This document shows positions 1-64,000 of a stretch of DNA of 64,000 nt, piece by piece. Within the stretch, counting starts at the first letter, position 1; every line of letters starts with the position of its first letter. Location of the stretch: NCBI GenBank assembly GCA_963737065.1, contig CAVTRC010000001.1, positions 384,001 to 448,000 of the forward strand, read 5' to 3'. The stretch comes from Candidatus Eremiobacteria bacterium (GTDB lineage: Bacteria > Vulcanimicrobiota > Vulcanimicrobiia > Vulcanimicrobiales > Vulcanimicrobiaceae). The notes beneath the pieces were generated by a model. It was not told the DNA's origin. It did not search any database and saw only the letters and a program-made list of their open reading frames with translations. Both the position numbers and the translations under genes were made by a program.

Positions 1-180
1 CGTCGCTGCGCAGCGCTTGCCGCGCGCTATGGATCGAAAGAATCGGCGCGATTCCAACCAATCGCGTAAGGACTGGTGAAGGTGCTTATGTCAACGCCGA
101 AACCATCGGCTATCAGCTGCGCATGTTCGTGTCCTGCTGCGATCAGGAGCTTTCGGATTTCGGAGCATACACAGCTTGCG

Positions 181-747
181 CTACTTCGAGTCCTTCGTGC
201 ATGTGGTCTTTACCGTCACAAGGTAGCCCGAAGGCTCCTTGAACGATGCGGCAGTGAACGACTTCCTGTCATTAATCTTCATCAATTTTCGTGGATCGTT
301 CACGGCGGTCGCATGCGACTGTGGATAAGCGAGGTCCGTCCATACGATCTTGTTTTTGTTCCAACCCGGTGACGTGCTCAAGTCGTATGCTCCATAGTTA
401 TCCATGCTGATATCCACCCATCGAGAAGTGGACGAATCAAAGGTTACGTACTCATTATTGACGATCGTGATTGGATTCCATGGCACGCTCTCGGTAACGG
501 TTCGCGTGACCATCCAATAGCCGTCAGGGCTGATTGACGTGGTAGATCGCGTTCGGAAAGCCGTCGGCCGACGGGAACTCATGACACTGCATGTCCACCT
601 TCCGGTCAAGAAGTGCATGCTCGAAAAATCGGGTTTTCTGTCTCGGGGAATCGGGGTGCTCTCTGTGCGAGGATGCTGCGCTAATGCTATACCGTTTAGG
701 AATGCGATTGCCAGCGTCACCATGCATGCAATACCGAAGCGAGGCAA
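181..747 (-). CDS. Secreted hypothetical protein (beta-rich, DUF1579/lipocalin-like)
   Basis: ORF 181..855; likely TTG start at 747 after AGGGGG; signal peptide (..AIAFLNGIALA); FLTGRWTC motif and C-terminal Cys. Confidence 0.6.
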   Translation of the reverse strand: MPRFGIACMVTLAIAFLNGIALAQHPRTESTPIPRDRKPDFSSMHFLTGRWTCSVMSSRRPTAFRTRSTTSISPDGYWMVTRTVTESVPWNPITIVNNEYVTFDSSTSRWVDISMDNYGAYDLSTSPGWNKNKIVWTDLAYPQSHATAVNDPRKLMKINDRKSFTAASFKEPSGYLVTVKTTCTKDSK

Positions 748-928
748 ATGACCCCCTAGAATTCCTGAAGGCGCTTGCGTACAAGTAACGGTTACTATCA
801 CGGTAGCAGCTCGACTGACGAGCCGTCGCGCCCATTCGGACGTTTTCAAGTACAAATGAGTAGTATTCGAAATGAACTGAAATTTGGTACAGTCGTGATC
901 CGCCCGGCCGGATACTAGGAGGCTCTAT

Positions 929-2041
929 ATGCATACTACCGCGCCCGTTACCGTGCGTCTAGACGAACTACGCGTCGTTTCGACGATGATCGACGGCAAA
1001 GGGCCGTATCATTTCGTGCTAGACACCGGAGCCGGCATCACCGTGATCACACCGGAACTCGCCGAACGCATCGGTCTCGAAGGAAAGAAAAGCGGGCAAG
1101 TTACCGGTAGCGCAACGGTACCGGTAAAGATGCTAACCTTGCAAGATGTACGCGTTGGACGCGCCGAAGTGCGCGGCGTTGCGGCTGCAATCGTTCCGCT
1201 ACCGCTCGATCTCACGTATCAGGGCGACTACGGCAGAATCGACGGTGTACTCGGTTACTCTTTTCTCTCGCACTTCGCCGTGACGATCGACCTGAAGGAC
1301 GACGTAGCTACGTTTACGCCGCCGCAAGCTTACCGAAAGCCGGCACGCGCGTACGGTGTTGGAGCCGATCTCTCCGATAAGACGCCCATCGTCGAAGGTC
1401 GCGCCGATGGATTCACGGGAACGTTTAAAATCGATACCGGTGACTCAGGAGCGCTGACGCTGACTGCGCGGTTCAGAGCAGCGCACAATGTCAAGGAGCG
1501 CTATTCGGATGGAGAACCGGAAATGCTGGAGGGTGTAGGCGGTATGGAGGCAGCCCTCGCGATCCGCGTGCAGACCTTTACACTTGCAGGAGCAGCAATT
1601 GGCAATGTAAGCGCCTCGCTTCCAGCTACGAAGACGGGGGTCTTGGGGACCGCAAGCGGCAACGTTGGCGTCGGCGTGCTGCGCCGCTTTACGTTCACGG
1701 TCGACTACACCGGCCGACGCGTCGACTTCATGCCGAACCATTTGATCGACTCATACGTACCGTATGAGTCAACGGGCCTAAAATCGATGCGACAGTTTGA
1801 CGGAACCTTTCGAGTGATCGCTGTCATTCCACATTCGGCCGGTGAGAAGGCCGGCGTTCAAGTCGGCGACGTGCTTATCACAATCAACGGCGATCAGCTC
1901 CGATCAATGAGCGTTGCTCAAATTGCGGACGCAATGACCGCTGATTCGGTGACATATCTCATCCGATCGGGAAAACATAGTCGCCGCGTGACGCTCCCGC
2001 TCTTCGACTTGCTTCCGCCTCGCTACGTCAGGAAGCGTTGA
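929..2041 (+). CDS. Aspartyl protease (two retropepsin-like domains) with C-terminal PDZ domain
   Basis: LDTGAG and IDTGDSG catalytic motifs, DGVLGYSFL; PDZ-like SAGEKAGVQVGDVLITING; AGGAGG RBS. Confidence 0.85.
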   Translation: MHTTAPVTVRLDELRVVSTMIDGKGPYHFVLDTGAGITVITPELAERIGLEGKKSGQVTGSATVPVKMLTLQDVRVGRAEVRGVAAAIVPLPLDLTYQGDYGRIDGVLGYSFLSHFAVTIDLKDDVATFTPPQAYRKPARAYGVGADLSDKTPIVEGRADGFTGTFKIDTGDSGALTLTARFRAAHNVKERYSDGEPEMLEGVGGMEAALAIRVQTFTLAGAAIGNVSASLPATKTGVLGTASGNVGVGVLRRFTFTVDYTGRRVDFMPNHLIDSYVPYESTGLKSMRQFDGTFRVIAVIPHSAGEKAGVQVGDVLITINGDQLRSMSVAQIADAMTADSVTYLIRSGKHSRRVTLPLFDLLPPRYVRKR

Positions 2042-2223
2042 ACCGGTGACGCACCCGTTCAACACCACGCAGTTGGATCCCATGCATCGGCGCAGACGTT
2101 CGTCAAACTCCGCGCGTGCCAAGCGCTAGCTACGTCAAACGATTTTTGAATTTCCAGCGCTTTGGGACCCGATCGTGCGGATGAAGCCGAATGCCGCCGG
2201 CGCGTTCCGCTGGTGATGCAAAG

Positions 2224-2733
2224 CTAGCCGAGTTCGGCGTCTCCAGCCGGCGCGGGCGGCACATTCCTTGCCTCCTCGCTAAGCCGCAGTCGCCGTCGCG
2301 CGGAAAACATCGCACCGTGTGCGGGCTGAATGGGCGCGAACGCAGAGAACCCTATCTCCCTTTTCACGTCGTCGTAGATCGCCTCCATGCCGCCACGGGC
2401 GAAATAGGTCTCATGCCAGAAGCCGGTACCGCCGGAATTTTTCACGTATTCCTGCCACCAGACTTGGTGCGGCTCGCTGCGCGCCCAGCGCTCCAACGAG
2501 TCGAAGTCGCGCCAGTACTGCCGCATGCCTGCGTGCGGCGGAACAAGCGAATAGACGATATTTTCGTGCAACAGTAATCCATCGGGTTTTTCCGCGACGC
2601 TGCTCTGGATTTTTGGGCCAAATCCAAACAGTGTTTTCAAGCCAGCCCATGTTCGAACGCGCATACCGAGATAAATAACGACGAGATCGGGATAACCAGA
2701 AAGATCGACGGTTAACCGTTGGACCGGCGCCAT
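2224..2733 (-). CDS. DUF4188 / aldoxime dehydratase-like family protein
   Basis: DLVVIYLGMR, RQYWRDFDSLERWARSEPH, GFWHETY motifs; GGAGG upstream. Confidence 0.8.
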   Translation of the reverse strand: MAPVQRLTVDLSGYPDLVVIYLGMRVRTWAGLKTLFGFGPKIQSSVAEKPDGLLLHENIVYSLVPPHAGMRQYWRDFDSLERWARSEPHQVWWQEYVKNSGGTGFWHETYFARGGMEAIYDDVKREIGFSAFAPIQPAHGAMFSARRRLRLSEEARNVPPAPAGDAELG

Positions 2734-2849
2734 AGCGTGCCTCCGGGAGTGCCGCAGAGCGGCGTCCTCGACGTGGCAACGGATGCTCGCGATTCCGCGC
2801 TACGCAACAGTCGCCCTATACTTGTTTGGGTTCGGCATTGTGGTTCCGG

Positions 2850-3060
2850 ATCGGTGCAAGCTCCATGAACAGTAAATCCGCGGCAACATCCCGCGCCACT
2901 TCGCTCGCTGCATTAGCAGGCCGTTGAATTTCAACGAGCCGGGTTTGCGATAGAGCTGGATCGCTTTCCCCGTCGTCGGTACGTGCGTGCCCAAACGCAT
3001 CTGTTGATATCGGCATGTACGCGCGTGCGATGTTTGGCGATCAAAGCAGTCCGGAGCTGC
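2850..3060 (-). pseudogene. Possible degenerate GNAT acetyltransferase C-terminal remnant
   Basis: Pieces in different frames read ALIA / HARTCRYQQMRLGT..KAIQLYRK / VEI..ADLLFMEL, resembling a GNAT C-terminus; boundaries approximate. Confidence 0.3.
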
Positions 3061-3791
3061 TCGAGCCAATCGGCGCGGCGCGCCATGAGCACGAACGTGG
3101 CGACCCGTGCTGGAAAGCTGGATGGAGAGCTCACGCCCGATACGTGCGGTGCACCGGTAATTAATACCCTGCCACCGTTCATCGCTGGTCGGCCCGTGGT
3201 TATCCGGACGACCGAAGAGGCGTTTAAACAGTCGTTGCACGCAATTGTCCTCATCATAAAGAACATGGCCGACCGCAATTCGGTTTTCTCGTACTGGCAC
3301 GCCTTCAACGCGAACGCAAAGGATACCGTCAAGAACCTCGACAGGTTCGGACGATCTAACGCACGTTCGGACGAAATTGTGGCGCATCAGTATGGCGAAG
3401 GCCACTCTCGCCATTGTGCGAAAGGCTTCGGATCTTTCGGAGTGGCCGATTTGCTGGCTGGTCAGCTCGCTAAGCGTCGCAGTCGCTCGCGTCCCGAAGA
3501 CACTGCTGGCCGCTCCGTCGATGCCGGCTCGCGTGGGCGTACGCTGCGGTTGACATCGAACTGTGCCTCGACGTCCGCAAAGAGCGCGGCGACGAGATTC
3601 CTGCCTCCGAAGCCCAGCGGACACGGAGGCACTAAACTATGATAAAAAAGTCGCACAGTGAGCGCTCGCGTTAATCGGATTCGCTTTCATTATTGCGATC
3701 TTCGTCGTGCGAGATCACAACCTCGCCTACACGCTATCGGTTACCGGCCGTATCATCATGGCGCTAAACAACTCCTTTCTCGGAGGGCCTG

Positions 3792-4087
3792 ATGCCGAAG
3801 TCGAGCCGCATAATCGTCGCAATAACTGTACCCGTTTCGCTGGTAGCGGTATGGACAATCTACTTCCTCGGTGGAAAAGCGCCTTACTTAACCGTCGCAT
3901 TGGTTGTTTTTATAGGCTTTGCTTTCGCATGCTACAGCACGTCTCGGCGTCTCGCGTCGCCATGTTTGGGTTCGGCATGGGCGCGTATGGGCTCTCCTAT
4001 CTACTGGTCGGCACACTGCCTGCGGCGCTGCTGTGGCAGTGCGAGCACCAACTGTACAACGTTGCTTTCAAACGGGCAGCAAACTAA
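3792..4087 (+). CDS. Small membrane protein, apparently frameshifted near 3950
   Basis: GGAGG RBS then hydrophobic MPKSSRIIVAITVPVSLVAVW..; hydrophobic continuation VAMFGFGMGAYGLSYLLV in ORF 3707..4087. Confidence 0.4.
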
Positions 4088-4589
4088 GATGCTGCGATTT
4101 ACGAATCTGCGCTTTACGTTGTCCTTGTTCTCCTAGCGATTGGCACGGCTTCTAGTGGCCGCTAAGAAACTTCTTCGCCAGTAACTACGCCTATGCGAGC
4201 AACAGTAGTGCAGCCGTGACAACGAATCCAGACGGCTCCATTGTTAGCGACGTGGCGCCGACGCCGCGCATGGGCCATGGCACCCGCACATCATGCCGTT
4301 CATCGCACAATCAGCGGTCGCGAACTGGTCCGCCGGATTCGATGGCTCTCCCGTGATCCTGGGCCCATACCAGCGCGCGTACGAGCCGAATACCATCTTT
4401 ATTCCCGTGCGCGCGTGGTCGGACGGCACGGCCGACGTGCTCAATCGCGCGTGACACGTACATAATTTCCGCGCGCCACGCTGCTCGCCAGGTAACGATC
4501 ACTACAGACGTTCCGCGTAGGAAGCGGTGGTTCTAGACGCTACCGCGACAATGGCTCTTGAGTGGCGGTGCGATTCTACCTACCATCTT

Positions 4590-5210
4590 ATGATGAACAA
4601 GCGGTACAGGATCGGTCGAGCATATTTCTTCTTGATGGGAATCCTTTCGGCATTGTTTGCGGTGACCGGCACAGATGCAAGGGCGACGAGCTGCTTGGAT
4701 ACCGCGATGAAAGGCATCGATCGACGGTCTTCGACCGCGCGGTCATTCGATTTTTTTGAAGGCCACTGGACCGTGTCGATGCAACAACGAAAAATCGATC
4801 GTGAATTGCACCCATCATCACACTGGGTGCGCTTTCCGGCAACGGTTTCAGTGCGGCGCGTGCTCGAGGGCGCAGGCTTTGAAGAAGACTATACCCTTAT
4901 CAAGCCGCGTGGCTCGAAATATGCAATCGGTACTCGGCTGTACGACCCAAGAAAGAATCAATGGGCGATCTACTGGGCGAACAAAGACGACGGCCAATGG
5001 CAGCCTCCCGCCATTGGAGGTTTCAAGACGGCGGCGGGATTTACCGTAATTTACGACGACACGTGGGCGTCGCGTCCGATCTTGACTCGATACGAGTGGA
5101 CGACCCGAGATCCGAATCATCCGAGTTGGGTTCAATCACTTTCCGGCAATTGCGGCGCAACGTGGATTTCGAACTGGATAATGCAGTTTTCACGATTGAA
5201 GCGACGCTAA
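4590..5210 (+). CDS. DUF1579-like exported protein
   Basis: FDFFEGHW, RLYDP..QWAIYW, WVQSLS..GATW.SNWIM motifs; signal-like N-terminus; start uncertain. Confidence 0.7.
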   Translation: MMNKRYRIGRAYFFLMGILSALFAVTGTDARATSCLDTAMKGIDRRSSTARSFDFFEGHWTVSMQQRKIDRELHPSSHWVRFPATVSVRRVLEGAGFEEDYTLIKPRGSKYAIGTRLYDPRKNQWAIYWANKDDGQWQPPAIGGFKTAAGFTVIYDDTWASRPILTRYEWTTRDPNHPSWVQSLSGNCGATWISNWIMQFSRLKRR

Positions 5211-5420
5211 GATCGGTGAGTGAAAGATTGTCCGATATTCGGGTGGCTGGGATAAACGAATGCCATGAATAAAATGCGAAAGGATGCGCCTACATGCGAG
5301 TCCGGCCACATGAGGAAATCGAACGCAAACTGCGCGATGAAGATCTTCAGGTAGGCCGTCTCGCGCAGATAAATGTCCGCGTTCAGGTCTATCCGTGCCG
5401 GGGAAGAGCGGCCTGAGTTC

Positions 5421-5957
5421 TCAAACGACGACGCGCAGATGCTTTCGCCGATACGCGCTTCCGGCCTCGCCGAATTCCGCTTCGGTCACTAAGACCAGTT
5501 GGTCATTCTCAGTCGCGCGATTAGCTGACAGCAGAAGAACGATGTCGCTAGAAGATCTGCAGTGCGCTTCGAGCGCCGGCGCGATAAATTCTTCTCTGCC
5601 ACCCGTCCGTTCATCGTTGACGATTTCACGAATAACGCGCGCCGGATACGCTAGATAGAGTTCGTTGGCCTGGCGCACGACCGCGGCGCGTTCGGTGTAC
5701 TTGCGCAATATGTCGGCTACGCTTGGACGTGCAATGAATACCAGATGGACCCTGTTGCCGAGTGGGCACTCGAGGGCGACCCGCCGTGAACCGACGTCCC
5801 AGAAAATCGTGTCGTCGTCTTCGACCGGCGCTGCAGTGACGAACACCGAGCGTACCATCGCAGTAGCATCATCGTGCGTCCGAACGACGATCTCGAGGAC
5901 GAGCGACTCCCGAACGTTCTCCATCCTCGTTTCGTTCGCGTATGGCAGGTAGTTCAC
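5421..5957 (-). CDS. Hypothetical protein
   Basis: 178-aa ORF with protein-like composition; no recognised motif. Confidence 0.45.
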   Translation of the reverse strand: MNYLPYANETRMENVRESLVLEIVVRTHDDATAMVRSVFVTAAPVEDDDTIFWDVGSRRVALECPLGNRVHLVFIARPSVADILRKYTERAAVVRQANELYLAYPARVIREIVNDERTGGREEFIAPALEAHCRSSSDIVLLLSANRATENDQLVLVTEAEFGEAGSAYRRKHLRVVV

Positions 5958-6109
5958 TTGGAGTCATAAGCCCCAATGAACCGCTGCCGCACGCCCTATC
6001 AAGATGGCGGAGCGAACTCCCGGCGGTGATTTGCAACCTAACCGTCCCATCGCCTGGTAGGAGCGTCTACAGCAAGTCCTCGAAGCGACCGCTCGGGGAG
6101 GCGCTTTTC

Positions 6110-6460
6110 ATGAAGGGCGATGGGAATCGGGACGTCGCGTACTACGTTCTGGCATCAGCGACGATCGCGATAACGATCATTTCGTTCAGGGCTTCGCACG
6201 AATTCGGTTTTGTCTTATCAGGGATGGGTGCGGATCTGTTCCTCGTTTCCGGTTGGCGCAGCTCTTTCAATTTCGACGATCGAACCGCACTCAACATCAT
6301 GCTTTTCGCGCTTTTGGTCGCCGTCCCGTTGCAACTGTACTCATTCCAATATCATGTTATGTGGCCGGGCTCCGTCGGAAGCGCGGCGACTCTCGCTGGG
6401 GCATTTCTTCTTATGCGCCGCGCAAAGCGTATCTCGAAACAAAGAAGCGCCGCTTCATAG
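6110..6460 (+). CDS. Small multi-pass membrane protein
   Basis: GGGGAGG RBS before ATG 6110; about four hydrophobic segments and a basic tail. Confidence 0.55.
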   Translation: MKGDGNRDVAYYVLASATIAITIISFRASHEFGFVLSGMGADLFLVSGWRSSFNFDDRTALNIMLFALLVAVPLQLYSFQYHVMWPGSVGSAATLAGAFLLMRRAKRISKQRSAAS

Positions 6461-6472
6461 TCTGCGCTCTTT

Positions 6473-9400
6473 CTAATGCGCTGCGCTCATCGCCGCGCGT
6501 AGCTTTGCCTCGGCTCTTGCGGCGTCGGAGCTCAGTTTGTCGAACACCTCGTACTCCGCGGCGGTCGGACGGACGTATCCTGTGTCGACTTCCGCGTTGA
6601 GGTACGCGATGAAACTGCGTAAGCGCGATTCGTACAGCAGCGCGCCTTCATCGGACTGCTTATGCACGAGATCGACCACATTGCCGATCGCATCATCCAG
6701 TTGCTTCGCAGCCGCGCTACCCGCGAGCAACCTTCGCGCGCGCCGCAACCGCCTCGTTCACAGTGCGATCCAGCGCGTCTTGCAATGCGTGGATCTTCAA
6801 GCCGAGATCGCGACGTGCCGCGAGATCAGCCGCCGTTGCGGTACTGCGCGGATCGAGCGTCAGCACGAGCGGCTGCGACACCGTCGCACCACCATACGAA
6901 AGCGTCACCGTGTAGTTCCCCGGCACGATCTGCGCTCCGAGCAGCGAATCATCGAGCCCACCGCCGGAACCCGACGGTTCGAATCCGGTAATCTCGGTCG
7001 AATCCGGATACCGAAGATCCCACTGGAACGTATTCATGCCCGGCGCAATACCGGTGAGCCGTTCGTAGGCATGCTGACGATCTTCCGTCGGATGATAACG
7101 CTCGCTCGGCGCTTCGGGCTCACCGCGTTGCCGCATGTGAAGATCGAACGTGCGCACGACGTTGCCGGCACTATCTTTGAACGTCAACGACGCCGGCGTG
7201 CTACCGCTGTACGACCGCGGCACGTAAAAGATCACCGCTGCGCCGAACAGCGGATTCTCACCGTTGCCCGCCGCATTCGGTCCGCCGCCGAACATCGGTG
7301 CACCATACGCATGCGTCAACCACGCGCGCTGCGGTTGATAGAGAACTGCCCCATTCGCATTCGACGGAGACGCCTTCGCGAGTTGCTCGAGCAACGTCAG
7401 GTTATCGAGCACCCACATCGAGCGGCCATGCGTTGCGATCACAACCTTGCCTTCACGGCTGTTGATCGCGACATCGCGCACCTGAACGTTCGGCAGGTTG
7501 AGCGTCAGCGGTTGCCAGTGATTCGCACCATCGAAGCTCACGAAGATCGTGCTCTTCGTTGTCAGGAAGAACAGGTTCGGCGCGTTCGGATCCTGCCGCA
7601 CCGTGTACAAATACTGATCGGTAGGCACACCATCGGCGATTGCCGTCCATGTCTTGCCGAAATCCGTCGTCTTGTAGATGTACGGATGAAAATCGTCGTA
7701 CTGATAACGCGACGCGGTGAGGTATGCCGTGCCTTTCTCGGTGTGCGACGCTTCGATCGACGTAATTTCCGCCCACTGCGGCAATGCCGGCGGCGTGATC
7801 GCCGTCCACGTCGCACCATGATCGGTCGTCACGTGCACCAGACCGTCCGCCGATCCGGCCCACATCTCGTTGCCGTCAAGCGGTGAAACCGAAAGCGCGG
7901 AGACATATGGGAAAATCTCGGCACTCGACGCATCGACATCGATCGGACCGCCGCTCGCCGCTTCGCTTTTCGGATCGTTGCGCGTCAGGTCCGGACTGAT
8001 CTTCTTCCATGTTTGCCCGTAATCGGTGCTGCTGAGCACGTATTGCGCGCCGACCAGCAGTTCTTTCGGATTCGTCGGCGAGAAAATAATGGGATGCGTC
8101 CACGCGAGCCGGTACTCGAGCTCGCCGGAACTTGCGCCTTCGCGGTAGAGCGGGTACGGACTGACGCTATTGTACTCGTCAGTCGTATTATCGTGGCGCA
8201 TCATGATGCTGTAGTAGCCGCTGCCGTAGTCGATATTGACGTTGCCCGGCTGCGGTGCGACGTACGTGCTCTCGCCCAGCGCCGTGCGCCGCCAATCGCT
8301 CGTCAAAACAACGCCGCCTGAAGCCGCGCTCGGCCCTTCCCATGAACCTTCGTCTTGTTGCGCGCCGTAAATGTTAAACGGAAACGCTTCGTCGAGCGCG
8401 ACGTGATAAAACTGCGCCGTGAGTTGATTGTGCTCGGTGCTCCACGTCTTGCCGCGGTCGGTCGACACCGTGCCGCCGCCGTCGTTGCCCTCCAGAATGA
8501 TGTTCGAATTCTTCGGATCGATCCACACGATGTGATTGTCGCCATGCGGCGGACGTAACAAGCTGAAATGATAGCCGCCGTCATGCGAAACGAAAAACCG
8601 TGCGTTCGGCACGTAAATCGTGTTCGGATCACTCGGATCGGTATAGACGGCCGTGTAATAGAACGCCCGCTGACGCATCTCCATGCTGTCGTTCACGCGC
8701 TTCCAGCGAGCGCCGCCGTCGTCCGACCGAAAGACGCCGCCATCCTTTGCTTGCACGATCGCATACACGATCTTCGGATTGCTCTGCGCGATGCTCACGC
8801 CGATACGTCCCAGCACGCCGATCGCAAACCCGGGATTCGTCGAGATTTTCGTCCAGTGCGCGCCGCCGTCGGTCGTTTTATAGAGACCGCTACGGGGACC
8901 GCCTGAACTCAGTCCCCACGCTCGGCGATAGGCCTGCCACATCGAAGCATAGAGCGTGTTCGGATGTGAATTATCCATCACGAGATCGATCGCGCCGGTC
9001 GCGTCGTCAATGTAGAGAATCTTGCGCCAATGCGCTCCACCGTCCGTCGACTTGAAAATCCCGCGGTCGGGATTATTCGCGTATACATGACCCATTGAGG
9101 CCGCATACACCACGTTGGCATCGTGCGGGTCGACCACGATCTTTGCGATCGTATGCGTGTCCTTTAGCCCCGAGTAGTGCCACGTTTTGCCGGCGTTCGT
9201 CGTCTTGTACACGCCGTCGCCGGTGATAAACGTGTTGCGTATATCAGCCTCGCCGGTGCCTGCGTAGATGACGTTCGGATTCGACGGGGCAACGGCAAGC
9301 GCGCCGATGCTATTCGAAGCATTCAGCTGGCCGTCGGTAATGTTCGTCCACGTGAGGCCATAGTTCGTCGAACGCCATACGCCGCCGTCAACCCCGCCGA

Positions 9401-9602
9401 AGTAAAACGTAAACGGATTTCCGGGTACGGCATCAACGGCGACCGCGCGCCCGCCGATGCCGGGCCCGACGTTACGCCAATGCAGCGCTCTTAAAACGGT
9501 TTCCGTACTGGGCGCAGCAGTTTGCGCCCCGGTTGGTATAGCAGCAAGGAACAGCAATGCAGCGATCCCCGCAAATCGCTTCGTTCTCCACATGCTGCGC
9601 AC
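6473..9602 (-). CDS. VPS10/BNR (Asp-box) repeat glycosyl hydrolase-like protein, frameshifted near 6731
   Basis: Many S/T-x-D-G-G-x-x-W repeats, WRNVGPGIGGR start, signal peptide; helical C-terminus continues in ORF 6473..6748. Confidence 0.85.
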
Positions 9603-9614
9603 TTTGACGAGCGA

Positions 9615-9636
9615 CGGGTAGTGCCTCCACTACCCG
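9615..9636 (-). terminator. Intergenic hairpin downstream of alanine racemase
   Basis: CGGGTAGTG-cctc-CACTACCCG perfect 9-bp stem; no clear U-tract. Confidence 0.4.
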
Positions 9637-9665
9637 CCTACAAACAAGAATTGACTTACATCAAT

Positions 9666-10679
9666 TCAGCGCGCAGATTGCGGGAGCGCGCAGTGATGCG
9701 CCAGGCCGAGCGTTGTGACGATTTGATGCGGTAACAGGTTTGCGGCAGCCGCGAGTTCATCGAGGTCGTCGTCGGCTCCGAGAACTTGCGTCTCGTCGCC
9801 GGTGGTCGCATCGTCGAGGACGCTGTACTGCATTCCCACCGAAAGAATGTTGCGATACGGCCGCGTAACGCGCGGGAAACCGTCGCTATAGCCGCAGCGC
9901 ACCACGCTAACGCGAGACCCGGCTGGAAGCGTTGCGGTGCCATACCCCGCACCGAGGCTGCCGTCGGAACCGATCCGATCGACAACCGGCGCACAAACGT
10001 CGATCGCGCACGTCAGCGGCGTCGTCGCATCAGGCTTCCCCGCGCCGAAGAGCCCGACACCAACACGTATGGTCTTGTCGCAGCTACGGCTGCGACTCGC
10101 CGGAAACGTGCTCTCGACGTCTTCTCCGACGACGTGAACGCCGCGGTTTCGAAATGCTGCGACGAATCGAACGAACTTCTCGCGATCGACCGCCTCGGTA
10201 TCGTCGTTGGTAAGATGCGTCCACAACTCCACACGCATATGAGAATCGGCGAGGAGCGTCGCGTATCCGTGCGCGTCTTCGATGTCGATTGCCGACCACC
10301 CGGCCGCCAAACGTAGCCCGAGCCGAACGGTTATTTCTGAGGCATCCGAGCGCATCGCGAGCGCGGACAACGAATCCAGACGAGCAACGTTGACGATGCC
10401 GCGAAGGTCCGCCGCGCGGGTCGCGTCTTGCGGGCCCCCATCGTACAACGTCGCAGCCGGCGCCTGCGTCATCGCGCGTACCCGCTTGAGCTCATGGACG
10501 TCCGAAACGACGAATCCGTCGGCGACGCCGTCGAGTTCGCGAACGACGCGCTCGAGGCCAAAGCCGTAACCATTCGCTTTCACGACGGCTCGCACCGCGG
10601 CGCCCGTTCGCTGCTTCCACGCGCAGACGTTGTCGCGAAGCGCCATGCCGCGAAGGTTTATCGTCGGCGCGTCGTTCAT
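9666..10679 (-). CDS. alr: Alanine racemase family protein (divergent)
   Basis: VVKANGYGFG PLP-lysine motif, RVGVGLFG, AGYG, GYSDG; ATG 10679 overlaps upstream stop (ATGA). Confidence 0.75.
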   Translation of the reverse strand: MNDAPTINLRGMALRDNVCAWKQRTGAAVRAVVKANGYGFGLERVVRELDGVADGFVVSDVHELKRVRAMTQAPAATLYDGGPQDATRAADLRGIVNVARLDSLSALAMRSDASEITVRLGLRLAAGWSAIDIEDAHGYATLLADSHMRVELWTHLTNDDTEAVDREKFVRFVAAFRNRGVHVVGEDVESTFPASRSRSCDKTIRVGVGLFGAGKPDATTPLTCAIDVCAPVVDRIGSDGSLGAGYGTATLPAGSRVSVVRCGYSDGFPRVTRPYRNILSVGMQYSVLDDATTGDETQVLGADDDLDELAAAANLLPHQIVTTLGLAHHCALPQSAR

Positions 10680-12179
10680 CGGCCGAGCGAATCCGCCGGC
10701 CACGCGTAGTTTCCGAGCGCATCCCATTGATACGGCTCCGTACCGTCCCACGCGAAAAAGCACTCACCGAGTGCGCCGATACGTTTGCTCGCAGCGAGCG
10801 ACGAGGTAATTTCTTGCGCTGGCGGCGCGCCATTGCGACCGACAGCGCTCGTCTGCCCACCGATGCTGATCGGAATCATTCGCCCGGCATAGCGCAGCAA
10901 CGTCTCGTACGATGCCTGCACGATCTGCTCGACATCTTCCGGTGTCGTGGGCGTTCGGCGCATCATCCGCCAATACGTCATCGGCTGCAACGCCGTGCTG
11001 AAGCGCGCAATCTGCGCGTACGGATACGTGCGATCGTCGAGACGTTCGAGGTACGCGTCTTCAACCGTCGGCATTATGAGATATGCTGGACCCATTGCAT
11101 TGCGAACGAATTCAACGTAGTGCCACAGCGCGCTCGGCCCTTGCGGCGCGCCGCCCATAAAATCGTCGCCGCGCTCCACGTCGAGCGCGAGGCCGTCCAG
11201 CGGCGTTCCGTTCGCCGTTCGATAGTACGCACCGCGCACGGCCGTTTGCACATCCTCGAAACTCTCGTCGCGCGGCACCGCCCATGCTATCGTCTTGATG
11301 CCGTGCGCCGCAAGTCCGTCGATTATGGCATCGATCCGTCGGCTTTGCCTCCGGGGTGATTTCCCAATACGCGCCGTATGACGTGCGCAACTCGACGTAG
11401 TGCAGCCCCGCGCGTACCGCTTGCGCGACGATCGCTCCGGGATCGAGATGCTTGAAATAGATCGCGTCAACCGGATTCGACGTGAAGTACAGCCACATGC
11501 CTTTGCCGCGCACGTTGTCGATCGGCGTCGCGGGCGCCGTCTGCGGTGTCGTGACGGCAAGGCGCGCCGGTTCGTGTCCTGTGCGCTCGACGACGTACTG
11601 GTACGAGCGGCCGGGTTCGGCATTCGTGTCGCGAAACGTCGAGCTTGGCCCCGCGATGAGCGCAAGGAGACGTCGCGCACCGCCCTCTTCCGCACGAAAG
11701 ATCCGCACCTCGCCCGCTTCGCGCGGAAACCAACCGATTTGCACGAGATGCGGACCCAGCGCTTTCGCGACGGCGCGCGGCGAACGCCAAGACCGCGTAT
11801 TCGTGCGCACCGTTACGCTGCCGATGCGCGGCTCGTTTGCGACAACGGTCATCGTCAGGGCGCCATCCACAGTCGTCGAGAGAATCGCCGATGGTTGGCC
11901 ATACGCGAGACGCGTCTGCCATTGCACGTAACCGTCGCTCGAGCGATACGTGAAGTCGCTGTTTGCGATAATTCGCGTCGGTTTGTTCTGCGCATCGAAG
12001 AATTTCGTCACGACGAGCCACCGTGCGTTGCCGTCGGGATCGAAGCCGAGCGCGCGCGCATCGACCGCCATGCGCACGGCCGGATTTCCGAAATAGACCG
12101 GAACGTTCGGCGTCGGCGCCGGTGAGGGCAGCGGCGTCATCTGCGTCAGGACGGCTGCCAGCATGAACGCGTAGTGCAT
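10676..12179 (-). CDS. Secreted protein with FN3-like domain and putative glycoside hydrolase TIM barrel, frameshifted near 11337
   Basis: ORFs 11112..12227 and 10676..11695 join if one G is removed; FRDTNAEPGRSYQYVV (FN3-like); KGMWLY..IAWAVP..DGLALDVE. Confidence 0.65.
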
Positions 12180-12241
12180 CGTTGCGCGCTCTCTTCGTTG
12201 GCAGGCGCGCGAACTCTGTTGAACCAACCTTCGCGTTTGGT

Positions 12242-13708
12242 ATGGGTCGACGTCTAGCCGCGCTCGCGATTTGCATCATGCTTGTGGCCGCAATGCCGCG
12301 CCCCGTCCCGGGCGGATCGCCGTGGACGCGTGCGCAAATCGCAGCATTAGGGCACACGATCGACGCGCTGCTGAAAAACGGCGCACTGCGCGGCGCGCAG
12401 ATCGGACTGATCGCGGCCGATACGGTGCGCGGCACGCTGCTTTACTCACGCAACGCCGACGAAGAATTCATGCCGGCGTCCAATTTCAAACTTCTTGTCG
12501 GTTCCGCTGCGCTGCAGATTCTCGGGCCGAACTTTTCATATGTTACGTCGGTTCTCGGCGACCGCGCACCATCCGACGGCGTCATCGCCGGGAATTTGTA
12601 CTTGCACGGCGGAGGCGACGCGCTTCTCAGCGCCGCGGACCTCAACACAGCGGCCGCGTCGCTCGCCGCCGCGGGCATCAAGCGCATCGAGGGTGATCTC
12701 GTCGCGGACGCGACGCATGACGACGCGCAGCGCTATGGATATGGTTGGTCGTGGGACGATCTGCCGTATTACTATGCGCCGGTCATCACGGCGCTCGAAC
12801 TCGAAGACGGCGTCGTGCATATCATCATGCTGCCCGGAACATCGGTCGGCGCGCCGGTGGTGCTGCGAATCGAACCGCAGACCGGCGCGTTCACCATCGT
12901 GAACCGGCTGCAAACGGGGGCGCCCGGTTCACAAGACACGTCGGAGATCGTACGCTCGTGGGATGCACCGAAGCAAATCGAACTGACCGGCACGTATCCT
13001 CTAAACGCGAAACCCTCGGGCGATATTGAACCTAGCGTTCCGGATCCGGAATCCTACGCGGCGGATGTTTTCGCGCGCGCGCTTGCGGCGCACGGGGTCA
13101 CCGTTACGGGAACGGTTCGCGACGGCAAAACGCCGCCGCACGCAACGGTACTGTGGTCGCATGATTCGCTTTCAATGCCGAAGCTGATGCAGCAGTTTTG
13201 GTATCCAAGCGACAACCTCATGGGTGAATTATTGCTCAAAGAGCTCGGCGTGGCGCTGCGCGGCGAGCCGGGAACCGACGAAAACGGCAGCATCGCCGAA
13301 CAGCGTTATCTTCGCTCGATAGGCATCGATCCGCGAACGGTCACGATCGGCGACGGCTCGGGCCTTTCCAGTTACGATCGCATCACGCCGCGAGATCTCT
13401 TTACGATCTTGCAAACCGATTGGAACGGCCCGTATCGCGACATCGTCGTTGATGCGCTTCCGATCGCCGGCGTGCGCGGGTCGCTGCGCCGCCAATTTCT
13501 CAAGACGCCGGCGCAGCGTAAGGTGTTCGCGAAAACCGGCAGCATCAGTCACGTGCGCACGATCTCCGGCTTCATTCAAACGAAGACACACGGCGTCGTG
13601 ACGTTCTCGTTCCTCGTGAACCAGTGGATGGGCGCGGATCAGCCGCGCGGCGTCGCCGCGCTTGCGCGCGTGCGCGGCGCGGTGCTCTCCGCGATTGCGG
13701 ATCGGTAA
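12242..13708 (+). CDS. dacB: D-alanyl-D-alanine carboxypeptidase/endopeptidase (PBP4, peptidase S13)
   Basis: PASNFK (SxxK), SDN, DGSGLS, AKTG motifs; signal peptide. Confidence 0.92.
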   Translation: MGRRLAALAICIMLVAAMPRPVPGGSPWTRAQIAALGHTIDALLKNGALRGAQIGLIAADTVRGTLLYSRNADEEFMPASNFKLLVGSAALQILGPNFSYVTSVLGDRAPSDGVIAGNLYLHGGGDALLSAADLNTAAASLAAAGIKRIEGDLVADATHDDAQRYGYGWSWDDLPYYYAPVITALELEDGVVHIIMLPGTSVGAPVVLRIEPQTGAFTIVNRLQTGAPGSQDTSEIVRSWDAPKQIELTGTYPLNAKPSGDIEPSVPDPESYAADVFARALAAHGVTVTGTVRDGKTPPHATVLWSHDSLSMPKLMQQFWYPSDNLMGELLLKELGVALRGEPGTDENGSIAEQRYLRSIGIDPRTVTIGDGSGLSSYDRITPRDLFTILQTDWNGPYRDIVVDALPIAGVRGSLRRQFLKTPAQRKVFAKTGSISHVRTISGFIQTKTHGVVTFSFLVNQWMGADQPRGVAALARVRGAVLSAIADR

Positions 13709-13784
13709 TCGCGATGACGGGTGAAGGCGATTGTTGCCGTGGCTGGAAGGAAAATCGTTTCGGCCATTTTCCGGAGGGATTTGG

Positions 13785-16643
13785 ATGCTTCAACTATCGA
13801 GCCGATGGCAATCGCTCGTCGCGATCGTGCTCTTTGTGATTGGATTTTCCACGCTCCCAATCGGCGCCGTTGCGCAGCAACTCACGACGGGAACCATCAG
13901 CGGCGTCGTGACCGATGCGCAAACCGGCGCGCCGCTCGCGGGCGTGAAGGTTACCGCCACTTCACCAAGCGGCGTGAAGACCACCGTGACCGACAGCCGG
14001 GGTTTTTACACGCTGCAACAGCTCAGCGTCGATACGTACACCGTCTCATTCGAACTGAGTGGATATTCGTCCGCGAGCGTGCCCGGCATCAATGCACCGC
14101 AAGCAGTCGTCGAACGCGTGAACCAAACCCTCACGAAAGAGATGCGGGTTATCGCAAACGTCAGCGCTCGTTCATCAGCGAGCTTGGTGCAGCCCAATGT
14201 CACGACCGATCAATATACGGTGAGCGGGGAGCACCTTGACGCCGTCTCCGGCGGGAACCAGCTGCAGAAAACGCTCTACCAGTACGTCGATACGATTCCC
14301 GGCATCACGGTCGGCGGCTTCAGCACGCAGCCGCGTATTCACGGCGGATCGGTCACCGACGAACAGTACGAGTTCGACGGCATCCCGATTCGCGATCGCA
14401 TCACCGGATTTTTCACCACGAATTTGTCGAATCTCGGCGTCGCGAACGTCGAGGTTTCAACGGGCGGGCTCGGCTCGGAAACCTCCGATGCCGGACTCGG
14501 CATCATTAATACGGTGATGAAGACCGGTACGTATCCGGCGTTCGGGACCATTGCGTACGGCGCCGACGTTACCGACCGGCTCCTAAACTTTATGTTCGAG
14601 TACGGCGGTGCGACGCCGAACCGTCGCTGGTCGTGGTATGTCGGCGCGCAGAAAACCGGATCGCAGAACGAGTACGCGTCCGGCGCAAGTTATCCGGCCG
14701 TCGTGGTCGAGGGTTTCAACGGCCCCGGTCCCGTCTATACCACCGACATCGTCGGCAACTTTCACTACCGTCCGAATAACAAGGACGACTTCCAATTCTT
14801 GATCCAGAACGGCCTCGGCGATTTCATCTTTGGTTACGGATTCCAGCGAAACAGTCCCGGTCAGCCGCTTCCGTTGACCGCCGTTCCGTGTCCCGGATAC
14901 ACGGTGAGTTCGACGACGCCGACGGGAGCGGCCGGAGGCACAGCGCCGAACGGCCAAACGTGTCCGGCCGGTCTGTATTTTGGTACCGCGAGTGGTGCGA
15001 CGCTCGGCATGGGCGGCAATATCTGGCATCACTACTCCGGCATCGGTAAGCTGCAGTGGAATCACATCATCAACGATCACTCGTCGTTCTCACTGCGCCT
15101 CGCCGAAAATTTCAACCAATATATCTTCGACCAACCGATCGTCGACGCGAACATTCCAGCGATCGAGAACAGTCCCGATTTTCACCCCGGCGACTGCCCG
15201 CCATATCCCTACGCACCAAAGACGCCGATCCCCGTCGTCGGCGGCCAACTTTGTGCCGAGCAAGATCTCTTCTTCGAGACCGGCTACTTAGGCGATCGCC
15301 GCTCGAACATGTGGCTCGGATCGCTCGATTACACAAACCAGATCAGCGACAACGCGACGATCCGCGCGGGCGTGAGCGAAGAGTACGACAATAATCTCGA
15401 CAATTCGTACTACACGTTCTACATGAATCCCGACGGCTCGTGGCCCGGCGTGAACTCGCTCTCATCGTATCCCGACCATATTCCGGCGTTTTACGTGAAC
15501 GGCTCGCTGCGCGCGCGCAAATGGCTCCTCGAGCCCGGCGTGAGGTGGCAGCGCATGTATTACGATTATCCCGCGAGCACGATCGGCGGCGTGTCGTATC
15601 CGGCTGGTCCGTACTCCGTTGGCGTCTGGAATCCGACGTTCGCCGCAACCTACACGATGAACAACCACAACGTCATTCGCGGATCGTGGACCGATTCGAC
15701 GTCATTCGTCGGTACGGCGTACATCTGGCGCGAGGGTTCGAGTGAATACAATCCGGGTGGCATATTCAGCGCGAATCCGACGATCTTCCACAGCGCCGAT
15801 CTCATGTGGGAGCACGAGTTCGATCCCGACACGTCGCTGCGAATCGGACCGTATTGGAACAAAGCGACGAATGTGTTCTACACCTATCGTCCGGTGCTCA
15901 GCGTCAACCCGGCAACGGGCGCCATTACGTACGGTCCGGCACGCCCGACAAACGGTGGTCTGCGTCAATCGTTCGGAGCGGAGCTTGGCCTCAATCACGT
16001 GGATCGGCACCGGTACGGCGTCTCGTACTGGCTCTCCGGAACGTACGATAACTTCTGGACGAACATCACATCGTCGTTGACCGGCTCGTACGGCGGAGCC
16101 GGACTACCGTCGTTTCTCCCGGTCGTTCGCAGTCCGTACAATCCATTGATCAGCGCGTCGCTCGTCGCCGACGTGCACGCGGATCGCTGGCACTTCATGC
16201 CGACCGTGTACTACCAGGGACCATCGCCGTATCAGACGGGCGAATGCGCAGCGTCGCAAAAATGGATCAATCTGACCGGTTATCCGTACTACTCGACCTG
16301 CTTGAGCGCGAGCAGCAACCTCGTGCAGCCGGTTCGGATGTTGCCTGAACTCTGGTCCACGCCGTACTGGTGGTCGAACGCAACGCTGGCCTACGACCTG
16401 GGGCCGACGCGCGCCACTCGCATCGGCGTACAGGTGACGAATCTGTTCAACAACGTCAACCCGAGCAATCCGGCCGTGCCGTGCTACTCGAACGTGCAAG
16501 CGAACACGCCTGCACTCGGTGCCGGGTGTTCGCCGTACTATCCGCTTGCCGGCCAGCAACCGCTGCCGAGCAGCGGCTACATCTACCAAAACACGTCGGT
16601 AACGCCGCGTCAGATCATGTTGTTCGTCCAACAACGGTTCTAA
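13785..16643 (+). CDS. TonB-dependent receptor with N-terminal carboxypeptidase-regulatory-like domain
   Basis: GTISGVVTDAQTGAPLAGV..TDSRGFY; plug-like IPG..PRIHGG..FDGIPI; C-terminal Phe; GGAGG RBS before ATG 13785. Confidence 0.85.
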   Translation: MLQLSSRWQSLVAIVLFVIGFSTLPIGAVAQQLTTGTISGVVTDAQTGAPLAGVKVTATSPSGVKTTVTDSRGFYTLQQLSVDTYTVSFELSGYSSASVPGINAPQAVVERVNQTLTKEMRVIANVSARSSASLVQPNVTTDQYTVSGEHLDAVSGGNQLQKTLYQYVDTIPGITVGGFSTQPRIHGGSVTDEQYEFDGIPIRDRITGFFTTNLSNLGVANVEVSTGGLGSETSDAGLGIINTVMKTGTYPAFGTIAYGADVTDRLLNFMFEYGGATPNRRWSWYVGAQKTGSQNEYASGASYPAVVVEGFNGPGPVYTTDIVGNFHYRPNNKDDFQFLIQNGLGDFIFGYGFQRNSPGQPLPLTAVPCPGYTVSSTTPTGAAGGTAPNGQTCPAGLYFGTASGATLGMGGNIWHHYSGIGKLQWNHIINDHSSFSLRLAENFNQYIFDQPIVDANIPAIENSPDFHPGDCPPYPYAPKTPIPVVGGQLCAEQDLFFETGYLGDRRSNMWLGSLDYTNQISDNATIRAGVSEEYDNNLDNSYYTFYMNPDGSWPGVNSLSSYPDHIPAFYVNGSLRARKWLLEPGVRWQRMYYDYPASTIGGVSYPAGPYSVGVWNPTFAATYTMNNHNVIRGSWTDSTSFVGTAYIWREGSSEYNPGGIFSANPTIFHSADLMWEHEFDPDTSLRIGPYWNKATNVFYTYRPVLSVNPATGAITYGPARPTNGGLRQSFGAELGLNHVDRHRYGVSYWLSGTYDNFWTNITSSLTGSYGGAGLPSFLPVVRSPYNPLISASLVADVHADRWHFMPTVYYQGPSPYQTGECAASQKWINLTGYPYYSTCLSASSNLVQPVRMLPELWSTPYWWSNATLAYDLGPTRATRIGVQVTNLFNNVNPSNPAVPCYSNVQANTPALGAGCSPYYPLAGQQPLPSSGYIYQNTSVTPRQIMLFVQQRF

Positions 16644-17239
16644 GACAAGGACGCTCGCCGGATTCGCTCGCGCAGCTCCTCGCCCACGTCGATCGCTTCA
16701 CGTGGTTCGAGGAGCTGTGGTGACGGACGCAGACGCGCGATATCCCACCGTTGGTCTTCCGCGGTGCCGAAATAGCCGTCGCACATCGCTGCTTCCGCGT
16801 GCGACATAACGTGGTCCGCGTCCACCGGCACGTCGTAGAATGCGGCTAGTCGTCCGCCGACGGTGCACAACGCATCGATCAGTGCTTCGGTGAGCGGATA
16901 CGCACCGAAATCTTGCGGCGTCGCGTCCTGCATCGCCATGATCGAAATCCCGAGCGCGTACGAATTGCGGCTACGCGTGTGCGCAGCATACGGTCGCTCC
17001 GGCGAGCCATAGATTTCGCGCATGTTCTCGCGCACATCGTGCGTATTGACGACCACGATGCCCACTCCCGGTTCGATCGCAACGCAAAAGTGATACGCCG
17101 GAAAAACCTTCTCGTAATCGTATGCCGACCAGTGCGTGTAAATGCGCTCGATACGGCCGGGGACGTCGGGACGCCAGGCATCGAGCGACAAGTGCGGGTA
17201 CGCGTCGATGCGCGTCTCGATGCCGCTCAGATCTGCCAT
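16640..17239 (-). CDS. N-acetylmuramoyl-L-alanine amidase-like protein
   Basis: IYTHWSA, YHF, AHTRSRNSYALGIS, VMSHAE match amidase_2-like His motifs; no signal peptide. Confidence 0.7.
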   Translation of the reverse strand: MADLSGIETRIDAYPHLSLDAWRPDVPGRIERIYTHWSAYDYEKVFPAYHFCVAIEPGVGIVVVNTHDVRENMREIYGSPERPYAAHTRSRNSYALGISIMAMQDATPQDFGAYPLTEALIDALCTVGGRLAAFYDVPVDADHVMSHAEAAMCDGYFGTAEDQRWDIARLRPSPQLLEPREAIDVGEELRERIRRASLS

Positions 17240-18846
17240 TGCCAGGCGTTCCATTCATCGGCGATAAACGCCGCCGGTTCGTAGTGCTTGACGTCTGTAT
17301 TGAGCGCGTAATAGGTTTCGTGCCAGAAGGCGAATACGGCGGGATCGAGTTCGCGAATTCGCGCCGCCTCCCGCTGATAGAGCGCCTTGCGCTTCGCCTG
17401 ATCGAACGTTCTCGCGGCGGCGCTGCTCGTCTCGTCAACGATTCTGTCGCTGAGCCAACTCGTGTTCGCGCCGTTCGGCGGGATGAAATGCGAGTTCCAT
17501 GAACCCGAGTCGTCGGGGTCGGCACCGTTGTACGACTGCGACCACTCGAGGTCGTACGTCCCACCGTACAGCGGCCCGTTTTGCGCGAACAACACGTTCG
17601 CCGCCGCATTATGAATAGAAAGCGCAATGCCGAGCGGTTGCAGCATCGATTGCATGAGCACTTCTGAGCGTTCGTTCTGCTGATTGTCGGTCGTCGCCGT
17701 AATCGTCAATCGCAATGCAAGAGCGCCTTTGTGGAGTACGCCGTCCGAGCCCATGCGCCAGCCGTCCGACGCGAGCAGCGTGCGCGCCGACGCGGGATCG
17801 TGACGATACGGCGGAAGCGACGGCGCGGCCCACGACTGAGGAAACACGTCGGAGACTGCAAGCTCGCCATAGCCCCGGTATACCGTCTGCAGAATGCGGT
17901 TCCAGTCAACGCTCATTGCAATCGCGTGCCGCACGTTCACGTCGGCGAGCTGCGGCTTGCGTATGTTCATGCCGAGGTGCTGCCACGACGCGATCAACCG
18001 ATGCTCGACGCGAATGCCCGAGATGCCGGAGAGCGCGGCGATGGAATTCTTATTGACGTCGGGATAGACGTCGATTTCGTGCGAGCGCAGTTCGTCAAGC
18101 ATCGTATCGGGATTCGGGATGATCTTGTAGTGGATCTCGGTGAGCCCGGGCGCGCCGCGAAAATAGCGCCGATTCGCGGTGAAGACCAATTCGTTGCCGC
18201 GATCCCATCGCTTTAGGACGAACGGGCCGCTTGAAATCGGCATGCTATTGAACGACGCATGATTGAGGTCGGGCAGCTTCGCAAGAAGGTGTGCCGGAAG
18301 CGGCGGATATGCATCGCCGCCCATGGTCAGAATCTCCATTCCCGCGACCGTCGGCCGTTTCAGCCGAATGACAATGGTATACGGATCGGGCGCCGACGCC
18401 GACGCAATCTCCGTCCAGCCATACGCCGTTTTCGTGTTGTTGCGCGGATTCATCACCGCGTGATACGTGAAGAGCCAGTCGCCCGCCGTCAGCGGCGCAC
18501 CGTCCGACCAGACCGCGCCGTGGCGCAAGTGGACGGTGATCGTCTTGCCGTCGGCGCTGATGCCGCCGTTTTGCGGCGTCGGCACCGTGGTCGCGAGATC
18601 GGGAAACAGATTTCCGTTCGCATCGGTGCGAAGAATGAACGCGAAGAGCAGACAGTCGACCTGCGCGGTTGCGATCGTGTGGCCGAACATCAGGTTGAGA
18701 TTATCGGGCTCTTCCGCGCTGCCGATGCGCAGCACGCCGGGAACCGTCCAACTATTCCTTCCCGCCGCCGTCGGCGTGCCGGCTTTCGAGCACGCCGCAA
18801 GCGCCGCAATCACCAGCAACGACAGAATAACGCAACGGTATCGCAC
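17227..18846 (-). CDS. Peptide ABC transporter substrate-binding lipoprotein (family 5)
   Basis: Lipobox LAAC; PDLA..GISADGKTIT.HLR..WSDGAPLTA.D; SGPF. Confidence 0.9.
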   Translation of the reverse strand: MRYRCVILSLLVIAALAACSKAGTPTAAGRNSWTVPGVLRIGSAEEPDNLNLMFGHTIATAQVDCLLFAFILRTDANGNLFPDLATTVPTPQNGGISADGKTITVHLRHGAVWSDGAPLTAGDWLFTYHAVMNPRNNTKTAYGWTEIASASAPDPYTIVIRLKRPTVAGMEILTMGGDAYPPLPAHLLAKLPDLNHASFNSMPISSGPFVLKRWDRGNELVFTANRRYFRGAPGLTEIHYKIIPNPDTMLDELRSHEIDVYPDVNKNSIAALSGISGIRVEHRLIASWQHLGMNIRKPQLADVNVRHAIAMSVDWNRILQTVYRGYGELAVSDVFPQSWAAPSLPPYRHDPASARTLLASDGWRMGSDGVLHKGALALRLTITATTDNQQNERSEVLMQSMLQPLGIALSIHNAAANVLFAQNGPLYGGTYDLEWSQSYNGADPDDSGSWNSHFIPPNGANTSWLSDRIVDETSSAAARTFDQAKRKALYQREAARIRELDPAVFAFWHETYYALNTDVKHYEPAAFIADEWNAWQWQI

Positions 18847-18855
18847 GAGATGCTG

Positions 18856-19764
18856 TTACTTCCACCCATCGACGATCGTCTTCGCCATGTTTGCCATTAG
18901 CAGTTCGCCGGCGTTATCGGGCGTCCAGCTGCGATCGCGGTTGTTGTACGTGAAGGCCGCCATGACGATCGGTCCTTGCGGTGCATAAATGATTGCGACA
19001 TCGTTGCGCACCGCATCGAGCGCTCCCGTCTTATTCGCGACGGTCAGGCGGCCGATGTACCGCGGAATTCCGTCGCGGTCCGATTGATTTTTCAGCATAG
19101 CGAGCGCTTTCGCGCAGAGCGCTTGCTGCGTCGGCGTCGGCGGAGCGGTGTCACCGGGCGCGTTCAAATTGCACTCCGCAAAGCGCTGCATCAGTTGAAC
19201 GATCTCGCGCGCCGTTGTTTTTCCGAGGCCGAACTTCGGCTGATCGCTCGGCACATCACCTGTCGGCGGCTTGAAGACTTTCTTGTAGAGCCATGTGCTG
19301 TTCAGGCCGAGCCACTTCAACCGGGCATCGATTCGGGTGAGACCGAGATGATCGATCGCCAAGTTCGTCGCCGTGTTGTCGCTCTGTACGATCATCATCG
19401 TGAGCGCGTCCTTGAACGTCAGCACCAGCGGCGTATCGAAGAGCGTGAGCACGCCCGATCCCTCGACTTGGTTCTCCGGCGTGAGCGTCAGACGATCGTT
19501 CCAATGCGCCTCGCCCGCTTCGATTGCTTTGAGCGCTTCGAAGAGAATCGCAAGTTTGATGGTCGACGCCGTCGGCACCGGTGTGTCGGCATCAATACCA
19601 ACTGTTCGGCCCGTCTTTAGATCGACCGCATAAAGTGCCACGTTTCCAGCGTAGCTTGCCGCCAGCGCACGCAGCTGTCCTTCGATGCTGTCGGCGGCGC
19701 GGGATATTGCCGGGTGTGCTGCAGCAAACGCGACCAAAAGAAATCCAAAGAAACGTCGTATCAT
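18856..19764 (-). CDS. Class A beta-lactamase-like serine hydrolase
   Basis: ASTIK (SxxK), SDNTATN, NKTG; signal peptide from MIRRFFG. Confidence 0.85.
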   Translation of the reverse strand: MIRRFFGFLLVAFAAAHPAISRAADSIEGQLRALAASYAGNVALYAVDLKTGRTVGIDADTPVPTASTIKLAILFEALKAIEAGEAHWNDRLTLTPENQVEGSGVLTLFDTPLVLTFKDALTMMIVQSDNTATNLAIDHLGLTRIDARLKWLGLNSTWLYKKVFKPPTGDVPSDQPKFGLGKTTAREIVQLMQRFAECNLNAPGDTAPPTPTQQALCAKALAMLKNQSDRDGIPRYIGRLTVANKTGALDAVRNDVAIIYAPQGPIVMAAFTYNNRDRSWTPDNAGELLMANMAKTIVDGWK

Positions 19765-19771
19765 TGTCGAC

Positions 19772-21842
19772 ATGTTGCAAACGATCGTTGCATCGCTTCT
19801 CCTTCTCGCTGCCGCGCCGGCCGCGGCCTCCCGCTTTTCGCTCGAGCAAATTCTCTCGTATCCGTTTCCGATGTCGCTGGTTCCTAGCGGCGACGGACGC
19901 ACGATCGCCTACCAGATCGATCAGCGGGGAGCCCGCAGCGTTTGGATCGCGCGGGCGCCGGATTACCGTCCGCAGCGCATCGCGAATTACGCGAACGACG
20001 ACGGACAAGCGGTGAGTTCACTGCAACTTTCGCGCGACGGAACGCGCCTGGTCTACACGCATGGAAATACCCAAAATCCGTCGCTCGACGTACGTCAGCC
20101 GCAACCGCATGTCGTCTCCGTTGATACGACGACCGGTACGCAAGTCGATCTCGGCGAAGGCTACGCGTCCGCCGTCTCTGCCGACGGCACGCGCGTGGCG
20201 TTTCTGCGCGACGCCGTTGTCTGGAGCGCTCCGGCGACAGGCAGCGCACCGGCTGCGCGCCTGTTTTATGACGCAGGTCGCGATCGCGACGTGCAATGGT
20301 CGCCGAACGGCGACGCGCTCGCGTTTGTCTCGGAACGCGGCGATCACGCCTTCATCGGCATTTACCGCAGCAACGCTCGGCCTTTGCAGTTTCTCGCTCC
20401 GTCGACCGGCAACGACACCGAACCGCGGTGGTCACCCGACGGCGGCAGCATTGTCTTCGCGCGTACGCCCGGCGCGGGCGGAGCCGTTGCGTCGCCGCTC
20501 GCAATGCCCGTTGTGCCGTGGTCGATCTGGATCGCGCGCGTTTCGGACGGCGCTGCGCATCGCGTCTGGTCGAGTGGAGATTCGTCGCGCGCATCGTTTC
20601 CGACGCAAGGCGGCGACGTCGATCTCACCTGGCTTGGCAATGACGCGATCGCCTTTTTAAGCGAAACGGATGGGTGGCCGCATATTTACGTCGTCGGCGC
20701 GCCGGGCGGCACCGCGCGGCGTCTGACATCGGGCGCGTACGCAGTGATCAGCATGGCGGCCTCACGCGACGGACATTCGCTTGAGTATGTGGCGAATACC
20801 GGCGCGCTCGCCGGCGATATCGATCGCTGGCATCTCTTTCGCGTCGATGCGCGGAGCGGACGCGTGAGCGCGATCACGCGGGGAACCGGTTCGCAATGGT
20901 GGCCGCTGCCGCTCGATGGCGGAGAGATCGCGTACGCGACCACGACAGCGCAGATGCCGCCGCTCGTCGCGGTCGCAAACGCCGACGGTACCCGCGAACG
21001 GCTCGTCGATGCGGCGCTGATACCGAGCGACTTCCCCGCGTCGTCGCTCGTGACACCAAATGACGTCACGTACCACGCGTCCGATGGAAGGCTGATTCAC
21101 GCGCAACTTTTCGCACGCCGTAGCATACGGCGTCGTCCGGCGGTCGTCTTCGTACACGGCGGACCGATGCGCCAGATGTTGCTCACATGGAGTCCGATGA
21201 GCTACTACGCGAACAGCTACGCAGTCGATCAATATCTCGTTAACCGCGGCTTCGCGGTGCTCTCCGTGAACTACCGGACGGGAACGGACTACGGCCACGA
21301 TTTCCACTATGCGGTGCGCGCCGGATGGACCGGCGCGAGCGAGTATCAGGACGTGCTCGCCGGCGCGCGATGGCTGCAGCAGCAACCGTCGATCGATCCG
21401 AACCGCATCGGCATCTGGGGCGGTTCGTGGGGCGGATATCTGACGGCGCTTGCACTCGCTCGGAACTCCGACGTCTTCAAGGCCGGCGTGGACTACAGCG
21501 GCGTGCACGACTTGATGCACGACGCGATCGCATATTTTCATGCGTACGGTGAAGGCGCCGACAACATCGACCTGCGTCCATGGCTCAAACTTGCGTGGAA
21601 CTCGTCACCGGAAGGCGCGCTGGCGACGTGGCGTTCACCGGTATTGCTCATTCAAGGCGATCAAGATCCCGATGTGGAGTTCCATCAAACGGTCGATCTC
21701 GGCAGCGCGGCTACAAGCGCGACACATTCCACACGACGTCATCGTCCTGCCCGACGAGGCACACACGTTCTTACGTTGGAGTTCCTGGCTGCGCGCGGAC
21801 AGCGCGGCAGTGAACTTCCTAAGGGAAAATCTCGACCCATGA
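19772..21842 (+). CDS. S9 family peptidase with beta-propeller, frameshifted near 21701
   Basis: HGGP, GGSWGG nucleophile, GDQD; catalytic His segment PDEAH lies in ORF 21540..21842. Confidence 0.88.
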
Positions 21843-21857
21843 GCCCGGCGAACCGCG

Positions 21858-22710
21858 CTATATATCGCGCCGTTGAAATGAGATCGTCCCGGCGATAAGG
21901 ACGACGGCGAACCAAAACAGACACCACACGAAGAACGCGATCGGCGGCGGTGCAGCGGGAACGAGCGGATTCATTGTGTTCGATGCGGCCTCTGTCGCTC
22001 GCACGATTGCCGGCTGCATCGAAAACGACGCCGCGCGCCATAAACCGTCGCTCGGAATGATCAGGCTGATCGCGGTCGTCGCACTGAGCATGCTCGAGTT
22101 GTGAAAGTACGTCGCGAAGCTTCCTACGATACCGGCGATCCACGCGATACCGAAAAGCACCACGGTTACGAAGCCGGCCGCGATCGCGGAGAGCCGCACG
22201 CTAATCGCCATCGTCAACGTAAGCAAAACGAGACTCTGCGCAACGAGCAACACCAGCGTCTGCAGCGGATAAGGTGGCGAGATAACCCGTCGTCCAACGA
22301 ACCGCGGCGAATTCCAGCGCTCCAATCACGAACGCATATCCGGCGAGCAACACCGCATTCCCGAGCCACTTTCCGATAAGGATCTCCGCGCGGCGAATTG
22401 GACGCGGGACGATCGCAAGCAGCGTGCCGTTTTCAATCTCGGCTCCCGTGGAGAGCGCGCCGAGGAACGCCGCGGCGAGCGCGAGCACGAAGCTGAACAT
22501 AAACGCCATCATGATCTCGAGAACGCTGGAGGCCTCCAGCACATCGTGATGCGCGATGCGGTTGCCGCTCCCCGTATGCATTGTCGCGAGCGCATGGAAG
22601 CCAAACGCCGTGAGTGCAACGAGAACGACGGTAGCGATGGCCGCGGTCAGCACCAAGCGCCGGCGCGATGCCTCACGAAGCGTGAGTGACGCGATCAACA
22701 GCACGTTCAT
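21858..22710 (-). CDS. ABC transporter permease, frameshifted near 22280
   Basis: EIENGTL..PRPIRR.EILIGK; C-terminal FQRRDI; ORFs 22201..22710 plus 21858..22325. Confidence 0.85.
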
Positions 22711-23566
22711 GGCCGTTGTTGCTCCGTACGATTTCGAGAAACCGCTCTTCGAGTGTTTGGCGAACCGGTACGACGGCGACGATCTCCGCGCCGCGTTCGA
22801 CGTATTCGGCGACGATATGCGGAATCTGAGCGGTCGTCACGTCTTCGATCAATGCCACGGTTCCGTTGGCAAACGCGATACGCACCGCAGGCCGTCCGAG
22901 CAGAGCGTCCAGCGACCCAACGGAACGGATCGTCCCGTCCGTAATGATCGCGACGGAATCGCATACGGATTCGACTTCGGTTAGCAAGTGCGAGTTTAAA
23001 AAGACGGTCGTCCCGCGTGCTTTCAATTCAGCAACCAGCGTTCGCACTTCGGCACGTCCCAGCGGATCGAGCGCGGACGTCGGCTCGTCGAGAATCACTA
23101 ATTCGGGTGAGCCGAGCATCGCAACGGCAAGCCCGAGCCGCTGCTGCATTCCTTTAGAAAAGGCGCCGATCCGATCGTTTGATCGCGCAGACAATCCGAC
23201 GCGGTTCAACGCGTCGTCAATCTGCGGCGCGCGTTTGGAACGTTCGATACGAAGCACGGCCGCGTGCCATCCTAAAATCTCGCGCGCGGTCAGCCAGTCT
23301 TGATAACGAAAGAGCTCGGGCAGATATCCGATCCTGCGTCGCGCGTCGAGCGAACCCAGCGGTTTCTCGAGGATTGCACCGTCGCCCGATGACGGGCGCA
23401 CGAGGCCGAGGAGGATCTTCACCGCCGTCGTCTTCCCGGCGCCGTTTGGTCCGAGAAAGCCGAAAACCTCACCGCGCGCAACACGCACGGTGAGATTTTC
23501 AATGGCAGCGCGCTTTCCGTAGAACTTCGTGAGGTCGCGGGTTTCGATCGCGTATCGCTGCGTCAC
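22673..23566 (-). CDS. ABC transporter ATP-binding protein
   Basis: GPNGAGKT, FSKGMQQR, ILDEPT, NSH; GTG start overlaps upstream stop. Confidence 0.93.
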   Translation of the reverse strand: MTQRYAIETRDLTKFYGKRAAIENLTVRVARGEVFGFLGPNGAGKTTAVKILLGLVRPSSGDGAILEKPLGSLDARRRIGYLPELFRYQDWLTAREILGWHAAVLRIERSKRAPQIDDALNRVGLSARSNDRIGAFSKGMQQRLGLAVAMLGSPELVILDEPTSALDPLGRAEVRTLVAELKARGTTVFLNSHLLTEVESVCDSVAIITDGTIRSVGSLDALLGRPAVRIAFANGTVALIEDVTTAQIPHIVAEYVERGAEIVAVVPVRQTLEERFLEIVRSNNGHERAVDRVTHAS

Positions 23567-24711
23567 GACGTCATTGAATTCGCGACCTTCGTCATTTCGT
23601 CTGCCGAGTAGCCGCCGATAACCCAATAAAACGTCCCGCCCGAGACCCACAGTACGATGCTTCCGACGCCGGTGTTGTCTCCGATCAGCAAACCGCGGGC
23701 GCCGTGAACGAGTACCGGTCGCGACGTCGACTTATCGATCGCAACCGGGATCGGCAGCGTCGACGCCGGATCGCGTATCGCACGGATCTGCGCCTTGACG
23801 TTCTGCGGAACGTTCGGCAACGAAAGGAGATACGACTCGATCGTATTGGCGCTCAACGACGTGGACCGAACGGCCGGAACCGGCCCCTGCGCGACGATGA
23901 TCGCATCGCGTGGGAACTCACGATCGCGCGGCGCATGTTTTCCGTGTCGTTGCTCCAGCCGCATGCCATACGATTGCACGACGAACGGTCCGAGTTCAGC
24001 GGTCAACGTCGCGCCGTCGAGGCCGGACGGCGGCGGCGGGAGCGTGAAGTGCTTGCGCGCGGCACTGGCGCGCGCTTTGCGCTCGTCGAACGTGAACCGC
24101 ACGACGTGAAGCGGCTCGATGCCGTATTCTACGGTGTGCGTAACACTGGCCGGCAGATACGCCGGACGCGAGAAGCTTTGATGCGCGAATTGACGCGCAG
24201 CGGCGAGTGACGAAAAGCGCTGCATTTTGCCGCGGTTGCTTTCGCGCACGGTTCCGAGTTCACTCAATTCAGGTGCGCTGTGTAGTTGTTCGAGATCCGC
24301 ATGCGTCACTGAAATGGGCGTCACTTCACGCGGTTGGAAGATCGTCAATACATTTTGCGCATAAGCGCGGAACGGTGCATACGAGAGGGCGAACGCAACA
24401 ATGAGCGCGGCTGCGATTGCGGAGAGCGGCCGCCAATCGCGCAGGCGCGCCGGCTTCGCTTCAGCCCGTAGGCCGACAGTGTGCGTACTGCGGCGTGACC
24501 GCGCGAGAATCGCTGCACGCGCCGACGTGGTATCTACCGGCTCTTCTGCAGTGCTGAGCGCGCGCGCCGCCGCGCGCGCGTTCGCACGCACCGCGTCGAG
24601 CGTTTGCCGGCAACGCAAGCATTGCACCAGATGCTCTTTCTCATAGGAAAGCAGCGCTTCAGGCTCATCGACGTAGCGCCGAAGAGCCGCATCATTCAAG
24701 TGACGAAACAT
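23563..24711 (-). CDS. Zinc-binding (ZAS) transmembrane anti-sigma factor
   Basis: N-terminal H..HLVQCLRC (HxxxCxxC), one TM helix, extracytoplasmic domain; follows ECF sigma. Confidence 0.8.
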   Translation of the reverse strand: MFRHLNDAALRRYVDEPEALLSYEKEHLVQCLRCRQTLDAVRANARAAARALSTAEEPVDTTSARAAILARSRRSTHTVGLRAEAKPARLRDWRPLSAIAAALIVAFALSYAPFRAYAQNVLTIFQPREVTPISVTHADLEQLHSAPELSELGTVRESNRGKMQRFSSLAAARQFAHQSFSRPAYLPASVTHTVEYGIEPLHVVRFTFDERKARASAARKHFTLPPPPSGLDGATLTAELGPFVVQSYGMRLEQRHGKHAPRDREFPRDAIIVAQGPVPAVRSTSLSANTIESYLLSLPNVPQNVKAQIRAIRDPASTLPIPVAIDKSTSRPVLVHGARGLLIGDNTGVGSIVLWVSGGTFYWVIGGYSADEMTKVANSMTS

Positions 24712-25195
24712 CGCGTAGCTCCTTTTTGATCGCAGCTTCAGCGCGCAACAGTAAGACGCCGACGCGCTGAACCGGCACGTCGAGTATCACCGCAATTTCC
24801 TTATAAGAAAATCCGCTGTGCCGCAACGACAGCGCGGCCGCATAATTCGGTTTCAGTTTGCGTAGAGCTCGCGCAACGAGTTCGCGCATCTCGCTGCGCT
24901 CTACCAGCTCGAACGGCTGCGCCGCTTGATGGTACGGCTGAATCTGCCGTTCGCGTTCGCGTTGCCGTGTGTTGGTTTTCACGACATCGAAAGCGCGATG
25001 CGTTGCGGCGCGGTAGACCCAACGCTTGGCGTGCAATTGATCGTCTGGTCCCGCCCTGTACAGCGCCGCGAACGCTTCCTGAGCAATATCTTCGGCCGCT
25101 GCCCTCCCGGCGATACGACGTGCAAGCGCCAGCACGCCTCGATATTCGCTCTCGAAGATCGTATCAAACAGCCGGCGTTCCATGCGCATGTGCAT
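24692..25195 (-). CDS. ECF-family RNA polymerase sigma factor
   Basis: AEDIAQEAF, WVYRAA, GFSYKEIAVILDV region 2/4 motifs. Confidence 0.88.
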   Translation of the reverse strand: MHMRMERRLFDTIFESEYRGVLALARRIAGRAAAEDIAQEAFAALYRAGPDDQLHAKRWVYRAATHRAFDVVKTNTRQRERERQIQPYHQAAQPFELVERSEMRELVARALRKLKPNYAAALSLRHSGFSYKEIAVILDVPVQRVGVLLLRAEAAIKKELRDVSSLE

Positions 25196-25206
25196 TCCGT
25201 CTGTAG

Positions 25207-25233
25207 TACGCCGCGCGAGGCGAATTTATTACA
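25207..25233 (-). promoter_or_regulatory. Putative autoregulatory ECF promoter
   Basis: Minus strand TGTAAT-N17-CGTA, ending 11 nt before the sigma start codon; resembles SigW/SigX-type elements. Confidence 0.55.
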
Positions 25234-25252
25234 GCGACGACGGTTTCCAGGA

Positions 25253-25278
25253 ATAGAGATTATCTATACAATGCATTG
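25253..25278 (+). promoter_or_regulatory. OxyR/LysR-type binding site upstream of katG
   Basis: ATAG-N7-CTAT-N7-ATTG; candidate -10 TACGAT at 25313-25318. Confidence 0.6.
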
Positions 25279-25379
25279 ATGCCATTGGCTTGGGCTTACC
25301 ACCGTCTCGTACTACGATAAGAGCGGTGGCCCTCGCCGAGCTGCCTGTTCCATTTCGCCGAAAATGAGGAGATCGCGCC

Positions 25380-27585
<2,206 letters not shown>

Positions 27586-27605
27586 CTCGCTCGCAGCCGA
27601 ACACC

Positions 27606-27634
27606 AAGACGCCGGTGCGATGCGCCGGCGTCTT
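27606..27634. terminator. Hairpin between convergent katG and DUF4432 genes
   Basis: AAGACGCCGG-tgcgatgcg-CCGGCGTCTT. Confidence 0.7.
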
Positions 27635-27639
27635 CGCGT

Positions 27640-28626
27640 TCAACGGAACGAAAAGCGCACGTTGTATTCGCGCGTCTCGTTGGGCTGCAGGAATGGAAGC
27701 GTACCTGCTTTCGCTGCCGCGATCCGTCCTTCGATCGTGGGACAATTCGCCGGTTCGACCGCCATTACGTACGTCCGTGTCCCGAGCATTCTCCAAGAGA
27801 AACACGTTGATAATTCGCTTGCGCGAAATTCGACGCTGACCGTCCTTCCAAGTTGCGTGTTATCGAACGTCGCCGAGCACCAGCCGTCCAACCCACCTTC
27901 AACGGTATGAATGAACACCTGTTCCTTGAAGTTGGCTTGCGCGGAACCGCCTTCGTTCCAAGAATCGATGCCGGCGCGTGCAGCTTCGTCGCGTGGGACC
28001 GTCGTGCTGCGCGGAATATCGAGGCGCAAGTGCTCGTCGAGCATCGGGTATCCCATGTTGCAGTGATAGAGCAGCATGTGAGGCACCGGCGACGCGCCGA
28101 GGTTCGTAACGCGATCGCGCAGCGTCAGGGTGGTCCCGCGTAACGCCGCGCGCCACGACCGTTCGAGCTGTAACGATTCGCCGAACATCCGAATCTGCGA
28201 GATGACCCCGCGCAATTCCATATACGGTTCGGCGGCGGCGAAATTGTTATCGATCGCGACATCGTGTGCCGCAGTGTGGTTGATATGGCCGTGTTCGCCC
28301 CAGCTGCCGTATGCGTCGCTTCCGGCCGGCCCAAACGCCTCGAGTCCGCACGTGGTTACCAAGCCGCCGAAGAATCGCCGCTGAAACTCGTCATCATTGA
28401 GAGTCCCGGGGTGCGGCGGCAAGAGCGCACCGGGACCGTGCCACACGAGCGGCGTTCCTTCAAAGCTGCACCACGCGATATCCATGCAGCGATCGAGAAT
28501 CGCGAGAACATCGAGCCCGCCAAGCGTGCGAATGCGCGCGGCGCGCACCCCGTTCTCGAGACGCAACGGCGTGATGCCGCCGAGCTGATCGTCGCGAATA
28601 ACTCGCTGCACATCGGAAGAACTCAT
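27640..28626 (-). CDS. Aldose 1-epimerase-like (DUF4432) protein
   Basis: LDRCMDI, GGLVTTCGL, EHG, MLLYHCNMG, AVEP motifs. Confidence 0.85.
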   Translation of the reverse strand: MSSSDVQRVIRDDQLGGITPLRLENGVRAARIRTLGGLDVLAILDRCMDIAWCSFEGTPLVWHGPGALLPPHPGTLNDDEFQRRFFGGLVTTCGLEAFGPAGSDAYGSWGEHGHINHTAAHDVAIDNNFAAAEPYMELRGVISQIRMFGESLQLERSWRAALRGTTLTLRDRVTNLGASPVPHMLLYHCNMGYPMLDEHLRLDIPRSTTVPRDEAARAGIDSWNEGGSAQANFKEQVFIHTVEGGLDGWCSATFDNTQLGRTVSVEFRASELSTCFSWRMLGTRTYVMAVEPANCPTIEGRIAAAKAGTLPFLQPNETREYNVRFSFR

Positions 28627-28634
28627 GAGCGGCT

Positions 28635-28964
28635 TTAGCCGCCGCCTGAATTGCCGCCGCAACGATAGTCGAGCGTCATGCTACACGCTTTCAGCGTCAC
28701 ATGCGTCGAACTTCCGTGCACCCGAACTTTCACCGTCTGCGGTGGTACATCGCGAGATGAAAACTCCAATGCATAGTCGCCATCCGGAACAGATCGAAGG
28801 ACGAAATGTCCATCGGCATCGCTGCGCGTTCGCAGCATATGCGAACCGTGCGTCACGGTTACCGTGACACCTTGAAGGGGCTGGCCGGTGGTCTTGTCCG
28901 TGATCGTGCCGCTCAACACTGCAAGCGCCGCCGCGATATATACGCTCCCTTGTCGGGCTAGCAT
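28635..28964 (-). CDS. Small exported carboxypeptidase-regulatory-like domain protein
   Basis: LSGTITDKTTGQPLQGVTV..SDADGHF..VPDGDY. Confidence 0.75.
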   Translation of the reverse strand: MLARQGSVYIAAALAVLSGTITDKTTGQPLQGVTVTVTHGSHMLRTRSDADGHFVLRSVPDGDYALEFSSRDVPPQTVKVRVHGSSTHVTLKACSMTLDYRCGGNSGGG

Positions 28965-31900
28965 ATCTCTGCGAGCGCCTGCGCTTCCGTATACCGTGAA
29001 CCGATGTGGGCGTTCGTCGCCAATGCCTCGGGATGTAGTCGTTCCCGTAGAATGGCCATTAACCGCTGGTGCATGACGTCTTCGCACGCATCCGCCTGCC
29101 GCGGCGCGTGGACCACGCCGCAGCGCGCATCGCAGAACGCAATGAGGCGGCTCGCGCGCTGGTAATCGCCCACGCCGGCATAGAAGGTCGCCATCGCTTG
29201 GACCGCCCAGGTCAGGTTCGCCAACTGCCGCGTTCCCGTGACGAGTTCCAAACTTCTCGTCGCGGCGGACTTTGCGACGTTCCATTCATCGAGCGCCGCG
29301 GCATAGAACGCGAAATTCGTCAGCGCGAGCAACAGCAAGTCGTTCGAACCGGCGAGCTCGGCGTAGTGCACCGCTTCGCGTCCGAGCTCATACGCGCGGC
29401 GTTCGTCTCCGACGTAGAACTCGAAATCGCTTAACCACGTGATCGTAGAGCTTATTTGCGCGTCCGCCGCGTGCTGTTTGAGCAGCGCGATACTCTCCGC
29501 AAAATCGGCGCGTTTGCGTTCGACGTCGGCATTGTCGCGCGTCAACCCGAGCGTTCGTAAGGAAAACGCCAATTGAACGGGATCGTTCAGCCGGCGCGCG
29601 ATTTCGACCGACTCGAACGCGACCTCTTCACCGGTTGTGCGCTCTTCAGGAAAGTACCACGCTATCGTCTGCGCAAGCGCACGGTAGCCTTCGGCAAGAC
29701 CCGCTTCATCGCCGATTCGTTTGTATAGTTCTACGGCGCGTTCGCCCGCGGCGCGCATCTGCGGTGCGGTTCCGCTGCGCGCGTTCGCGCCGATAGCGAG
29801 GTACAGCCGCGCTTCGATCTCGGGATGTTCGTCGGGCGTAAGCAGCTTGAGTGCAGACGCAACCCAGTGGTCCGCTTCGGATCTCGCAGCGTGATGAAAG
29901 AATTGGACGGTCGCACCGGCAAGCGCTCCGCCGAGGACCGGATCGCGCGCGACGTCGAGCGACCAACGCAGCGCGCTGCGAAAGTTTTCGAGATCCGGCT
30001 CGAGATGCGCGATCCAATCGCTCGAACGCGTTTTACGATACACCGCATCGGCCCGTCGCGCGAGCGATAGATAATACTCCGCGTGGCGGCGGGCGATCGC
30101 GTCGCGTTCGCCGGATCGCTCTAACTCTTCGTCCGCGAACTCATGTGTTGACTCCAGCAAGCGATACCGGTTTTCGCTCGACCCGAAATCGTCCGCGATC
30201 AGCGATTTTCGAATCAAGCTCGCAACCGTGTCGAAAACGGGTTCTCCGGTATCGTCGAAACCACACACGTCGATCGCCGCGTCGAATGAAAAACTGCCGC
30301 GAAAGATCGCAAGGCGAGCGAATACGCGTCGCTCGCTCGTGGTGAGCAGTTCGTAGCTCCAATCAATCGCCGCGCGGATCGTCTGCTGGCGAATCGGCGC
30401 GGTGCGATCGCCTCCGGTCAGGATGCTGAGCCGTGCATGAAGGCGCGCGAGCAACTGCTCGAGCGACATAATCGCAATGCGCGGTGCCGCGAGCTCGATC
30501 GCCAGCGCAATTCCGTCGAGTTCACGGCAGATCGCGCTCACCGTCTCGGCGTTTTGAAGCGTCACCGCAAAGGTGGGCTGAACGGCGCGCGCGCGCTCGA
30601 CGAACAATTCCATCGCATCGTTCGGGCCCAGCAGCGGCAACCGATACAACGTTTCGCCGGCCGTGCTCAACGGCTCGCGGCTCGTCGCGATAATACTCAC
30701 GTCGGGACATACGCGCAGTAACTGCGCAACCGCCTTCGCCGCGCCTTCGATGACGTGTTCGCAGTTATCAAAGACGAGCAACGCACGCTTTTCGCGCAGC
30801 AGCTCCACGGCGCCGTCTTCCAGTTCGGCGATTCCGCCGGCGCCGATTGCCGAAGCGAGCGCGTGCGCCACGAGCGCACTGTCTTCAACGCGCGCGAGAT
30901 CGACGAAGAATGCGCCGTCGGGAAATCGGCTTGCGGCATCATTCGCCAGCTGAACCGCGATGCGCGTCTTCCCGGTCCCACCGGGTCCAGTGATCGTCAG
31001 CAATCGCGTCTGCGCGAAGAGCGCTTGCAGATCCCGCAGTTCGGCATGGCGACCAACGAGCCGGTTGAGTTGGACGGGAAGATTGCTCGGCCCCGCGGCC
31101 GTAATACGCCGCGCCGGTTCTGCATCCGACTCGTATGCCGTCGTCACGACGCGATTGCGCCCGCGCATCTTCGCTCGGTACAGCGAGTGATCGGCATGCT
31201 CGATCAGCTCTTCGAACCGTTGATCGGCTTCCGGAACGACTGCGGCAACACCAATGCTTACCGTTACGCGCCCAATCGACGAGCCGCCGTGCATGAGGGC
31301 CAAGGCGGCAACGCTTTCGCGCAGTGATTCAGCGAGGCTGATCGCGCCGCCCACGTCCGTGCCGGGCAACAGAACGGCAAACTCCTCGCCGCCGTAGCGC
31401 GCGACGACATCTCCATGCCGTTTCAGCGTCCCCGCAAACGCTTCGGCGACTTGGCGCAAGCACAGGTCGCCGGCTTGATGACCGTATGCATCGTTAAACG
31501 TCTTGAAGAAATCGATGTCGACCATGAGCAACGCAATCGACAAGCGCTCGCGCGTCGCTCGCGCCCATTCGCGGTCGACGGTCTCGTTGAACATTCGCCG
31601 GTTCGCGATCCCGGTGAGGGCATCGGTGAGCGCAAGCCGTTCGATCCTCTCGTGATTGCGTGACGATTGTTCCTGAAAGAGCCGCGTGCCGATGGAAAGC
31701 GCACACGATTCGAGCAGCAGCATCAGCTCCGCATCATAGTCGGGCGCGCCGTCGATGCTGATCGCGCCGAGCAGCGTGTCGCCGAAGCGGATCGGCATTG
31801 CGACGATACGTTCGTTTCTTTCGATCACCGTTGAGCCGGTCGCAAGCGCACGCGAAAGCGGAGAACCAGGGGCCAAGGAAATCGCGCCCGTTGTACCGTG

Positions 31901-32122
31901 CGCGTCGTATGAGGACTGCAGCCGGTCCGTGCCGTCGTCGCGAACGGCGAATCCCACGCGGCGCGCCTCGGTAAGCTCCGCGATCAGAGCACAGCAGCGC
32001 GACCACAGCTGCACGTCCGAGCGCTGCTCGGAAAGCGCGTGAGCGAGGCCCCGTACTGCACTGGCGCGGCGCAAGGCGTCACTCATATTGTGCTTTTCGA
32101 CGGCTTCCGGAATGAACGCCAC
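28958..32122 (-). CDS. GAF-GGDEF diguanylate cyclase fused to STAND-type ATPase and TPR-like repeats
   Basis: DIDFFK, RHGD I-site, RYGGEEF; GPGGTGKT, LLVFDNCEH, TSRE, LDGIALAIELAA. Confidence 0.88.
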   Translation of the reverse strand: MAFIPEAVEKHNMSDALRRASAVRGLAHALSEQRSDVQLWSRCCALIAELTEARRVGFAVRDDGTDRLQSSYDAHGTTGAISLAPGSPLSRALATGSTVIERNERIVAMPIRFGDTLLGAISIDGAPDYDAELMLLLESCALSIGTRLFQEQSSRNHERIERLALTDALTGIANRRMFNETVDREWARATRERLSIALLMVDIDFFKTFNDAYGHQAGDLCLRQVAEAFAGTLKRHGDVVARYGGEEFAVLLPGTDVGGAISLAESLRESVAALALMHGGSSIGRVTVSIGVAAVVPEADQRFEELIEHADHSLYRAKMRGRNRVVTTAYESDAEPARRITAAGPSNLPVQLNRLVGRHAELRDLQALFAQTRLLTITGPGGTGKTRIAVQLANDAASRFPDGAFFVDLARVEDSALVAHALASAIGAGGIAELEDGAVELLREKRALLVFDNCEHVIEGAAKAVAQLLRVCPDVSIIATSREPLSTAGETLYRLPLLGPNDAMELFVERARAVQPTFAVTLQNAETVSAICRELDGIALAIELAAPRIAIMSLEQLLARLHARLSILTGGDRTAPIRQQTIRAAIDWSYELLTTSERRVFARLAIFRGSFSFDAAIDVCGFDDTGEPVFDTVASLIRKSLIADDFGSSENRYRLLESTHEFADEELERSGERDAIARRHAEYYLSLARRADAVYRKTRSSDWIAHLEPDLENFRSALRWSLDVARDPVLGGALAGATVQFFHHAARSEADHWVASALKLLTPDEHPEIEARLYLAIGANARSGTAPQMRAAGERAVELYKRIGDEAGLAEGYRALAQTIAWYFPEERTTGEEVAFESVEIARRLNDPVQLAFSLRTLGLTRDNADVERKRADFAESIALLKQHAADAQISSTITWLSDFEFYVGDERRAYELGREAVHYAELAGSNDLLLLALTNFAFYAAALDEWNVAKSAATRSLELVTGTRQLANLTWAVQAMATFYAGVGDYQRASRLIAFCDARCGVVHAPRQADACEDVMHQRLMAILRERLHPEALATNAHIGSRYTEAQALAEIC

Positions 32123-32479
32123 CCTCCCCTCAGCGGTCGTGGTTCACCGTGTCCGGCGTAACGAGCCTACCATGACACGCCGCCTCCAGAGGCGCTGTGA
32201 CACGATTCGCAGTCGCCCGCATAACATTTCCGCGAGCGACGCGTAGTCGAACGCCGCGACGCTTTCGCACCGCGCGCCCTCCCGCAACCGGTGCTTGCGC
32301 TGTCCTCGCCGTTGTACCTGCCGTGCATGGGCGTGCAGCACTCTGCCGCCGTAGCGCCTCACCGAAAGCGCACGTGCACGTTGGCGCGCGACACGCGACG
32401 ATCGAGCAAGCGGCCAGCGCACCCCTCGCGAAGAATCGCGTGCATCGCAGGACGAACCGCCTGAAGGGAGCTGACGCGT

Positions 32480-32725
32480 ATGGAATTCAGTCGAGCGCTG
32501 AGTTTCTCGGCAGACATCCGGCCGCTGTTCACCGATGTAGACGTGAGCCATATGGAGGCAGCCGGACTCGACCTCACGTCACGCGATAGCGTTGCCGCGC
32601 AAGCTGCGGCGATTCTCTCGAGCGTGAGTTCAGGCGAGATGCCTCCGCCGGACACCGGCCGCACGTGGACGAAAGAGATGTGCGACACGTTCGAAGCGTG
32701 GATGAACCAAGGTTGCCCGCCATAG
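32480..32725 (+). CDS. Small conserved-looking hypothetical protein
   Basis: SFSADIRPLF..HM..MPP..W..F.AWMNQGCPP pattern; AAGGGAG upstream. Confidence 0.7.
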   Translation: MEFSRALSFSADIRPLFTDVDVSHMEAAGLDLTSRDSVAAQAAAILSSVSSGEMPPPDTGRTWTKEMCDTFEAWMNQGCPP

Positions 32726-32747
32726 ATTTGATGCAAGGAGTACCACC

Positions 32748-33311
32748 GTGACGTCCGTTAAACAACCGTTCCTCTCCGATATCACAGAACTTCGCCGCCG
32801 CGCGAAAGAACAAATCGAGCGCGGGCCCGTGACGCAAAACTACGAAGGCGACGTACAGCATGCTATCGATCTGCTCCAAACGGCATTGGCGACGGAAATC
32901 GTTTGCGTTCTTCGCTACACGATGCATTACGTTGCAGCGGTCGGTATTGACAGCGACAGCGTAAAAGAAGAGTTCGCCGAACACGCGCGCGACGAGCGCA
33001 AGCACATGGAAGCCATCGCCGACCGTATCAATCAACTGGGCGGCACACCGAACCTCGATCCGGAAGGCCTCGCCACCCGCTCCGCCACCGAGTACGGAAA
33101 CGCGCAGAACCTGGTCGACATGATCAAAGAAAACTTGGTCGCTGAACGAATCGCCTGCGAACACTATCGCGAGTTGGTGCGCTATTTCGGTGAAAAGGAT
33201 CCGACGACGCGCGTCATGCTCGAAGGCATTCTCGCGCAAGAGGAAGACCACGCAAACGATATGCACGACCTTCTCGTCGCGCACGAAGGACGGCCGTTCC
33301 TCAAAAACTAG
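32748..33311 (+). CDS. Ferritin-like / bacterioferritin-related di-iron protein
   Basis: E, ERKH, E, EEDH carboxylate ligands; RINQLGG; AAGGAG RBS. Confidence 0.88.
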   Translation: MTSVKQPFLSDITELRRRAKEQIERGPVTQNYEGDVQHAIDLLQTALATEIVCVLRYTMHYVAAVGIDSDSVKEEFAEHARDERKHMEAIADRINQLGGTPNLDPEGLATRSATEYGNAQNLVDMIKENLVAERIACEHYRELVRYFGEKDPTTRVMLEGILAQEEDHANDMHDLLVAHEGRPFLKN

Positions 33312-33535
33312 CCGCAAAACCAACACCAAATTCGCGAGTGTGAGCGCGAACCTAACGCGCGCACACTCGCTTCGTGGGCTTCGCATTCGCAAGACATTGA
33401 TATTCGCGAAAGGAGCGCTGCGAGCGCGGCCAAACAATCCACTACGCGCCTTCGCACTATGCGAATAGGCGTCATTTGCAGAAGCGGTTACGTATCGCTT
33501 GCTTCTGCTTTCTCGCTAGTGAGGTGAACCGCTTA

Positions 33536-35386
33536 ATGCCAAAACGTATACGACCGCTAGCGATCGTTGCACTCCTCGCACTCGCAGCGTGTCAAGGCGG
33601 AGGCAACGTATCGAGCATTCCATCGGCCGGTGGAACGTCTCCTGAATCAATGCCCGGAAATGCGCCGGCCGGCAGCGCATCGGCTCAAACGTACAAAGTT
33701 CCTGAAACGGCGCCGCAAGGTATGCGGCTCTACATTCATCTTCCGTTGCGCAACGGCGCGGAACTCGACAAACTCATCCAACAGCAGAGCAGTAAAGATT
33801 CACCGCTCTATCATCACTGGTTGACTCCAGCGCAATTCCGCTCGGAGTTCGGACCGACACAAGCAAGTCTGGATTCGGCCGCAACTGCGTTGCGCGCTCA
33901 GGGCTTCAAAACGACGATCACGTCGCAAGCCGTTATCGCCGATGCTCCGCAAGGCGTTGTTGAACGCACGTTCGGCGTGTCACTCGCGCCGAAGACGTTC
34001 GTCGACGCCGTCACGCGCAAGCGCGTTACGACGCTCAACGCAAGCCGCGCTCCGGTCATGCCTGCGGCGCTCACGAAGCTCGGCGCGCAAGTTGTCGGTT
34101 TGAACAATCTCGCGGCACCGCGATCGAACGCGTTCCTCGTCAACAAAAATCCGCTGCCGGCCAATCGCTATAGTCCGGTCGGCGGATATTTCTACGACGA
34201 CCTCAAACAGGCGTACGATTATCCGTCGTACTTCGTTGCACGAGGCACGGGCGCAAAAGTCGCAATTATCGGCGTGAGCGATTTCAACAACAGCGACCTG
34301 AACCTGTACTTCGGTCACGAAGGGCTACCGACGCCGACGTACATCCGGCGGCCGGTCGACGGCGGCCCCGCTCCGTGCGGCGGCGTCGGCGACGGTAATT
34401 GCGATGAAATTTCACTCGACGTTCAGCAAGCCGGCGGCTCCGCACCCGGTGCGACGTTCTACTATTACGGCGCGCCGACGCCGTCGTATGCGTCGTTCCT
34501 CGACATGTGGACGGCAATCGTCGACGACAACATCGCCGACGTCGTCAGCTCGTCGTGGACGGCAGGCTGTGAACGGTACTTTACGCCCGCGTACAACAAC
34601 GGCGTAAATTACGAGTCTATTCTTACGCCGTTCCACGACATCTGGCGTCAAGGCAACGCGCAGGGGATCTCGTTCCTCAACGCTTCGGGCGATTTCGGCG
34701 CCACCGACTGCACGAATGTCGCAGGTACCGCGACAGTCTACGGTGTCCAAGCCTGGGCCTCGGATCCCGACGTGACTGCGGTAGGCGGGACGAATCTCGT
34801 GACGTCATATCACCCGGGTTCGCTGCGCTCGACCTACGTAAGCGAGAATGAATATCCCGATCCGATCGACCCGGCGTTCGAAGGCGGAGTTTCCGGCTTC
34901 ATCTGGGCATCCGGTGGCGGCAAGAGCATATTCTACAGAAAGCCACTCTACCAGTACCTCGTCAACACCGGTTCATCGACCCGCACGATTCCTGATATCT
35001 CGATGCACATGGGCGGATGTCCGGGGATCGCAATACAACCCTGCGGCCCCGATCGCTCCTTCGACTGGACCGTGATCGACGGTCAATTCTACGGCTTCAT
35101 CGGCACCAGTGCATCGACGCCGGAATTCGCCGGACTGCAAGCGATCCAGGATGGAATCTATCACAACCGCGCAGGAAACGTGAACTATCTCATCTACTTC
35201 CTCGGCGCGTTGGGGACGACCGGCAACGGCCCGGTGTACCACAACAACATCCCGGGCTACAACGGTTATCCTTCGCATAGGGGCTACAATTTGGTGGTCG
35301 GCAACGGTACGCCGTACGCCAGAGAGTATGCGCTGCTTCCGTTCGCCCCGCTCGCGGGCGACCCGCAGACGCCTTCAAATCCGTAA
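33536..35386 (+). CDS. S53 (sedolisin/kumamolisin) peptidase, lipoprotein with pro-domain
   Basis: EISLD, ASGDFG, AVGGT, GTSASTP; lipobox LAAC; YHHWLTPAQF pro-domain. Confidence 0.9.
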   Translation: MPKRIRPLAIVALLALAACQGGGNVSSIPSAGGTSPESMPGNAPAGSASAQTYKVPETAPQGMRLYIHLPLRNGAELDKLIQQQSSKDSPLYHHWLTPAQFRSEFGPTQASLDSAATALRAQGFKTTITSQAVIADAPQGVVERTFGVSLAPKTFVDAVTRKRVTTLNASRAPVMPAALTKLGAQVVGLNNLAAPRSNAFLVNKNPLPANRYSPVGGYFYDDLKQAYDYPSYFVARGTGAKVAIIGVSDFNNSDLNLYFGHEGLPTPTYIRRPVDGGPAPCGGVGDGNCDEISLDVQQAGGSAPGATFYYYGAPTPSYASFLDMWTAIVDDNIADVVSSSWTAGCERYFTPAYNNGVNYESILTPFHDIWRQGNAQGISFLNASGDFGATDCTNVAGTATVYGVQAWASDPDVTAVGGTNLVTSYHPGSLRSTYVSENEYPDPIDPAFEGGVSGFIWASGGGKSIFYRKPLYQYLVNTGSSTRTIPDISMHMGGCPGIAIQPCGPDRSFDWTVIDGQFYGFIGTSASTPEFAGLQAIQDGIYHNRAGNVNYLIYFLGALGTTGNGPVYHNNIPGYNGYPSHRGYNLVVGNGTPYAREYALLPFAPLAGDPQTPSNP

Positions 35387-35409
35387 TCCGAACGCGACAA
35401 CCGCATACG

Positions 35410-35437
35410 AACGGCGCTCGAGAAATCGAGCGCCGTT
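35410..35437. terminator. Hairpin between convergent S53 peptidase and ctaG
   Basis: AACGGCGCTCGA-gaaa-TCGAGCGCCGTT perfect 12-bp stem with GAAA loop. Confidence 0.8.
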
Positions 35438-35451
35438 TCGCGTAATCGTTG

Positions 35452-36138
35452 TTACAAGCGACCAGTAGTTGCGACTCCGTGCTGTTCCCGCGCGGCCCAC
35501 GCGCCGAACGTCGCGAGAAACGCGACGAAGAGCACGAGGCCGCCGCCGATCCACATGACGGCCGCTGCATTACTCTGATCTCCGAGCGCTGCAGCGGTAC
35601 CCATCACGCTCGCATAGTGCGGATACAAGACGTGCCGCGCCCCGCCTAACGCAAAGGCGAGCAGTGCGGCTTGCGGGAGCGCAACGAACAAATACAGCAA
35701 TCGCGCCGGATACGGCAGCGGACGCAGAGGCGGCGGGCCGAACACCGGCAGCCAAAACAGGATGCCTGCCCCAAGATACAGCGCGTGCTCGGCGACGTGT
35801 GCCCATGTGTGCTCGAGTGCCAACTCGTACAGTCCGGAAAAGTGCGTGGCCCACATCGTCGCGACGAAGAGCAGGAGCGCCGGAACGGGGTGTGCGAACG
35901 CGTGCATCCACTGCGTAGCGCGAACGGTGCGCGCGACAAACGCCTTCGGTACTATTGCGGTAAATGTTTGAAACGGCCGCGACGCGACGAGCGCGGGCGC
36001 AATCAGAAAAACCAGCGCGAGATGCTGCACCATGTGCCACGCGAACGACCCGTCCGCCCGCGCGTCCATCGCTGGCGAAAGCGTGAGCACGAGCGCGCCG
36101 GCAGCCGTCACGTAACAGAGCAACCCGGTGACGCTCAT
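35452..36138 (-). CDS. ctaG: Cytochrome c oxidase assembly factor (Caa3_CtaG family)
   Basis: HMVQH, HVAEH, LFWLP, DQ..A..MW; ATGA overlap with qcrB stop. Confidence 0.85.
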   Translation of the reverse strand: MSVTGLLCYVTAAGALVLTLSPAMDARADGSFAWHMVQHLALVFLIAPALVASRPFQTFTAIVPKAFVARTVRATQWMHAFAHPVPALLLFVATMWATHFSGLYELALEHTWAHVAEHALYLGAGILFWLPVFGPPPLRPLPYPARLLYLFVALPQAALLAFALGGARHVLYPHYASVMGTAAALGDQSNAAAVMWIGGGLVLFVAFLATFGAWAAREQHGVATTGRL

Positions 36139-37502
36139 CCGATCGTTTCCTCGTCGAATCCGCCCTCGGCATTGCGGCGAAGGCGTACGCGCGGCGCTTT
36201 GTGCACGCCGGCGCGCACGCGCAGTTCGACGCAGATGCAATATGCGAGCACGAACGCGACGATCGGCGCAATCAAGCAAAAGATCTGATAGAAGCGCGTA
36301 ATCGTCGTGATCGGCTCTTGCACGTAGCGCGCCTGCACGTCACCGCTTCCGGCAAGCATCAGGCCGAGACAGAACACGAACACGGCAGCACCGACCGCGG
36401 TGCGAACCGGAACGTTACGCGGCAGGTCTAGCAGATGATGCGAGCGGCGGTCGTTTCGCCATCCCGCCTCGATCCACGGCCACGCAGCCACAAAGATGAA
36501 GAGCACGCCCGGCAGCAACACCGCCATCCAAAACGGCGACGGAATCATGTGACCGAAGAAATGAAACGCCACCGGCGGTCCGACGCGAAGCGCGCCGTCA
36601 AGCCACCCGACATACCAATCGGGTTGCGCCGGACTGACAACTTCCCACGGCTCATACGGTCCCCACACCCAGATAGGATTGATCTGCACGACCGCACCGA
36701 GCGCAAAGACGATCGCAATGATCGCAGCAAAGAGCGCGAGCGACTTCGTCGCGTAATTCGGAAAGAGCGGCGAACCGACGACGTTGTTCTCTCGACGGCC
36801 CGGACCGGGAAACTGCGTGTGCTTTTGGCGCCATAGAACTGCCAGATGGAGGGCGATCAGCGCCGCTAGCGCGGCCGGAATGATGTATACGTGTGTAACG
36901 AACAGCCGAGGCAGCATAACGGCCGAATTCGGGAAGACGCCGCCGACGAGTAGCGACGACGCCCACGCGCCGATGAACGGGATCGAGAGCAGAATCGATA
37001 CGGCGATCCGTAAGCCGGTGCCGCTCAGCAAATCGTCCGGCATCGAATACCCGGCGAATCCCTCGAACATCGCGAGCATCAGCATCCCGAGGCCGATCAG
37101 CCAATTGATCTCACGCGGTTTGCGAAACGCGCCCGTGAAGAACACGCGTCCCATGTGCACGATGATGCCGGCGACGAAGATCAACGCCGCCCAGTGATGA
37201 ACTTGCCGAATCAATAGACCGCCGTTGATCTCAAAGCTGAGCTTCAACGTTGAATCGTACGCGTGCGAAACCTGCGTACCGTCGAGCAGCGAGTACGGCC
37301 CGTGATACGTCAGCTTCGACGCATTCGGATCGAAAAAGAACGCGAGAAACGTCCCGGTCGCGATCAGCACGGCGAAGGTGTACATGTTGATTTCGCCGAG
37401 CATGAAGGACCAGTGATCGGGAAACGCTTTGCGCAGCGCATGGCTTACGAAGTGCGCGGTTCCAAGGCGGTCGTCAACCCAATCCAGTAAGGAACGAACC
37501 AT
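36135..37502 (-). CDS. qcrB: Cytochrome b subunit of actinobacterial-type bc complex
   Basis: FPDHWSFMLGEI, RQVHHWAA..VHM, QKHTQFPGPGR, QPDWY. Confidence 0.93.
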   Translation of the reverse strand: MVRSLLDWVDDRLGTAHFVSHALRKAFPDHWSFMLGEINMYTFAVLIATGTFLAFFFDPNASKLTYHGPYSLLDGTQVSHAYDSTLKLSFEINGGLLIRQVHHWAALIFVAGIIVHMGRVFFTGAFRKPREINWLIGLGMLMLAMFEGFAGYSMPDDLLSGTGLRIAVSILLSIPFIGAWASSLLVGGVFPNSAVMLPRLFVTHVYIIPAALAALIALHLAVLWRQKHTQFPGPGRRENNVVGSPLFPNYATKSLALFAAIIAIVFALGAVVQINPIWVWGPYEPWEVVSPAQPDWYVGWLDGALRVGPPVAFHFFGHMIPSPFWMAVLLPGVLFIFVAAWPWIEAGWRNDRRSHHLLDLPRNVPVRTAVGAAVFVFCLGLMLAGSGDVQARYVQEPITTITRFYQIFCLIAPIVAFVLAYCICVELRVRAGVHKAPRVRLRRNAEGGFDEETIG

Positions 37503-37558
37503 TCAACTCGCCTCGGCGGATTGGCCGAAGGCCAACCGCAACGGGTTAATGCGAAGCA

Positions 37559-38368
37559 TTAGCCCTGTTGCCAGAAGCCCGGGCCGACCGGTTCTGGGTA
37601 ATCGCCGCTCGCGCGTACGAAACCATCCGCGGCCACTTCAATCGGCAGACGCGGAAGCGCGTGATCCGCCGGTCCCGACACGACCGCGCCGTCGTTCACG
37701 ACATCGAACACCGATTGATGGCACGGACACATCAGCTGCTTCGCCGTCGCGCGGTAGAGCGCAACGGGACAACCGGCATGCGTGCAAACTTTCGAGTACG
37801 CGACATAGCCGTCAGCAGCGCCGCCGACATCATCCCCGACGCGAATGAGCACCGTCTGCGACTGCGCATCGCCGATCGCACCCTCGGGGAAAACGGTGAC
37901 GACGGAATCGACGTTCAGGTCGGTCGCCTTGACGAACGAGCCGTCCTCGCGTTGCAGTCGCGTGCCTTTGCGCCATTTCGTATGGAACGCGGCATCGCCG
38001 AACGCCGGCCCGAGCGAACGAATCGGAACGATGAGCGCGGCACCGAAAAATCCGAGCGCGGTGTACAGCATGCGCGTGAGAAACCGCTTGCGCGTTGCAT
38101 CGATGATGCCGCTCGTTGCCTCGACGTCCTCAGCGGCGCGATCCCGCGCGCTCGACGGATAGTCGTCGCGCTCGTCCTCGACGTGCTCGTCGGGAAGAAT
38201 CCAAAACGCCCATCCGACGCCGGCGGCGCACAACCCCGCCGCGCAGAGCGCGAACGACAAGCCTTCATAGACGCGGTCGCCGCCGGTCGCATACGCGGCG
38301 ATGAACAACGCTGCGCCGAGCATCGCGAGCAGCAGCGCCGCTGCGATGACGCGATCTTTCACGATCAT
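37559..38368 (-). CDS. qcrA: Rieske iron-sulfur subunit with three TM helices
   Basis: YSKVCTHAGC and CPCHQSVF, GPA..ALPRL; start MIVKDR overlaps ctaE stop. Confidence 0.92.
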   Translation of the reverse strand: MIVKDRVIAAALLLAMLGAALFIAAYATGGDRVYEGLSFALCAAGLCAAGVGWAFWILPDEHVEDERDDYPSSARDRAAEDVEATSGIIDATRKRFLTRMLYTALGFFGAALIVPIRSLGPAFGDAAFHTKWRKGTRLQREDGSFVKATDLNVDSVVTVFPEGAIGDAQSQTVLIRVGDDVGGAADGYVAYSKVCTHAGCPVALYRATAKQLMCPCHQSVFDVVNDGAVVSGPADHALPRLPIEVAADGFVRASGDYPEPVGPGFWQQG

Positions 38369-38958
38369 TGAATCAAGTAGATACTCGCCCAGATGCCGAC
38401 CCAGACGATAAAGACGAAGTGCCAGTAGTACGTCATCGCTTCGGCGCCTTCGCGGTGATACGCGCGCAACGCGCCGCTCCGCATGCCGATAAGCAACGCA
38501 AGCAGAATCCCGACGCCGACCGTAACGTGCAGCAGATGGAAGCCGGTCATCGCGTAGTAAATCGAGCCGTAAGCGTTCGAAGCGACGGTAAACGTGTTGC
38601 CGAAGTACCCGTGGATCGAGAGCGCGATGAACGCGACGGCCGCGATAACGGCTGTTGCGGTCCACCATCGCGCCGCCGTCGTGCGTCGCTTGTCCATGGC
38701 TTTTGTGGCGAACACCATCACGATGCTTGCGATCAGGAGCAGCGCGGTCCCGACGGCCGATTCCACAACGTCGAGGTGCACGCCGGGCGGCGGCCATGTC
38801 GCGCGATTCGCGCGTAGATCGAAGTACGACGCGAAGAGCGCGGCAAAAAACATCAGTTCTGAAGCAAGAAAGAGCACGGTCCCAAAGACGAGCGGATGCG
38901 CGCGTACCGGCAACGGTCGGTGACGAAGGTTATCGTCAACAGAACTCGACACACCCAA
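38365..38958 (-). CDS. ctaE: Cytochrome c oxidase subunit III
   Basis: LFLASELMFFAALF, TGFHLLHV, YYWHFV; start TTG 38958 or GTG 38952. Confidence 0.92.
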   Translation of the reverse strand: MGVSSSVDDNLRHRPLPVRAHPLVFGTVLFLASELMFFAALFASYFDLRANRATWPPPGVHLDVVESAVGTALLLIASIVMVFATKAMDKRRTTAARWWTATAVIAAVAFIALSIHGYFGNTFTVASNAYGSIYYAMTGFHLLHVTVGVGILLALLIGMRSGALRAYHREGAEAMTYYWHFVFIVWVGIWASIYLIQ

Positions 38959-38961
38959 TGC

Positions 38962-38993
38962 TACCCGCGCGTGCGATGCTTTATGCGCGGGTA
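38962..38993. promoter_or_regulatory. Inverted repeat in the short divergent ctaE/ctaC spacer
   Basis: TACCCGCGC-N14-GCGCGGGTA. Confidence 0.5.
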
Positions 38994-39004
38994 AAAGCGC
39001 GGAT

Positions 39005-39655
39005 GTGTGGTGGTTGACTCATCCTACGACTGCGCAAGCCGGCATGATGCAGCAAACGTGGCTCGTTTCCGTATGCGCGGGCGCGGTCGTCGGGATTTAC
39101 GTCTACGCCGCGATCCTATGGTGTATGTTCGCATACCGGCGTGGCCGCCACGACGCCAAGGATTTCACCGGCAATCCTCCGCTCGAAATCACGTACACGA
39201 TCATCCCGCTGATCATCGTGATCGGATTGTTTCTCGTGACGTTCCACGATGAGGTGCCCGTCGATCATGTCTCCGCAAAGCCACAGAACCGCGTCGACGT
39301 CACGGCGTTCCGATGGTCGTGGCGCTTCGGCTATAACGGTGACCGGGTGACGTCGACCGGCACGCCGCAATCACCGCCGACGCTCTATCTGCCCGTCGAC
39401 CGAACCACCGAAATCGACCTCTCCAGCGCGGACGTCAATCACTCGTTTTGGGTTCCCGCGTTCCTCTTTAAGCGAGACGCGATTCCGGGAATGACGAATG
39501 TCTTCGATGTCACGCCGAGCCGCACGGGAACGTATCTTTCGCGCTGCGCCCAATTCTGTGGCCTCGACCACGCCGTCATGACGTTCACCGTCGACGTCGT
39601 TGCAGACGACGCGTATGACCGCTACATCGCTTCGAATGGAGCGGTCAAGCCGTGA
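39005..39655 (+). CDS. ctaC: Cytochrome c oxidase subunit II (CuA, no cytochrome c domain)
   Basis: LEITYT, RWSWRF, DVNHSFWVP, CAQFCGLDHAVM. Confidence 0.93.
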   Translation: MWWLTHPTTAQAGMMQQTWLVSVCAGAVVGIYVYAAILWCMFAYRRGRHDAKDFTGNPPLEITYTIIPLIIVIGLFLVTFHDEVPVDHVSAKPQNRVDVTAFRWSWRFGYNGDRVTSTGTPQSPPTLYLPVDRTTEIDLSSADVNHSFWVPAFLFKRDAIPGMTNVFDVTPSRTGTYLSRCAQFCGLDHAVMTFTVDVVADDAYDRYIASNGAVKP

Positions 39656-41232
39656 TCGACTGGCTGACCGCGACCGATCACAAGAAGATCGGCATCATGT
39701 ACATCTTCGCGACGATGACGTTTTTCGTCGCCGCCGGCATTCTGGCGATGATGATTCGGGCGCAACTTGCTCGGCCCGATAATACGCTGCTCTCGCCGCA
39801 CCTCTACAATCAGGTCTTCACTCTGCACGGAACCGCGATGATTTTCTTCGTCATCGCACCGTTCGCTCTCGGCTTGGCGAACTTCATCGTACCGTTGCAG
39901 ATCGGCGCGCCCGACATGGCGTTTCCACGCTTGAACGCGACGTCGCTCTGGCTCTTCGTGATTGGCGGCATCGTGATGTTCGCCGGGTTTGCGACGTACG
40001 GCGGCGCGAGCGCAAACGGTTGGACGAACTACGCGCCGCTCTCGGAGATCAGCCAAGGCACGGGCGCAGGCAACGACTTCTGGACGATCGGCGTGCTTCT
40101 GGCGAGCGTCTCGACCATTCTCACCGCAGTGAACTTGACGACGACCGTCTTCTTACTGCGCGCACCCGGCATGACGATGTGGCGCGTGCCGATCTTCACG
40201 TGGGAAATCATCGCGACGGCGCTCTTGATCCTGATGGCGTTTCCGTCGCTCACCGCCGTGCTCTTCATGGTGTTGATCGACCGCCACCTCGGCGGACATT
40301 TCTTCGACCCCGCCTACGGCGGCAATCCGGTCCTTTACCAGCACCTCTTCTGGTTCTTCGGCCATCCGGAAGTTTACGTGATGGTCTTGCCGTACTTCGG
40401 CATCGTCACGGAAGTCATCGCAACGTTCTCGCATAAGCCGGTCTTCGGTTACGTGGGGCTCGTGATTTCCGCGTTTGCGATCGCCGGTCTCTCGATGGGC
40501 GTCTGGGCGCATCACATGTTCACGACGGGCGCCGTCAGCAATCCGTTTTTCTCGATGGTGTCGTTCCTGATTGCCGTGCCGACCGGAGTTAAGTTCGTGA
40601 ATTGGATCGGCACGATGTGGAAAGGCTCGCTCGAGTTCACGACCTCGATGCTCTTTGCGCTCGGTTTTCTTTTCAATTTCTTGCTCGGCGGCATTACGGG
40701 CGTCATGATCGCGTCGCCGCCGATCGATTATCAAGTGCACGACTCGTATTTCATCGTGCATCACTTCCACTACACGCTCGGCGGCGGCAGCATGTTCGCA
40801 CTCTTCGCGGGCCTCTTTTTCTGGTTCCCGAAGATCTTCGGCGTACGGCTGAATGAAACGCTCGGGAAGTGGTTCTTTGCGTTGATGTTCATCGGCTTTA
40901 ACTTGACGTTCATCCCGATGGCGTTCATGGGCCTCGAAGGCATGGCGCGGCGCGTCTACACCTATCCGAACATCGAACACCTCGCGCTGCTCAACGGGCT
41001 CGCCACCGCGGGCGGATTGATCATGGCGATCGGCGTCGTGCTCTTCTTCGTCAATGTTTTCATCTCGGCGTTCGCCGACGTGCCCGTTCCCGCGAATCCA
41101 TGGGGCGGCTTCACACTCGAGTGGCTCACGTCCTCACCACCACCCGAGCATAACTTCGAAACGCTCCCCCCGATCAACAGCCGCCGCCCCGCCTGGGACG
41201 CCGCGGGTCATCCTGAGCCCGTCGAAGGATGA
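39652..41232 (+). CDS. ctaD: Cytochrome c oxidase subunit I (A1 type)
   Basis: DHKKIG, LHGTAM, FGHPEVY, WAHHM, HDSYF..HHFHY. Confidence 0.96.
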   Translation: MIDWLTATDHKKIGIMYIFATMTFFVAAGILAMMIRAQLARPDNTLLSPHLYNQVFTLHGTAMIFFVIAPFALGLANFIVPLQIGAPDMAFPRLNATSLWLFVIGGIVMFAGFATYGGASANGWTNYAPLSEISQGTGAGNDFWTIGVLLASVSTILTAVNLTTTVFLLRAPGMTMWRVPIFTWEIIATALLILMAFPSLTAVLFMVLIDRHLGGHFFDPAYGGNPVLYQHLFWFFGHPEVYVMVLPYFGIVTEVIATFSHKPVFGYVGLVISAFAIAGLSMGVWAHHMFTTGAVSNPFFSMVSFLIAVPTGVKFVNWIGTMWKGSLEFTTSMLFALGFLFNFLLGGITGVMIASPPIDYQVHDSYFIVHHFHYTLGGGSMFALFAGLFFWFPKIFGVRLNETLGKWFFALMFIGFNLTFIPMAFMGLEGMARRVYTYPNIEHLALLNGLATAGGLIMAIGVVLFFVNVFISAFADVPVPANPWGGFTLEWLTSSPPPEHNFETLPPINSRRPAWDAAGHPEPVEG

Positions 41233-41615
41233 AAACGTTCGTCGGGCTCTTTCTCTCGTCGACGGCGTTTGGACTCGCGATCGTCATCGCGTACTGGTTC
41301 ATCGCGCACGAAGAGACGACCGGTTCGGTCTTACTCGGCATCATGACGGCCGCGCTCGCGTTTGCGGCAACATACGCGATGGTCGCCGAACGCAACGCAA
41401 ACCTCGATGGCGACGGCCAAGACCTCTCGCCGCAGAACAGCGCCGGCGAAGACTTGGGCATTTACACGATGCACAGCGCGTACCCGTTGTTAGTGGCCGT
41501 TTCGTCGCTCTTCACGCTCGTCGGCATACTGTATTCACCGTTGCTCGCGTTCGTCGCCATCGTCGCGCTCGTGCTCTGTCTGTGGCGCCTCGGCGCCGAA
41601 AGCGCGAGAATCTAA
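41229..41615 (+). CDS. ctaF: Cytochrome c oxidase subunit IV (actinobacterial type)
   Basis: YWFIAHE..G..LLG, DLGIY..HS.YP; coupled to ctaD. Confidence 0.8.
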   Translation: MKTFVGLFLSSTAFGLAIVIAYWFIAHEETTGSVLLGIMTAALAFAATYAMVAERNANLDGDGQDLSPQNSAGEDLGIYTMHSAYPLLVAVSSLFTLVGILYSPLLAFVAIVALVLCLWRLGAESARI

Positions 41616-41804
41616 TCGAAAATCGTCGAAAGCCCAAGCACGCGCGCCGGTGAGCGCGGATCGCTCCGGGAAACGACTTTCATGCCCCGCTGCTGGTCGT
41701 GTGGTCGGAACGAGACGATATGGAACCGGGTGGCCGAAAATCCGATCGACGCTGCTGAACTTGGAAAGTGCTTCGCGGACGTCGCGTCGTAACAGACAGT
41801 CGCC

Positions 41805-42314
41805 ATGGAATCTCGCATCCCACCCGCCGTAGAAGCCTTGAATATCCCGCATCCCGCGCTCGTCGTATGGCTGCGTCACGTCGGTTGAACGTTTTTTGGT
41901 GAACCGCTTGCGCAGTTGCGCGAGCTCGAGGACGAATTCGAACGAGAGGGCATCGCCGTGCGCTTCGTGGTGATCGGCGATATGACAAAGACACGCCGGT
42001 ATTGCGACCCATACGGAATGTCGTCGCGCTGCATTCCCGATCCCAACAAAGAAACGTACGCGGCGATGGGCTTCGGTCAGTACAACCTGTTACGGCTCTT
42101 CAGCGATCACGCGCTCAAGGAACGGCATAGAGAAAATCGCGCGGCAGGCTTTCATCAAAGCTGGGCCGCAACGCGGTTGCGGGACAGCGCGCAGCTTCCC
42201 GGCGCGGCGATCATCGACAAACAGGGAACGATCGCGTGGCGTCACGCCGGCGCGCATCCCGGCGATCTTCCGTCGATGCGCGAAATGCTCGAAATCGCGC
42301 GCGCGGCAACCTAA
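41805..42314 (+). CDS. Peroxiredoxin-like (AhpC/TSA_2, SelL-related) redox protein with in-frame TGA, putative selenoprotein
   Basis: Frame from ATG 41805 reads MESRIPPAVEALNIPHPALVVWLRHVG-TGA(41886-41888)-TFFGEPLAQL into ORF 41916..42314 (DPNKETY.AMG, QLPGAAIID..G.I.W.H). Confidence 0.75.
41906..41925 (+). promoter_or_regulatory. Putative bacterial SECIS hairpin
   Basis: GCTTGCGC-agtt-GCGCGAGC 8-bp stem (one G.U), G at loop position 2, loop 25 nt after the TGA. Confidence 0.6.
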
Positions 42315-42349
42315 AATGATATTTTGTCGCCTTCGATGAAATATTGCTC
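42313..42349 (+). promoter_or_regulatory. Shared promoter/operator motif, copy 1
   Basis: AAAATGATATTTTGTCGC-N8-AAATATTGCTC; near-identical copy at 46083-46119. Confidence 0.65.
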
Positions 42350-42363
42350 GCGGAGGGCGAGCG

Positions 42364-43385
42364 ATGGAAGTTTCCGTTCGAACCGAGACGTGGGCATTTC
42401 GATACCCTTTTCGCATTACCGGATATGAGTGGACCGATCAGGAGCTCGTCGTCGCCGAAGTGGCGGACGGCGACCGGCGCGGTCGCGGTGAGGCTCTCGG
42501 CGTTTATTATAAGCAAGAGACGGCGTCACGCCTGAGTGCGGAAATCGTTGCGGCGGCGCAACGCGCGACGAACGTCGCGGAATTGACCGCCATTACTGCG
42601 TACTTGCCGCCGGGCGGCGCGAAAAACGCATTGGACTGTGCGCTATGGGAGTTGCGATCCTTGCAAGAAGCAATGCCCGTTTGGCGCCTCGCAGGCTTTG
42701 CGTCGGCTCCGCGCCCCGTTCAAACGACCTGCACGGTCGGCGCCGGTACACCGGAGGAAATGTCCGCGCGCGCTCGCGACTTTGCGACCGCTACCGCGCT
42801 GAAGCTAAAACTCGTCGGCGATGGAGCCGATGCGGAGCGCGTGCGCGCGGTTCGTACGCAACGCCCCGACGCGTGGATCGGCGTCGATGGGAATCAAGGC
42901 TTCACGCTGCAGACGCTCCACGAGCTGCTCCCGACACTGATCGCGTGTAACATTAACTTCTGGAACAGCCGTTTCCGATCGGTCGCGATGAAGATTTGGA
43001 TGACGTGGAGTCGCCCATTCCCATTGCCGCCGACGAGAGCGTGCAATCGTTGACGGATATCGAGCGGCTTGTCGGCCGGTTCGATACGATCAATATTAAG
43101 CTCGACAAGTGCGGTGGTCTCACCGACGCCCTGCGCATGCAGCAACGCGCGCGCGAGCTCGGGCTCAACGTCATGGTTGGATGCATGGGCGGCACGTCGC
43201 TTTCGATGGCTCCGGGGTTTATCGTCGCGCAACGCTGTGACGTGGTCGATCTCGACGGACCGCTCCTTCTCAAATCGGATCGTACGCCGTCGGCCACGTA
43301 CCGAGACGGCTGCATCGAGTGCCCTGAAGACGTTTGGGGATTTTCTACGTCGCTTGCCGCGCAGGAAACGCAGAGGTCAACATGA
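42364..43385 (+). CDS. Dipeptide epimerase (L-Ala-D/L-Glu epimerase, enolase superfamily), frameshifted near 42956
   Basis: GRGEA, NALDCALW, KLKL, VDGNQG, EQP, IAADES, NIKLDKCGG, DLDG. Confidence 0.88.
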
Positions 43386-44464
43386 TCGGAGTCTCGATCG
43401 TGTTTGCCGCAGCGCTCAGCACCATGCAAACGGCAGCGATTGCCTCCATCGTGCGTGGAGCCATGGCGACGCAACACCTCACCGGCGTCGAGGTAGGCGT
43501 GGGACGCAACGGCACGTTGCTCTACTCCGGCGGCTTCGGATTACGAAATCGCGCAGCGAACCTTCCCGTCACCGCGGACACCGTCTTTGAGATCGGCTCG
43601 ATTACGAAGCAATTCACTGCGGCCGGCGTGATGCTGTTCGTGCAGCGCGGACGTGTCAGCCTCGATGCGCCGATCGCGCGCTATCTGCCGGACGTTCCGC
43701 ACGCGAAACAGATCACCGTGCGCGAGCTGCTCGACCAAACGTCGGGCCTCGACGACTATCTCGAGAATAAAGCGCTCTACGCGTCCCTCCTCGCGGCAAC
43801 CGTGAAACCGCATCGCATTTCGTACTACGTCCAGCTGGTCGCAAACCGCCCGCTGCAATTCCGTCCGGGTACGAAGTGGGCATACAGCAACACCAATTAT
43901 GCGATCCTCGGCATGCTCGCCGCGAAGATTTCAGGACGATCGTACGAGGCGTACCTGCGGTCCGCGATTCTCAATCCGCTCGATCTGCGAGCGACGGAAT
44001 ATATGGCGACTGCGCCGCCGGCCGGTGCCAACACCTCACAAGGCTATGACTACGTAAAGAAGCACTACGTCAGAGTGCCGCCCTATGACATGTCATGGGC
44101 GAACGCAGCCGGCGCGCTTGCATCCAATGCCGGCAACGTCGTCCGCTGGGACGGCGCGTTCTTCGCCGGCAAGGTGTTGAATCGAAGCAGCGTACAAACG
44201 GCAATTACGCCGCCGGCCGGCATTCCCGTGCTTCCCGGAAAAGACAAACGAAACAACATCGCACAAGGCTACGCATTCGGATGGATGGCCGGTCAAGACG
44301 AGGGCCGTCGCGTCGTCTGGCACAACGGCGGAACGATCGGCGCGCGCGCCATGAATCTCGTCTTCCCATCCGACGGCCTCGAGATCATCGTGTTAACGAA
44401 TCAGTCAACCGCCGACCCCGAAGCAATCGCACTAAAAATCTCGCGCCTACTCTACGACCGCTAA
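43382..44464 (+). CDS. Serine hydrolase (beta-lactamase class C / D-aminopeptidase-like), exported
   Basis: IGSITKQF, YSNTNY, WHNGG. Confidence 0.88.
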   Translation: MIGVSIVFAAALSTMQTAAIASIVRGAMATQHLTGVEVGVGRNGTLLYSGGFGLRNRAANLPVTADTVFEIGSITKQFTAAGVMLFVQRGRVSLDAPIARYLPDVPHAKQITVRELLDQTSGLDDYLENKALYASLLAATVKPHRISYYVQLVANRPLQFRPGTKWAYSNTNYAILGMLAAKISGRSYEAYLRSAILNPLDLRATEYMATAPPAGANTSQGYDYVKKHYVRVPPYDMSWANAAGALASNAGNVVRWDGAFFAGKVLNRSSVQTAITPPAGIPVLPGKDKRNNIAQGYAFGWMAGQDEGRRVVWHNGGTIGARAMNLVFPSDGLEIIVLTNQSTADPEAIALKISRLLYDR

Positions 44465-44482
44465 CGTCCGTACGGCGTCCGC

Positions 44483-46102
44483 TTAACGCTGCAGCCGCCA
44501 CCGCGCGACGTTCCACAACGGTGACGCGGGCGACGGATCGACGCCTTGCAGCGCATCGATGCGGACCACGACTTGACCTTGTTGCCACAGCGGAATCAAC
44601 GGCACTTCGTCAACGACCCGACGCTGAATGACGATCGATTCGCGCCGCCGTTGGCTCCAATCATAGTTTGCGATCGACTCGGCATCCGCTTCCGTCGTTT
44701 GCGGATCGCAGAAACGCGAAAGATTGAATCCGTTCGGCGGCATTTGATCGCACCCGAAAAACCAGCTCATGTCCGGATCCGTTTGCGGGATCAGCTGTAC
44801 GAACGCCATTTCAAATCTGCCTGAAAGCAACGGTCCGCCGTCGTTAGCCGGCGCGGTGAACATCTGAGTCGCGTAGCCGCGCAGCGTCAGTTTCACGCCG
44901 AGTGCGCGCAGAGCTTGTTGCAAGAGCACGCCGAAGTCTGTGCCCTCCGTCTCTTGCAAGTCGTACGTGTAAAGCAGCTCGAAAGGTACGCCGTCGTGAT
45001 AGCGCAGACCGGCCGCTCCTCCGCGCCAGCCCGCCGCATCGAGCAGCGCTTTTGCGCGCGAGAGATCGAACGGCAACGGCCGCACCGAAGCATCGTACGC
45101 AGCACCGAATAAACCGCCTGCGGCATCGTCGTGAGATTGAATGCCACGCGTGGCGGCATGCACGATGCGCGCATAGTCGACGCCTTGCGCAAGCGCGCGC
45201 CGTACGCGCGGGTCGGACAATCGCGCGCTTGCGACGTTGAAAATCAGTAAGACGGCACCCCCGGTACGTTTCTTGACTGCGCTCACGCCGGGAATCGGAC
45301 GAAAGTCATGCGCGTATTGCGCCACCGTCGGGAAGGCAGCGTCCAGCTCGCCCGTGTGCAATTCATCGTACATCGTTGTCACGCTTGGAACGGTTTTCAA
45401 CATGAGATGCGCGATCGATGGCGCTCCGCCGAAATACGTTGGATTGGCCGCGAACCGAATGTAATCGCCGCGCGACCATTGCTCCACGCGATACGGGCCA
45501 CTGCCGATCGGCATCGTATTGAATGCGCCGTGGTTGATGTCTGGGTGCGCCTTCAGCACGTGCTTCGGCAAAACCGGGTAGTTCGTATCCGGCGCAAAGA
45601 AGTCGGAAAGCACGGGCGAGAACCGGCGTTTTAAGCGCACGCGAACGGTATAGGCGTCGGGCGCCGTGACCGTCGCGATGCGATCGTAGCCCGTGCGCGA
45701 CGGCACGTTGGTCGACGGATTCATGATCAGATCGTACGTGTAGACGACGTCCGAGGAAGTGAGCGGCTTCCCGTCTTGCCAGCGCACGCCGTGACGCAGA
45801 TGGTACGTCACCGTTTCTCCATCCGGAGAAATGCCGCGGTTGCCGGCCGATGGAATCGCTTGGGCCAAATCAGGTTGCAAACGCCCACGCGCGTCGACCG
45901 TCAACAAGTATGAGAAAATGAGCGGACCAATCGTGCCCGAGACTGACCCCTCTTCGAGGAGCGGATTGAGCGAGTGCGCTTCGCCGAGTACGCCGATGGT
46001 AAGCGAAGAAGCGTCGGCGTGGCGCGTTCCGTCCTTCGTGCAGCCGGCAGCCACAAGCGCTGCTATCAGTGTTGCGGCGCAAAAGATGATATTTTGGCGC
46101 AC
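44483..46102 (-). CDS. Peptide ABC transporter substrate-binding lipoprotein (family 5)
   Basis: Lipobox AAGC; PDLA..GISPDGETVTYHLR..WQDGKPLTS.DV; IGSGPY. Confidence 0.9.
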   Translation of the reverse strand: MRQNIIFCAATLIAALVAAGCTKDGTRHADASSLTIGVLGEAHSLNPLLEEGSVSGTIGPLIFSYLLTVDARGRLQPDLAQAIPSAGNRGISPDGETVTYHLRHGVRWQDGKPLTSSDVVYTYDLIMNPSTNVPSRTGYDRIATVTAPDAYTVRVRLKRRFSPVLSDFFAPDTNYPVLPKHVLKAHPDINHGAFNTMPIGSGPYRVEQWSRGDYIRFAANPTYFGGAPSIAHLMLKTVPSVTTMYDELHTGELDAAFPTVAQYAHDFRPIPGVSAVKKRTGGAVLLIFNVASARLSDPRVRRALAQGVDYARIVHAATRGIQSHDDAAGGLFGAAYDASVRPLPFDLSRAKALLDAAGWRGGAAGLRYHDGVPFELLYTYDLQETEGTDFGVLLQQALRALGVKLTLRGYATQMFTAPANDGGPLLSGRFEMAFVQLIPQTDPDMSWFFGCDQMPPNGFNLSRFCDPQTTEADAESIANYDWSQRRRESIVIQRRVVDEVPLIPLWQQGQVVVRIDALQGVDPSPASPLWNVARWRLQR

Positions 46103-46119
46103 AAAGCAAAATACTGCTC
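46083..46119 (+). promoter_or_regulatory. Shared promoter/operator motif, copy 2
   Basis: AAGATGATATTTTGGCGC-N8-AAATACTGCTC with TATTTTG-N10-CAAAATA dyad; overlaps the SBP start codon. Confidence 0.65.
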
Positions 46120-46154
46120 AAGCACCGGACGGTCCTGTACCACGGGAGGCAGCG

Positions 46155-47621
46155 TTGCGCATTTTCACCGCCGGCCTCGTCACGGAGACGAATACCTTTT
46201 CACCGATTCCCACGGGGCGAGCAGCGTTCACCCACAACGGCATCGTCGCCGACGACCAGCCCTCCGAATTTGCGTCGATGATCGCTTGGCGCGAGTCGGC
46301 GCGGGGCGAAGGACACGAGATCGCTGAGAGCATTGCGGCGGTCGCGGAACCGGCGGGCAAAACGGTTCGCGCCGTCTACGAAGAGCTACGCGATCGCATC
46401 CTGCGCGATCTCCGGGCCGCGTTGCCGGTCGACGCAGTGCTGCTGTATCTTCACGGCGCGATGGTAGCCGACGGTTACGACGACTGCGAAGGCGACCTCT
46501 TGCAATGCGTCCGGCAAATTACCGGCACGGGTACGATCGTCGGCGCCGAGCTCGACCTGCACTCGCACGTGACCGACGCGATGACGAGCGCTGCAGACCT
46601 CATCATCGCATACAAGGAATATCCCCACGTCGATATCGTGGCCCGTGCCCGCGACCTCTACCGCTTATGCACGCTCGCCGCAGACGGCCGCATCACCCCG
46701 GTGACCTGCGTCTACGATTGCCGCACGAACGGGCTTTTTCCGACGACGCGCGAACCGCTGCGCAGCTTCGTCGACGACATGTTCGCCCGTGAAGGCAACG
46801 ACGTGCTTTCGCTTTCATTGATCCACGGATTTCCGTACGGAGACGTCGCGGGTGCCGGCACGAAGGTGCTCGCGATCTCGAACGGCGATCCGCAGTTGGC
46901 GTTGCGCGTTTCGACCGAATTCGGCGAACGATTCTGCGCGCTCCGTGAAGACGCGGCGTTGCGGGCGTTGCCGTTCGACGAGGCGGTCCGGATCGCGTGC
47001 GCGCAGACGGACGGACGAGTCGTGATAGCCGACATGGCGGACAACGCGGGCGGCGGTGCGCCGGGCGACAGTACCTTTATCCTTGAGGCGCTGCTGAGCA
47101 ATGGAGCGACGAACGCCGTAACGGGCACATATTACGATCCGATCGCCGTTGATTTGTGTTTTGAGGCGGGCATCGGCGCGTCGTTTCCGCTACGAATCGG
47201 TGGCAAACTCGGGCCGGCGTCCGGCGCACCGGTCGATCTCACCGTTACGGTGCGTGCGCTTGCGGAAGAACACGCGCAAGATGCAATGGACGATTCCGGC
47301 GTCGTGCCGCTCGGACGCAGCGCGTGGGTTCACGCTCGAGGTATCGATCTCGTGCTCGCTTCGATCCGCTCGCAAGTCTTCTCGCCTGCAGCGTTTACGA
47401 ATCTCGGCATCAACCTCCACGCCGCAAAGATCATCGTGGTGAAATCCACGCACCATTTCTACGGTAAGTTTGCGCCGCTCGCGTCTCGCGTGCTATATGC
47501 GAGCAGTCCCGGTGCACTCAGCATCGATTTCGAAACAATCCCGTACGTAAAACGCGATCTCGAATACTGGCCGCGCAACAAAAGGACTTCCCAGCGCGAC
47601 CGCCTGATACGCGCTCAATGA
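46155..47621 (+). CDS. M81 family metallopeptidase (MlrC-like)
   Basis: ETNTFSP, LHGAM, DCEGDLL, LDLHSH, YKEYPHVD, DNAGGGAPGD, VVKSTHHF; GGAGG before TTG 46155. Confidence 0.9.
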   Translation: MRIFTAGLVTETNTFSPIPTGRAAFTHNGIVADDQPSEFASMIAWRESARGEGHEIAESIAAVAEPAGKTVRAVYEELRDRILRDLRAALPVDAVLLYLHGAMVADGYDDCEGDLLQCVRQITGTGTIVGAELDLHSHVTDAMTSAADLIIAYKEYPHVDIVARARDLYRLCTLAADGRITPVTCVYDCRTNGLFPTTREPLRSFVDDMFAREGNDVLSLSLIHGFPYGDVAGAGTKVLAISNGDPQLALRVSTEFGERFCALREDAALRALPFDEAVRIACAQTDGRVVIADMADNAGGGAPGDSTFILEALLSNGATNAVTGTYYDPIAVDLCFEAGIGASFPLRIGGKLGPASGAPVDLTVTVRALAEEHAQDAMDDSGVVPLGRSAWVHARGIDLVLASIRSQVFSPAAFTNLGINLHAAKIIVVKSTHHFYGKFAPLASRVLYASSPGALSIDFETIPYVKRDLEYWPRNKRTSQRDRLIRAQ

Positions 47622-48169
47622 AAGACGCACCGGTTCCCGACGTCGGCACGATCCTCAAACGCCTGCGCGAGCGTAATCGGGTTACCGTTCGGGACGTTGC
47701 GGACGCGACGGGCCTTTCGGCGTCGTTCATTCGCGCCTTGGAGCGCGGAGAAACCGACATTTCGCTCGGCCGGGCTGCGCGGCTCGCGAAGTTTTTTGAT
47801 TACGATCTTGGCTCGTTTCTCGGTTTCAGCGCGCAGAGTTCGCGGCCGACGTTTATGGGTCCGGAAACGCGCAAGAAAGTCAACCGCGGACGCGGCATCG
47901 ACTATGAAACGATCCATCTGCCGGGGGTCGACCTCGACTTCATCGCGCTGCTCCTCGCACCGCGCAGCAAGTTCAAGAACGAGCTCGCGCACGAGGGTAT
48001 CGACGTGGTGTACGTGATCGATGGTGAGGTCGTCGTCGTCGTCAACGGCATCGATTATCCGATGAGCGCGGGCCAGTGTTGTGTGTTTGCCGCCGGCTAT
48101 CCGCACTCGCTGCGCAACGACTCGGCGCGCCAAGCGCGCGCAATTTCGCTCACGACGGGGCGGATGTAA
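47618..48169 (+). CDS. XRE-family HTH regulator with cupin domain
   Basis: LKRLRE..VADATGLSASFI..LERG; HEG..YVIDGE..PHSLRN. Confidence 0.88.
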   Translation: MKDAPVPDVGTILKRLRERNRVTVRDVADATGLSASFIRALERGETDISLGRAARLAKFFDYDLGSFLGFSAQSSRPTFMGPETRKKVNRGRGIDYETIHLPGVDLDFIALLLAPRSKFKNELAHEGIDVVYVIDGEVVVVVNGIDYPMSAGQCCVFAAGYPHSLRNDSARQARAISLTTGRM

Positions 48170-49917
48170 TGGGAAATTTCGAACGCGACGTCGTGGCCGC
48201 GCTCGAACGCTATCGCGTCGCCGGACTGGGTTGCGCGCTCATTTCGGATGGATGCGAGCTGCTCTGCCGCGGTTTCGGCACCCGCAGCACCGATCGCAGT
48301 GCGGCCGTTGACGCCGATACGCTCTTCGCGATCGGTTCGGTCTCGAAATCGTTCACATGCGCGGCCACCGCGATGCTCGTTGATGAAGGCGCAGTTGATT
48401 GGGATACGCGCGTCATCGATCGTTTGCCGTCGTTCCGGCTCTTCGACCCGTACGTAACGCGCGAAATGACGATTCGCGATTTGCTCGTCCACCGCAGCGG
48501 TCTCGCGCGCGGTGATTTCATGTGGTACAAAAGCGCATATAACGTCGACGAAGTGTTGCATCGCGCGCGATACCTCGAACCGAGCTGGGCGTTTCGCACG
48601 ACGTTCGGGTATCAAAACATTATGTACGTCGCCGCCGGCGAAGTCATTCGTGCGGCGAGCGGTCTCTCATGGGACGCGTTCATCGATCGCCGCCTTCTCC
48701 AACCGCTCGGCATGACGCGCAGCCGTTCGCATCCACAGTACATCGAAGACATGACGAATGTCGCGACGCCGCACGCTGAACTCGACGACACACTGCGCCC
48801 CATTGCGCACGACTCCGGAACGAACTCCAACGCGGCCGGTTCGATCTATTCCAGCGCGCGCGACATGCTGCGATGGTTGCGTTTGCACCTCGGTGACGGC
48901 ACGGTCGACGGCCGCCGGCTTCTGACATCGGGATCGATGGACGCATTGCATACGCCGCAAATGCTCATTGCGTATGCGTCGCCGTGGAGCGAGATGTTTC
49001 CCGATGCAACGTTCTTGAGCTACGGATACGGGTGGTTTCTCTTCTCCTATCGCGGCCAGACCGTCATCACGCATAGCGGCAACATCGACGGCATGACCGC
49101 CGTTGCGTGCGTCGTTCCCGCTATCGGTTTTGGTTTCGTGGCGCTTGCGAATGCGGACGGGAGCGCATTGCCGCAAGCGCTCGTCTACCGCGCGCTCGAC
49201 GATGCACTGGGCGGCGGCTCCACGAACTGGCTCGTGCGATTCAAGAACCAGCATGACGACGCGCACGAACGTCTCGCTTTCATGCTGAACGACCGGAAAA
49301 ATTCAACGATCGCGGGAACGCGCCCATCGCGTCCGTTCGCTGCGTACGCGGGCGTCTACGAAGATGCTTTCTACGGTACCGCAACCGTGAGCGAGAACGG
49401 CGATGCGCTTGCCCTCGAGTTCATCGGCCTCAACGGCCGGCTCGAACACCTACACTTCGACGCGTTCGTATTGCAACCGGAAAACGAGCTCTTTGCAAAG
49501 TATCAGCCAAGCGTGCGATTCGATCTCGACGACTTCGGCGAACCCTCGGCGTTAACGGTCAGCATCCTCGGCGCACTCGAACTCCATCTCAAGCGCAATC
49601 GCAACACGTTGCAGCCGGGAGCTGCAACAATCGATTCGGCACCGATGCTCGGGCGCTATACCTCTCGCGTTACGGCGGCGTCCATCGCGATCGAAGCGCT
49701 CGATGCGTCGCTAAAGATCACATTACCGGGGGCGCTTGCGGGAGCTACGTCGGCAGAGCGGGTGCTTACGCTCGTTCCGACGAGCACGAGCTCGGCAGCC
49801 ATTACCGGAACGCCGCTTACGGTAACGCTTCACGACCTCCACGACGGCCGATTCAGTTCGCTCGAAATAAAGATGAAACACCAAATGCCGTTCGTGTTTC
49901 GTCGCAGTTCCGATTGA
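48169..49917 (+). CDS. Serine hydrolase with DUF3471-like C-terminal domain, cytoplasmic
   Basis: [39 protein letters not shown] coupling. Confidence 0.88.
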
Positions 49918-49963
49918 CGACATTTCACCCGCACGCGAAGTAATTCGGTGGTACAACGGACTC

Positions 49964-50416
49964 GTGCAGCAGCCGACCCGCCGGGAAGTCCTTCGCGCGA
50001 TCGCCGCGTCCGGCGCGGCCTTTGCCGTCGCACCGGCGCACGTTTGCGCCGCGCTCAACGAAGGGAAGTCTCGACTCGTGATTGCGTGCCTCATCCGCTA
50101 CCAAATCGATCCGTTTCAGCTCGACGCGTTCGCCCAATATGCCGCGAATTGGGCGAAGAGCATTCCTCGCTGTGGAGGCCATCTGATCGGCTACTTCCTT
50201 CCGTACGAGGGAACCAACGATGTCGCGTGGGGCATCATCGGATTCCAGTCGCTGAGCGACTACGAGCGCTACCGCGAGCGGCTGCGCGGCGATGCCGAAG
50301 CGATGGCAAATTTCGAGTTCGCGAAGTCCAAGCGGCTCATTCTGCGCGACGAGCGCAACTTCGTTCGCCTGGCCCCCGGCACGTTTGACCTCCCCGCGCA
50401 GTTAAAGACTATGTGA
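49964..50416 (+). CDS. NIPSNAP family protein with twin-arginine-like leader
   Basis: IRYQIDP..IPRCGG.LIGYFLP.EGTN..F.SL.DYE.YR; N-terminal TRREVL; alternative start GTG 50078. Confidence 0.82.
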
Positions 50417-52617
50417 GTTTCTTTGTCCGCAAAGACGCCCGCTGGGCCGAATGCCGGGACCCCTCACCGGCGGGCGCAGTCGCGACGCGCCTGCGCGGTC
50501 ATGCGGTCGTTTTTGCAGTCCTCGCGATCAGCGTATTGCTCTGGTACGCCGGCAATACGGCGATCGGCCTGGTCAGCGTTGCAAAAACCGACGGCGTCGT
50601 CACAACGCCCGGCATCACGACGACGATAGCGATCGCGCGCGATCGCCGCGGCGTCCCGCACATCCACGCCGCGACAGAGCACGATCTGTTCTTCGCGCAA
50701 GGATTTACCGAAGCGTCGGACCGTCTGTTCCAAATGGACTTGGCGCGGCGGTATGCGTACGGCCGGCTCAGCGAACTCTTTGGCTCACGTGCGCTTGGGT
50801 TGGACCAAGCAATGCGCGCGGTCGACGTCGCCGGGATTGCACGGCGTCAGTGGAGTTCGGCCGACGCCACAACGCGCGCTGCACTCTTGGCGTTTAGTGC
50901 AGGCGTGAATGAAGCAATCGACGCACAACCGTTGCCCGTTGAATTTCGTCTCTTGCTGTACCGCCCGCAACGGTGGACGCCGTACGATTCCATCGCGATC
51001 GCGACGATGGCTGCCCTCGAACTCAGCGACTCATGGCACGACATCCTCGCGCGCGACGACGCGTGGAGGCGAACCGACCCAGCATGCTATTCCGAACTCA
51101 TTCCACTTTCGGACCCGCGCTACGACGTCACCGTGGACGGAGACACCGACCCCTCTCCTCGACCGGCGAACAGATGCACGAATGAACCATCGATCGCATT
51201 TCGCGGCGCGCCGCGAATCGGAAGCAACGCGTGGGCAGCAGCCGGTTCCCGTGCGCTTGACGGCCACGCACTGCTCGCAAATGATCCGCACGTCGATGTC
51301 TCCATTCCGGCGATCTGGTACGTTATGGATCTGCGCGCGCCGGGGTTCCATGCCGCGGGCGCAACGCTGCCCGGTTTGCCGGGCATCGTGCTGGGACACA
51401 ACGAGCGCATCGCGTGGGGCGCAACCAATGCGCAAGCCGCAACGACGGTCTTATATCGCGGAACGTCTTCTCCGCGCGCGCACGGCGTTGCCGAGTGCTT
51501 TCACGTGCGCTTCTCGCGTGACGTCTGTAGAACGTACTATCGAAACGCAACGGAGTTCTACGTCTCCACCGGCGCTTCGTCGACGATCGCGGTTCGCTGG
51601 CCGGTCTATTGGCAACGGCGCGGCAGCATCACGACGGTGCTCGCGCTCGATCGAGCAAACTCCATTCGAGACGCAATGCACGTGCTCGCCTCGTACCGCG
51701 GGTCGCCGGAAAACTTCCTTGTCGCCGGCCGGGGCGGCGCAATCGCCTATCACCTCGCCGGCCTCATCCCGCTCGACGGAGCGTGGGGACGCCACGCGCA
51801 CCCGCTGTCGTTGCTGCGTACGCCGGTAAAGCTCGTAAATTTTGGCGATCTTCCGCATCGCGATCCCTCGCGCAATGCGATCCTCATCAGCGCGAACAAT
51901 AGAATGTACGGCGAGCATTATCCGCTTCGCCTATCGGCCGCGTTCGAACCGCCGTACCGCGCGTGGCGCATTGCAGCGCTCCTCCACGCGCGCGACAAGT
52001 ACGACGTTTCGTATTTTCGCATGATGCAAAACGATACATTTTCACCGATCGACGCAGAGATCGCTCGCGACCTGCGCGCTGCACAGCTGCGCCGCTGGAA
52101 CGGCCGCTTTGATCCCGAGTCGCGCCTCGCCTCAGCAGCGTACGCCGTCCGAACCGACCTCGAATCACAAACGGGATCGCTCGCGCTGTTGATGCAGCGG
52201 CTGCGCGATCCGGCGCAACGGCAGAGCGTGCAGTTTTCCGTCGACTCGACGTTCTACGGCCCCGCCGCCCGCGGGCCGTGGTCGGTGCAAGGTGCGGTGG
52301 ACGTCGAGCACCCGCTATCGCCGATGTGGTACGGCTTTTTGCGCGGGCGTCCGCTGCCGGGGAACGGCGACGAATATACGATACACGTGCAAGAAACAGG
52401 ATTTGCTCAAGGCTTTCGCGCCGTGTGGAACGCCGGCGATTGGGATGCCGGCGGCATCTCGATTCCGACCGGCGAGTCGGGCGAACCGGGCTCGCCCTAC
52501 TACGACGACGAAGCCGGCGCCTGGATCCGCGGCGAACTGCTTACGCTTCCGTTCTCCGATACGGCAGTCGCGCGAAATACCGTGCATGTATTGCGGCTGC
52601 AGGGTCCAATCCGGTGA
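50413..52617 (+). CDS. Penicillin acylase family (Ntn hydrolase, S45)
   Basis: [37 protein letters not shown]. Confidence 0.9.
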
Positions 52618-53633
52618 CAATGCTTCTGCTCGGAATCGAGACGTCGTGCGACGATACCGCGACGGCGGTCGTGCGCGACGGCCGTTCGGTGCTTTCGAGC
52701 GTCTCGACGAATCAGGATGAATTCCACGCGAAATACGGTGGCATCGTGCCCGAGATCGCGAGCCGCCAGCACGTTGCGCTCCTCTCGGCGGCCGTAGCCG
52801 ATGCGGTCGAACGCGCGAACTTTACGCTCGACGACTTGGACGGGATCGCCGTAACGCGCGGACCCGGCTTGATCGGCAGTCTCGTCGTCGGCGTCGCGGC
52901 GGCGAAAGCGCTCGCGTTTGCGCTCGACAAACCGCTCTACGGCGTCAATCATCTGCACGGACACATCTTCGCGGCGTTTCTCGATCGTGACGAACCGATT
53001 CCATTTCCGTTTCTCGCCCTGCTCGTTTCCGGAGGCCACTCGCAACTCGTTGATGTCCGTTCACCGATCGACATGCGCATCATTGGCCGCACTCGCGATG
53101 ATGCGGCGGGTGAAGCGTACGATAAAACGGCGCGGCTTCTCGGTCTGTCTTATCCCGGCGGACCGCAACTCGACCGGCTTGCGCGCGAAGGTAACCCGAA
53201 AGCACATCCGTTCCCGCGTCACCGTCCCGATCCGGGAAGCCTCGATCTTTCGTTCTCGGGCCTCAAAACATCGGTTCGCTATTTTCTCGAATCCGACGAA
53301 GGCCGACGGGCAAAACCCGAAGACGTCGCCGCATCGTTTCAAGCGGCGGTTGTCGATGTGCTCCTCGCGCGCGTTTCGCGCGCATTTGAAGACGGCGCGT
53401 ACAACGCGCTCGTGATCTCGGGCGGCGTCGCGGCGAATTCGGCGCTGCAAGAGGCGATCCGGTCGTGGAGCAAACGCAACAGCATCGCGGCCTTCATTCC
53501 GCCGCCGAAATACTGCACCGACAATGCGGCGATGATTGCCGCCGCGGCATATCATCAGCGAGAGGTCGTTGAAGTGGACGCGCTTACACTCTCGGCCGAT
53601 CCCAATCTGCCCTTTGAAATTCGCGCCGCTTAG
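52614..53633 (+). CDS. tsaD: tRNA N6-adenosine threonylcarbamoyltransferase
   Basis: LGIETSCDDT, GGIVPEIASRQH, HLHGH, VSGGHS, DDAAGEAYDK, CTDNAAMI. Confidence 0.96.
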   Translation: MTMLLLGIETSCDDTATAVVRDGRSVLSSVSTNQDEFHAKYGGIVPEIASRQHVALLSAAVADAVERANFTLDDLDGIAVTRGPGLIGSLVVGVAAAKALAFALDKPLYGVNHLHGHIFAAFLDRDEPIPFPFLALLVSGGHSQLVDVRSPIDMRIIGRTRDDAAGEAYDKTARLLGLSYPGGPQLDRLAREGNPKAHPFPRHRPDPGSLDLSFSGLKTSVRYFLESDEGRRAKPEDVAASFQAAVVDVLLARVSRAFEDGAYNALVISGGVAANSALQEAIRSWSKRNSIAAFIPPPKYCTDNAAMIAAAAYHQREVVEVDALTLSADPNLPFEIRAA

Positions 53634-53668
53634 CAACCCTTTTCGCGCAACGTGGTATATCTACAGTC

Positions 53669-54142
53669 ATGATGACGCTACGCCCCGCTTTGATCGCACT
53701 CGCCGCAGCGGCTGTTCCGTTGCTTGCTTTCGCGCAGACGAGCCTGCCGCAGTCGACGCAAGATCGTCAGCAAATTCAAAACTTGCAGTTTCAGGCGAAT
53801 CTGCCGGGAACGAGTGCGGCGGAGCGCACGCAAATCGAGCGTCAGATCAGCCAATTGCAGTACCAAATCAACACGCGCGCGCCGGTGCAGCCGATGCCCA
53901 CGCTGACGCCGTCGTGGAACGGCGGACCGCTATTCAGCGGCGGAAATCTTCCGCAGCTGACCGCGAACCCAACCTTCGCGCCGCTCTCGCCGACGATTTA
54001 CGGCTCGTGCGATTCCGACCGCGCGGTCATCTCGTATTTGACGCAACAGATTTCGCTGCCGACGACGACCCGGCAGGAACGTCTCTACGATCAAAGCCAG
54101 AGCGCGGAACTCCAAAAAGATTTGCGCGCGAAGGGTTGCTAG
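53669..54142 (+). CDS. Secreted Gln-rich hypothetical protein
   Basis: Signal peptide ending AFA; two Cys; fills gap between tsaD and the met leader. Confidence 0.65.
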   Translation: MMTLRPALIALAAAAVPLLAFAQTSLPQSTQDRQQIQNLQFQANLPGTSAAERTQIERQISQLQYQINTRAPVQPMPTLTPSWNGGPLFSGGNLPQLTANPTFAPLSPTIYGSCDSDRAVISYLTQQISLPTTTRQERLYDQSQSAELQKDLRAKGC

Positions 54143-54144
54143 TC

Positions 54145-54173
54145 TTGACGCCGCCAAACGCTCGTGATAGCCT
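54145..54173 (+). promoter_or_regulatory. Sigma70-type promoter giving a leaderless transcript at 54181
   Basis: TTGACG(54145-50)-N17-TAGCCT(54168-73) with extended TGn; ATG begins after a 7-nt gap. Confidence 0.8.
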
Positions 54174-54180
54174 TTGCGCA

Positions 54181-54264
54181 ATGTTTACTGACGTCGCGAT
54201 GATGTGCCCGATGTGCTGCATGCAAATGCGCGCGGCGCGGGCCGTCGTGGAGCGAACCGTGTAG
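54181..54264 (+). CDS. Putative Met/Cys-rich attenuator leader peptide MFTDVAMMCPMCCMQMRAARAVVERTV
   Basis: 27 codons; 8 of codons 7-16 are Met or Cys; lies between the promoter and a strong hairpin upstream of hom-metY-metX. Confidence 0.85.
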   Translation: MFTDVAMMCPMCCMQMRAARAVVERTV

Positions 54265-54284
54265 TACGCGGGATCGAATCGCAA

Positions 54285-54324
54285 ACGACGCCCCTCGCCG
54301 CAATGGCGAGGGGCGTCGTCGTTT
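54285..54324 (+). terminator. Attenuator hairpin
   Basis: ACGACGCCCCTCGCC-gcaat-GGCGAGGGGCGTCGT perfect 15-bp stem followed by CGTTT (weak U-tract). Confidence 0.8.
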
Positions 54325-54362
54325 CACTCCTCGCTTTCCCGTCTCAAAAGGAGGCATGAGGA

Positions 54363-55517
54363 ATGGTATCCACCGCGGGCATCGCGTTGCTCGGCTGCGG
54401 TACGGTCGGTGCATGCGTCGCCGAGCGTTTACTCTACGAGCGCGATGTGATCGAACGCCGCAGCGGCGTGCACTATGAACTGCGCGCAATTGCAATCCGC
54501 GACGCGACGAGAACACGGATCGAGTCGATCGACACGCGACTCTTCACGACCGATCCGCGTGCAATCGTCGAAGATTCACGCGTCGATATCGTGATCGAGT
54601 GTATCGGCGGCACGGCACAGGCGTGTGAACTCATCGAGATCGCGCTGGAACGCGGCCGGTCCGTCGTGACGGCGAACAAGGATGTGCTCGCGACGCAGGG
54701 TCCACGCCTGCAGGCTCTCGCAGCGGCGCGCGGTGCGGGTCTGCGTTACGAAGCCGCGGCGTGCGGCGCGATTCCCGTCGTACGCATGCTTTATGACGCG
54801 CTCGCAGGCGATCGTATCGACGCGCTTGCCGGCGTCGTGAACGGGACGTGCAACGCAATTCTCTCGGAGATGGACGCCGGCTCGGAATTCGCTGAAGCCG
54901 TCGCCGCGGCGCAAGCGCGTGGCTATGCCGAAGCGGACCCATCGAACGATATCGACGGCGTGGACGCCGCGCACAAGCTCGCGGTATTGATGCAGCTCGC
55001 GTTCGGTCTGGCGGTCATCTCGCCGCGCATTCGCCACACCGGGATCGCCGGCGTAACAAAACGCGAAATCGCGCGCGCGCAAGCGCTCGGCTATCGTATT
55101 CGCTTGATTGCCGCAGCAGCACGCTGCGACGACGGCGCGTTCGCCGGCGTCGCGCCGTTGCTCGTCCCGCGCGATCACCCGTTCGCAACGCTCAGCGGAC
55201 CGGAAAATATCGTCCGCGTCGCCGCCCGCGATGCCGGTCCGCTCACTATGCGCGGGCGCGGTGCCGGCGGACCGGCAACCGCGTCGGCGATCCTCGGCGA
55301 CGTCGTTTCGTCGCTGCGCGCGCTCGGCGAGCGTCGCGACGTTGCACGTCAGCTGCGTGCGCTTGAACCGGCGCTCGACGTTGCCCCGATCTTCACCGGT
55401 CTTCCGCGTCATCCGGAACTCCCACGCTACGCGTTGTGGGATGACACACTACTTGATGCTCCCGTCTCGCACGCTCAAGCGTGCGTTGTTATGACGGGGA
55501 AAGGAACACGGCACTCA
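54363..55517 (+). CDS. hom: Homoserine dehydrogenase (no evident ACT domain); reads in frame into metY in this sequence
   Basis: [65 protein letters not shown]; true 3' end uncertain. Confidence 0.88.
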
Positions 55518-56813
55518 ATGAGCATTACGCTCGAAACGGACCACCCGCAATCGTTCGATACCGTCGCGGTGCACGGCGGTCACAACGGCGATCCGGCGAC
55601 GAAATCGCGCGCCGTTCCGATCTATCAAACGACCTCCTATCTGTTCGATTCAACGGAACACGCGGGCAAGCTCTTCGCACTGGAAGAGTTCGGCAACATC
55701 TATACGCGCATCAACAATCCGACCACCGACGTATTCGAACAACGCGTTGCGGCGCTCGAACGCGGTGCGGGTGCGCTCGCGGTCTCCAGCGGACAAGCCG
55801 CCGTCGTGTATTCGATCCTCAATCTCGCGAAGAACGGCGACCATCTCGTCAGCAGCGCATCCCTGTACGGCGGAACCTATAACGCGTTCACGCACACGCT
55901 CAAACGCTTCGGCATCGAGGTCAGCCTCGTCGACTTCAACGATCCCCATAGCGTCGAAGCGGCAATTCGTCCGAATACGAAAGCGCTCTTCGCGGAAACG
56001 ATCGGCAACCCGAAGATCGACGTGCTCGATGTGGAACTCTATGCCGAACTCGCGCACCGCCATGGTCTTCCGCTGATCGTCGACAACACGCTCGCAACAC
56101 CATACCTGTTGCGTCCGATCGAACACGGCGCCGATATCGTCGTACATTCGGCGACGAAATTCATCGGCGGGCACGGTACCGCGATCGGCGGCGTAATCGT
56201 CGACGGCGGGACGTTCGACTGGACCATCAATCCGCGCTTCGCCGAGTTCATCGAGCCCGATCCGTCGTACCACGGATTGCAATACGCCGCCGCGTTCGGT
56301 AATATCGCCTACATCGTCAAAGCGCGCGTTCAACTCCTGCGCAACATCGGCGCCGCGCTCTCTCCGTTCAACGCATGGCTTCTCTTGCAAGGCATCGAAA
56401 CGCTCGGTCTGCGCGTAGAACGTCACAGCAGTAACGCGCTCGCCGTCGCCGAGTTCCTCTCGCAGCACCCTCGAGTGACAAGCGTCGCATATCCGGGTTT
56501 GCCGGGTGATCCCGCACACGAACGCGCGCGTAAATATCTGCCGAACGGCGCCGGAGCCATCGTGACGTTTAGCGTTGAGGGCGGCGAGCGTGAAGCAAAA
56601 AGCGTCATCGATCGCCTCAGGCTCTTCTCTCTACTCGCAAACGTCGGTGATGCAAAGTCGCTCGTCATTCACCCTGCGAGCACGACGCATCAGCAACTGA
56701 GCGACGCCGAACGCCTGCAGAGCGGCGTCGACGCATCGACGGTCCGGCTCTCGGTCGGCATCGAGGACATCAACGATATCATCGCCGACTTGCGTCAAGC
56801 GCTGGCGGACTAA
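55518..56813 (+). CDS. metY: O-acetylhomoserine aminocarboxypropyltransferase (sulfhydrylase)
   Basis: [51 protein letters not shown]; own AAAGGA RBS-like sequence before ATG 55518. Confidence 0.93.
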
Positions 56814-56816
56814 CCG

Positions 56817-57764
56817 TTGCGCGAGCTGACGATCGGCATCGGATCGCTTCGGCTGCACGATGGCACGCTGCTGCACGACGTGCAGCAGCGTGTGACGATG
56901 TATGGCTCTCCATCTGCCGCTCGCGACAACATCGTGCTCGTCAATCACGCACTGACCGGTTCGAGCCGGGCGGCGGAGTGGTGGCCCGGCATCGTCGGCG
57001 AAGGTGCGCTCTTCGACCCGTCCGGCTGGTGTATCATCGGCATCAACGTACTCGGCAGTTGCTACGGCTCGACGTGGACGCCGCGCGTCACCGTTGCAGA
57101 CATCGTGTGCGCGCAAGCGCGCGTTCTCGATGAACTCGGGATCGAGTCGGCCGCCTTTGCCGTCGGTGGATCGCTCGGCGGCATGCAGGCACTGCAATGG
57201 GCGCTCGATTTTCCCGGCCGCATCAAAAACGCGATCGTCATCGGCGCGCACGACCATCACAGTGCAATGGGAATCGCGCTCAACGCGATTCAACGTGAAT
57301 GTCTTCAACTCGATCCGGTTCGCGGTTTACGTACGGCCCGCAAACTCGCAATGCTGACCTATAAATCCGAGGAACTCTTGAACGCCCGCCACGGCCGTAA
57401 CCCGGATCGCAACGATCGGTCGCGTTTCGACGTCGAAGGGTACCTGGATTTGCAAGCGGCGCGCTTCATCGGACGGATGGACGCCCGCACCTACACTACA
57501 TTGACGCACGCCATGGATTCATTCGACGTCCGCAGACGATCGCTCCATGGACCGCGCGTCACGTTCGTCGGAATCAGTTCCGACTGGCTGTTCCGCCCGC
57601 ACGACGTGCGTGCAGCGGCCGAAAAATTCGGTGCTGACTATATCGAGCTAGAGACGGACCACGGGCACGATGCGTTTCTCGCCGAATCGGGCCGCCTCGC
57701 CGAGCTCCTCCGGCCGGCGATTCATATTCGCAAAAGCGCCGGAACGAGCGTTATCGCGCCGTAA
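56817..57764 (+). CDS. metX: Homoserine O-acetyltransferase
   Basis: NHALTG, NVLGSCYGST, GGSLGGMQAL, SSDWLF, HGHDAFL. Confidence 0.92.
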   Translation: MRELTIGIGSLRLHDGTLLHDVQQRVTMYGSPSAARDNIVLVNHALTGSSRAAEWWPGIVGEGALFDPSGWCIIGINVLGSCYGSTWTPRVTVADIVCAQARVLDELGIESAAFAVGGSLGGMQALQWALDFPGRIKNAIVIGAHDHHSAMGIALNAIQRECLQLDPVRGLRTARKLAMLTYKSEELLNARHGRNPDRNDRSRFDVEGYLDLQAARFIGRMDARTYTTLTHAMDSFDVRRRSLHGPRVTFVGISSDWLFRPHDVRAAAEKFGADYIELETDHGHDAFLAESGRLAELLRPAIHIRKSAGTSVIAP

Positions 57765-59059
57765 GCGAGGCCGAGAAGCGAAACGGCGGCCATCACCGTG
57801 CCGCCTGCAATATTCGCGACCGGACCGTTCGCGAGCGACCCCATGATCGGGCGATCGTTAGCGAGCAGTATGACGAACGCCAAGGCCGGCGCCATCAACA
57901 CCGTGGCCGCCACGTTCGCAAGCAGCGCAAGCATCAACAGCGGCGCATGCGGCCACAAGACGACTGCGGCGGCGATCACGAGCGACGCGCCCATAACGCC
58001 GTAGAACACCGTTGCTTCCCGCACGCTGCGATTCAAACTCTTGCCGCCACCGACAACTTCTCCGGCGGCATACGCAGTGCTCGCCGAAATCGTAACCGCG
58101 GCCGTGATGCCCGCTTCGATCATACCGAGCGCGAAGAGCGTGGCGAAATGCTTCCCAAGCACCGGCATCAGTGCCGCGGCAAAGTCGGCACTCGTTTGCA
58201 GCGTCGACGTCCCACGCGACAATAGCACCGAGCCGACCACGATCGCGGCGATTGCGACGACCGCCGCGACGAGTGCGCCCGCCGCGGTGTCGAACCGCGC
58301 GTGCCACAAGTCGGAGCGAGCGAGGCCCTTGTCGACGACCGCGCTCTGTTGAAAGAAAATCATCCACGGCGTCACGGTCGCGCCGACGTTCGCGAGGATC
58401 AGTGTCACAAACGTTGCATCGAACGGACGGCTGCTCGCAAGCGAGACGTTGAAGATGTTGGCGAAGGCTTGCGCATGCGGCTGGGCCGCAAAAGCGACCG
58501 GGATAAACACGAGATTGAACGCTGCGAGCGCCATCGCGAAACGCTCCCACGTGAAGTAGCGCCGCGCGGCAAACGCACCGATCACAACCACGCACGAGCA
58601 GATGACCGCGACGAGCGCCGGAACACCGAGGAACGCGGCGCCCGAACAGATCGCAACGAACTCCGCAACGAGTGTGAGGACGTTCCCGAATGCGAGATCA
58701 GCTAACGCAAAATACCCCCACCCTCTGCCGAAGCGCTCGAATATCAGCTCCGCGTGACCGCGTCCCGTTGCTATGCCTATCCGAATCGTGGCCTCTTGTA
58801 CGACATACGCCATCACAAATGTGAGCAGAACGAGCGGCGCAAAAAAACGCAAGCCGTAGAGTGACCCGGTCGTGACGTACGAGAGCATACTCGGTCCGTC
58901 GTTCTCACCGAGCATGGTCAACATGCCGGGACCTACGAGCAGAGCGAGCAGCAACCACTTGCGTCCGCTGCTGCGCGCGTGATGCACGCGGAACCGATCG
59001 CGCTCGCGCAGCGCTTGTTCGCGCGCCTGTCCTTCCAGTGCAATGGACGACGTCGTCAT
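57722..59059 (-). CDS. NRAMP-family divalent metal transporter
   Basis: GPGMLTMLGENDG, VQE...RIG..TGRG..ELI.ERFG, GATVTPWMIFFQQS. Confidence 0.88.
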   Translation of the reverse strand: MTTSSIALEGQAREQALRERDRFRVHHARSSGRKWLLLALLVGPGMLTMLGENDGPSMLSYVTTGSLYGLRFFAPLVLLTFVMAYVVQEATIRIGIATGRGHAELIFERFGRGWGYFALADLAFGNVLTLVAEFVAICSGAAFLGVPALVAVICSCVVVIGAFAARRYFTWERFAMALAAFNLVFIPVAFAAQPHAQAFANIFNVSLASSRPFDATFVTLILANVGATVTPWMIFFQQSAVVDKGLARSDLWHARFDTAAGALVAAVVAIAAIVVGSVLLSRGTSTLQTSADFAAALMPVLGKHFATLFALGMIEAGITAAVTISASTAYAAGEVVGGGKSLNRSVREATVFYGVMGASLVIAAAVVLWPHAPLLMLALLANVAATVLMAPALAFVILLANDRPIMGSLANGPVANIAGGTVMAAVSLLGLAYGAITLVPALLRI

Positions 59060-59139
59060 GAGCTAGCTATGCTCTTTCCCAATCTTCAGGCGCATGCCAA
59101 CACGCCGGCAAGGAAGCATTTTACGGCTCGCTTCACCCT

Positions 59140-59164
59140 GTTTTGCTCGCGTCTCGCTGGGTAG
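59140..59164 (+). promoter_or_regulatory. Putative SigB/SigF-type stress promoter of Mn-catalase
   Basis: GTTT-N15-GGGTAG, 30 nt before the start codon. Confidence 0.5.
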
Positions 59165-59194
59165 GTGGCAGCAATGAATTCGTAACGAGGGAGA

Positions 59195-60112
59195 ATGATG
59201 TTCGTACACAACAAGAAGTTGCAATACACCGTGCACGTCGACTCGGCGGACCCGAAGTTCGCAAAGATGTGCCTGGAACAATTCGGCGGACCGAACGGTG
59301 AACTAGCCGCAGCAATGCGGTATTTTACGCAGGGGTGGGCGGAAAGCGATGTGCCACGCCGCGATATGCTGCTCGATATCGCAACAGAAGAGCTCTCGCA
59401 CCTCGAGATGATTGGGCAACTCATCACGGGCTTACTCAAGGGTGCTCGCGGCGCCGGCGCGATGATCGATGAAGTCGAAGGCTCTTACTTACAGGATCTC
59501 ATGAACGGCAAACACGACGAATACACGCAGCTGGCGTGGGATTCGGCAATGCCGCTACTGACCGGCGGGTCGGGGCTACGCCTGACGGATTCCATGGGCG
59601 CTCCGTGGACTGCGGCGTACATCGATACGATCGGACACCCGCTCTGCGATTTGCGCTCGGACATCGCCGCCGAAGCGCGCGCGAAAGCGGTCTACGATCG
59701 GCTCATCAAACTGTGCCCCGATGCCGGCGCGCGCGACGCTCTGACATTCTTGATGACGCGCGAAGTTGCGCATCAAAAAATGTTCGAATCCGCGCTCGCG
59801 GCAATCGCGAACAACTTTCCCTCGTCGAACGTCCCGCCCGACGAGCGTTTCACGCACGCGTATTTCGACGAATCGAAAGACGGCGAGAGCAGCAGTGCGG
59901 GCTACAACATGGTCAACGCGCAGGGGCTGTGGCAGTTCGACTTGAGCAAGCCCCATGTCGGCGGCAGCGAGCCGGATCTGCCGGACCCCAAACCATCGGT
60001 GATGAGCTCGATGGGTTCGACAAAACCGCAGCCGGTGAGCGATCAGACCAGTCGCACGACGAAGGCGCAGATTTTGGGCGAAGAACCCGCCACACCCGCA
60101 GCGCGAAAGTAG
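59195..60112 (+). CDS. Manganese catalase family protein
   Basis: EQFGGPNGEL.AAMRY, DIATEELSHLE, DL.SDIAAE.RA, TREVAHQ. Confidence 0.93.
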   Translation: MMFVHNKKLQYTVHVDSADPKFAKMCLEQFGGPNGELAAAMRYFTQGWAESDVPRRDMLLDIATEELSHLEMIGQLITGLLKGARGAGAMIDEVEGSYLQDLMNGKHDEYTQLAWDSAMPLLTGGSGLRLTDSMGAPWTAAYIDTIGHPLCDLRSDIAAEARAKAVYDRLIKLCPDAGARDALTFLMTREVAHQKMFESALAAIANNFPSSNVPPDERFTHAYFDESKDGESSSAGYNMVNAQGLWQFDLSKPHVGGSEPDLPDPKPSVMSSMGSTKPQPVSDQTSRTTKAQILGEEPATPAARK

Positions 60113-60144
60113 CTGGTTCCGTTCCGAGTACCAAACTGACGCCA

Positions 60145-60177
60145 GGGCGGCGCGAGCGCCACGCGCTCGCGCCGCCC
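60145..60177 (+). terminator. GC-rich hairpin after Mn-catalase
   Basis: GGGCGGCGCGAGCGC-cac-GCGCTCGCGCCGCCC perfect 15-bp stem; no U-tract. Confidence 0.6.
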
Positions 60178-60235
60178 GCTATGCGGTCATAAACCGGTGA
60201 ATCCCTACTCGGTGAAGCGGCGTTTTGAGCCGAGT

Positions 60236-60712
60236 ATGAGCACGACAGATCGTCCGCCGCTGCCGCCGTTCACGCATGAAACGGCCGTTCAGAAAGTGCG
60301 CATGGCCGAGAACGCCTGGAACACGCGCGAGCCCGAGCGCGTGGCGCTCGCATATACGCAGGACAGTCTCTGGCGCAACCGCTCGGAGTTTTTCGAAGGA
60401 CGCGAAGCGATTGTCACGTTTCTTCGCCGTAAATGGGCGAAAGAATTAGACTATCGGCTCATCAAAGATTTATGGGCATTTGAAGAAAACCGGATCGCCG
60501 TGCGCTTTCAATACGAATACCATGACGCCGAAAGCAACTGGTTTCGCGCATACGGAAACGAGCAGTGGGAGTTCGACGAACATGGATTGATGCGCCGGCG
60601 CGAGGCAAGCATCAACGATGTGGCGATTCTAGCGTCGGATCGCCGCTTCGTATGGGAGCCGATCGGCCCACGTCCGGACGATTATCCGGGTCTGAATCAG
60701 CAGCCGTTTTAA
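60236..60712 (+). CDS. DUF1348 / NTF2-like family protein
   Basis: [44 protein letters not shown]. Confidence 0.92.
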
Positions 60713-60809
60713 GCGCGCGACGCGGCGCTTTCGGCAATCGCAAAGAACTTTTCATCACGAGAAAGGAGAGACGACGATCTCGCCTCTCCTCGCACGGGGA
60801 CGTCTTTCG

Positions 60810-62009
60810 TCAGTCGTCGGTGACGTTCACCTTGACGATTTCACCTGCGGTATTCGTCGGCTGCCCGAAGCCTTTGTTGGAGATGTAGAGCGTGTTATGG
60901 TCGTCGAACGTCATCGCGGTCGGGAAACTTAGCCCGAGGATGATCTCGTGCCACGAGCCGTCGGGTTCGAGCCGCACGACCCTTCCGCTGTTCGCGACGG
61001 ATGGTATGGGCGCGAAAAAGCCCGTGAAGGCTTCCAAGGCGTAGATCCGCCCGTGATGCACCGCGACGCCGGTAACTGCGGTAAGTCCAGAGGCGATTTC
61101 GGAGAGCGCGCCTCGCGTCGTCAAATGAAAAACCTTGGCGCGATATCGAGAGCCGGGGTCAAACGTGTTGAGATTTCCGAGCACGAAGCCATCGCGGGAC
61201 AACGCGAGCGATGTGGGAACGATATGTCCTTGCGTGGCCGAAACGTCGACGAGCCGTCTGATGCGACCTTCCCGCGTGACGACATCGACTTCTCCGTGAT
61301 TCGGCTCAACCGCATAAAACGCGTCGCAGAATACTTGAAAACTGTACCACGTGCCATCGGGCTCAAAATCGCCGGGATTTTCATGAGCCGTGGGATGTTC
61401 CATGATAAATTTGCTCAAGTTGACGATCGGCGTAGCCGTGCCGTCGCGACTGATACGATCGATGCTATTGTACGTGCCGATCAAACCATGCGAACATCCG
61501 GCGGCCGCGGTGAGCGCATAGAGCGTGCCGTGCAAGAACGCGACGTCCGCAACGCCGCTGACATAACTGCCGGATGCTGCCGCCGTCTGATTCGACGGAA
61601 GACCGTGAGCGACTGTTGCGCGCACACCGGTCGCCACTTCTATCGACGAAATGCGCCCCGTGAATCCTCCAAGATACGGTCCAATGGGAGCCGGAACTTG
61701 CTCGCACTTGCCGACGGTGCTCCGATAGCCGCCGAGACCGCCTTCGGCAACGTAGAGGCGGCCGTCCGGGCCAAACTTGATTCCACGCGGATTTTCAAGC
61801 CCCGTCGCAACGACGGTATGCGCCACAAGCGGCTGCGGCACTTCCCTAATCCCGGTGTCGGCCGCCGGAATAGCGCGCGTCTCGCCTGCTGGAATTACGC
61901 TTGTAGTGCGTCCGTTCTGTCCGCCGCCGGAGCACGCGGTAATGCCGACAATACAAAAAGCGCACGGCACCGCCCAAAAACGGAGCGTGCGAACGATATG
62001 CGTTTTCAT
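60810..62009 (-). CDS. ScyD/ScyE family beta-propeller lipoprotein
   Basis: GLENPRG..FGPDG.LYVAEGG, VPTSL, GLSFPT, LYISN; ITAC lipobox-like; GAGG RBS. Confidence 0.8.
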   Translation of the reverse strand: MKTHIVRTLRFWAVPCAFCIVGITACSGGGQNGRTTSVIPAGETRAIPAADTGIREVPQPLVAHTVVATGLENPRGIKFGPDGRLYVAEGGLGGYRSTVGKCEQVPAPIGPYLGGFTGRISSIEVATGVRATVAHGLPSNQTAAASGSYVSGVADVAFLHGTLYALTAAAGCSHGLIGTYNSIDRISRDGTATPIVNLSKFIMEHPTAHENPGDFEPDGTWYSFQVFCDAFYAVEPNHGEVDVVTREGRIRRLVDVSATQGHIVPTSLALSRDGFVLGNLNTFDPGSRYRAKVFHLTTRGALSEIASGLTAVTGVAVHHGRIYALEAFTGFFAPIPSVANSGRVVRLEPDGSWHEIILGLSFPTAMTFDDHNTLYISNKGFGQPTNTAGEIVKVNVTDD

Positions 62010-62263
62010 TAGGACACCTCGAAGTAGCAACTTCAGTAACGAATCAGCGCAGCACCTTAAGCAATGCATCGCACACTATGTCCGGGAGCGACAAATTGCC
62101 CGCTCTACATGCGATAACGATCCGCACCGGAATGGTACCAAAGTGTCTCGAACCGTAACCAGGACCTAAAAAGTCATTCCGCAGCCAGGTTTTGCGCATG
62201 CGAAATTCATCGTTCAAAGTTGCGCGTTTAGGCCAGCAAGCCGGCGTACGAATCGGGAGCGAG

Positions 62264-63238
62264 ATGAAACTTCACAATCGCACCACGCATCCGGAAGACC
62301 TTGAACAATGTCTAGCTTTACTTCGAGATCGCTTCTTATATAGTGAAGCCGAACTCCGTCACTTGCGGACGATGTGGTTCACGCTGCTCACGCGCGACAT
62401 CGGCCGTTCGGGAGTGGTTTTTGACGAAGCAGAACCTCGACGCATTCTCGCCTTCGGCATATCCGCGCCCCTTAGACAGACGCGGTTCGCGAAGGTTTTA
62501 CGCGACGGAGCCCCGTTCATTGCTAGAATGTTGCTGCGCGAATGGTTATCCGATCAGAAGCCGTTTCTTGATGAGCGCGAATACGCTTGCGCGAACGCGT
62601 CCGACGGCCTTAGCGTATTTGTCTTGCATAACGGCATATCCGACGTCGTGGGCGTCCTCGATATACCGCGCGTGTTGTCAAAACTCTCTGATGGTTTCAT
62701 TGCTTACCACACCGGCTGCCAGCTACAAGCGGTGGCGCACGAATCGTTCGGCATGCCTCGAGAGTTTGCCATCGACCTTGGCCAGACGTTCGTTGAGTAT
62801 GCTGCGGAGAGCCGTCGGGAACTCGCAGATTGCCCGGTCGACCGAGATCCCTTGATTACCATCATGACGCGCGAGCAGGCTGCGGCGCATCCGGGGAATC
62901 TCGCGCTGAACGCGCTTTTTCTTCGATTTAATCCGCCAAAATTTTCTTTGAAGGCGAACGAGCGTCGCCTGCTTCAGTTTGCAGTCGATGGTGAGAGCGA
63001 CCTTAGGATTGCTGACCTCCTTAAGATCGCCCCTCGTACTCTGAAAAAACGTTGGGCGGACATCTACCAGATCATGGAACCCGCAACCGGCGTGCGCAGC
63101 GGTGAGTTGAGCGGACATCGTGGTGCCGAAGCTCGTCGACACATTCTGCGGTACATCAGAGAACATCCGGAAGAACTTCATGCGTACGCTACTTTCGGAG
63201 CGCTGCATCATGGCGCGGAAATAAGCCTTAGCAGGTAG
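62264..63238 (+). CDS. Putative transcriptional regulator with C-terminal LuxR-like HTH
   Basis: ERRLL..AVDGESD..IAD.L.I...TLKKRW..IY; GGGAG before ATG 62264. Confidence 0.7.
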   Translation: MKLHNRTTHPEDLEQCLALLRDRFLYSEAELRHLRTMWFTLLTRDIGRSGVVFDEAEPRRILAFGISAPLRQTRFAKVLRDGAPFIARMLLREWLSDQKPFLDEREYACANASDGLSVFVLHNGISDVVGVLDIPRVLSKLSDGFIAYHTGCQLQAVAHESFGMPREFAIDLGQTFVEYAAESRRELADCPVDRDPLITIMTREQAAAHPGNLALNALFLRFNPPKFSLKANERRLLQFAVDGESDLRIADLLKIAPRTLKKRWADIYQIMEPATGVRSGELSGHRGAEARRHILRYIREHPEELHAYATFGALHHGAEISLSR

Positions 63239-63259
63239 CAAACATTCTGGCTCGCGGGC

Positions 63260-64000
63260 TTAAGGAGCAGCCGTTTTCGACGCGCGACGCCGGCGCCACT
63301 GCGCCACGGCATAGACGGCCGCGCCGACGGCAAGCAGCACGACCGTCAGTCCAACGATCTTGATGACCGCAAGCGGTTTGTTCGGTTCGTCTGCGGACGG
63401 AATCGTTGAGAATACAATTGCGAAAATTGTCGTCATCAACCCGACGATCGATGCGAGCACGACGGATGTATGCCCGCCGGGGATCGATACGCCGACCGCG
63501 GGCTCGCGCACTTTGATCGCGGACGAGAAGATAAAGAGAAACGGCACCATCGTGACGAGCACCGTCATGCTGACGAGCACGTCGTACGCGCCGTGGACGC
63601 TCGTGCCGCCTTGTCCGACAACGATCACGAGCACTGCAAGAACGAATTGCGTCAGCAGCGACACGACCGGCGAACCGTACTTCGGGTGCATTTTTCCGAA
63701 CGCGCTCGGCAGATATGCATCAAGCCCTGCGACGAACGGCAAGCGCGCCACCGAACCGAGCCATGCGCCGACGCTGCCCATGCAACTGATCGCGACGAGT
63801 ACCGCGGCGGCGGGCGTCAGAATCGACCAGCCGGCGCGCGACGCGATGTGTTCGATCGCCTGCACGACACCGTATTGGCTGTTGACTGAATCAGCGTTTA
63901 CCGCGACGAGCACGGCGATCGTACCGAGGATGTAGATGCCGCCGATGAACGGCGCGCCGATTGCGATGCCGAGCGGAATCGTGCGGCGCGGATTACGGAT
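63260..64000 (-). CDS. APC-family amino acid permease (5' end beyond window)
   Basis: ARLPFVAG.D.YLP.AFGK.HPKYGSP, many TM helices; frame open to window edge. Confidence 0.85.
   Translation of the reverse strand: MRNPRRTIPLGIAIGAPFIGGIYILGTIAVLVAVNADSVNSQYGVVQAIEHIASRAGWSILTPAAAVLVAISCMGSVGAWLGSVARLPFVAGLDAYLPSAFGKMHPKYGSPVVSLLTQFVLAVLVIVVGQGGTSVHGAYDVLVSMTVLVTMVPFLFIFSSAIKVREPAVGVSIPGGHTSVVLASIVGLMTTIFAIVFSTIPSADEPNKPLAVIKIVGLTVVLLAVGAAVYAVAQWRRRRASKTAAP

Follow-up and report, generated by a model that had tools for sequence, protein, structure and literature searches.

How the synthesis of homocysteine is adjusted to the supply of sulfur amino acids in a member of Ca. Eremiobacterota is the question raised by the leader upstream of hom-metY-metX in the window (the whole stretch of 64,000 nt that was analysed, whose coordinates are used throughout). 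The genes behind this leader encode a homoserine dehydrogenase (Hom), an O-acetylhomoserine sulfhydrylase and a MetX-like acetyltransferase and make homocysteine. Methionine is usually listed under riboswitch, T-box or repressor control and not under leader peptides, and the classical attenuators are those of the trp, his, leu, thr, ilv and pheA operons of enterobacteria, where the thr and ilv leaders sense more than one amino acid. The leader found here starts with a short ORF (sORF) rich in Met and Cys codons and, with a probability that we estimate at about 70 %, would work as a classical ribosome-mediated transcription attenuator of hom-metY-metX that senses Met-tRNA as well as Cys-tRNA, the transcript probably being leaderless. 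The host phylum has almost no cultured members and no genetics, and the reading was built from sequence, folding predictions and comparison with relatives.

The sORF occupies positions 54181-54264 of the plus strand and comprises 27 codons from the ATG at 54181 to the TAG stop at 54262-54264, giving the peptide MFTDVAMMCPMCCMQMRAARAVVERTV. Internal Met residues are found at codons 7, 8, 11, 14 and 16 and Cys residues, all encoded by TGC, at codons 9, 12 and 13. The putative sensing tract MMCPMCCMQM (codons 7-16, 54199-54228, plus strand) accordingly contains 5 ATG and 3 TGC, and the five Met and three Cys counted in these codons of a 27-codon ORF by the initial annotation were borne out by the sequence and its translation. 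At the RNA level the same tract is region 1, which provides the 5' strand of the 1:2 hairpin described below. With 8 Met or Cys residues in 10 it was the single maximum among 104,609 stop-free 10-residue windows in the six frames of the 64-kb window. Only 7 such windows reached at least 6 Met+Cys; six of them lie inside the sORF and the seventh (6/10) at 4309 on the minus strand.

The codon usage of the sORF also points to a translated frame. Its GC3 is 0.86, in comparison to 0.72 in the downstream genes and 0.50-0.54 in the long frame that starts at 53536 and runs into the sORF. This 242-aa frame (53536-54264) was rejected as a gene on the basis of the latter values, the GC3 of the true upstream gene (53669-54142) being 0.73. 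Three further ORFs, 54027-54284 and 54139-54516 on the minus strand and 54204-54359 on the plus strand, were rejected as well, with GC3 of 0.55-0.62 and no Pfam match. Searches of the leader peptide against Pfam and NCBIfam gave no match, and a 40-residue query stretch found no homologue among annotated proteins of 22-70 aa, a result of little weight as small ORFs are rarely annotated. When a 30-residue stretch containing the sORF was compared with 1.84 billion representatives, the sole match was a protein of 401 aa (P0242; E 3.2e-4), which was rejected as a peptide homologue since the similarity was confined to five short stretches and corresponded to a compositional match. The exact frame of the sORF is known from one sequence, and the assembly may carry indel errors.

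The upstream gene (157 aa) stops at the TAG at 54140-54142, and 3 nt past this stop there is a -35-like hexamer, TTGACG (54145-54150, plus strand). A 17-nt spacer separates it from TAGCCT (54168-54173), which together with the TG at 54165-54166 makes up an extended -10-like sequence TGaTAGCCT of the TANNNT type (54165-54173, plus strand). There are 7 nt between TAGCCT and ATG 54181. It is because of this promoter geometry alone that the transcription start is placed at 54180 or 54181, so the mRNA of the sORF would probably be leaderless. Inspection of the sequence before ATG 54181 revealed nothing resembling a Shine-Dalgarno (SD) sequence. The composite motif TTGAC-N17-19-TANNNT-N5-8-RTG was matched once in the window, at the sORF, with an expectation of 0.15, and at least one match was obtained in 15 of 100 shuffles. 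A generic sigma-70 scan listed no promoter within 53400-54900, because TAGCCT agrees at just 3 of the 6 positions. The letters and spacing of the promoter TTGACG-N17-(TGa)TAGCCT, as proposed initially, were confirmed, although the generic scan does not list it. Leaderless usage elsewhere in the window was approached through crude longest-ORF starts, which are too unreliable for any rate.

From ATG 54181 to the hom ATG at 54363 the leader measures 182 nt, with the sORF lying 98 nt before the hom ATG, and it carries a complete set of mutually exclusive hairpins, 1:2, 2:3 and 3:4, overlapping the sORF. Region 2 (54232-54248, plus strand) lies within codons 18-23 of the sORF and has either region 1 or region 3 as a partner, the former pairing being the anti-antiterminator and the latter the antiterminator. 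Region 3 (54285-54301, plus strand) is the 5' arm of the putative terminator and is common to the antiterminator, whereas region 4 (54305-54319, plus strand) is the 3' arm of the terminator hairpin. The 1:2 hairpin (54199-54248) has a predicted energy of -28.2 kcal/mol, and 18 of 1000 shuffles were as stable. The complementarity of 54232-54248 to 54285-54301 extends over 17 nt (88 %), and the resulting 2:3 duplex has -30.6 kcal/mol in comparison to a shuffle mean of -20.5; its stability was reached by none of 2000 shuffles and by none of 1987 random genomic 95-mers. The 3:4 hairpin consists of a perfect 15-bp GC-rich stem (54285-54299 with 54305-54319) and a 5-nt loop, has -34.5 kcal/mol, and ranks second by pair number and second by G-C pairs among the window hairpins listed. 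For the complete leader of 185 nt the predicted folding energy is -93 kcal/mol (z = -5.47), a stability attained by 0 of 200 shuffles. No hairpins were given in the initial annotation, so the full attenuator anatomy, which is the strongest evidence, had been missed.

The 3:4 hairpin ends 43 nt before the hom ATG. Neither inspection of these 43 nt nor the generic scan revealed a promoter-like sequence between the hairpin and hom, and therefore hom must be transcribed through the hairpin.

Folding was followed under constraints representing the position of the ribosome. With the RNA free only from 54229, as expected for a stalled ribosome, the 2:3 structure (-40.0 kcal/mol) was the minimum-energy fold for transcript ends 54302-54310, i.e. 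before region 4 is complete, and only such truncated-transcript snapshots show the antiterminator. With the ribosome at the stop codon, the co-transcriptional snapshots adopted the 1:2 plus terminator form. When the ribosome was represented by masks and the RNA folded to equilibrium, the terminator had the lowest energy under each of the nine masks, and therefore antitermination would have to be kinetic. If its A site is at codons 7-13, a ribosome with the footprint assumed here reaches no further than 54230, and 54232-54248 stays accessible. Stalled at the last Met codon (54226), it would mask a portion of region 2.

These elements can be assembled into the following candidate switch. Transcription would start at the A of ATG 54181 or one base before, and a leaderless mRNA would thus serve for translation of the leader peptide. 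With ample Met-tRNA and Cys-tRNA, the ribosome would pass codons 7-16 and sit on region 2 while regions 3 and 4 are made, region 3 would pair with region 4, and transcription would end approximately 40 nt before hom. With either charged tRNA in short supply, the ribosome would stall inside 54199-54228, covering region 1, and the free region 2 would pair with region 3 upon its emergence; no terminator would form and the polymerase would enter hom-metY-metX. Without any translation the 1:2 and then the 3:4 hairpin would form, giving an OFF state too, and this untranslated OFF state might also shield the operon from read-through coming from the upstream gene. Ribosome stalling on Met and Cys codons had been suggested at the outset, and it is supported by the 1:2, 2:3 and 3:4 hairpins, but the leaderless start assumed with it follows from the promoter geometry only. 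A puzzling property of such an attenuator is that it would sense the amino acid needed to start its own leader peptide. Shortage of Met limits the initiator tRNA as well, and for this reason less initiation at the sORF would be expected, opposing the induction.

The conservation of the leader was assessed in genome contigs queried with the Hom domain. Among the 17 loci obtained, only one (L001) was close, with Hom 76 % identical; the other 16 showed 33-47 % identity and were from Chloroflexota or Clostridia-like. Upstream of hom the L001 contig has only 122 nt; its first base is the 22nd-last of the sORF, which leaves the Met/Cys tract outside. The last 22 nt of the sORF, including the last 6 nt of region 2, are identical in L001 (22/22). 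In the terminator all 15 stem positions of the 5' arm are identical and the 3' arm has one A-to-G change, by which a U-A pair becomes U-G and is kept, while the spacer that follows the sORF and precedes the terminator has diverged and contains a 3-nt indel. Compensatory double changes were found in none of the 37 pairs in this comparison of two sequences only. The same terminator and SD region is also translated in the over-called N-termini of 3 of the 120 listed Hom homologues (TTPLA...GGGRRRF...AFPSQKE). Of the distant hom loci, 14 had 500 nt available upstream; these are from other phyla, and none contained a 10-residue window with more than 3/10 Met+Cys. L009 and L012, with less than 50 nt upstream, were outside this set.

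The stem of the terminator is followed by CGTTTCACTCC (54320-54330, plus strand), a weak U-tract with only 3 consecutive T, the corresponding tail in L001 being TCTTATCTCC. The leader hairpin is absent from the output of the generic terminator scan, as the site fails the T-run criterion. The gene-end hairpins elsewhere in the window are likewise devoid of U-tracts, and because they are equally poor in this respect the weak tract may be no argument against termination in this organism. Next to the tail a second, SD-sequestering hairpin (54329-54354, plus strand) was predicted, in which CCUC-CUUU (54329-54337) pairs with AAAGGAGG (54347-54354) and which includes the SD of hom, GGAGG (54350-54354), located 8 nt before the hom ATG. 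All bases of its paired strands are identical in L001, and the only substitution within 54329-54354 (T to G at 54343) is located in the loop. Region 4 is another potential partner of the anti-SD strand (54305-54313 with 54327-54335, -16.3 kcal/mol), and the sequence of L001 allows this pairing as well.

The presence of the SD hairpin raises another interpretation, according to which the same Met/Cys-sensing sORF has a translational or Rho-dependent output: the ribosome, whether stalled or passing, would remodel the leader so that the hom SD (54350-54354) is freed or hidden, as in the mycobacterial polycysteine leaderless sORFs, and any effect on transcription would be secondary polarity. Such an output would be in agreement with the full conservation, in this genome and L001, of the hairpin hiding the SD (54329-54337 with 54347-54354), with the weak U-tract of the terminator, and with the region 4/anti-SD pairing (-16.3 kcal/mol), through which the 2:3 state would be connected with the SD region; moreover, the mycobacterial Cys system is translational and works without a terminator, according to the accessible text of 10.1101/834739. 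When 2:3 was enforced, however, the SD was still paired in a second small hairpin of the minimum-energy fold, so its release is not clearly predicted, and the U-tracts of the gene-end hairpins in the window are just as poor. An antiterminator overlapping a 15-bp perfect GC-rich hairpin is exactly a transcriptional design, and a switch acting on translation or through Rho instead of by transcription attenuation seems rather unlikely.

Two further explanations would deprive the sORF of its sensing role. In one of them the leader is an undescribed RNA that binds a metabolite (e.g. SAM or homocysteine) or a protein, the hairpins being its expression platform and the sORF a by-product. This would conform with the usual control of Met genes by SAM riboswitches, T-boxes or repressors, with the unusually structured leader (z = -5.47) and with the conservation seen so far, which is one of nucleotides and confined to the structured 3' part. 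Nevertheless, no Rfam family matched: the whole 64-kb window gave no match at the gathering score, and the 7 matches obtained at E up to 10 within 53400-54800 were all far below it and included no SAM or T-box family, which is in accord with the earlier statement that the leader contains no SAM riboswitch or T-box. Over all 17 hom loci the only Rfam match at the gathering score was SraC/RyeA in L014, which is unrelated and lies over 3 kb upstream of hom. There is also no space for an aptamer, nearly all the RNA before the terminator being the sORF, whose GC3 of 0.86 fits a translated frame, and a chance occurrence of 8/10 Met/Cys in frame with a 5'-proximal ATG before sulfur amino acid genes is very unlikely. 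A binding RNA of this kind is correspondingly improbable. Even fewer grounds were found for the other explanation, a free-standing small protein rich in Met and Cys, e.g. metal- or redox-active, with the hairpin terminating its own gene or the upstream one and hom-metY-metX unaffected. Although motifs rich in Cys and Met, CPMCC for instance, are able to bind soft metals and small proteins are widely missed by annotation, the searches gave neither a homologue nor a family for the peptide, the 43 nt separating the hairpin from hom contain nothing promoter-like, so that hom would need read-through, and the complementarity of the 3' part of the sORF to the terminator arm would be purposeless, which makes this the least credible of the explanations.

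An extension of the attenuator reading may also be considered, namely a single "sulfur amino acid" sensor that replaces SAM riboswitches in Eremiobacterota and acts as a dual transcription/translation switch through a five- or six-strand relay; this is conceivable but doubtful. A Met or Cys stall would then open the only sulfide-fixing branch, hom-metX-metY, the OFF state comprising 1:2, 3:4 and a hidden SD and the ON state 2:3 with region 4 taking the anti-SD strand. A relay in which 2:3 frees the SD is retained only as a speculative addition: the 4:5 pairing exists, yet the SD is still paired, by the second small hairpin, in the predicted ON fold. If the dual sensor were true, cysteine in this lineage would also need the hom-metX-metY branch, the route to it being a bifunctional O-acetylhomoserine/O-acetylserine sulfhydrylase or reverse transsulfuration, and if the dual-level reading were true, this would be the first fully anatomised Met-responsive attenuator, acting on both transcription and translation.

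Compared with classical attenuators, the proposed transcription attenuator shares a short leader ORF rich in codons for the pathway product, the helices 1:2, 2:3 and 3:4 and a terminator-like hairpin just before the first gene. It differs from them in the use of Met and Cys codons, in the lack of an SD before the sORF (probably leaderless), in the weak U-tract, in the stop codon of the sORF, which is located after region 2 and not before it, and in its host, Ca. Eremiobacterota. SAM riboswitches, Met T-boxes and MetJ/MetR have the same target genes, hom/metX/metY, and the same feedback purpose as proposed here, but in contrast to the riboswitch and the T-box, where SAM or uncharged tRNA binds the RNA, charged tRNA would be read by the ribosome. 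The classical leader-peptide design is described in the accessible portions of 10.1101/834739 and PMC4007540.

Leader peptides containing Met codons have been predicted elsewhere, and the novelty claimed in the initial annotation was too strong in view of those published for Campylobacter jejuni, Streptomyces lividans and Deinococcus deserti. As far as the available text of PMC3847290 goes, MetL of C. jejuni is a predicted leader peptide of 20 aa with 3 Met before metBA (cj1727c-1726c), its RNA is short and ends just past the sORF stop, and attenuation by Met-tRNA was proposed; translation-initiation peaks for MetL were detected by Ribo-seq, according to the accessible part of PMC11955535. The likeness to the present leader, a short ORF with Met codons before methionine-biosynthesis genes, is functional only, as MetL has a ribosome-binding site, is not leaderless and, in the portions of these sources available, is not reported to be enriched in Cys, whereas the sORF analysed here is probably leaderless and Cys-rich. 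Closer in composition is metL of S. lividans TK24, a predicted leaderless peptide of 29 aa before metNIQ with the end …ARCMCRRMCAF (PMC8079986, Table 4). In the accessible text of PMC8079986 a methionine-dependent attenuator was proposed for it and no typical Rho-independent terminator was found by the authors. The leaderless character, deduced for the present sORF from its promoter, and the mixed Met/Cys cluster would be common to both, but metL has a methionine importer as its target and contains 2 internal Met and 3 Cys, as judged from the same text, in contrast to the biosynthesis genes and the explicit predicted terminator/antiterminator pair of the leader described here.

The mycobacterial polycysteine leaderless sORFs (Ms5788A and relatives) are those in which stalling at Cys codons derepresses downstream sulfur/cysteine genes, as described in the available part of 10.1101/834739. 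According to the same part, they were tested by start, nonsense and codon mutants, a transcriptional reporter did not respond to cysteine, and a consecutive Cys run near the 3' end of the sORF pairs with the SD of the next gene, the mechanism being translational and without a terminator. The present sORF has only 3 Cys, two of them adjacent, mixed with Met and placed mid-ORF, and hence lacks the defining polycysteine features; in addition, its tract pairs with region 2 and not with the SD, and a terminator-like hairpin is present. What the two would have in common is a leaderless sORF, here deduced from the promoter, before sulfur-metabolism genes. In D. deserti 14 predicted leader peptides start at the 5' end of the transcript; that of the Met-tRNA ligase gene is rich in Met and that of cysS contains Cys-Cys (PMC4007540, Table S9, as far as accessible). 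The Met-rich peptide, according to this table, precedes a tRNA ligase gene, while the sORF analysed here precedes homocysteine-synthesis genes; for the metX and O-acetylhomoserine sulfhydrylase pair of D. deserti a 249-nt leader but no leader peptide is listed in the available portion of PMC4007540.

The literature searched, with most subscription journals outside its scope, did not yield any Met-responsive leader-peptide attenuator that had been tested by experiment, nor any work on attenuation in Eremiobacterota. The attenuator type is well known and its Met versions have so far been predicted only, and the terminator/antiterminator anatomy of the Met leader peptides published in the searchable literature is not clear. 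The locus provides a compact example of approximately 180 nt, structurally explicit and statistically well supported, and for annotation it points to ribosome-mediated attenuation and probably leaderless translation in Eremiobacterota, as far as sequence evidence goes.

The operon itself deviates in one respect from the three homocysteine genes named initially: the functions hom, metY and metX stood, but in this assembly they are encoded by two ORFs, a Hom-MetY fusion and MetX. The first, of 816 aa (54363-56813, plus strand), contains Hom, a homoserine dehydrogenase without the ACT domain, in residues 1-376 and continues with the O-acetylhomoserine sulfhydrylase from M377 (ATG 55491). Hom and metY are fused here because of one extra A at 55477-55478, recognised by comparison with L001 and with the C-terminal ends found in 10 of the 11 printed relatives. 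The second ORF (56817-57764, plus strand), encoding a metX-like homoserine O-acetyltransferase of 315 aa, scores below the NCBIfam equivalog cut-offs with MetX as its best match, and it begins with a TTG start 3 nt past the metY stop.

The 27-codon sORF MFTDVAMMCPMCCMQMRAARAVVERTV, which runs on the forward strand from the ATG at 54181 to the TAG stop at 54262-54264, ahead of the hom ATG (54363, with GGAGG upstream at 54350-54354), was borne out as the Met/Cys-rich reading frame described in the initial annotation. Met and Cys residues were counted in all stop-free 10-residue windows in the six frames of the window (n = 104,609), and a score of 8 out of 10 was reached by a single one, 54199-54228, in the sORF. 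Seven windows scored at least 6, six of them within the sORF and the seventh with exactly 6. The Met/Cys cluster of the sORF exceeds chance. The other 6/10 site, CAMNGMMCGC, is on the minus strand at approximately 4280-4309.

The promoter proposed before this ATG stood only in part. A -35-like TTGACG (54145-54150) is followed by a 17-nt spacer and an extended -10-like TGaTAGCCT ending at 54173, 7 nt before the ATG, and the composite promoter-plus-start pattern was matched once in 64 kb, at the sORF, against 0.15 expected. Taken alone the pattern gives modest support for a promoter, since 15 of 100 shuffles also contained a match somewhere, and a generic sigma-70 scan found no promoter at the sORF because TAGCCT agrees with TATAAT at only 3 positions. 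The sORF frame is open back to 53536, but the resulting 242-aa frame was rejected as a gene due to its GC3 of 0.50-0.54 and its overlap with the real upstream gene. ORFs on the other strand and in other frames across the leader (GC3 0.55-0.62, no Pfam match) were likewise discarded. A search with the peptide among annotated proteins gave nothing but one compositional match, P0242 (401 aa, representative library), in which five separate short stretches match the Met/Cys tract (E 3.2e-4); this protein presumably contains Met/Cys-rich repeats and has no relation to the sORF.

Three mutually exclusive helices interlock with the sORF, an anatomy that adds to the account in the initial annotation. 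They are formed by region 1 (54199-54228, the Met/Cys codons), region 2 (54232-54248), region 3 (54285-54301) and region 4 (54305-54319), paired as 1:2, 2:3 or 3:4. The 3:4 helix is a terminator-like hairpin, a perfect, GC-rich stem of 15 bp (54285-54299 with 54305-54319) with a 5-nt loop (-34.5 kcal/mol), in second place for both its number of pairs and its number of G-C pairs among the listed hairpins of at least 9 pairs in the window. Its 5' arm is complementary (17 nt, 88 %) to the antiterminator strand 54232-54248, located in codons 18-23 of the sORF. Pairing of the sORF region with this arm gave a best duplex of -30.6 kcal/mol, a value matched by none of 2000 dinucleotide shuffles (mean -20.5 +/- 2.6) and none of 1987 random 95-mers of the window (mean -17.3 +/- 3.6); the 2:3 structure including the small hairpin it encloses was at -40.0 kcal/mol. 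The Met/Cys codons can in turn pair with 54232-54248 as an anti-antiterminator (hairpin 54199-54248, -28.2 kcal/mol), the stability of which was equalled by 18 of 1000 shuffles. The full 185-nt leader folded at -93 kcal/mol (z = -5.47, 0/200 shuffles as stable).

The tail after the terminator-like stem is CGTTTCACTCC, with TCTTATCTCC as its counterpart in L001, the one close relative locus with DNA, and a generic terminator scan did not call the leader hairpin. Strong, GC-rich hairpins placed directly after genes elsewhere in the window (27606-27634, 35409-35438, 60145-60177, also 9613-9638) also lack U-runs; that at 35409-35438 ends ...GCCGTTT, followed by CGCG. In this genome a weak tail is therefore the usual case and does not speak specifically against termination. 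If the gene-end hairpins are terminators, intrinsic terminators of this host are of a U-poor type.

In the proposed mechanism plentiful Met-tRNA and Cys-tRNA would result in termination, a ribosome stalled at ATG or TGC codons would permit 2:3 pairing and hence read-through, and without translation 1:2 and then 3:4 would form, again leading to termination. The leader was folded under a ribosome mask, an assumed footprint reaching from 15 nt before to 13 nt beyond the first base of the A site. With the A site at codons 7-13 region 2 was left free, and with the ribosome at the stop codon the 1:2 hairpin and the terminator were obtained. At equilibrium the terminator prevailed in every mask, which requires the switch to be kinetic; in transcript snapshots with the RNA free from 54229, 2:3 was the minimum-energy fold for 3' ends 54302-54310, when region 4 is incomplete. 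No promoter-like sequence was found in the 43 nt from the hairpin to the hom ATG, and hom would therefore be expressed only by read-through of the hairpin. We consider the layout of the leader to be that of a classical attenuator with a probability of roughly 0.7, and we infer the start site, sORF translation, actual termination and the physiological response.

Control could also be exerted on hom translation, as a rival or an addition to termination. The elements concerned span 54305-54354 in the window and 62-117 in L001. The Shine-Dalgarno sequence (SD) of hom is sequestered in a predicted hairpin (54329-54337 with 54347-54354), both paired strands of which are unchanged in L001, and region 4 has an alternative partner at 54327-54335 (9 bp, -16.3 kcal/mol), a pairing also possible in L001. 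Region 4 can pair with nearly the same anti-SD strand because CCCCTCGCC (54291-54299) and CTCCTCGCT (54327-54335) are near-repeats, which suggests a relay coupling antitermination to SD exposure and hom translation. In the predicted ON fold, however, the SD is still paired, in another small hairpin, and such a translational output is regarded as unlikely.

The stalling-based attenuation of the operon put forward earlier gained from the competing helices, but its conservation is partial, comprising the terminator and the 3'-terminal 22 nt of the sORF in L001. This was the only close locus in a genome scan with Hom, and its contig begins 122 nt before hom, past the position of the Met/Cys tract. 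It opens with 22 nt identical to the end of the sORF, TAG included; the adjoining spacer is diverged, with an indel of 3 nt. The terminator 5' arm is identical (15/15), a single A-to-G change in the 3' arm still allows a U-G pair, another change lies in the loop, and from CTCCTCGC to the SD the two sequences differ at one loop position only. Since the 22 nt and the terminator are kept while the spacer diverged, the RNA-acting part of the sORF is better conserved than its surroundings between the window and L001. Compensatory double changes were seen in 0 of 37 pairs in these two sequences, and comparative support for the attenuator is thin, the chief weak point of the reading. Indirect support comes from the N-termini of homologues. 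Three N-terminally extended Hom calls among the 120 homologues listed (P0141, P0144 and P0185) have extensions matching translations of the terminator and SD of the window, with frame switches (TTPLA..., GGGRRRF, AFPSQKE, HSPLSRRKRRQEE); tblastn against the 238-nt leader gave E values of 3e-5 to 0.06. At 16 distant loci (Chloroflexota and Clostridia-like) nothing comparable was found upstream of hom, none of the 14 that include 500 nt before hom exceeded 3/10 Met+Cys, and no riboswitch reached the Rfam gathering score. The attenuator reading is likely, being well supported by structure and only partly by conservation.

The view that the leader holds no SAM riboswitch or T-box agreed with the Rfam scan proposed to check it: no match reached the gathering score in the whole window, and neither element was among the 7 weak matches at E up to 10 in 53400-54800 (best E 0.2). 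By anatomy, the element behaves like enterobacterial leader-peptide attenuators. The mycobacterial polycysteine sORFs are leaderless and Cys-sensing, and in the available text their Cys run pairs with the SD and acts on translation with no terminator (10.1101/834739), a class which excludes the present sORF with its terminator-like hairpin. The supposed lack of precedent for a mixed Met/Cys leader must be narrowed, as Met-codon leader peptides have been proposed in C. jejuni, S. lividans and D. deserti. The proposed MetL of C. jejuni, which resembles the sORF in function, has 20 aa with 3 Met codons and is encoded on a short RNA ahead of metBA (PMC3847290, available text); according to the accessible part of PMC11955535 its start was confirmed via translation-initiation profiling and a second Met-rich sORF precedes a methionine transporter. 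The leaderless metL proposed in S. lividans (...ARCMCRRMCAF) lies upstream of metNIQ, without a clear terminator in the available text (PMC8079986), and Table S9 of PMC4007540 predicts a Met-rich leaderless peptide in D. deserti ahead of the gene for Met-tRNA ligase. For Actinobacteria, the accessible text of Seliverstov et al. (PMC1262725) reports that no RNA element was found for methionine operons, and Cys leader peptides without terminators. In a literature search, with most subscription journals outside it, no Met-responsive attenuator tested by experiment came up, nor any work on Eremiobacterota. The new aspect is an unusually clear candidate leader-peptide attenuator whose codons mix Met and Cys, from a candidate phylum, and is of moderate novelty.

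The three separate genes expected downstream were not found as such: in the window hom and metY read as one 816-aa ORF (54363-56813, forward strand), followed by metX. Residues 1-330 match homoserine dehydrogenase without the ACT domain and residues 395-815 O-acetylhomoserine sulfhydrylase/homocysteine synthase. The fusion is caused by an extra A (AA at 55477-55478 vs a single A in L001), 14 nt upstream of the metY ATG at 55491, without which Hom would stop after ...HAQRALL, with 376 aa, and overlap metY by ATGA. The stretches compared are 55477-55494 in the window and 1235-1253 in L001. In L001 hom encodes 376 aa and is followed by metY (440 aa), joined to it by an ATGA overlap, and then by metX (315 aa). 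Hom ends ...RALS or ...RAFS in 9 of the 11 relatives printed and ...SAFS in a tenth, with P0139 (386 aa) differing, and among the best 120 proteins (448-1428 aa) only the window's own covered more than 56 % of the fusion. A single-base assembly error and a real (recent) fusion are considered equally probable. A mandelate racemase/enolase-superfamily gene at 42364-43385 is also split, into two overlapping ORFs, of which one holds the N-terminal and part of the C-terminal domain and the other the remaining C-terminal domain; this suggests a frameshift, due either to a pseudogene or to another assembly indel error.

The third gene encodes a 315-aa alpha/beta hydrolase (56817-57764), the best NCBIfam matches of which are MetX homoserine O-acetyltransferase models, below equivalog cut-offs. 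It starts with TTG 3 nt past the metY stop (TAA CCG TTG, 56811-56819), and in L001 with an ATG overlapping that stop (TAATG, L001 2570-2574). Neither start is preceded by an SD, which suggests translational coupling.

The GC content of the window is ~61 %. We place the host in Ca. Eremiobacterota, since the nearest relatives of its Hom (up to 83 % identity) are proteins under the names Candidatus Eremiobacteraeota, Baltobacteraceae, Aquilonibacter, Vulcanimicrobiaceae and Tumulicola. A 220-nt intergenic region separates hom from a 157-aa upstream gene (53669-54142, GC3 0.73), whose Gln-rich product ends with Cys, has an N-terminus that by eye looks like a signal peptide and belongs to no family in Pfam or NCBIfam. 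Since this gene has no terminator of its own ahead of the attenuator hairpin, its transcripts are probably terminated at that hairpin. At 52278-53633 the ORF of TsaD (tRNA threonylcarbamoyl transferase) is listed with an Arg-rich N-terminal extension of ~100 residues, probably an over-call; the Pfam match begins at residue 138, and the Met of MLLLGIETSCDD, residue 105, is a plausible true start.

Follow-up and report, generated by a model that had tools for sequence, protein, structure and literature searches.

Methionine genes are generally controlled by MetJ/MetR, by SAM riboswitches or by T-boxes. In the classical attenuators (trp, his, thr, leu, phe, ilv) a short ORF rich in codons of the pathway is combined with an antiterminator at its 3' end and a GC-rich terminator followed by a U-tract (10.1101/834739, PMC4007540). 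For cysteine, translational attenuation has been shown in mycobacteria where, according to the accessible part of the report, the Cys tract of leaderless poly-Cys sORFs such as Ms5788A pairs with the SD without any terminator being involved (10.1101/834739). In the Rhodobacterales, uORFC-8-2, a predicted Cys-codon uORF with an intrinsic terminator, precedes the synthetase gene cysS (PMC8632094). With respect to methionine, metL of Streptomyces lividans (SLIV_29928) is a leaderless leader of 29 aa with mixed Met and Cys codons in front of metNIQ; its authors detected no intrinsic terminator of the typical form and, in the text available, termination stays unclear (PMC8079986). Deide_09379 of Deinococcus deserti is a putative leaderless leader of 15 aa with Met codons before metG, encoding methionine-tRNA ligase (PMC4007540, Table S9); its TSS was mapped at the ATG and the accessible sections describe no switch. 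As far as the papers are accessible, no conserved RNA element is reported before actinobacterial methionine operons (PMC1262725) and no Met leader is found in PMC2965389. Our literature search, which covered the open literature and few subscription journals, yielded putative cases only, no tested Met leader-peptide attenuator and nothing on the leaders of the lineage described below. The original prediction for the present locus, made from the DNA alone, had known of no characterised mixed Met/Cys leader; this holds in so far as the accessible texts report no functional test, but S. lividans metL and D. deserti Deide_09379 are already annotated.

Here we analyse a stretch of 64,000 nt from a soil-type Candidatus Eremiobacteria bacterium (the window), in which a hom-metY-metX operon is preceded by a leader that we consider, with a probability of about 0.85, to be a conserved ribosome-mediated leader-peptide attenuator reading charged Met-tRNA and, in second place, Cys-tRNA. 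Judged from its sequence, it appears to unite the testable structural features of classical attenuators, namely a Met/Cys-enriched ORF, a terminator and a mutually exclusive antiterminator. New would be a variant of classical attenuation, the mechanism class being textbook knowledge and putative Met leaders being in print; unlike the classical cases we propose the sensing of Met together with Cys, a leaderless start, an additional SD-hiding module and use before several sulfur operons. As far as the cited reports are accessible, the leader shares its presumably leaderless mixed Met/Cys ORF before methionine genes with metL (PMC8079986), the presumed leaderless ORF and Met codons with Deide_09379 (PMC4007540), the ORF with Cys codons plus terminator with uORFC-8-2 (PMC8632094) and the presumed leaderless start, sulfur amino acid codons, regulon-like spread and SD sequestration with the mycobacterial sORFs (10.1101/834739). 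It differs in that metL precedes an importer, Deide_09379 and uORFC-8-2 precede synthetase genes and uORFC-8-2 contains Cys codons only. Unlike in Ms5788A, the control codons lie in the middle of the ORF upstream of terminator and antiterminator, Met dominates and the SD pairs with a separate segment 5. A complete and covarying Met-sensing candidate with pathway-graded codons makes methionyl-tRNA attenuation directly testable. Such a sensor must separate the supply of elongator Met-tRNA from initiation, which also needs Met, and the whole lineage appears to run its sulfur metabolism through ribosome-read leaders.

Results and Discussion

Leader ORF, promoter and downstream genes

The 5' part of the leader contains the following elements:

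54145..54173, forward strand: promoter-like site with a -35 TTGACG, 17 nt and an extended -10 (TG-n-TAGCCT), from the letters and the conserved layout
54181..54264, forward strand: leader ORF of 27 codons, presumably leaderless, from the letters and the ATG spacing in relatives, with an inferred TSS
54199..54228, forward strand: control codons 7-16 with five Met and three Cys, from the letters and a comparison of ORFs across the genome

In the window, TTGACG (54145-54150) and TAGCCT (54168-54173) are separated by a 17-nt spacer with TGa at its 3' end; the ATG at 54181 lies 7 nt past TAGCCT, and the TAG stop codon ends at 54264. A generic scan did not call this promoter, the -10 box matching at 3 of 6 positions, and our assignment is therefore based on conservation. 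The same layout recurs in 55 leaders, with a spacer of 17 nt in 35 and of 18 nt in 20, and in 51 of these 55 script-found leaders the ATG likewise follows 7 nt past the -10 box. This fixed spacing fits a leaderless start at which +1 would fall on or next to the leader AUG. Met occupies codons 7, 8, 11, 14 and 16 of the leader peptide and Cys codons 9, 12 and 13, which makes the ORF the densest Met/Cys window among the 10,954 ORFs of the whole genome that start with ATG and comprise 20-32 codons. Within 10 codons, best Met+Cys counts of 8, 7 and 6 are each reached by a single one of these ORFs, and a count of 5 is reached by 12; those counting 7 and 6 are presumably nested starts of the leader ORF itself at codons 7 and 8. 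The promoter TTGACG-N17-(TGa)TAGCCT, the 27 codons and the Met and Cys counts in codons 7-16 are thus as originally predicted, and promoter and ORF do lie within the predicted element (54145..54264), but the element runs on beyond the ORF to 54362.

A TTG-started ORF of 242 aa (53536-54264), which shares the stop codon of the leader and overlaps the upstream gene, was considered and taken as spurious. Directly upstream lies a Gln/Pro-rich ORF of 157 aa (53669-54142), probably secreted, with no Pfam match and no usable Atlas match. No terminator was called between this ORF and the leader promoter.

Downstream of the leader, three features are of relevance:

54363..56813, forward strand: hom, coding for homoserine dehydrogenase, continued in the same frame by metY, coding for an OAH/OAS sulfhydrylase and with an ATG of its own at 55518; only in this assembly do the two form a single ORF
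55460..55499, forward strand: hairpin at the hom/metY junction, adjoining the metY SD, from a predicted fold
56817..57764, forward strand: metX-type homoserine O-acetyltransferase, the best hits being MetX models below their cut-offs

The three homocysteine genes expected behind the leader, hom, metY and a metX-type gene, are indeed present, except that hom and metY form a single ORF of 816 aa in the window, whereas in the congeners examined the ORF stops after about 376 aa. This results from one extra base near 55477 relative to the congeners, which may represent a genuine fusion or else a mistake of the assembly. The junction hairpin is predicted in the window and in five of the six relatives folded; L006 folds otherwise, and in L007 the stem is changed. 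Going by these folds, it probably serves translational coupling. As a side observation, the 5' strand of the hairpin in this junction region (55456-55518) resembles the 23-nt module described further below. Two other Cys/Met PLP enzymes of the window genome are encoded within operons and have no leader.

Conservation of the leader

Relatives of Hom occur in 271 of the 385 genomes of the class, from which 90 hom loci were taken, 30 first and 60 chosen for genus spread, a sample biased to the better hits. A Met/Cys-rich leader is present at 57 of these 90 loci, 53 found by script and four by eye (L012, L030, L090, L103). The original prediction had named the lack of such an sORF in relatives as the finding that would speak against it; its attenuation reading instead gains support, at the level of sequence, from the conserved sORF as well as from a terminator and an antiterminator which it had overlooked. 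The script, which skipped one locus containing N, detected the promoter-ATG-sORF layout at 55 loci, the ORF being Met/Cys-rich at 53 and Thr/Ile-rich at two; L005 ends at a contig edge. Distributed over 24 genus handles, the 53 Met/Cys leaders have open frames of 23-29 codons whose residues other than Met and Cys drift, the position of the sORF and its codon content being kept. L030 and L089 represent another family, and L013 (with leader) and L024 (without) stem from unpublished genomes on which no claim rests. A contig search for related loci yielded one close and 16 distant ones, and the nearest Atlas cluster of Hom is mostly made up of Vulcanimicrobiota.

The leader of L029 is Thr-rich by eye. 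Thr/Ile-rich leaders of the same build stand before other hom genes at L029, L091, L092 and L090, the last of which mixes Met, Thr and Ile.

At 29 of the 90 hom loci no such leader is present. Among these are hom genes located within operons, 11 hom-metY loci whose Hom is longer, as well as L060 and L073, where the promoter directly adjoins the SD module. The hom-metY operons devoid of the Met/Cys leader (L016, L017, L019-L021, L023-L028) encode a longer Hom with a C-terminal extension and carry a short conserved plain leader or N-terminal stretch. In the four proteins scanned, the extension gave no Pfam match, and the idea of an ACT domain replacing the leader at these loci was dropped, as none of the four showed an ACT match.

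No Rfam match near the gathering score was obtained over 53000-55500, which agrees with the predicted absence of a SAM riboswitch or T-box from the leader, and no family reached threshold over 14 related loci. Searches of the 95%-complete genome whose positive controls responded detected no SAM-I, T-box or MetJ; SAM-II and SAM-I/IV gave no Rfam match in the leader, their genome-wide searches having no responding control. It is barely conceivable that the ORF is untranslated and the leader a riboswitch or a protein-bound RNA with an incidental codon bias: the 23-nt module does resemble a binding site, but an ATG that does not vary and keeps its spacing to the -10 box and the open frame retained in all 53 leaders, together with the lack of any Rfam match, speak against this.

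Terminator and antiterminator

A ribosome-read leader of the kind we favour would operate on the following segments:

54234..54248, forward strand: segment 2, consisting of codons 18-23, which provide the antiterminator strand and complement the 5' arm of the terminator, from the fold and own-partner tests
54285..54324, forward strand: segments 3:4, a terminator hairpin of 15 bp (54285-54299 with 54305-54319) with a short U-tract (54322-54324), from the fold and covariation
54327..54335, forward strand: segment 5, alternative partner of the freed terminator 3' arm or of the SD-side strand, from predicted pairing

Segment 2 complements the terminator 5' arm at 13 of 15 positions. Folding energies amount to -40 kcal/mol (z -2.2) for the antiterminator (54226-54304) and to -34.5 kcal/mol (z -7.1) for the terminator hairpin (54285-54319). 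The U-tract of the window genome is weak, with 4 T in 8 nt and a run of 3 U, and is one of the weakest, a score of 4 T being shared by 4 of 53; a generic scan did not call the 3:4 terminator in the window. At least 5 T in 8 nt are found in 49 of the 53 leader terminators. Behind the terminator, a further hairpin covers the SD of hom, the SD pairing with the segment 5 side.

In an alignment comprising 36 of the 53 leaders, the terminator covaries with 51 double changes (0/500 shuffles). In a fixed-register MAFFT alignment the antiterminator (66% paired, 302/500 shuffles) shows no column-wise covariation: it combines a conserved core with a distal half that is shifted by indels. For the 4:5 helix, 83.9% of the cells are paired and there is no covariation over shuffles (143/500). 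In a register-free test, 46 of 53 leaders show stronger pairing of the ORF with the terminator arm of the same leader than with foreign arms on average (-24.8 vs -20.9 kcal/mol). Restricted to the variable half, the same holds for 47 of 53 leaders and, with one leader per genus, for 20 of 24 (0/2000 permutations each); as the loci are related and were hand-picked from the best hits, these tests overstate independence through kinship. The best duplex between ORF and terminator arm begins at codon 17-21 in 51 of the 53 leaders, and 298 of their 320 Met/Cys codons are located 5' of the antiterminator strand.

Modelled across the 53 leaders, the pairing of segment 3 with the ORF depends on the codon in the ribosomal A site, amounting to 0.83-0.85 at codons 10-14, 0.58 at 16, 0.36 at 17 and 0.0 at the stop codon. 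At equilibrium the model favours the terminator at all ribosome positions (0.89-0.98) once segment 4 is present, so that the switch must be kinetic. With no ribosome, modelled antiterminator pairing is 0.77 in the window genome and 0.56 on average, as compared to 0.85 with a stalled one; the antiterminator thus forms even without a ribosome, and the model does not clearly reveal a protector (1:2) hairpin that would favour termination in the absence of translation.

Sequence, conservation, pairing potential and terminator covariation are observed; the course of events that we propose on top of them involves a presumed TSS as well as presumed translation, stalling and termination. Transcription would begin on or beside the AUG of the leader. 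A ribosome would load on the leaderless 5' end. If Met or Cys ran short, the ribosome would stall in codons 7-14 and leave segment 2 free, which could then pair with the emerging terminator 5' arm and allow RNA polymerase to read into hom-metY-metX. If both were plentiful, the ribosome would cover segment 2, the terminator would form and transcription would presumably end, and any message reading through under these conditions would keep its SD hidden. Somewhat better than an even bet, though put forward less firmly, is the assumption that the terminator 3' arm, once released, can capture segment 5 and weaken the SD hairpin, by which translation would open as well. In relatives, the same cassette with adjusted codons may serve cysH, ssuA and metB-type operons.

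The module over the SD

The hairpin covering the SD contains a conserved unit:

54333..54355, forward strand: separable 23-nt module whose 6-bp stem contains a bulged U and closes a conserved 10-nt loop, hiding the SD (GGAGG, 54350-54354), from genome pattern matches

Predicted SD accessibility is 0.06 with the terminator and 0.43 with segment 3 blocked, an increase seen in 36 of the 47 leaders that contain the 23-nt module; in the window leader the predicted gain is small (0.05 to 0.21). These values bear on the alternative that the ribosome acts as sensor in the same way while the output in the window genome is mainly translational, the 3:4 hairpin setting nothing but the hiding of the SD. 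The U-tract of 3 U, the uncalled terminator and the higher SD accessibility in the antiterminator state would be compatible with it, as would the mycobacterial poly-Cys leaders which, in the accessible part of the report, act on translation (10.1101/834739). However, the stronger T-tracts of 49 of 53 homologues, the small gain in the window and the loci L053, L057, L058 and L068, which keep leader and terminator but have no SD module, render it unlikely, and we continue to favour attenuation through the terminator.

An exact match to the module is present in 142 of the 385 genomes, five unpublished ones included, while a reversed-pattern control gave 0. Within its stem, pairing amounts to 97.7% and changes are few. 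The loop is conserved with no visible partner, and the unpaired bases are nearly invariant before four unrelated sulfur genes. Among 118 metagenome matches, 52 precede hom, 27 ssuA, one cysH and one a metB-type gene; of the remaining 37 unassigned ones, six are cut by the contig end with a terminator upstream and 31 are probably due to chance. Twenty hand-picked genome matches away from the listed hom hits are found before ssuA (10), metB-type genes (6), cysH (2) and hom (2). L108 was discarded as a probable chance match to the module pattern. The fold of the module is a plain hairpin between variable flanking sequences, and the module is separable from the attenuator in both directions: it persists without one at L060, L073, L138, L174 and L175, and in genus g42 the attenuator before hom is kept and the module lost, the latter standing before ssuA instead.

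Our best guess from these patterns is that the module may control the translation of sulfur genes as an operator or a relay. That the leader receives two inputs, a Met/Cys-tRNA attenuator being joined by an independent 23-nt sulfur-regulon operator (a repressor site or a sensor of SAM or another sulfur metabolite), is a tentative idea which we consider rather doubtful. With the SAM/SAH riboswitch the module shares an SD helix (PK) in which five to six pairs are combined with a single extruded U, but according to the accessible part of the description this riboswitch needs an enclosing P1 stem-loop and an H-type pseudoknot (PMC7367207), both of which the module lacks, just as it lacks an Rfam match. 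A pseudoknot of the module loop with the start-codon region, inspected by eye, was not supported, as the downstream bases vary and only the three bases of the start codon are pairable. A genome scan for a trans-acting RNA complementary to the module returned only scattered near-matches. At L110 and L257, cysH follows the module with no ATG, GTG or TTG at the expected distance from the SD; judged from the sequence, a non-canonical start codon is possibly used there.

Codon content and regulated genes

The leaders before other sulfur genes were collected independently of their codons, the ssuA and metB-type (cystathionine gamma-synthase) loci via the 23-nt module and 12 cysH loci via the protein. 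A Cys-rich leader precedes cysH at six of these 12 loci by script and at three more by eye. Within codons 2-17, metB-type leaders contain on average 3.6 Met and 0.4 Cys (7 peptides), hom leaders 3.5 Met and 1.9 Cys (85 peptides), ssuA leaders 2.7 Met and 2.6 Cys (21 peptides) and cysH leaders 0.9 Met and 3.75 Cys (8 peptides, one taken at an upstream start). Codon content thus appears to track the regulated gene, being mainly Met for metB-type genes, mostly Cys for cysH and both for hom and ssuA. This pattern would agree with the chemistry: an enzyme consuming Cys for Met synthesis may be expected to answer to Met only and sulfate reduction to Cys, and sulfonate import as well as direct sulfhydrylation to both.

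The same figures argue against Met codons being mere passengers in a leader where only Cys codons, or general sulfur starvation, count. Cys is present in 84 of 85 hom leaders and Cys attenuation has an experimental precedent, as far as the report is accessible (10.1101/834739), yet metB-type leaders hardly contain Cys, cysH leaders show the reverse, and the cysH leader of G015 (L273), in the same operon region as hom-metY (L010), also contains MM. We therefore regard a Cys-only leader as very unlikely.

The peptide itself might act instead, either by binding metals or thiols or through a nascent chain that arrests on a metabolite, for instance SAM. Clusters of Cys and Met can bind metals, and plant CGS1 exemplifies arrest of a nascent chain on such a metabolite. 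Apart from the metal-binding capacity of Cys/Met clusters, the fact that segment 2 is kept in one reading frame in 44 of the 53 leaders would be in line with an acting peptide. Nevertheless, five leaders read segment 2 in a different frame, the sequence other than Met and Cys drifts freely, and codon content follows the pathway product, which makes this explanation highly improbable. A ribosome sensing charged Met-tRNA and Cys-tRNA remains our preferred reading.

Leaders of the same build occur elsewhere in the window genome. A WWW leader with terminator precedes DAHP synthase (G000:C2:217345, L129), and a Cys-rich leader with terminator precedes cysH-cysI (G000:C1:1930211, L130; L270-L281). 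In addition, a Tyr-rich leader (YYY) with terminator is located before the gene of a haem-oxygenase-like iron redox protein (G000:C1:2355602, minus strand, L131; L282-L289), which weakly matches PF14518 below the cut-off. CADD-type enzymes, which consume their own Tyr, would be a conceivable lead here. The Tyr leader is present at all eight distinct loci for which upstream sequence was examined, seven of this genus and one of another, and is, on the strength of its sequence, a candidate tyrosine-sensing attenuator.

Follow-up and report, generated by a model that had tools for sequence, protein, structure and literature searches.

A probable ribosome-mediated transcription attenuator reading methionine and cysteine codons upstream of hom-metY-metX in an uncultured member of the Eremiobacterota

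Locus organization and the leader open reading frame

The hom-metY-metX genes described here belong to an uncultured soil bacterium of the Baltobacteraceae (Eremiobacterota), and together with the RNA element that precedes them they lie in a 64-kb stretch of genomic DNA, referred to below as the window. Domain and family annotation identifies homocysteine as the product of the operon. The promoter, the leader open reading frame (ORF) and the genes are arranged as follows.

54145..54150, + strand: −35 box TTGACG
54165..54173, + strand: extended −10 box TGATAGCCT (TGnTAnnnT), conserved in 85 leaders
54181..54264, + strand: leader ORF of 27 codons, MFTDVAMMCPMCCMQMRAARAVVERTV; Met codons 7, 8, 11, 14 and 16, Cys codons 9, 12 and 13
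54349..54354, + strand: hom Shine-Dalgarno (SD) sequence AGGAGG, 8 nt before the ATG; invariant in the hom-leader alignment
54363..56813, + strand: hom-metY, an in-frame fusion of homoserine dehydrogenase and O-acetylhomoserine sulfhydrylase, 816 aa (PF03447, PF00742, PF01053; NF004976; TIGR01326)
56817..57764, + strand: MetX-like homoserine O-acetyltransferase, 315 aa, with an alpha/beta hydrolase fold (NF001209 and TIGR01392 at E ~1e-74, below the curated cut-offs)

Relatives were searched with the Hom protein, independently of the RNA. In 13 of the 30 loci obtained, a Met/Cys leader ORF occurs together with a terminator and a post-terminator module (12 complete, one cut by a contig end). 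A wider set of 85 distinct orthologous hom leaders, whose sequences are kin, was used for the comparisons below. Most of these leaders were gathered by a pattern requiring the post-terminator module, and the invariance of the module in this set is therefore given by construction.

The promoter of the leader has a constant geometry. Counted from the leader start codon, the TTGAC motif occupies −36 to −32 in roughly three quarters of the 85 leaders and is shifted by 1 nt in about 20 rows. The extended −10 box is conserved, with TG at −16/−15 in 94–95% of leaders, T at −13 in 99%, A at −12 in 95% and T at −8 in 95%, and the rule for picking leader starts did not use its TG. The distance between this box and the leader ATG is fixed at 7 nt; therefore, the transcript is expected to start at the A of the ATG or 1 nt before it. 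The consensus promoter scan did not call the leader promoter, because the −10 box fits the consensus at only three of six positions. Moreover, none of GGAG, GAGG or AGGA occurs at −17 to −1 in any of the 85 leaders. Since an SD is missing and the start lies 7 nt past the extended −10 box, the leader ORF is probably leaderless, as judged from its sequence context.

In the window, the ORF contains five internal Met and three Cys codons among its 27 and ends with a stop codon at 54262–64. Across the 85 orthologs (1968 internal residues), Met accounts for 338 residues (17.2%) and Cys for 7.4%. The ATG triplets are strongly biased to the reading frame, with 338 in frame versus 49 and 4 in the two other frames, which supports the claim of the first-pass annotation that this is a translated Met/Cys leader. 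Both Cys codons are used (TGC 91, TGT 54). The 85 leaders encode 78 different peptides, and their sequence is free to vary except at Met and Cys.

Competing RNA structures in the leader

The leader transcript can be divided into four segments with alternative partners, followed by a U-tract and a conserved region that reaches the hom SD.

54199..54219, + strand: segment 1, 5′ arm of the anti-antiterminator, within the Met/Cys codon run (codons 7–16, 54199–54228); pairs with A
54232..54248, + strand: segment A (= 2), GCGGCGCGGGCCGTCGT, leader codons 18–23; its partner is segment 1 or B
54252..54282, + strand: spacer, folded into small hairpins (54257–62:54266–71 and 54252–55:54279–82) and holding the leader stop codon
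54285..54301, + strand: segment B (= 3), shared by the terminator (as its 5′ arm) and the antiterminator (as its 3′ arm), based on pairing and covariation
54305..54319, + strand: segment C (= 4), 3′ arm of the terminator, purine-rich GGCGAGGGGC; pairs with B over 15 bp (−33.8 kcal/mol)
54320..54326, + strand: weak U-tract CGUUUCA
54327..54335, + strand: segment D, CUCCUCGCU, complementary to C, its first five bases complementary to AGGAG; conserved without covariation
54333..54355, + strand: post-terminator module GCUUUCCCGUCUCAAAAGGAGGC, conserved; an anti-SD : SD helix can form between its GCUUUC and GGAGGC

The complementarities on which the first-pass annotation had built a cascade of exclusive hairpins are all present. 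Segment A, which does coincide with codons 18–23 of the ORF at 54181–54264, is complementary to B in 15 of 17 positions, and B (54285–54299) pairs with C (54305–54319) at 15 of 15 positions around a 5-nt loop. The GCGAGGGG stretch of C (54306–13) can form eight pairs, one of them G.U, with CTCCTCGC (54327–34), and CTCCT (54327–31) is complementary to AGGAG (54349–53) of the SD. The A:B duplex is predicted at −28.0 kcal/mol and the whole A:B hairpin, inner stems included, at −38.5 kcal/mol, while the C:D pairing amounts to −14.5 kcal/mol. The scheme lacked, however, an anti-antiterminator. The Met/Cys codons at 54199–54219 pair with A in three helices (54199–204:54243–248, 54206–209:54239–242 and 54213–219:54232–238), and the resulting 1:A hairpin (−28.2 kcal/mol by folding) is also accompanied by compensatory changes in the orthologs.

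The region as a whole is unusually stable. The 201 nt at 54170–54370 fold at −99.5 kcal/mol versus −77.5 +/- 4.4 for shuffled sequences (z = −5.0), and none of 200 shuffles is as stable. When B was sought in the 64-kb window with at most two mismatches, three places were found: B itself and, on the opposite strand, A and 54303–54319, which overlaps C. The chance expectation from dinucleotide shuffles is 0.12, and none of 100 shuffles reaches three matches.

Such a strongly structured region, whose module is conserved before several different genes in the manner of riboswitch cores, might suggest a switch that binds a ligand or a protein, such as a SAM sensor, accompanied by an incidental ORF; alternatively, the Met/Cys-rich peptide itself might be the functional product. 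Both are highly improbable. A search of 53600–54800 against Rfam at permissive thresholds returned seven matches at E up to 10, all far below threshold, the best of them with 23.4 bits against a cut-off of 47. Also opposed to this group of explanations are the frame-specific enrichment of ATG, the tie between ORF start and promoter, and the free variation of the peptides apart from Met and Cys. The module lies downstream of the terminator and therefore cannot govern the decision to terminate. On these grounds, both a metabolite riboswitch with an incidental ORF and a functional Met/Cys-rich peptide were rejected.

Conservation and covariation of the pairings

The pairings of the terminating state were examined jointly in the 85 leaders, with 1:A, B:C and the invariant GCUUUC:GGAGGC scored as one set. 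In this set 86.4% of cells are paired versus 44–55% in slid controls, and 22 of the 38 pairs change on both sides. The number of double-change cells reaches 148 versus 55.5 +/- 9.4 after shuffling, a value attained by none of 500 shuffles. Taken separately, the 1:A helices are paired in 77–86% of cells with both-sided changes in 10 of 16 pairs, and the B:C helices in 84.0% and 94.7% with such changes in 11 of 15 pairs.

The competing A:B pairing is likewise maintained. In a covariance-model alignment, 82.6% of its cells are paired versus 43–64% in slid controls, both-sided changes affect 11 of 19 pairs, and 59 double-change cells are found versus 21.9 +/- 4.0 in shuffles, none of 500 reaching the observed number; this alignment was fitted to the structure and includes six antisense rows. 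Folding of single transcripts ending before C gave at least 10 A:B pairs in the minimum free energy (MFE) structure of 85 of 85 leaders. The MFE averaged −30.2 versus −20.2 with A shuffled, and z was below −2 in 74 of 85, the A-shuffled controls still retaining 10.4 long-range pairs. Thus, terminator B:C and antiterminator A:B, as competitors, are both kept with compensatory changes across the leaders. The per-sequence folds and the covariance-model alignment were used because RNAalifold, applied to a MAFFT alignment of the 85 A-to-B stretches, returned no consensus pairs, the same result being obtained for one of two subgroups and only a 3-bp stem for the other. The spacer between A and B shows no sequence conservation across clades, and the outer A:B helix in the register of the window is paired in only 55% of cells across clades. 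When each B arm was combined with its own or a foreign upstream region, the duplex energy was −19.7 kcal/mol for native, −16.0 for shuffled and −18.2 for swapped partners, so that native and foreign ones were barely separated. On average, 42% of the foreign arms equal the native arm in pairing, which makes this test too blunt for GC-rich RNA.

The U-tract of the terminator in the window is weak. As had already been flagged in the first-pass annotation, it is poor in T, with three among the eight bases after the B:C stem (CGTTTCAC), and the consensus terminator scan did not call the B:C hairpin. This raises the alternative that the leader ORF operates without intrinsic termination, with a stalled or absent ribosome altering Rho loading on 54320–54348 or affecting translation only, and with B:C as a mere stable structure. 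The stretch in question, CACUCCUCGCUUUCCCGUCUCA, is indeed C-rich and G-poor, in 38 of the 85 orthologs the 8 nt past the stem contain no more than four T (mean of all, 4.5), and actinobacterial Cys leader peptides are described as lacking terminators in the accessible part of PMC1262725. However, the remaining 47 orthologs have 5–7 T after a hairpin averaging −27.9 kcal/mol, which is the canonical anatomy of an intrinsic terminator, and congeners carry TTTTT or TTTTTT at the position of the U-tract. Moreover, the covarying three-way complementarity of A, B and C is what an antiterminator/terminator pair requires. Action without intrinsic termination is therefore considered unlikely, and attenuation by competing A:B and B:C hairpins is the reading followed below.

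Dependence of the folds on ribosome position

Constrained folding, with masks imitating the ribosome, gave a divided answer. For the transcript ending at 54302, before C is made, the folds discriminate between ribosome positions: A:B is present for every footprint with codons 8–14 in the A site, and it is lost when the footprint rests on A, as it does with codon 20 or codon 24 at the A site. For the transcript extended through the U-tract, in contrast, B:C wins at equilibrium wherever the ribosome is placed. With C present, the equilibrium thus no longer distinguishes the states; therefore, the decision must be kinetic, which is beyond what folding shows. The ribosome-free transcript without C already favours A:B, and thus termination in the absence of translation is not predicted.

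The switch logic proposed earlier agrees with these folds in one half, namely that a ribosome stalled on the Met/Cys codons would lead to A:B. The other half, in which an advancing ribosome would prevent A:B by covering A, fits less well. The footprint of a ribosome on the stop codon would span approximately 54247–54274 and lie in the A–B loop instead of on A, and for this reason re-formation of 1:A explains the OFF state better.

The post-terminator module and the hom Shine-Dalgarno

The module was found in all 13 leader-bearing hom loci obtained from protein homology alone. Its exact pattern occurs in 108 of 301 genomes of the family, and the reversed control in none. In the host genome the hom copy is unique, no other copy of the module being found, and no covarying partner was detected for its variable loop positions. 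In relatives, the module GCUUUCCC..AGGAGGC is also present downstream of Met/Cys leaders that precede other sulfur genes.

These features bear on the translational half of the first-pass cascade, which can be regarded as an addition to the attenuator and is compatible with it. When B:C is formed, D (or GCUUUC) would sequester the SD; when A:B is formed, the freed C would take D and leave the SD exposed, so that read-through RNA would be translated only in the antiterminated fold. Such a cascade can be entertained only tentatively, and we consider it doubtful as a whole. Its complementarities are present, and pairing lies above the slid controls both for C:D (90.3% versus 63–75% in the 85 leaders) and for D:SD (87.5% versus 49–72%). 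D (CCUCGC) copies the core of B, C resembles the SD, and, as read from the alignment, D has changed in step with B and C by clade, to CUCCGC / CUCCCGC in leaders L006 and L008 and to CGUCGC in L083, L136 and L143. The GCUUUC(C):GGAGGC pairing recurs in many MFE folds of related leaders that precede other genes. A precedent for sequestration of a ribosome-binding site (RBS) is given by the mycobacterial polycysteine ORFs in the accessible part of bioRxiv 10.1101/834739.

The compensatory changes that mark A:B, B:C and 1:A are, however, not seen for C:D and D:SD. A both-sided change occurs in only one of 762 C:D cells, and shuffling equals the observed pairing in 92 of 500 cases; D:SD lacks covariation because the SD never varies. 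CCUCGC is absent from the related leaders before NMT1-type genes. When A:B or B:C was forced in the window, the CUCCU:AGGAG helix was chosen in neither state, and the SD (GAGGC, 54351–55) paired with GUCUC (54341–45) in both, so the exposure of the SD in the ON state was not reproduced. The mean predicted accessibility of the SD in the 85 leaders is 0.46 with C free versus 0.26 with C held, and it is higher in the ON than in the OFF state in 69 of 85 (0.35 versus 0.23 in this window), but the gain is small and close to the shuffled-C control of 0.37. Therefore, complementarity and sequence conservation stand for the translational half, whereas covariation does not.

Discussion

The element upstream of hom-metY-metX is most probably a transcription attenuator of the ribosome-mediated, leader-peptide type, through which the supply of charged Met- and Cys-tRNA would be sensed and the operon controlled. 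The proposed mechanism employs the four segments in the classic order of exclusive pairings 1:2, 2:3 and 3:4, with 54199–54219 as segment 1 and A (54232–48), B (54285–301) and C (54305–19) as the others. From the promoter geometry we infer that the transcript begins with the AUG of the 27-codon ORF or right beside it; the ORF would be translated without an SD. With Met and Cys plentiful, the ribosome would reach the stop codon at 54262, and 1:A would re-form behind it. The ribosome on the stop codon would fill the 36-nt A–B loop, B would stay free for the emerging C, and the B:C hairpin with the U-tract would halt RNA polymerase. When Met-tRNA or Cys-tRNA is scarce, the ribosome would stall with codons 8–14 in the A site and cover segment 1 but not A. 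A would then capture B once B is made, B:C would be blocked, and the polymerase would read into hom. A possible second layer consists of the pyrimidine-rich D and GCUUUCCC, which may pair with the purine-rich C or with the SD and thereby make hom translation dependent on the antiterminated fold; it finds support neither in covariation nor in folding of the window and is for us a rather speculative extension.

The arrangement resembles the classical attenuators of Proteobacteria (trpL, hisL, pheL, leuL, thrL, ilvL) and of Actinobacteria (trp, ilvB), the latter as far as they are covered by the accessible part of PMC1262725. Shared are the short ORF rich in regulated codons, the 1:2/2:3/3:4 pairings, the GC-rich terminator hairpin and the location of these codons inside segment 1. 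The hom leader differs in that it senses Met, whose AUG is also the start codon, together with Cys, and in that it appears leaderless. Moreover, its stop codon lies 14 nt past segment 2 in this genus, its U-tract is weak, and a conserved module follows the terminator. In the accessible part of the actinobacterial survey, no classical attenuator was seen for methionine operons (PMC1262725). In a literature search, no published account of such an attenuator for methionine genes came up. The operons that textbooks list as attenuated (trp, his, phe, leu, thr, ilv) are not known to include a methionine member.

Three other systems share some traits with the hom leader, the comparison covering the accessible parts of the respective sources. 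The polycysteine ORFs of the mycobacterial 'Cys ribulon' (Canestrari et al., bioRxiv 10.1101/834739) are leaderless sensory ORFs with Cys codons, present in independent copies at several sulfur loci. They act on translation, with stalled ribosomes blocking RBS-sequestering structures (bioRxiv 10.1101/834739), and mycobacterial Cys ORFs are without terminator hairpins (PMC1262725), whereas the hom leader has a full predicted terminator/antiterminator pair and more Met than Cys codons. The metL leader peptide before metNIQ of Streptomyces lividans TK24, predicted to be leaderless, has a Cys-Met-Cys..Met-Cys cluster and a methionine-related operon downstream (PMC8079986). However, it was annotated from RNA-seq of one genome, with 'termination unclear', it precedes a transporter, and the accessible text offers neither an antiterminator model nor comparative support. 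The TRAP system of Bacillus subtilis trpEDCFBA (PMC11602163) follows the logic of the full cascade, combining attenuation with an SD-sequestering hairpin in the read-through RNA. Its sensor is the TRAP protein and not a translating ribosome, and its SD layer has been demonstrated experimentally in B. subtilis (PMC11602163), while that of hom is putative.

The hom leader is not the only one of its kind in the genome. A second leader, with Cys codons only, is located upstream of cysH; it escaped the promoter-anchored scan because its spacing is 9 nt, and that scan of the host genome found no further Met/Cys-rich leaderless short ORF among five candidates. Here and in relatives, leader-bearing genes comprise hom, cysH, genes for NMT1-type binding proteins and genes for Cys/Met PLP enzymes.

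Control of methionine genes is usually credited to SAM riboswitches, T-boxes and repressors. SAM-I, SAM-IV and T-box elements were not found in the host genome, which is 95% complete. It is conceivable, if still conjectural, that the Baltobacteraceae possess a family-wide 'sulfur amino-acid ribulon', in which independent leaderless Met/Cys sensory ORFs stand before hom-metY-metX and cysH as well as before genes for SsuA/NMT1-type binding proteins and for Cys/Met PLP enzymes. Each of these ORFs would be wired through an SD-like terminator arm to the shared anti-SD module GCUUUCCC..AGGAGGC, so that one stalled ribosome would set both read-through and translation initiation, and the device would replace the SAM riboswitches and T-boxes of other bacteria.

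Summarizing, the hom leader adds a well-conserved, probable trp-style attenuator reading Met and Cys codons in the uncultured phylum Eremiobacterota. The probably leaderless Met/Cys ORF followed by a terminator provides a sequence signature for annotating such leaders in metagenomes, and the post-terminator module is a candidate for coupling attenuation to translation initiation. For these bacteria, the results suggest that ribosome stalling can take over the role of SAM riboswitches, T-boxes or repressors in methionine control.

Results

Each of the pairings that the first-pass annotation had listed upstream of hom was borne out by direct comparison of the sequence. Segment A (54232-54248), which covers codons 18-23 of the leader ORF at 54181-54264 (peptide MFTDVAMMCPMCCMQMRAARAVVERTV), matches the reverse complement of segment B (54285-54301) at 15/17 positions. 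B (54285-54299) forms a perfect 15-bp stem with segment C (54305-54319), GCGAGGGG (54306-13) makes eight pairs, one of them G.U, with CTCCTCGC (54327-34) in segment D, and CTCCT is complementary to AGGAG (54349-53) in the Shine-Dalgarno sequence (SD) of hom. Opposite-strand matches to B with at most two mismatches are found in the 64 kb at A and C only (0.12 matches expected), and the fold of 54170-54370 is 5 standard deviations better than dinucleotide shuffles. The listed complementarities exceed chance. A consensus promoter/terminator scan called neither a promoter nor the B:C terminator at the locus, no Rfam family came near its threshold there, and the 8 bases that follow the B:C stem include only 3 T. 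The T-run at 54320-54326 reads TTT in the window and TTTTT to TTTTTT in the congeneric loci L002, L003 and L005; it is possibly an under-called homopolymer in this 2-contig assembly.

A protein search with the Hom part gave matches in 28/41 related genomes, a tally that counts the unpublished genome G014. Thirteen of the 30 hom loci fetched carry a Met/Cys leader ORF (for example, MFTTTAMMCPMCCMQMHAAWAVVERTV, MSILTSRMFCMCCLNQAAGRLLRT and MSGLIMRMSTPSCMCLHAAREAVS) and a terminator; 12 of these are complete, and the remaining one, L004, is truncated where its contig stops. In all 13, the terminator is followed by 23 conserved bases, GCUUUCCC(A/G)UC..A..AGGAGGC, hereafter the module. Two loci from more distant genomes (L024, L025) have Met/Cys-rich short ORFs without the module sequence, and no leader was seen at the remaining fetched loci. 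The exact pattern GCTTTCCCRTC(3-9 nt)AGGAGG was present in 108/301 genomes of the family, the unpublished G188, G063 and G050 included, and in 26/78 genera; the reversed control pattern had no match in the same 301 genomes. Scanning one genome per species returned at least 115 matching stretches, and a promoter-anchored short ORF was present in 106 of the 123 distinct stretches examined. The few matches without a leader in records of other phyla (L074, L085, L106) look like chance. Three records titled Babeliales or Acidiferrales (L089, L114, L133) hold typical Baltobacteraceae hom leaders, with one and the same peptide in L114 and the Cybelea record L086; these contigs are likely mis-binned or mislabelled.

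The 85 distinct leaders preceding hom were aligned. Met makes up 338 of 1968 internal residues (17.2%) and Cys 145 (7.4%), with per-leader means of 4.0 and 1.7, Cys being absent in 4/85. ATG occurs 338 times in frame vs 49 and 4 times in the other two frames, 78 different peptides are represented, and both Cys codons are in use (TGC 91, TGT 54). Under the leader-start rule, the frame is wrong or broken in rows L161 and L182; in L161 a 1-nt difference from its alignment neighbours breaks it and leaves a 10-codon ORF. Leaders of the genus (L002, L005, L006, L008; codons 3-6 in the window) have Thr codons just ahead of the Met run (MFTTTAMM, MFATTTMM, MFATTTAMM). The window's genome yielded a single hom, whose product also feeds threonine synthesis; the leader may sense threonine as well. 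Over all 85 leaders, Thr stands at 5.2% and is not enriched.

Relative to the leader ATG, the promoter has TTGAC at -36..-32 and, in the -10 region, TG at -16/-15 (94-95%), T at -13 (99%), A at -12 (95%) and T at -8 (95%), a conservation that is partly circular because the leader-start rule demanded TTG..T(A/G)nnnT. The rule demanded neither the TG nor the absence of an SD, and GGAG, GAGG or AGGA occurred within -17..-1 in 0/85 leaders. As 7 nt separate the -10 box from the ATG, the transcript would start at the AUG or 1 nt before it, and the ORF appears leaderless.

The minimum-energy folds contain a further helix set that the first-pass annotation had overlooked, in which the Met/Cys codons (segment 1, 54199-54219) pair with A: 54199-204/54243-248, 54206-209/54239-242 and 54213-219/54232-238, together -28.2 kcal/mol. 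The competition that it had proposed between A:B and B:C held, with predicted energies of -38.5 for the A:B hairpin, -28.0 for the A:B duplex and -33.8 kcal/mol for B:C. As modelled, 1:A, A:B and B:C form the classic 1:2 / 2:3 / 3:4 design, with A:B as the ON state and 1:A plus B:C as the OFF state.

Comparative evidence was found for both states. The OFF helices, for which 1:A and B:C were scored on a MAFFT alignment jointly with the invariant GCUUUC:GGAGGC helix, are paired in 86.4% of cells vs 44-55% with slid partners. Both sides change in 22/38 pairs, and the 148 both-side-changed cells (shuffled 55.5 +/- 9.4) were reached by 0/500 shuffles. The terminator hairpins average -27.9 kcal/mol, with at least 5 T in the next 8 nt in 47/85. 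When A:B is scored in the register of the window, pairing reaches 84.9% in the core helix and only 55.0% in the outer one. The register of the outer helix differs in other clades: it is CGUCGU:ACGACG in the window, UUUGC:GCAAA in the L011 group and, as read from the alignment, GUGAAGC:GCUUCAC or AUGAAGC:GCUUCAU in the largest group. Applied to the A-to-B stretch of the MAFFT alignment, RNAalifold returned no consensus pairs, and on two subgroups just a 3-bp stem, in one of them. Folded singly before C is transcribed, 85/85 leaders form at least 10 A:B pairs, A-shuffled controls still having 10.4 such pairs; the energy is -30.2 vs -20.2 kcal/mol with A shuffled (z < -2 in 74/85). A covariance model of A:B recovered 82/85 leaders and 6 antisense hits. 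In its alignment, 82.6% of cells are paired vs 43-64% slid, and 11/19 pairs changed on both sides; the 59 both-side-changed cells (shuffled 21.9 +/- 4.0) were reached by 0/500 shuffles, counts that are not probabilities, since the model-based alignment was made to fit the structure and the leaders are related to one another.

The ribosome was modelled as 28 unpaired nt, assumed to span -12 to +15 nt around the first base of the P-site codon. In the pre-C transcript, A:B forms with codons 8-14 in the A site and is gone when the ribosome lies on A (A-site codon 20 or 24). When the stop codon is reached, the 36-nt loop separating A from B is filled by the footprint (about 54247-54274); the folding program still draws A:B, a helix whose closure around the ribosome would be sterically implausible. 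The dependence on ribosome position was confined to the pre-C transcript: once C is present, B:C is favoured at equilibrium under every mask. Since B:C wins at equilibrium and the ribosome-free pre-C transcript already prefers A:B, the choice must be made kinetically, as it is by other attenuators, which is beyond what folding alone can show.

In the translational half of the earlier reading, D would pair with C or mask the SD. With A:B forced in 54181-54385, C:D forms, but the SD (GAGGC, 54351-55) pairs with GUCUC (54341-45) under forced A:B and forced B:C alike. In most relatives the site of GUCUC reads AUCGC, so this local hairpin lacks conservation. Over the 85 leaders, C:D is 90.3% paired vs 63-75% slid, with both-side changes in only 1/762 cells and the observed pairing reached by 92/500 shuffles. 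D:SD is 87.5% paired vs 49-72% slid and lacks covariation because the SD never varies. D (CCUCGC) copies the B core and changes along with B in a few clades (L006, L008, L083, L136, L143), suggestive but anecdotal support for the cascade. Mean predicted SD accessibility rises from 0.26 when B holds C to 0.46 when C is free, against 0.37 for shuffled C; the window's own values are 0.23 held and 0.35 free. A second, translational layer on the hom ribosome-binding site is possible.

Genes adjoining the leader in the window
53669-54142, + strand: ORF of 157 aa with a signal-peptide-like N-terminus, ending 3 nt before the -35 box of the leader promoter; no match in Pfam or NCBIfam
54363-56813, + strand: hom-metY, homoserine dehydrogenase fused in frame to O-acetylhomoserine sulfhydrylase
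56817-57764, + strand: gene resembling homoserine O-acetyltransferase MetX

With hom-metY and the metX-like gene, the operon makes homocysteine from aspartate semialdehyde. The single 816-aa hom-metY frame was seen in the window's genome only (junction near 55480-55560); in six congeners or close relatives (L002, L003, L005, L006, L007, L008), hom and metY are separate adjacent ORFs; at the junction, a 1-nt insertion and a 2-nt deletion set the two arrangements apart. The single frame could reflect a genuine fusion or an indel introduced in assembly.

Relatives also have the module behind Met/Cys or poly-Cys leaders that precede other genes: NMT1/SsuA-type periplasmic binding proteins (leader MSNLHIMCHMCLVPAPDRRRLASRISK), PAPS reductase (MRAFACACCPCCSGDPRGSAN, MSSLLGTMCRCCRNCSTGGPANSAMT) and Cys/Met PLP enzymes. 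Many folds show GCUUUC paired with GGAGGC; neither side varies, so this helix offers no covariation to score, and no covarying partner for the module loop was found. The window's own genome has only the hom copy of the module. A second leader (G000:C1:1930211), with Cys codons only and a strong terminator, lies before a 242-aa ORF resembling cysH/PAPS reductase and lacks the GCTTTCCC module. SAM-I, SAM-IV and T-box models had no match in this 95%-complete genome.

Candidate attenuator loci beyond the window
G000:C1:1930151-1930360: second attenuator of the same genome; promoter TTGACG..TGATAGGTT, leader MFVVCCSACLCCSTPPAWDSCRIP with 7 Cys, terminator with TTTCTTTTT
L041-L056, L059, L081, L088, L100, L122, L134, L149, L153, L176: module loci before the other genes in other Baltobacteraceae

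Discussion

What the first-pass annotation had noticed upstream of hom is real. Sequence comparison among relatives gives good support to its core reading, in which Met/Cys codons act through ribosome-mediated attenuation, once the 1:A helix is added as a correction. The further step to the ribosome-binding site is unproven, and the modelled folding of the window does not reproduce release of the SD. A search of the literature outside subscription journals turned up neither a classical attenuator of methionine genes nor any work on Eremiobacterota leader peptides. In the parts of the sources consulted, Cys leader peptides without terminators are described in Actinobacteria, with nothing for methionine (Seliverstov et al., PMC1262725), and Met/Cys leaders are not mentioned by Naville and Gautheret (PMC2965389). 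In S. lividans, a leaderless metL peptide upstream of metNIQ carries the annotation 'termination unclear' (PMC8079986), and mycobacterial polycysteine leaderless ORFs are described as acting on RBS sequestration (bioRxiv 10.1101/834739).

What appears to be new here is the sensing of Met together with Cys by an apparently leaderless ORF, and a conserved post-terminator module common to a sulfur regulon. The distribution of the module-bearing leaders suggests that ribosome sensing underlies a regulon for sulfur metabolism.
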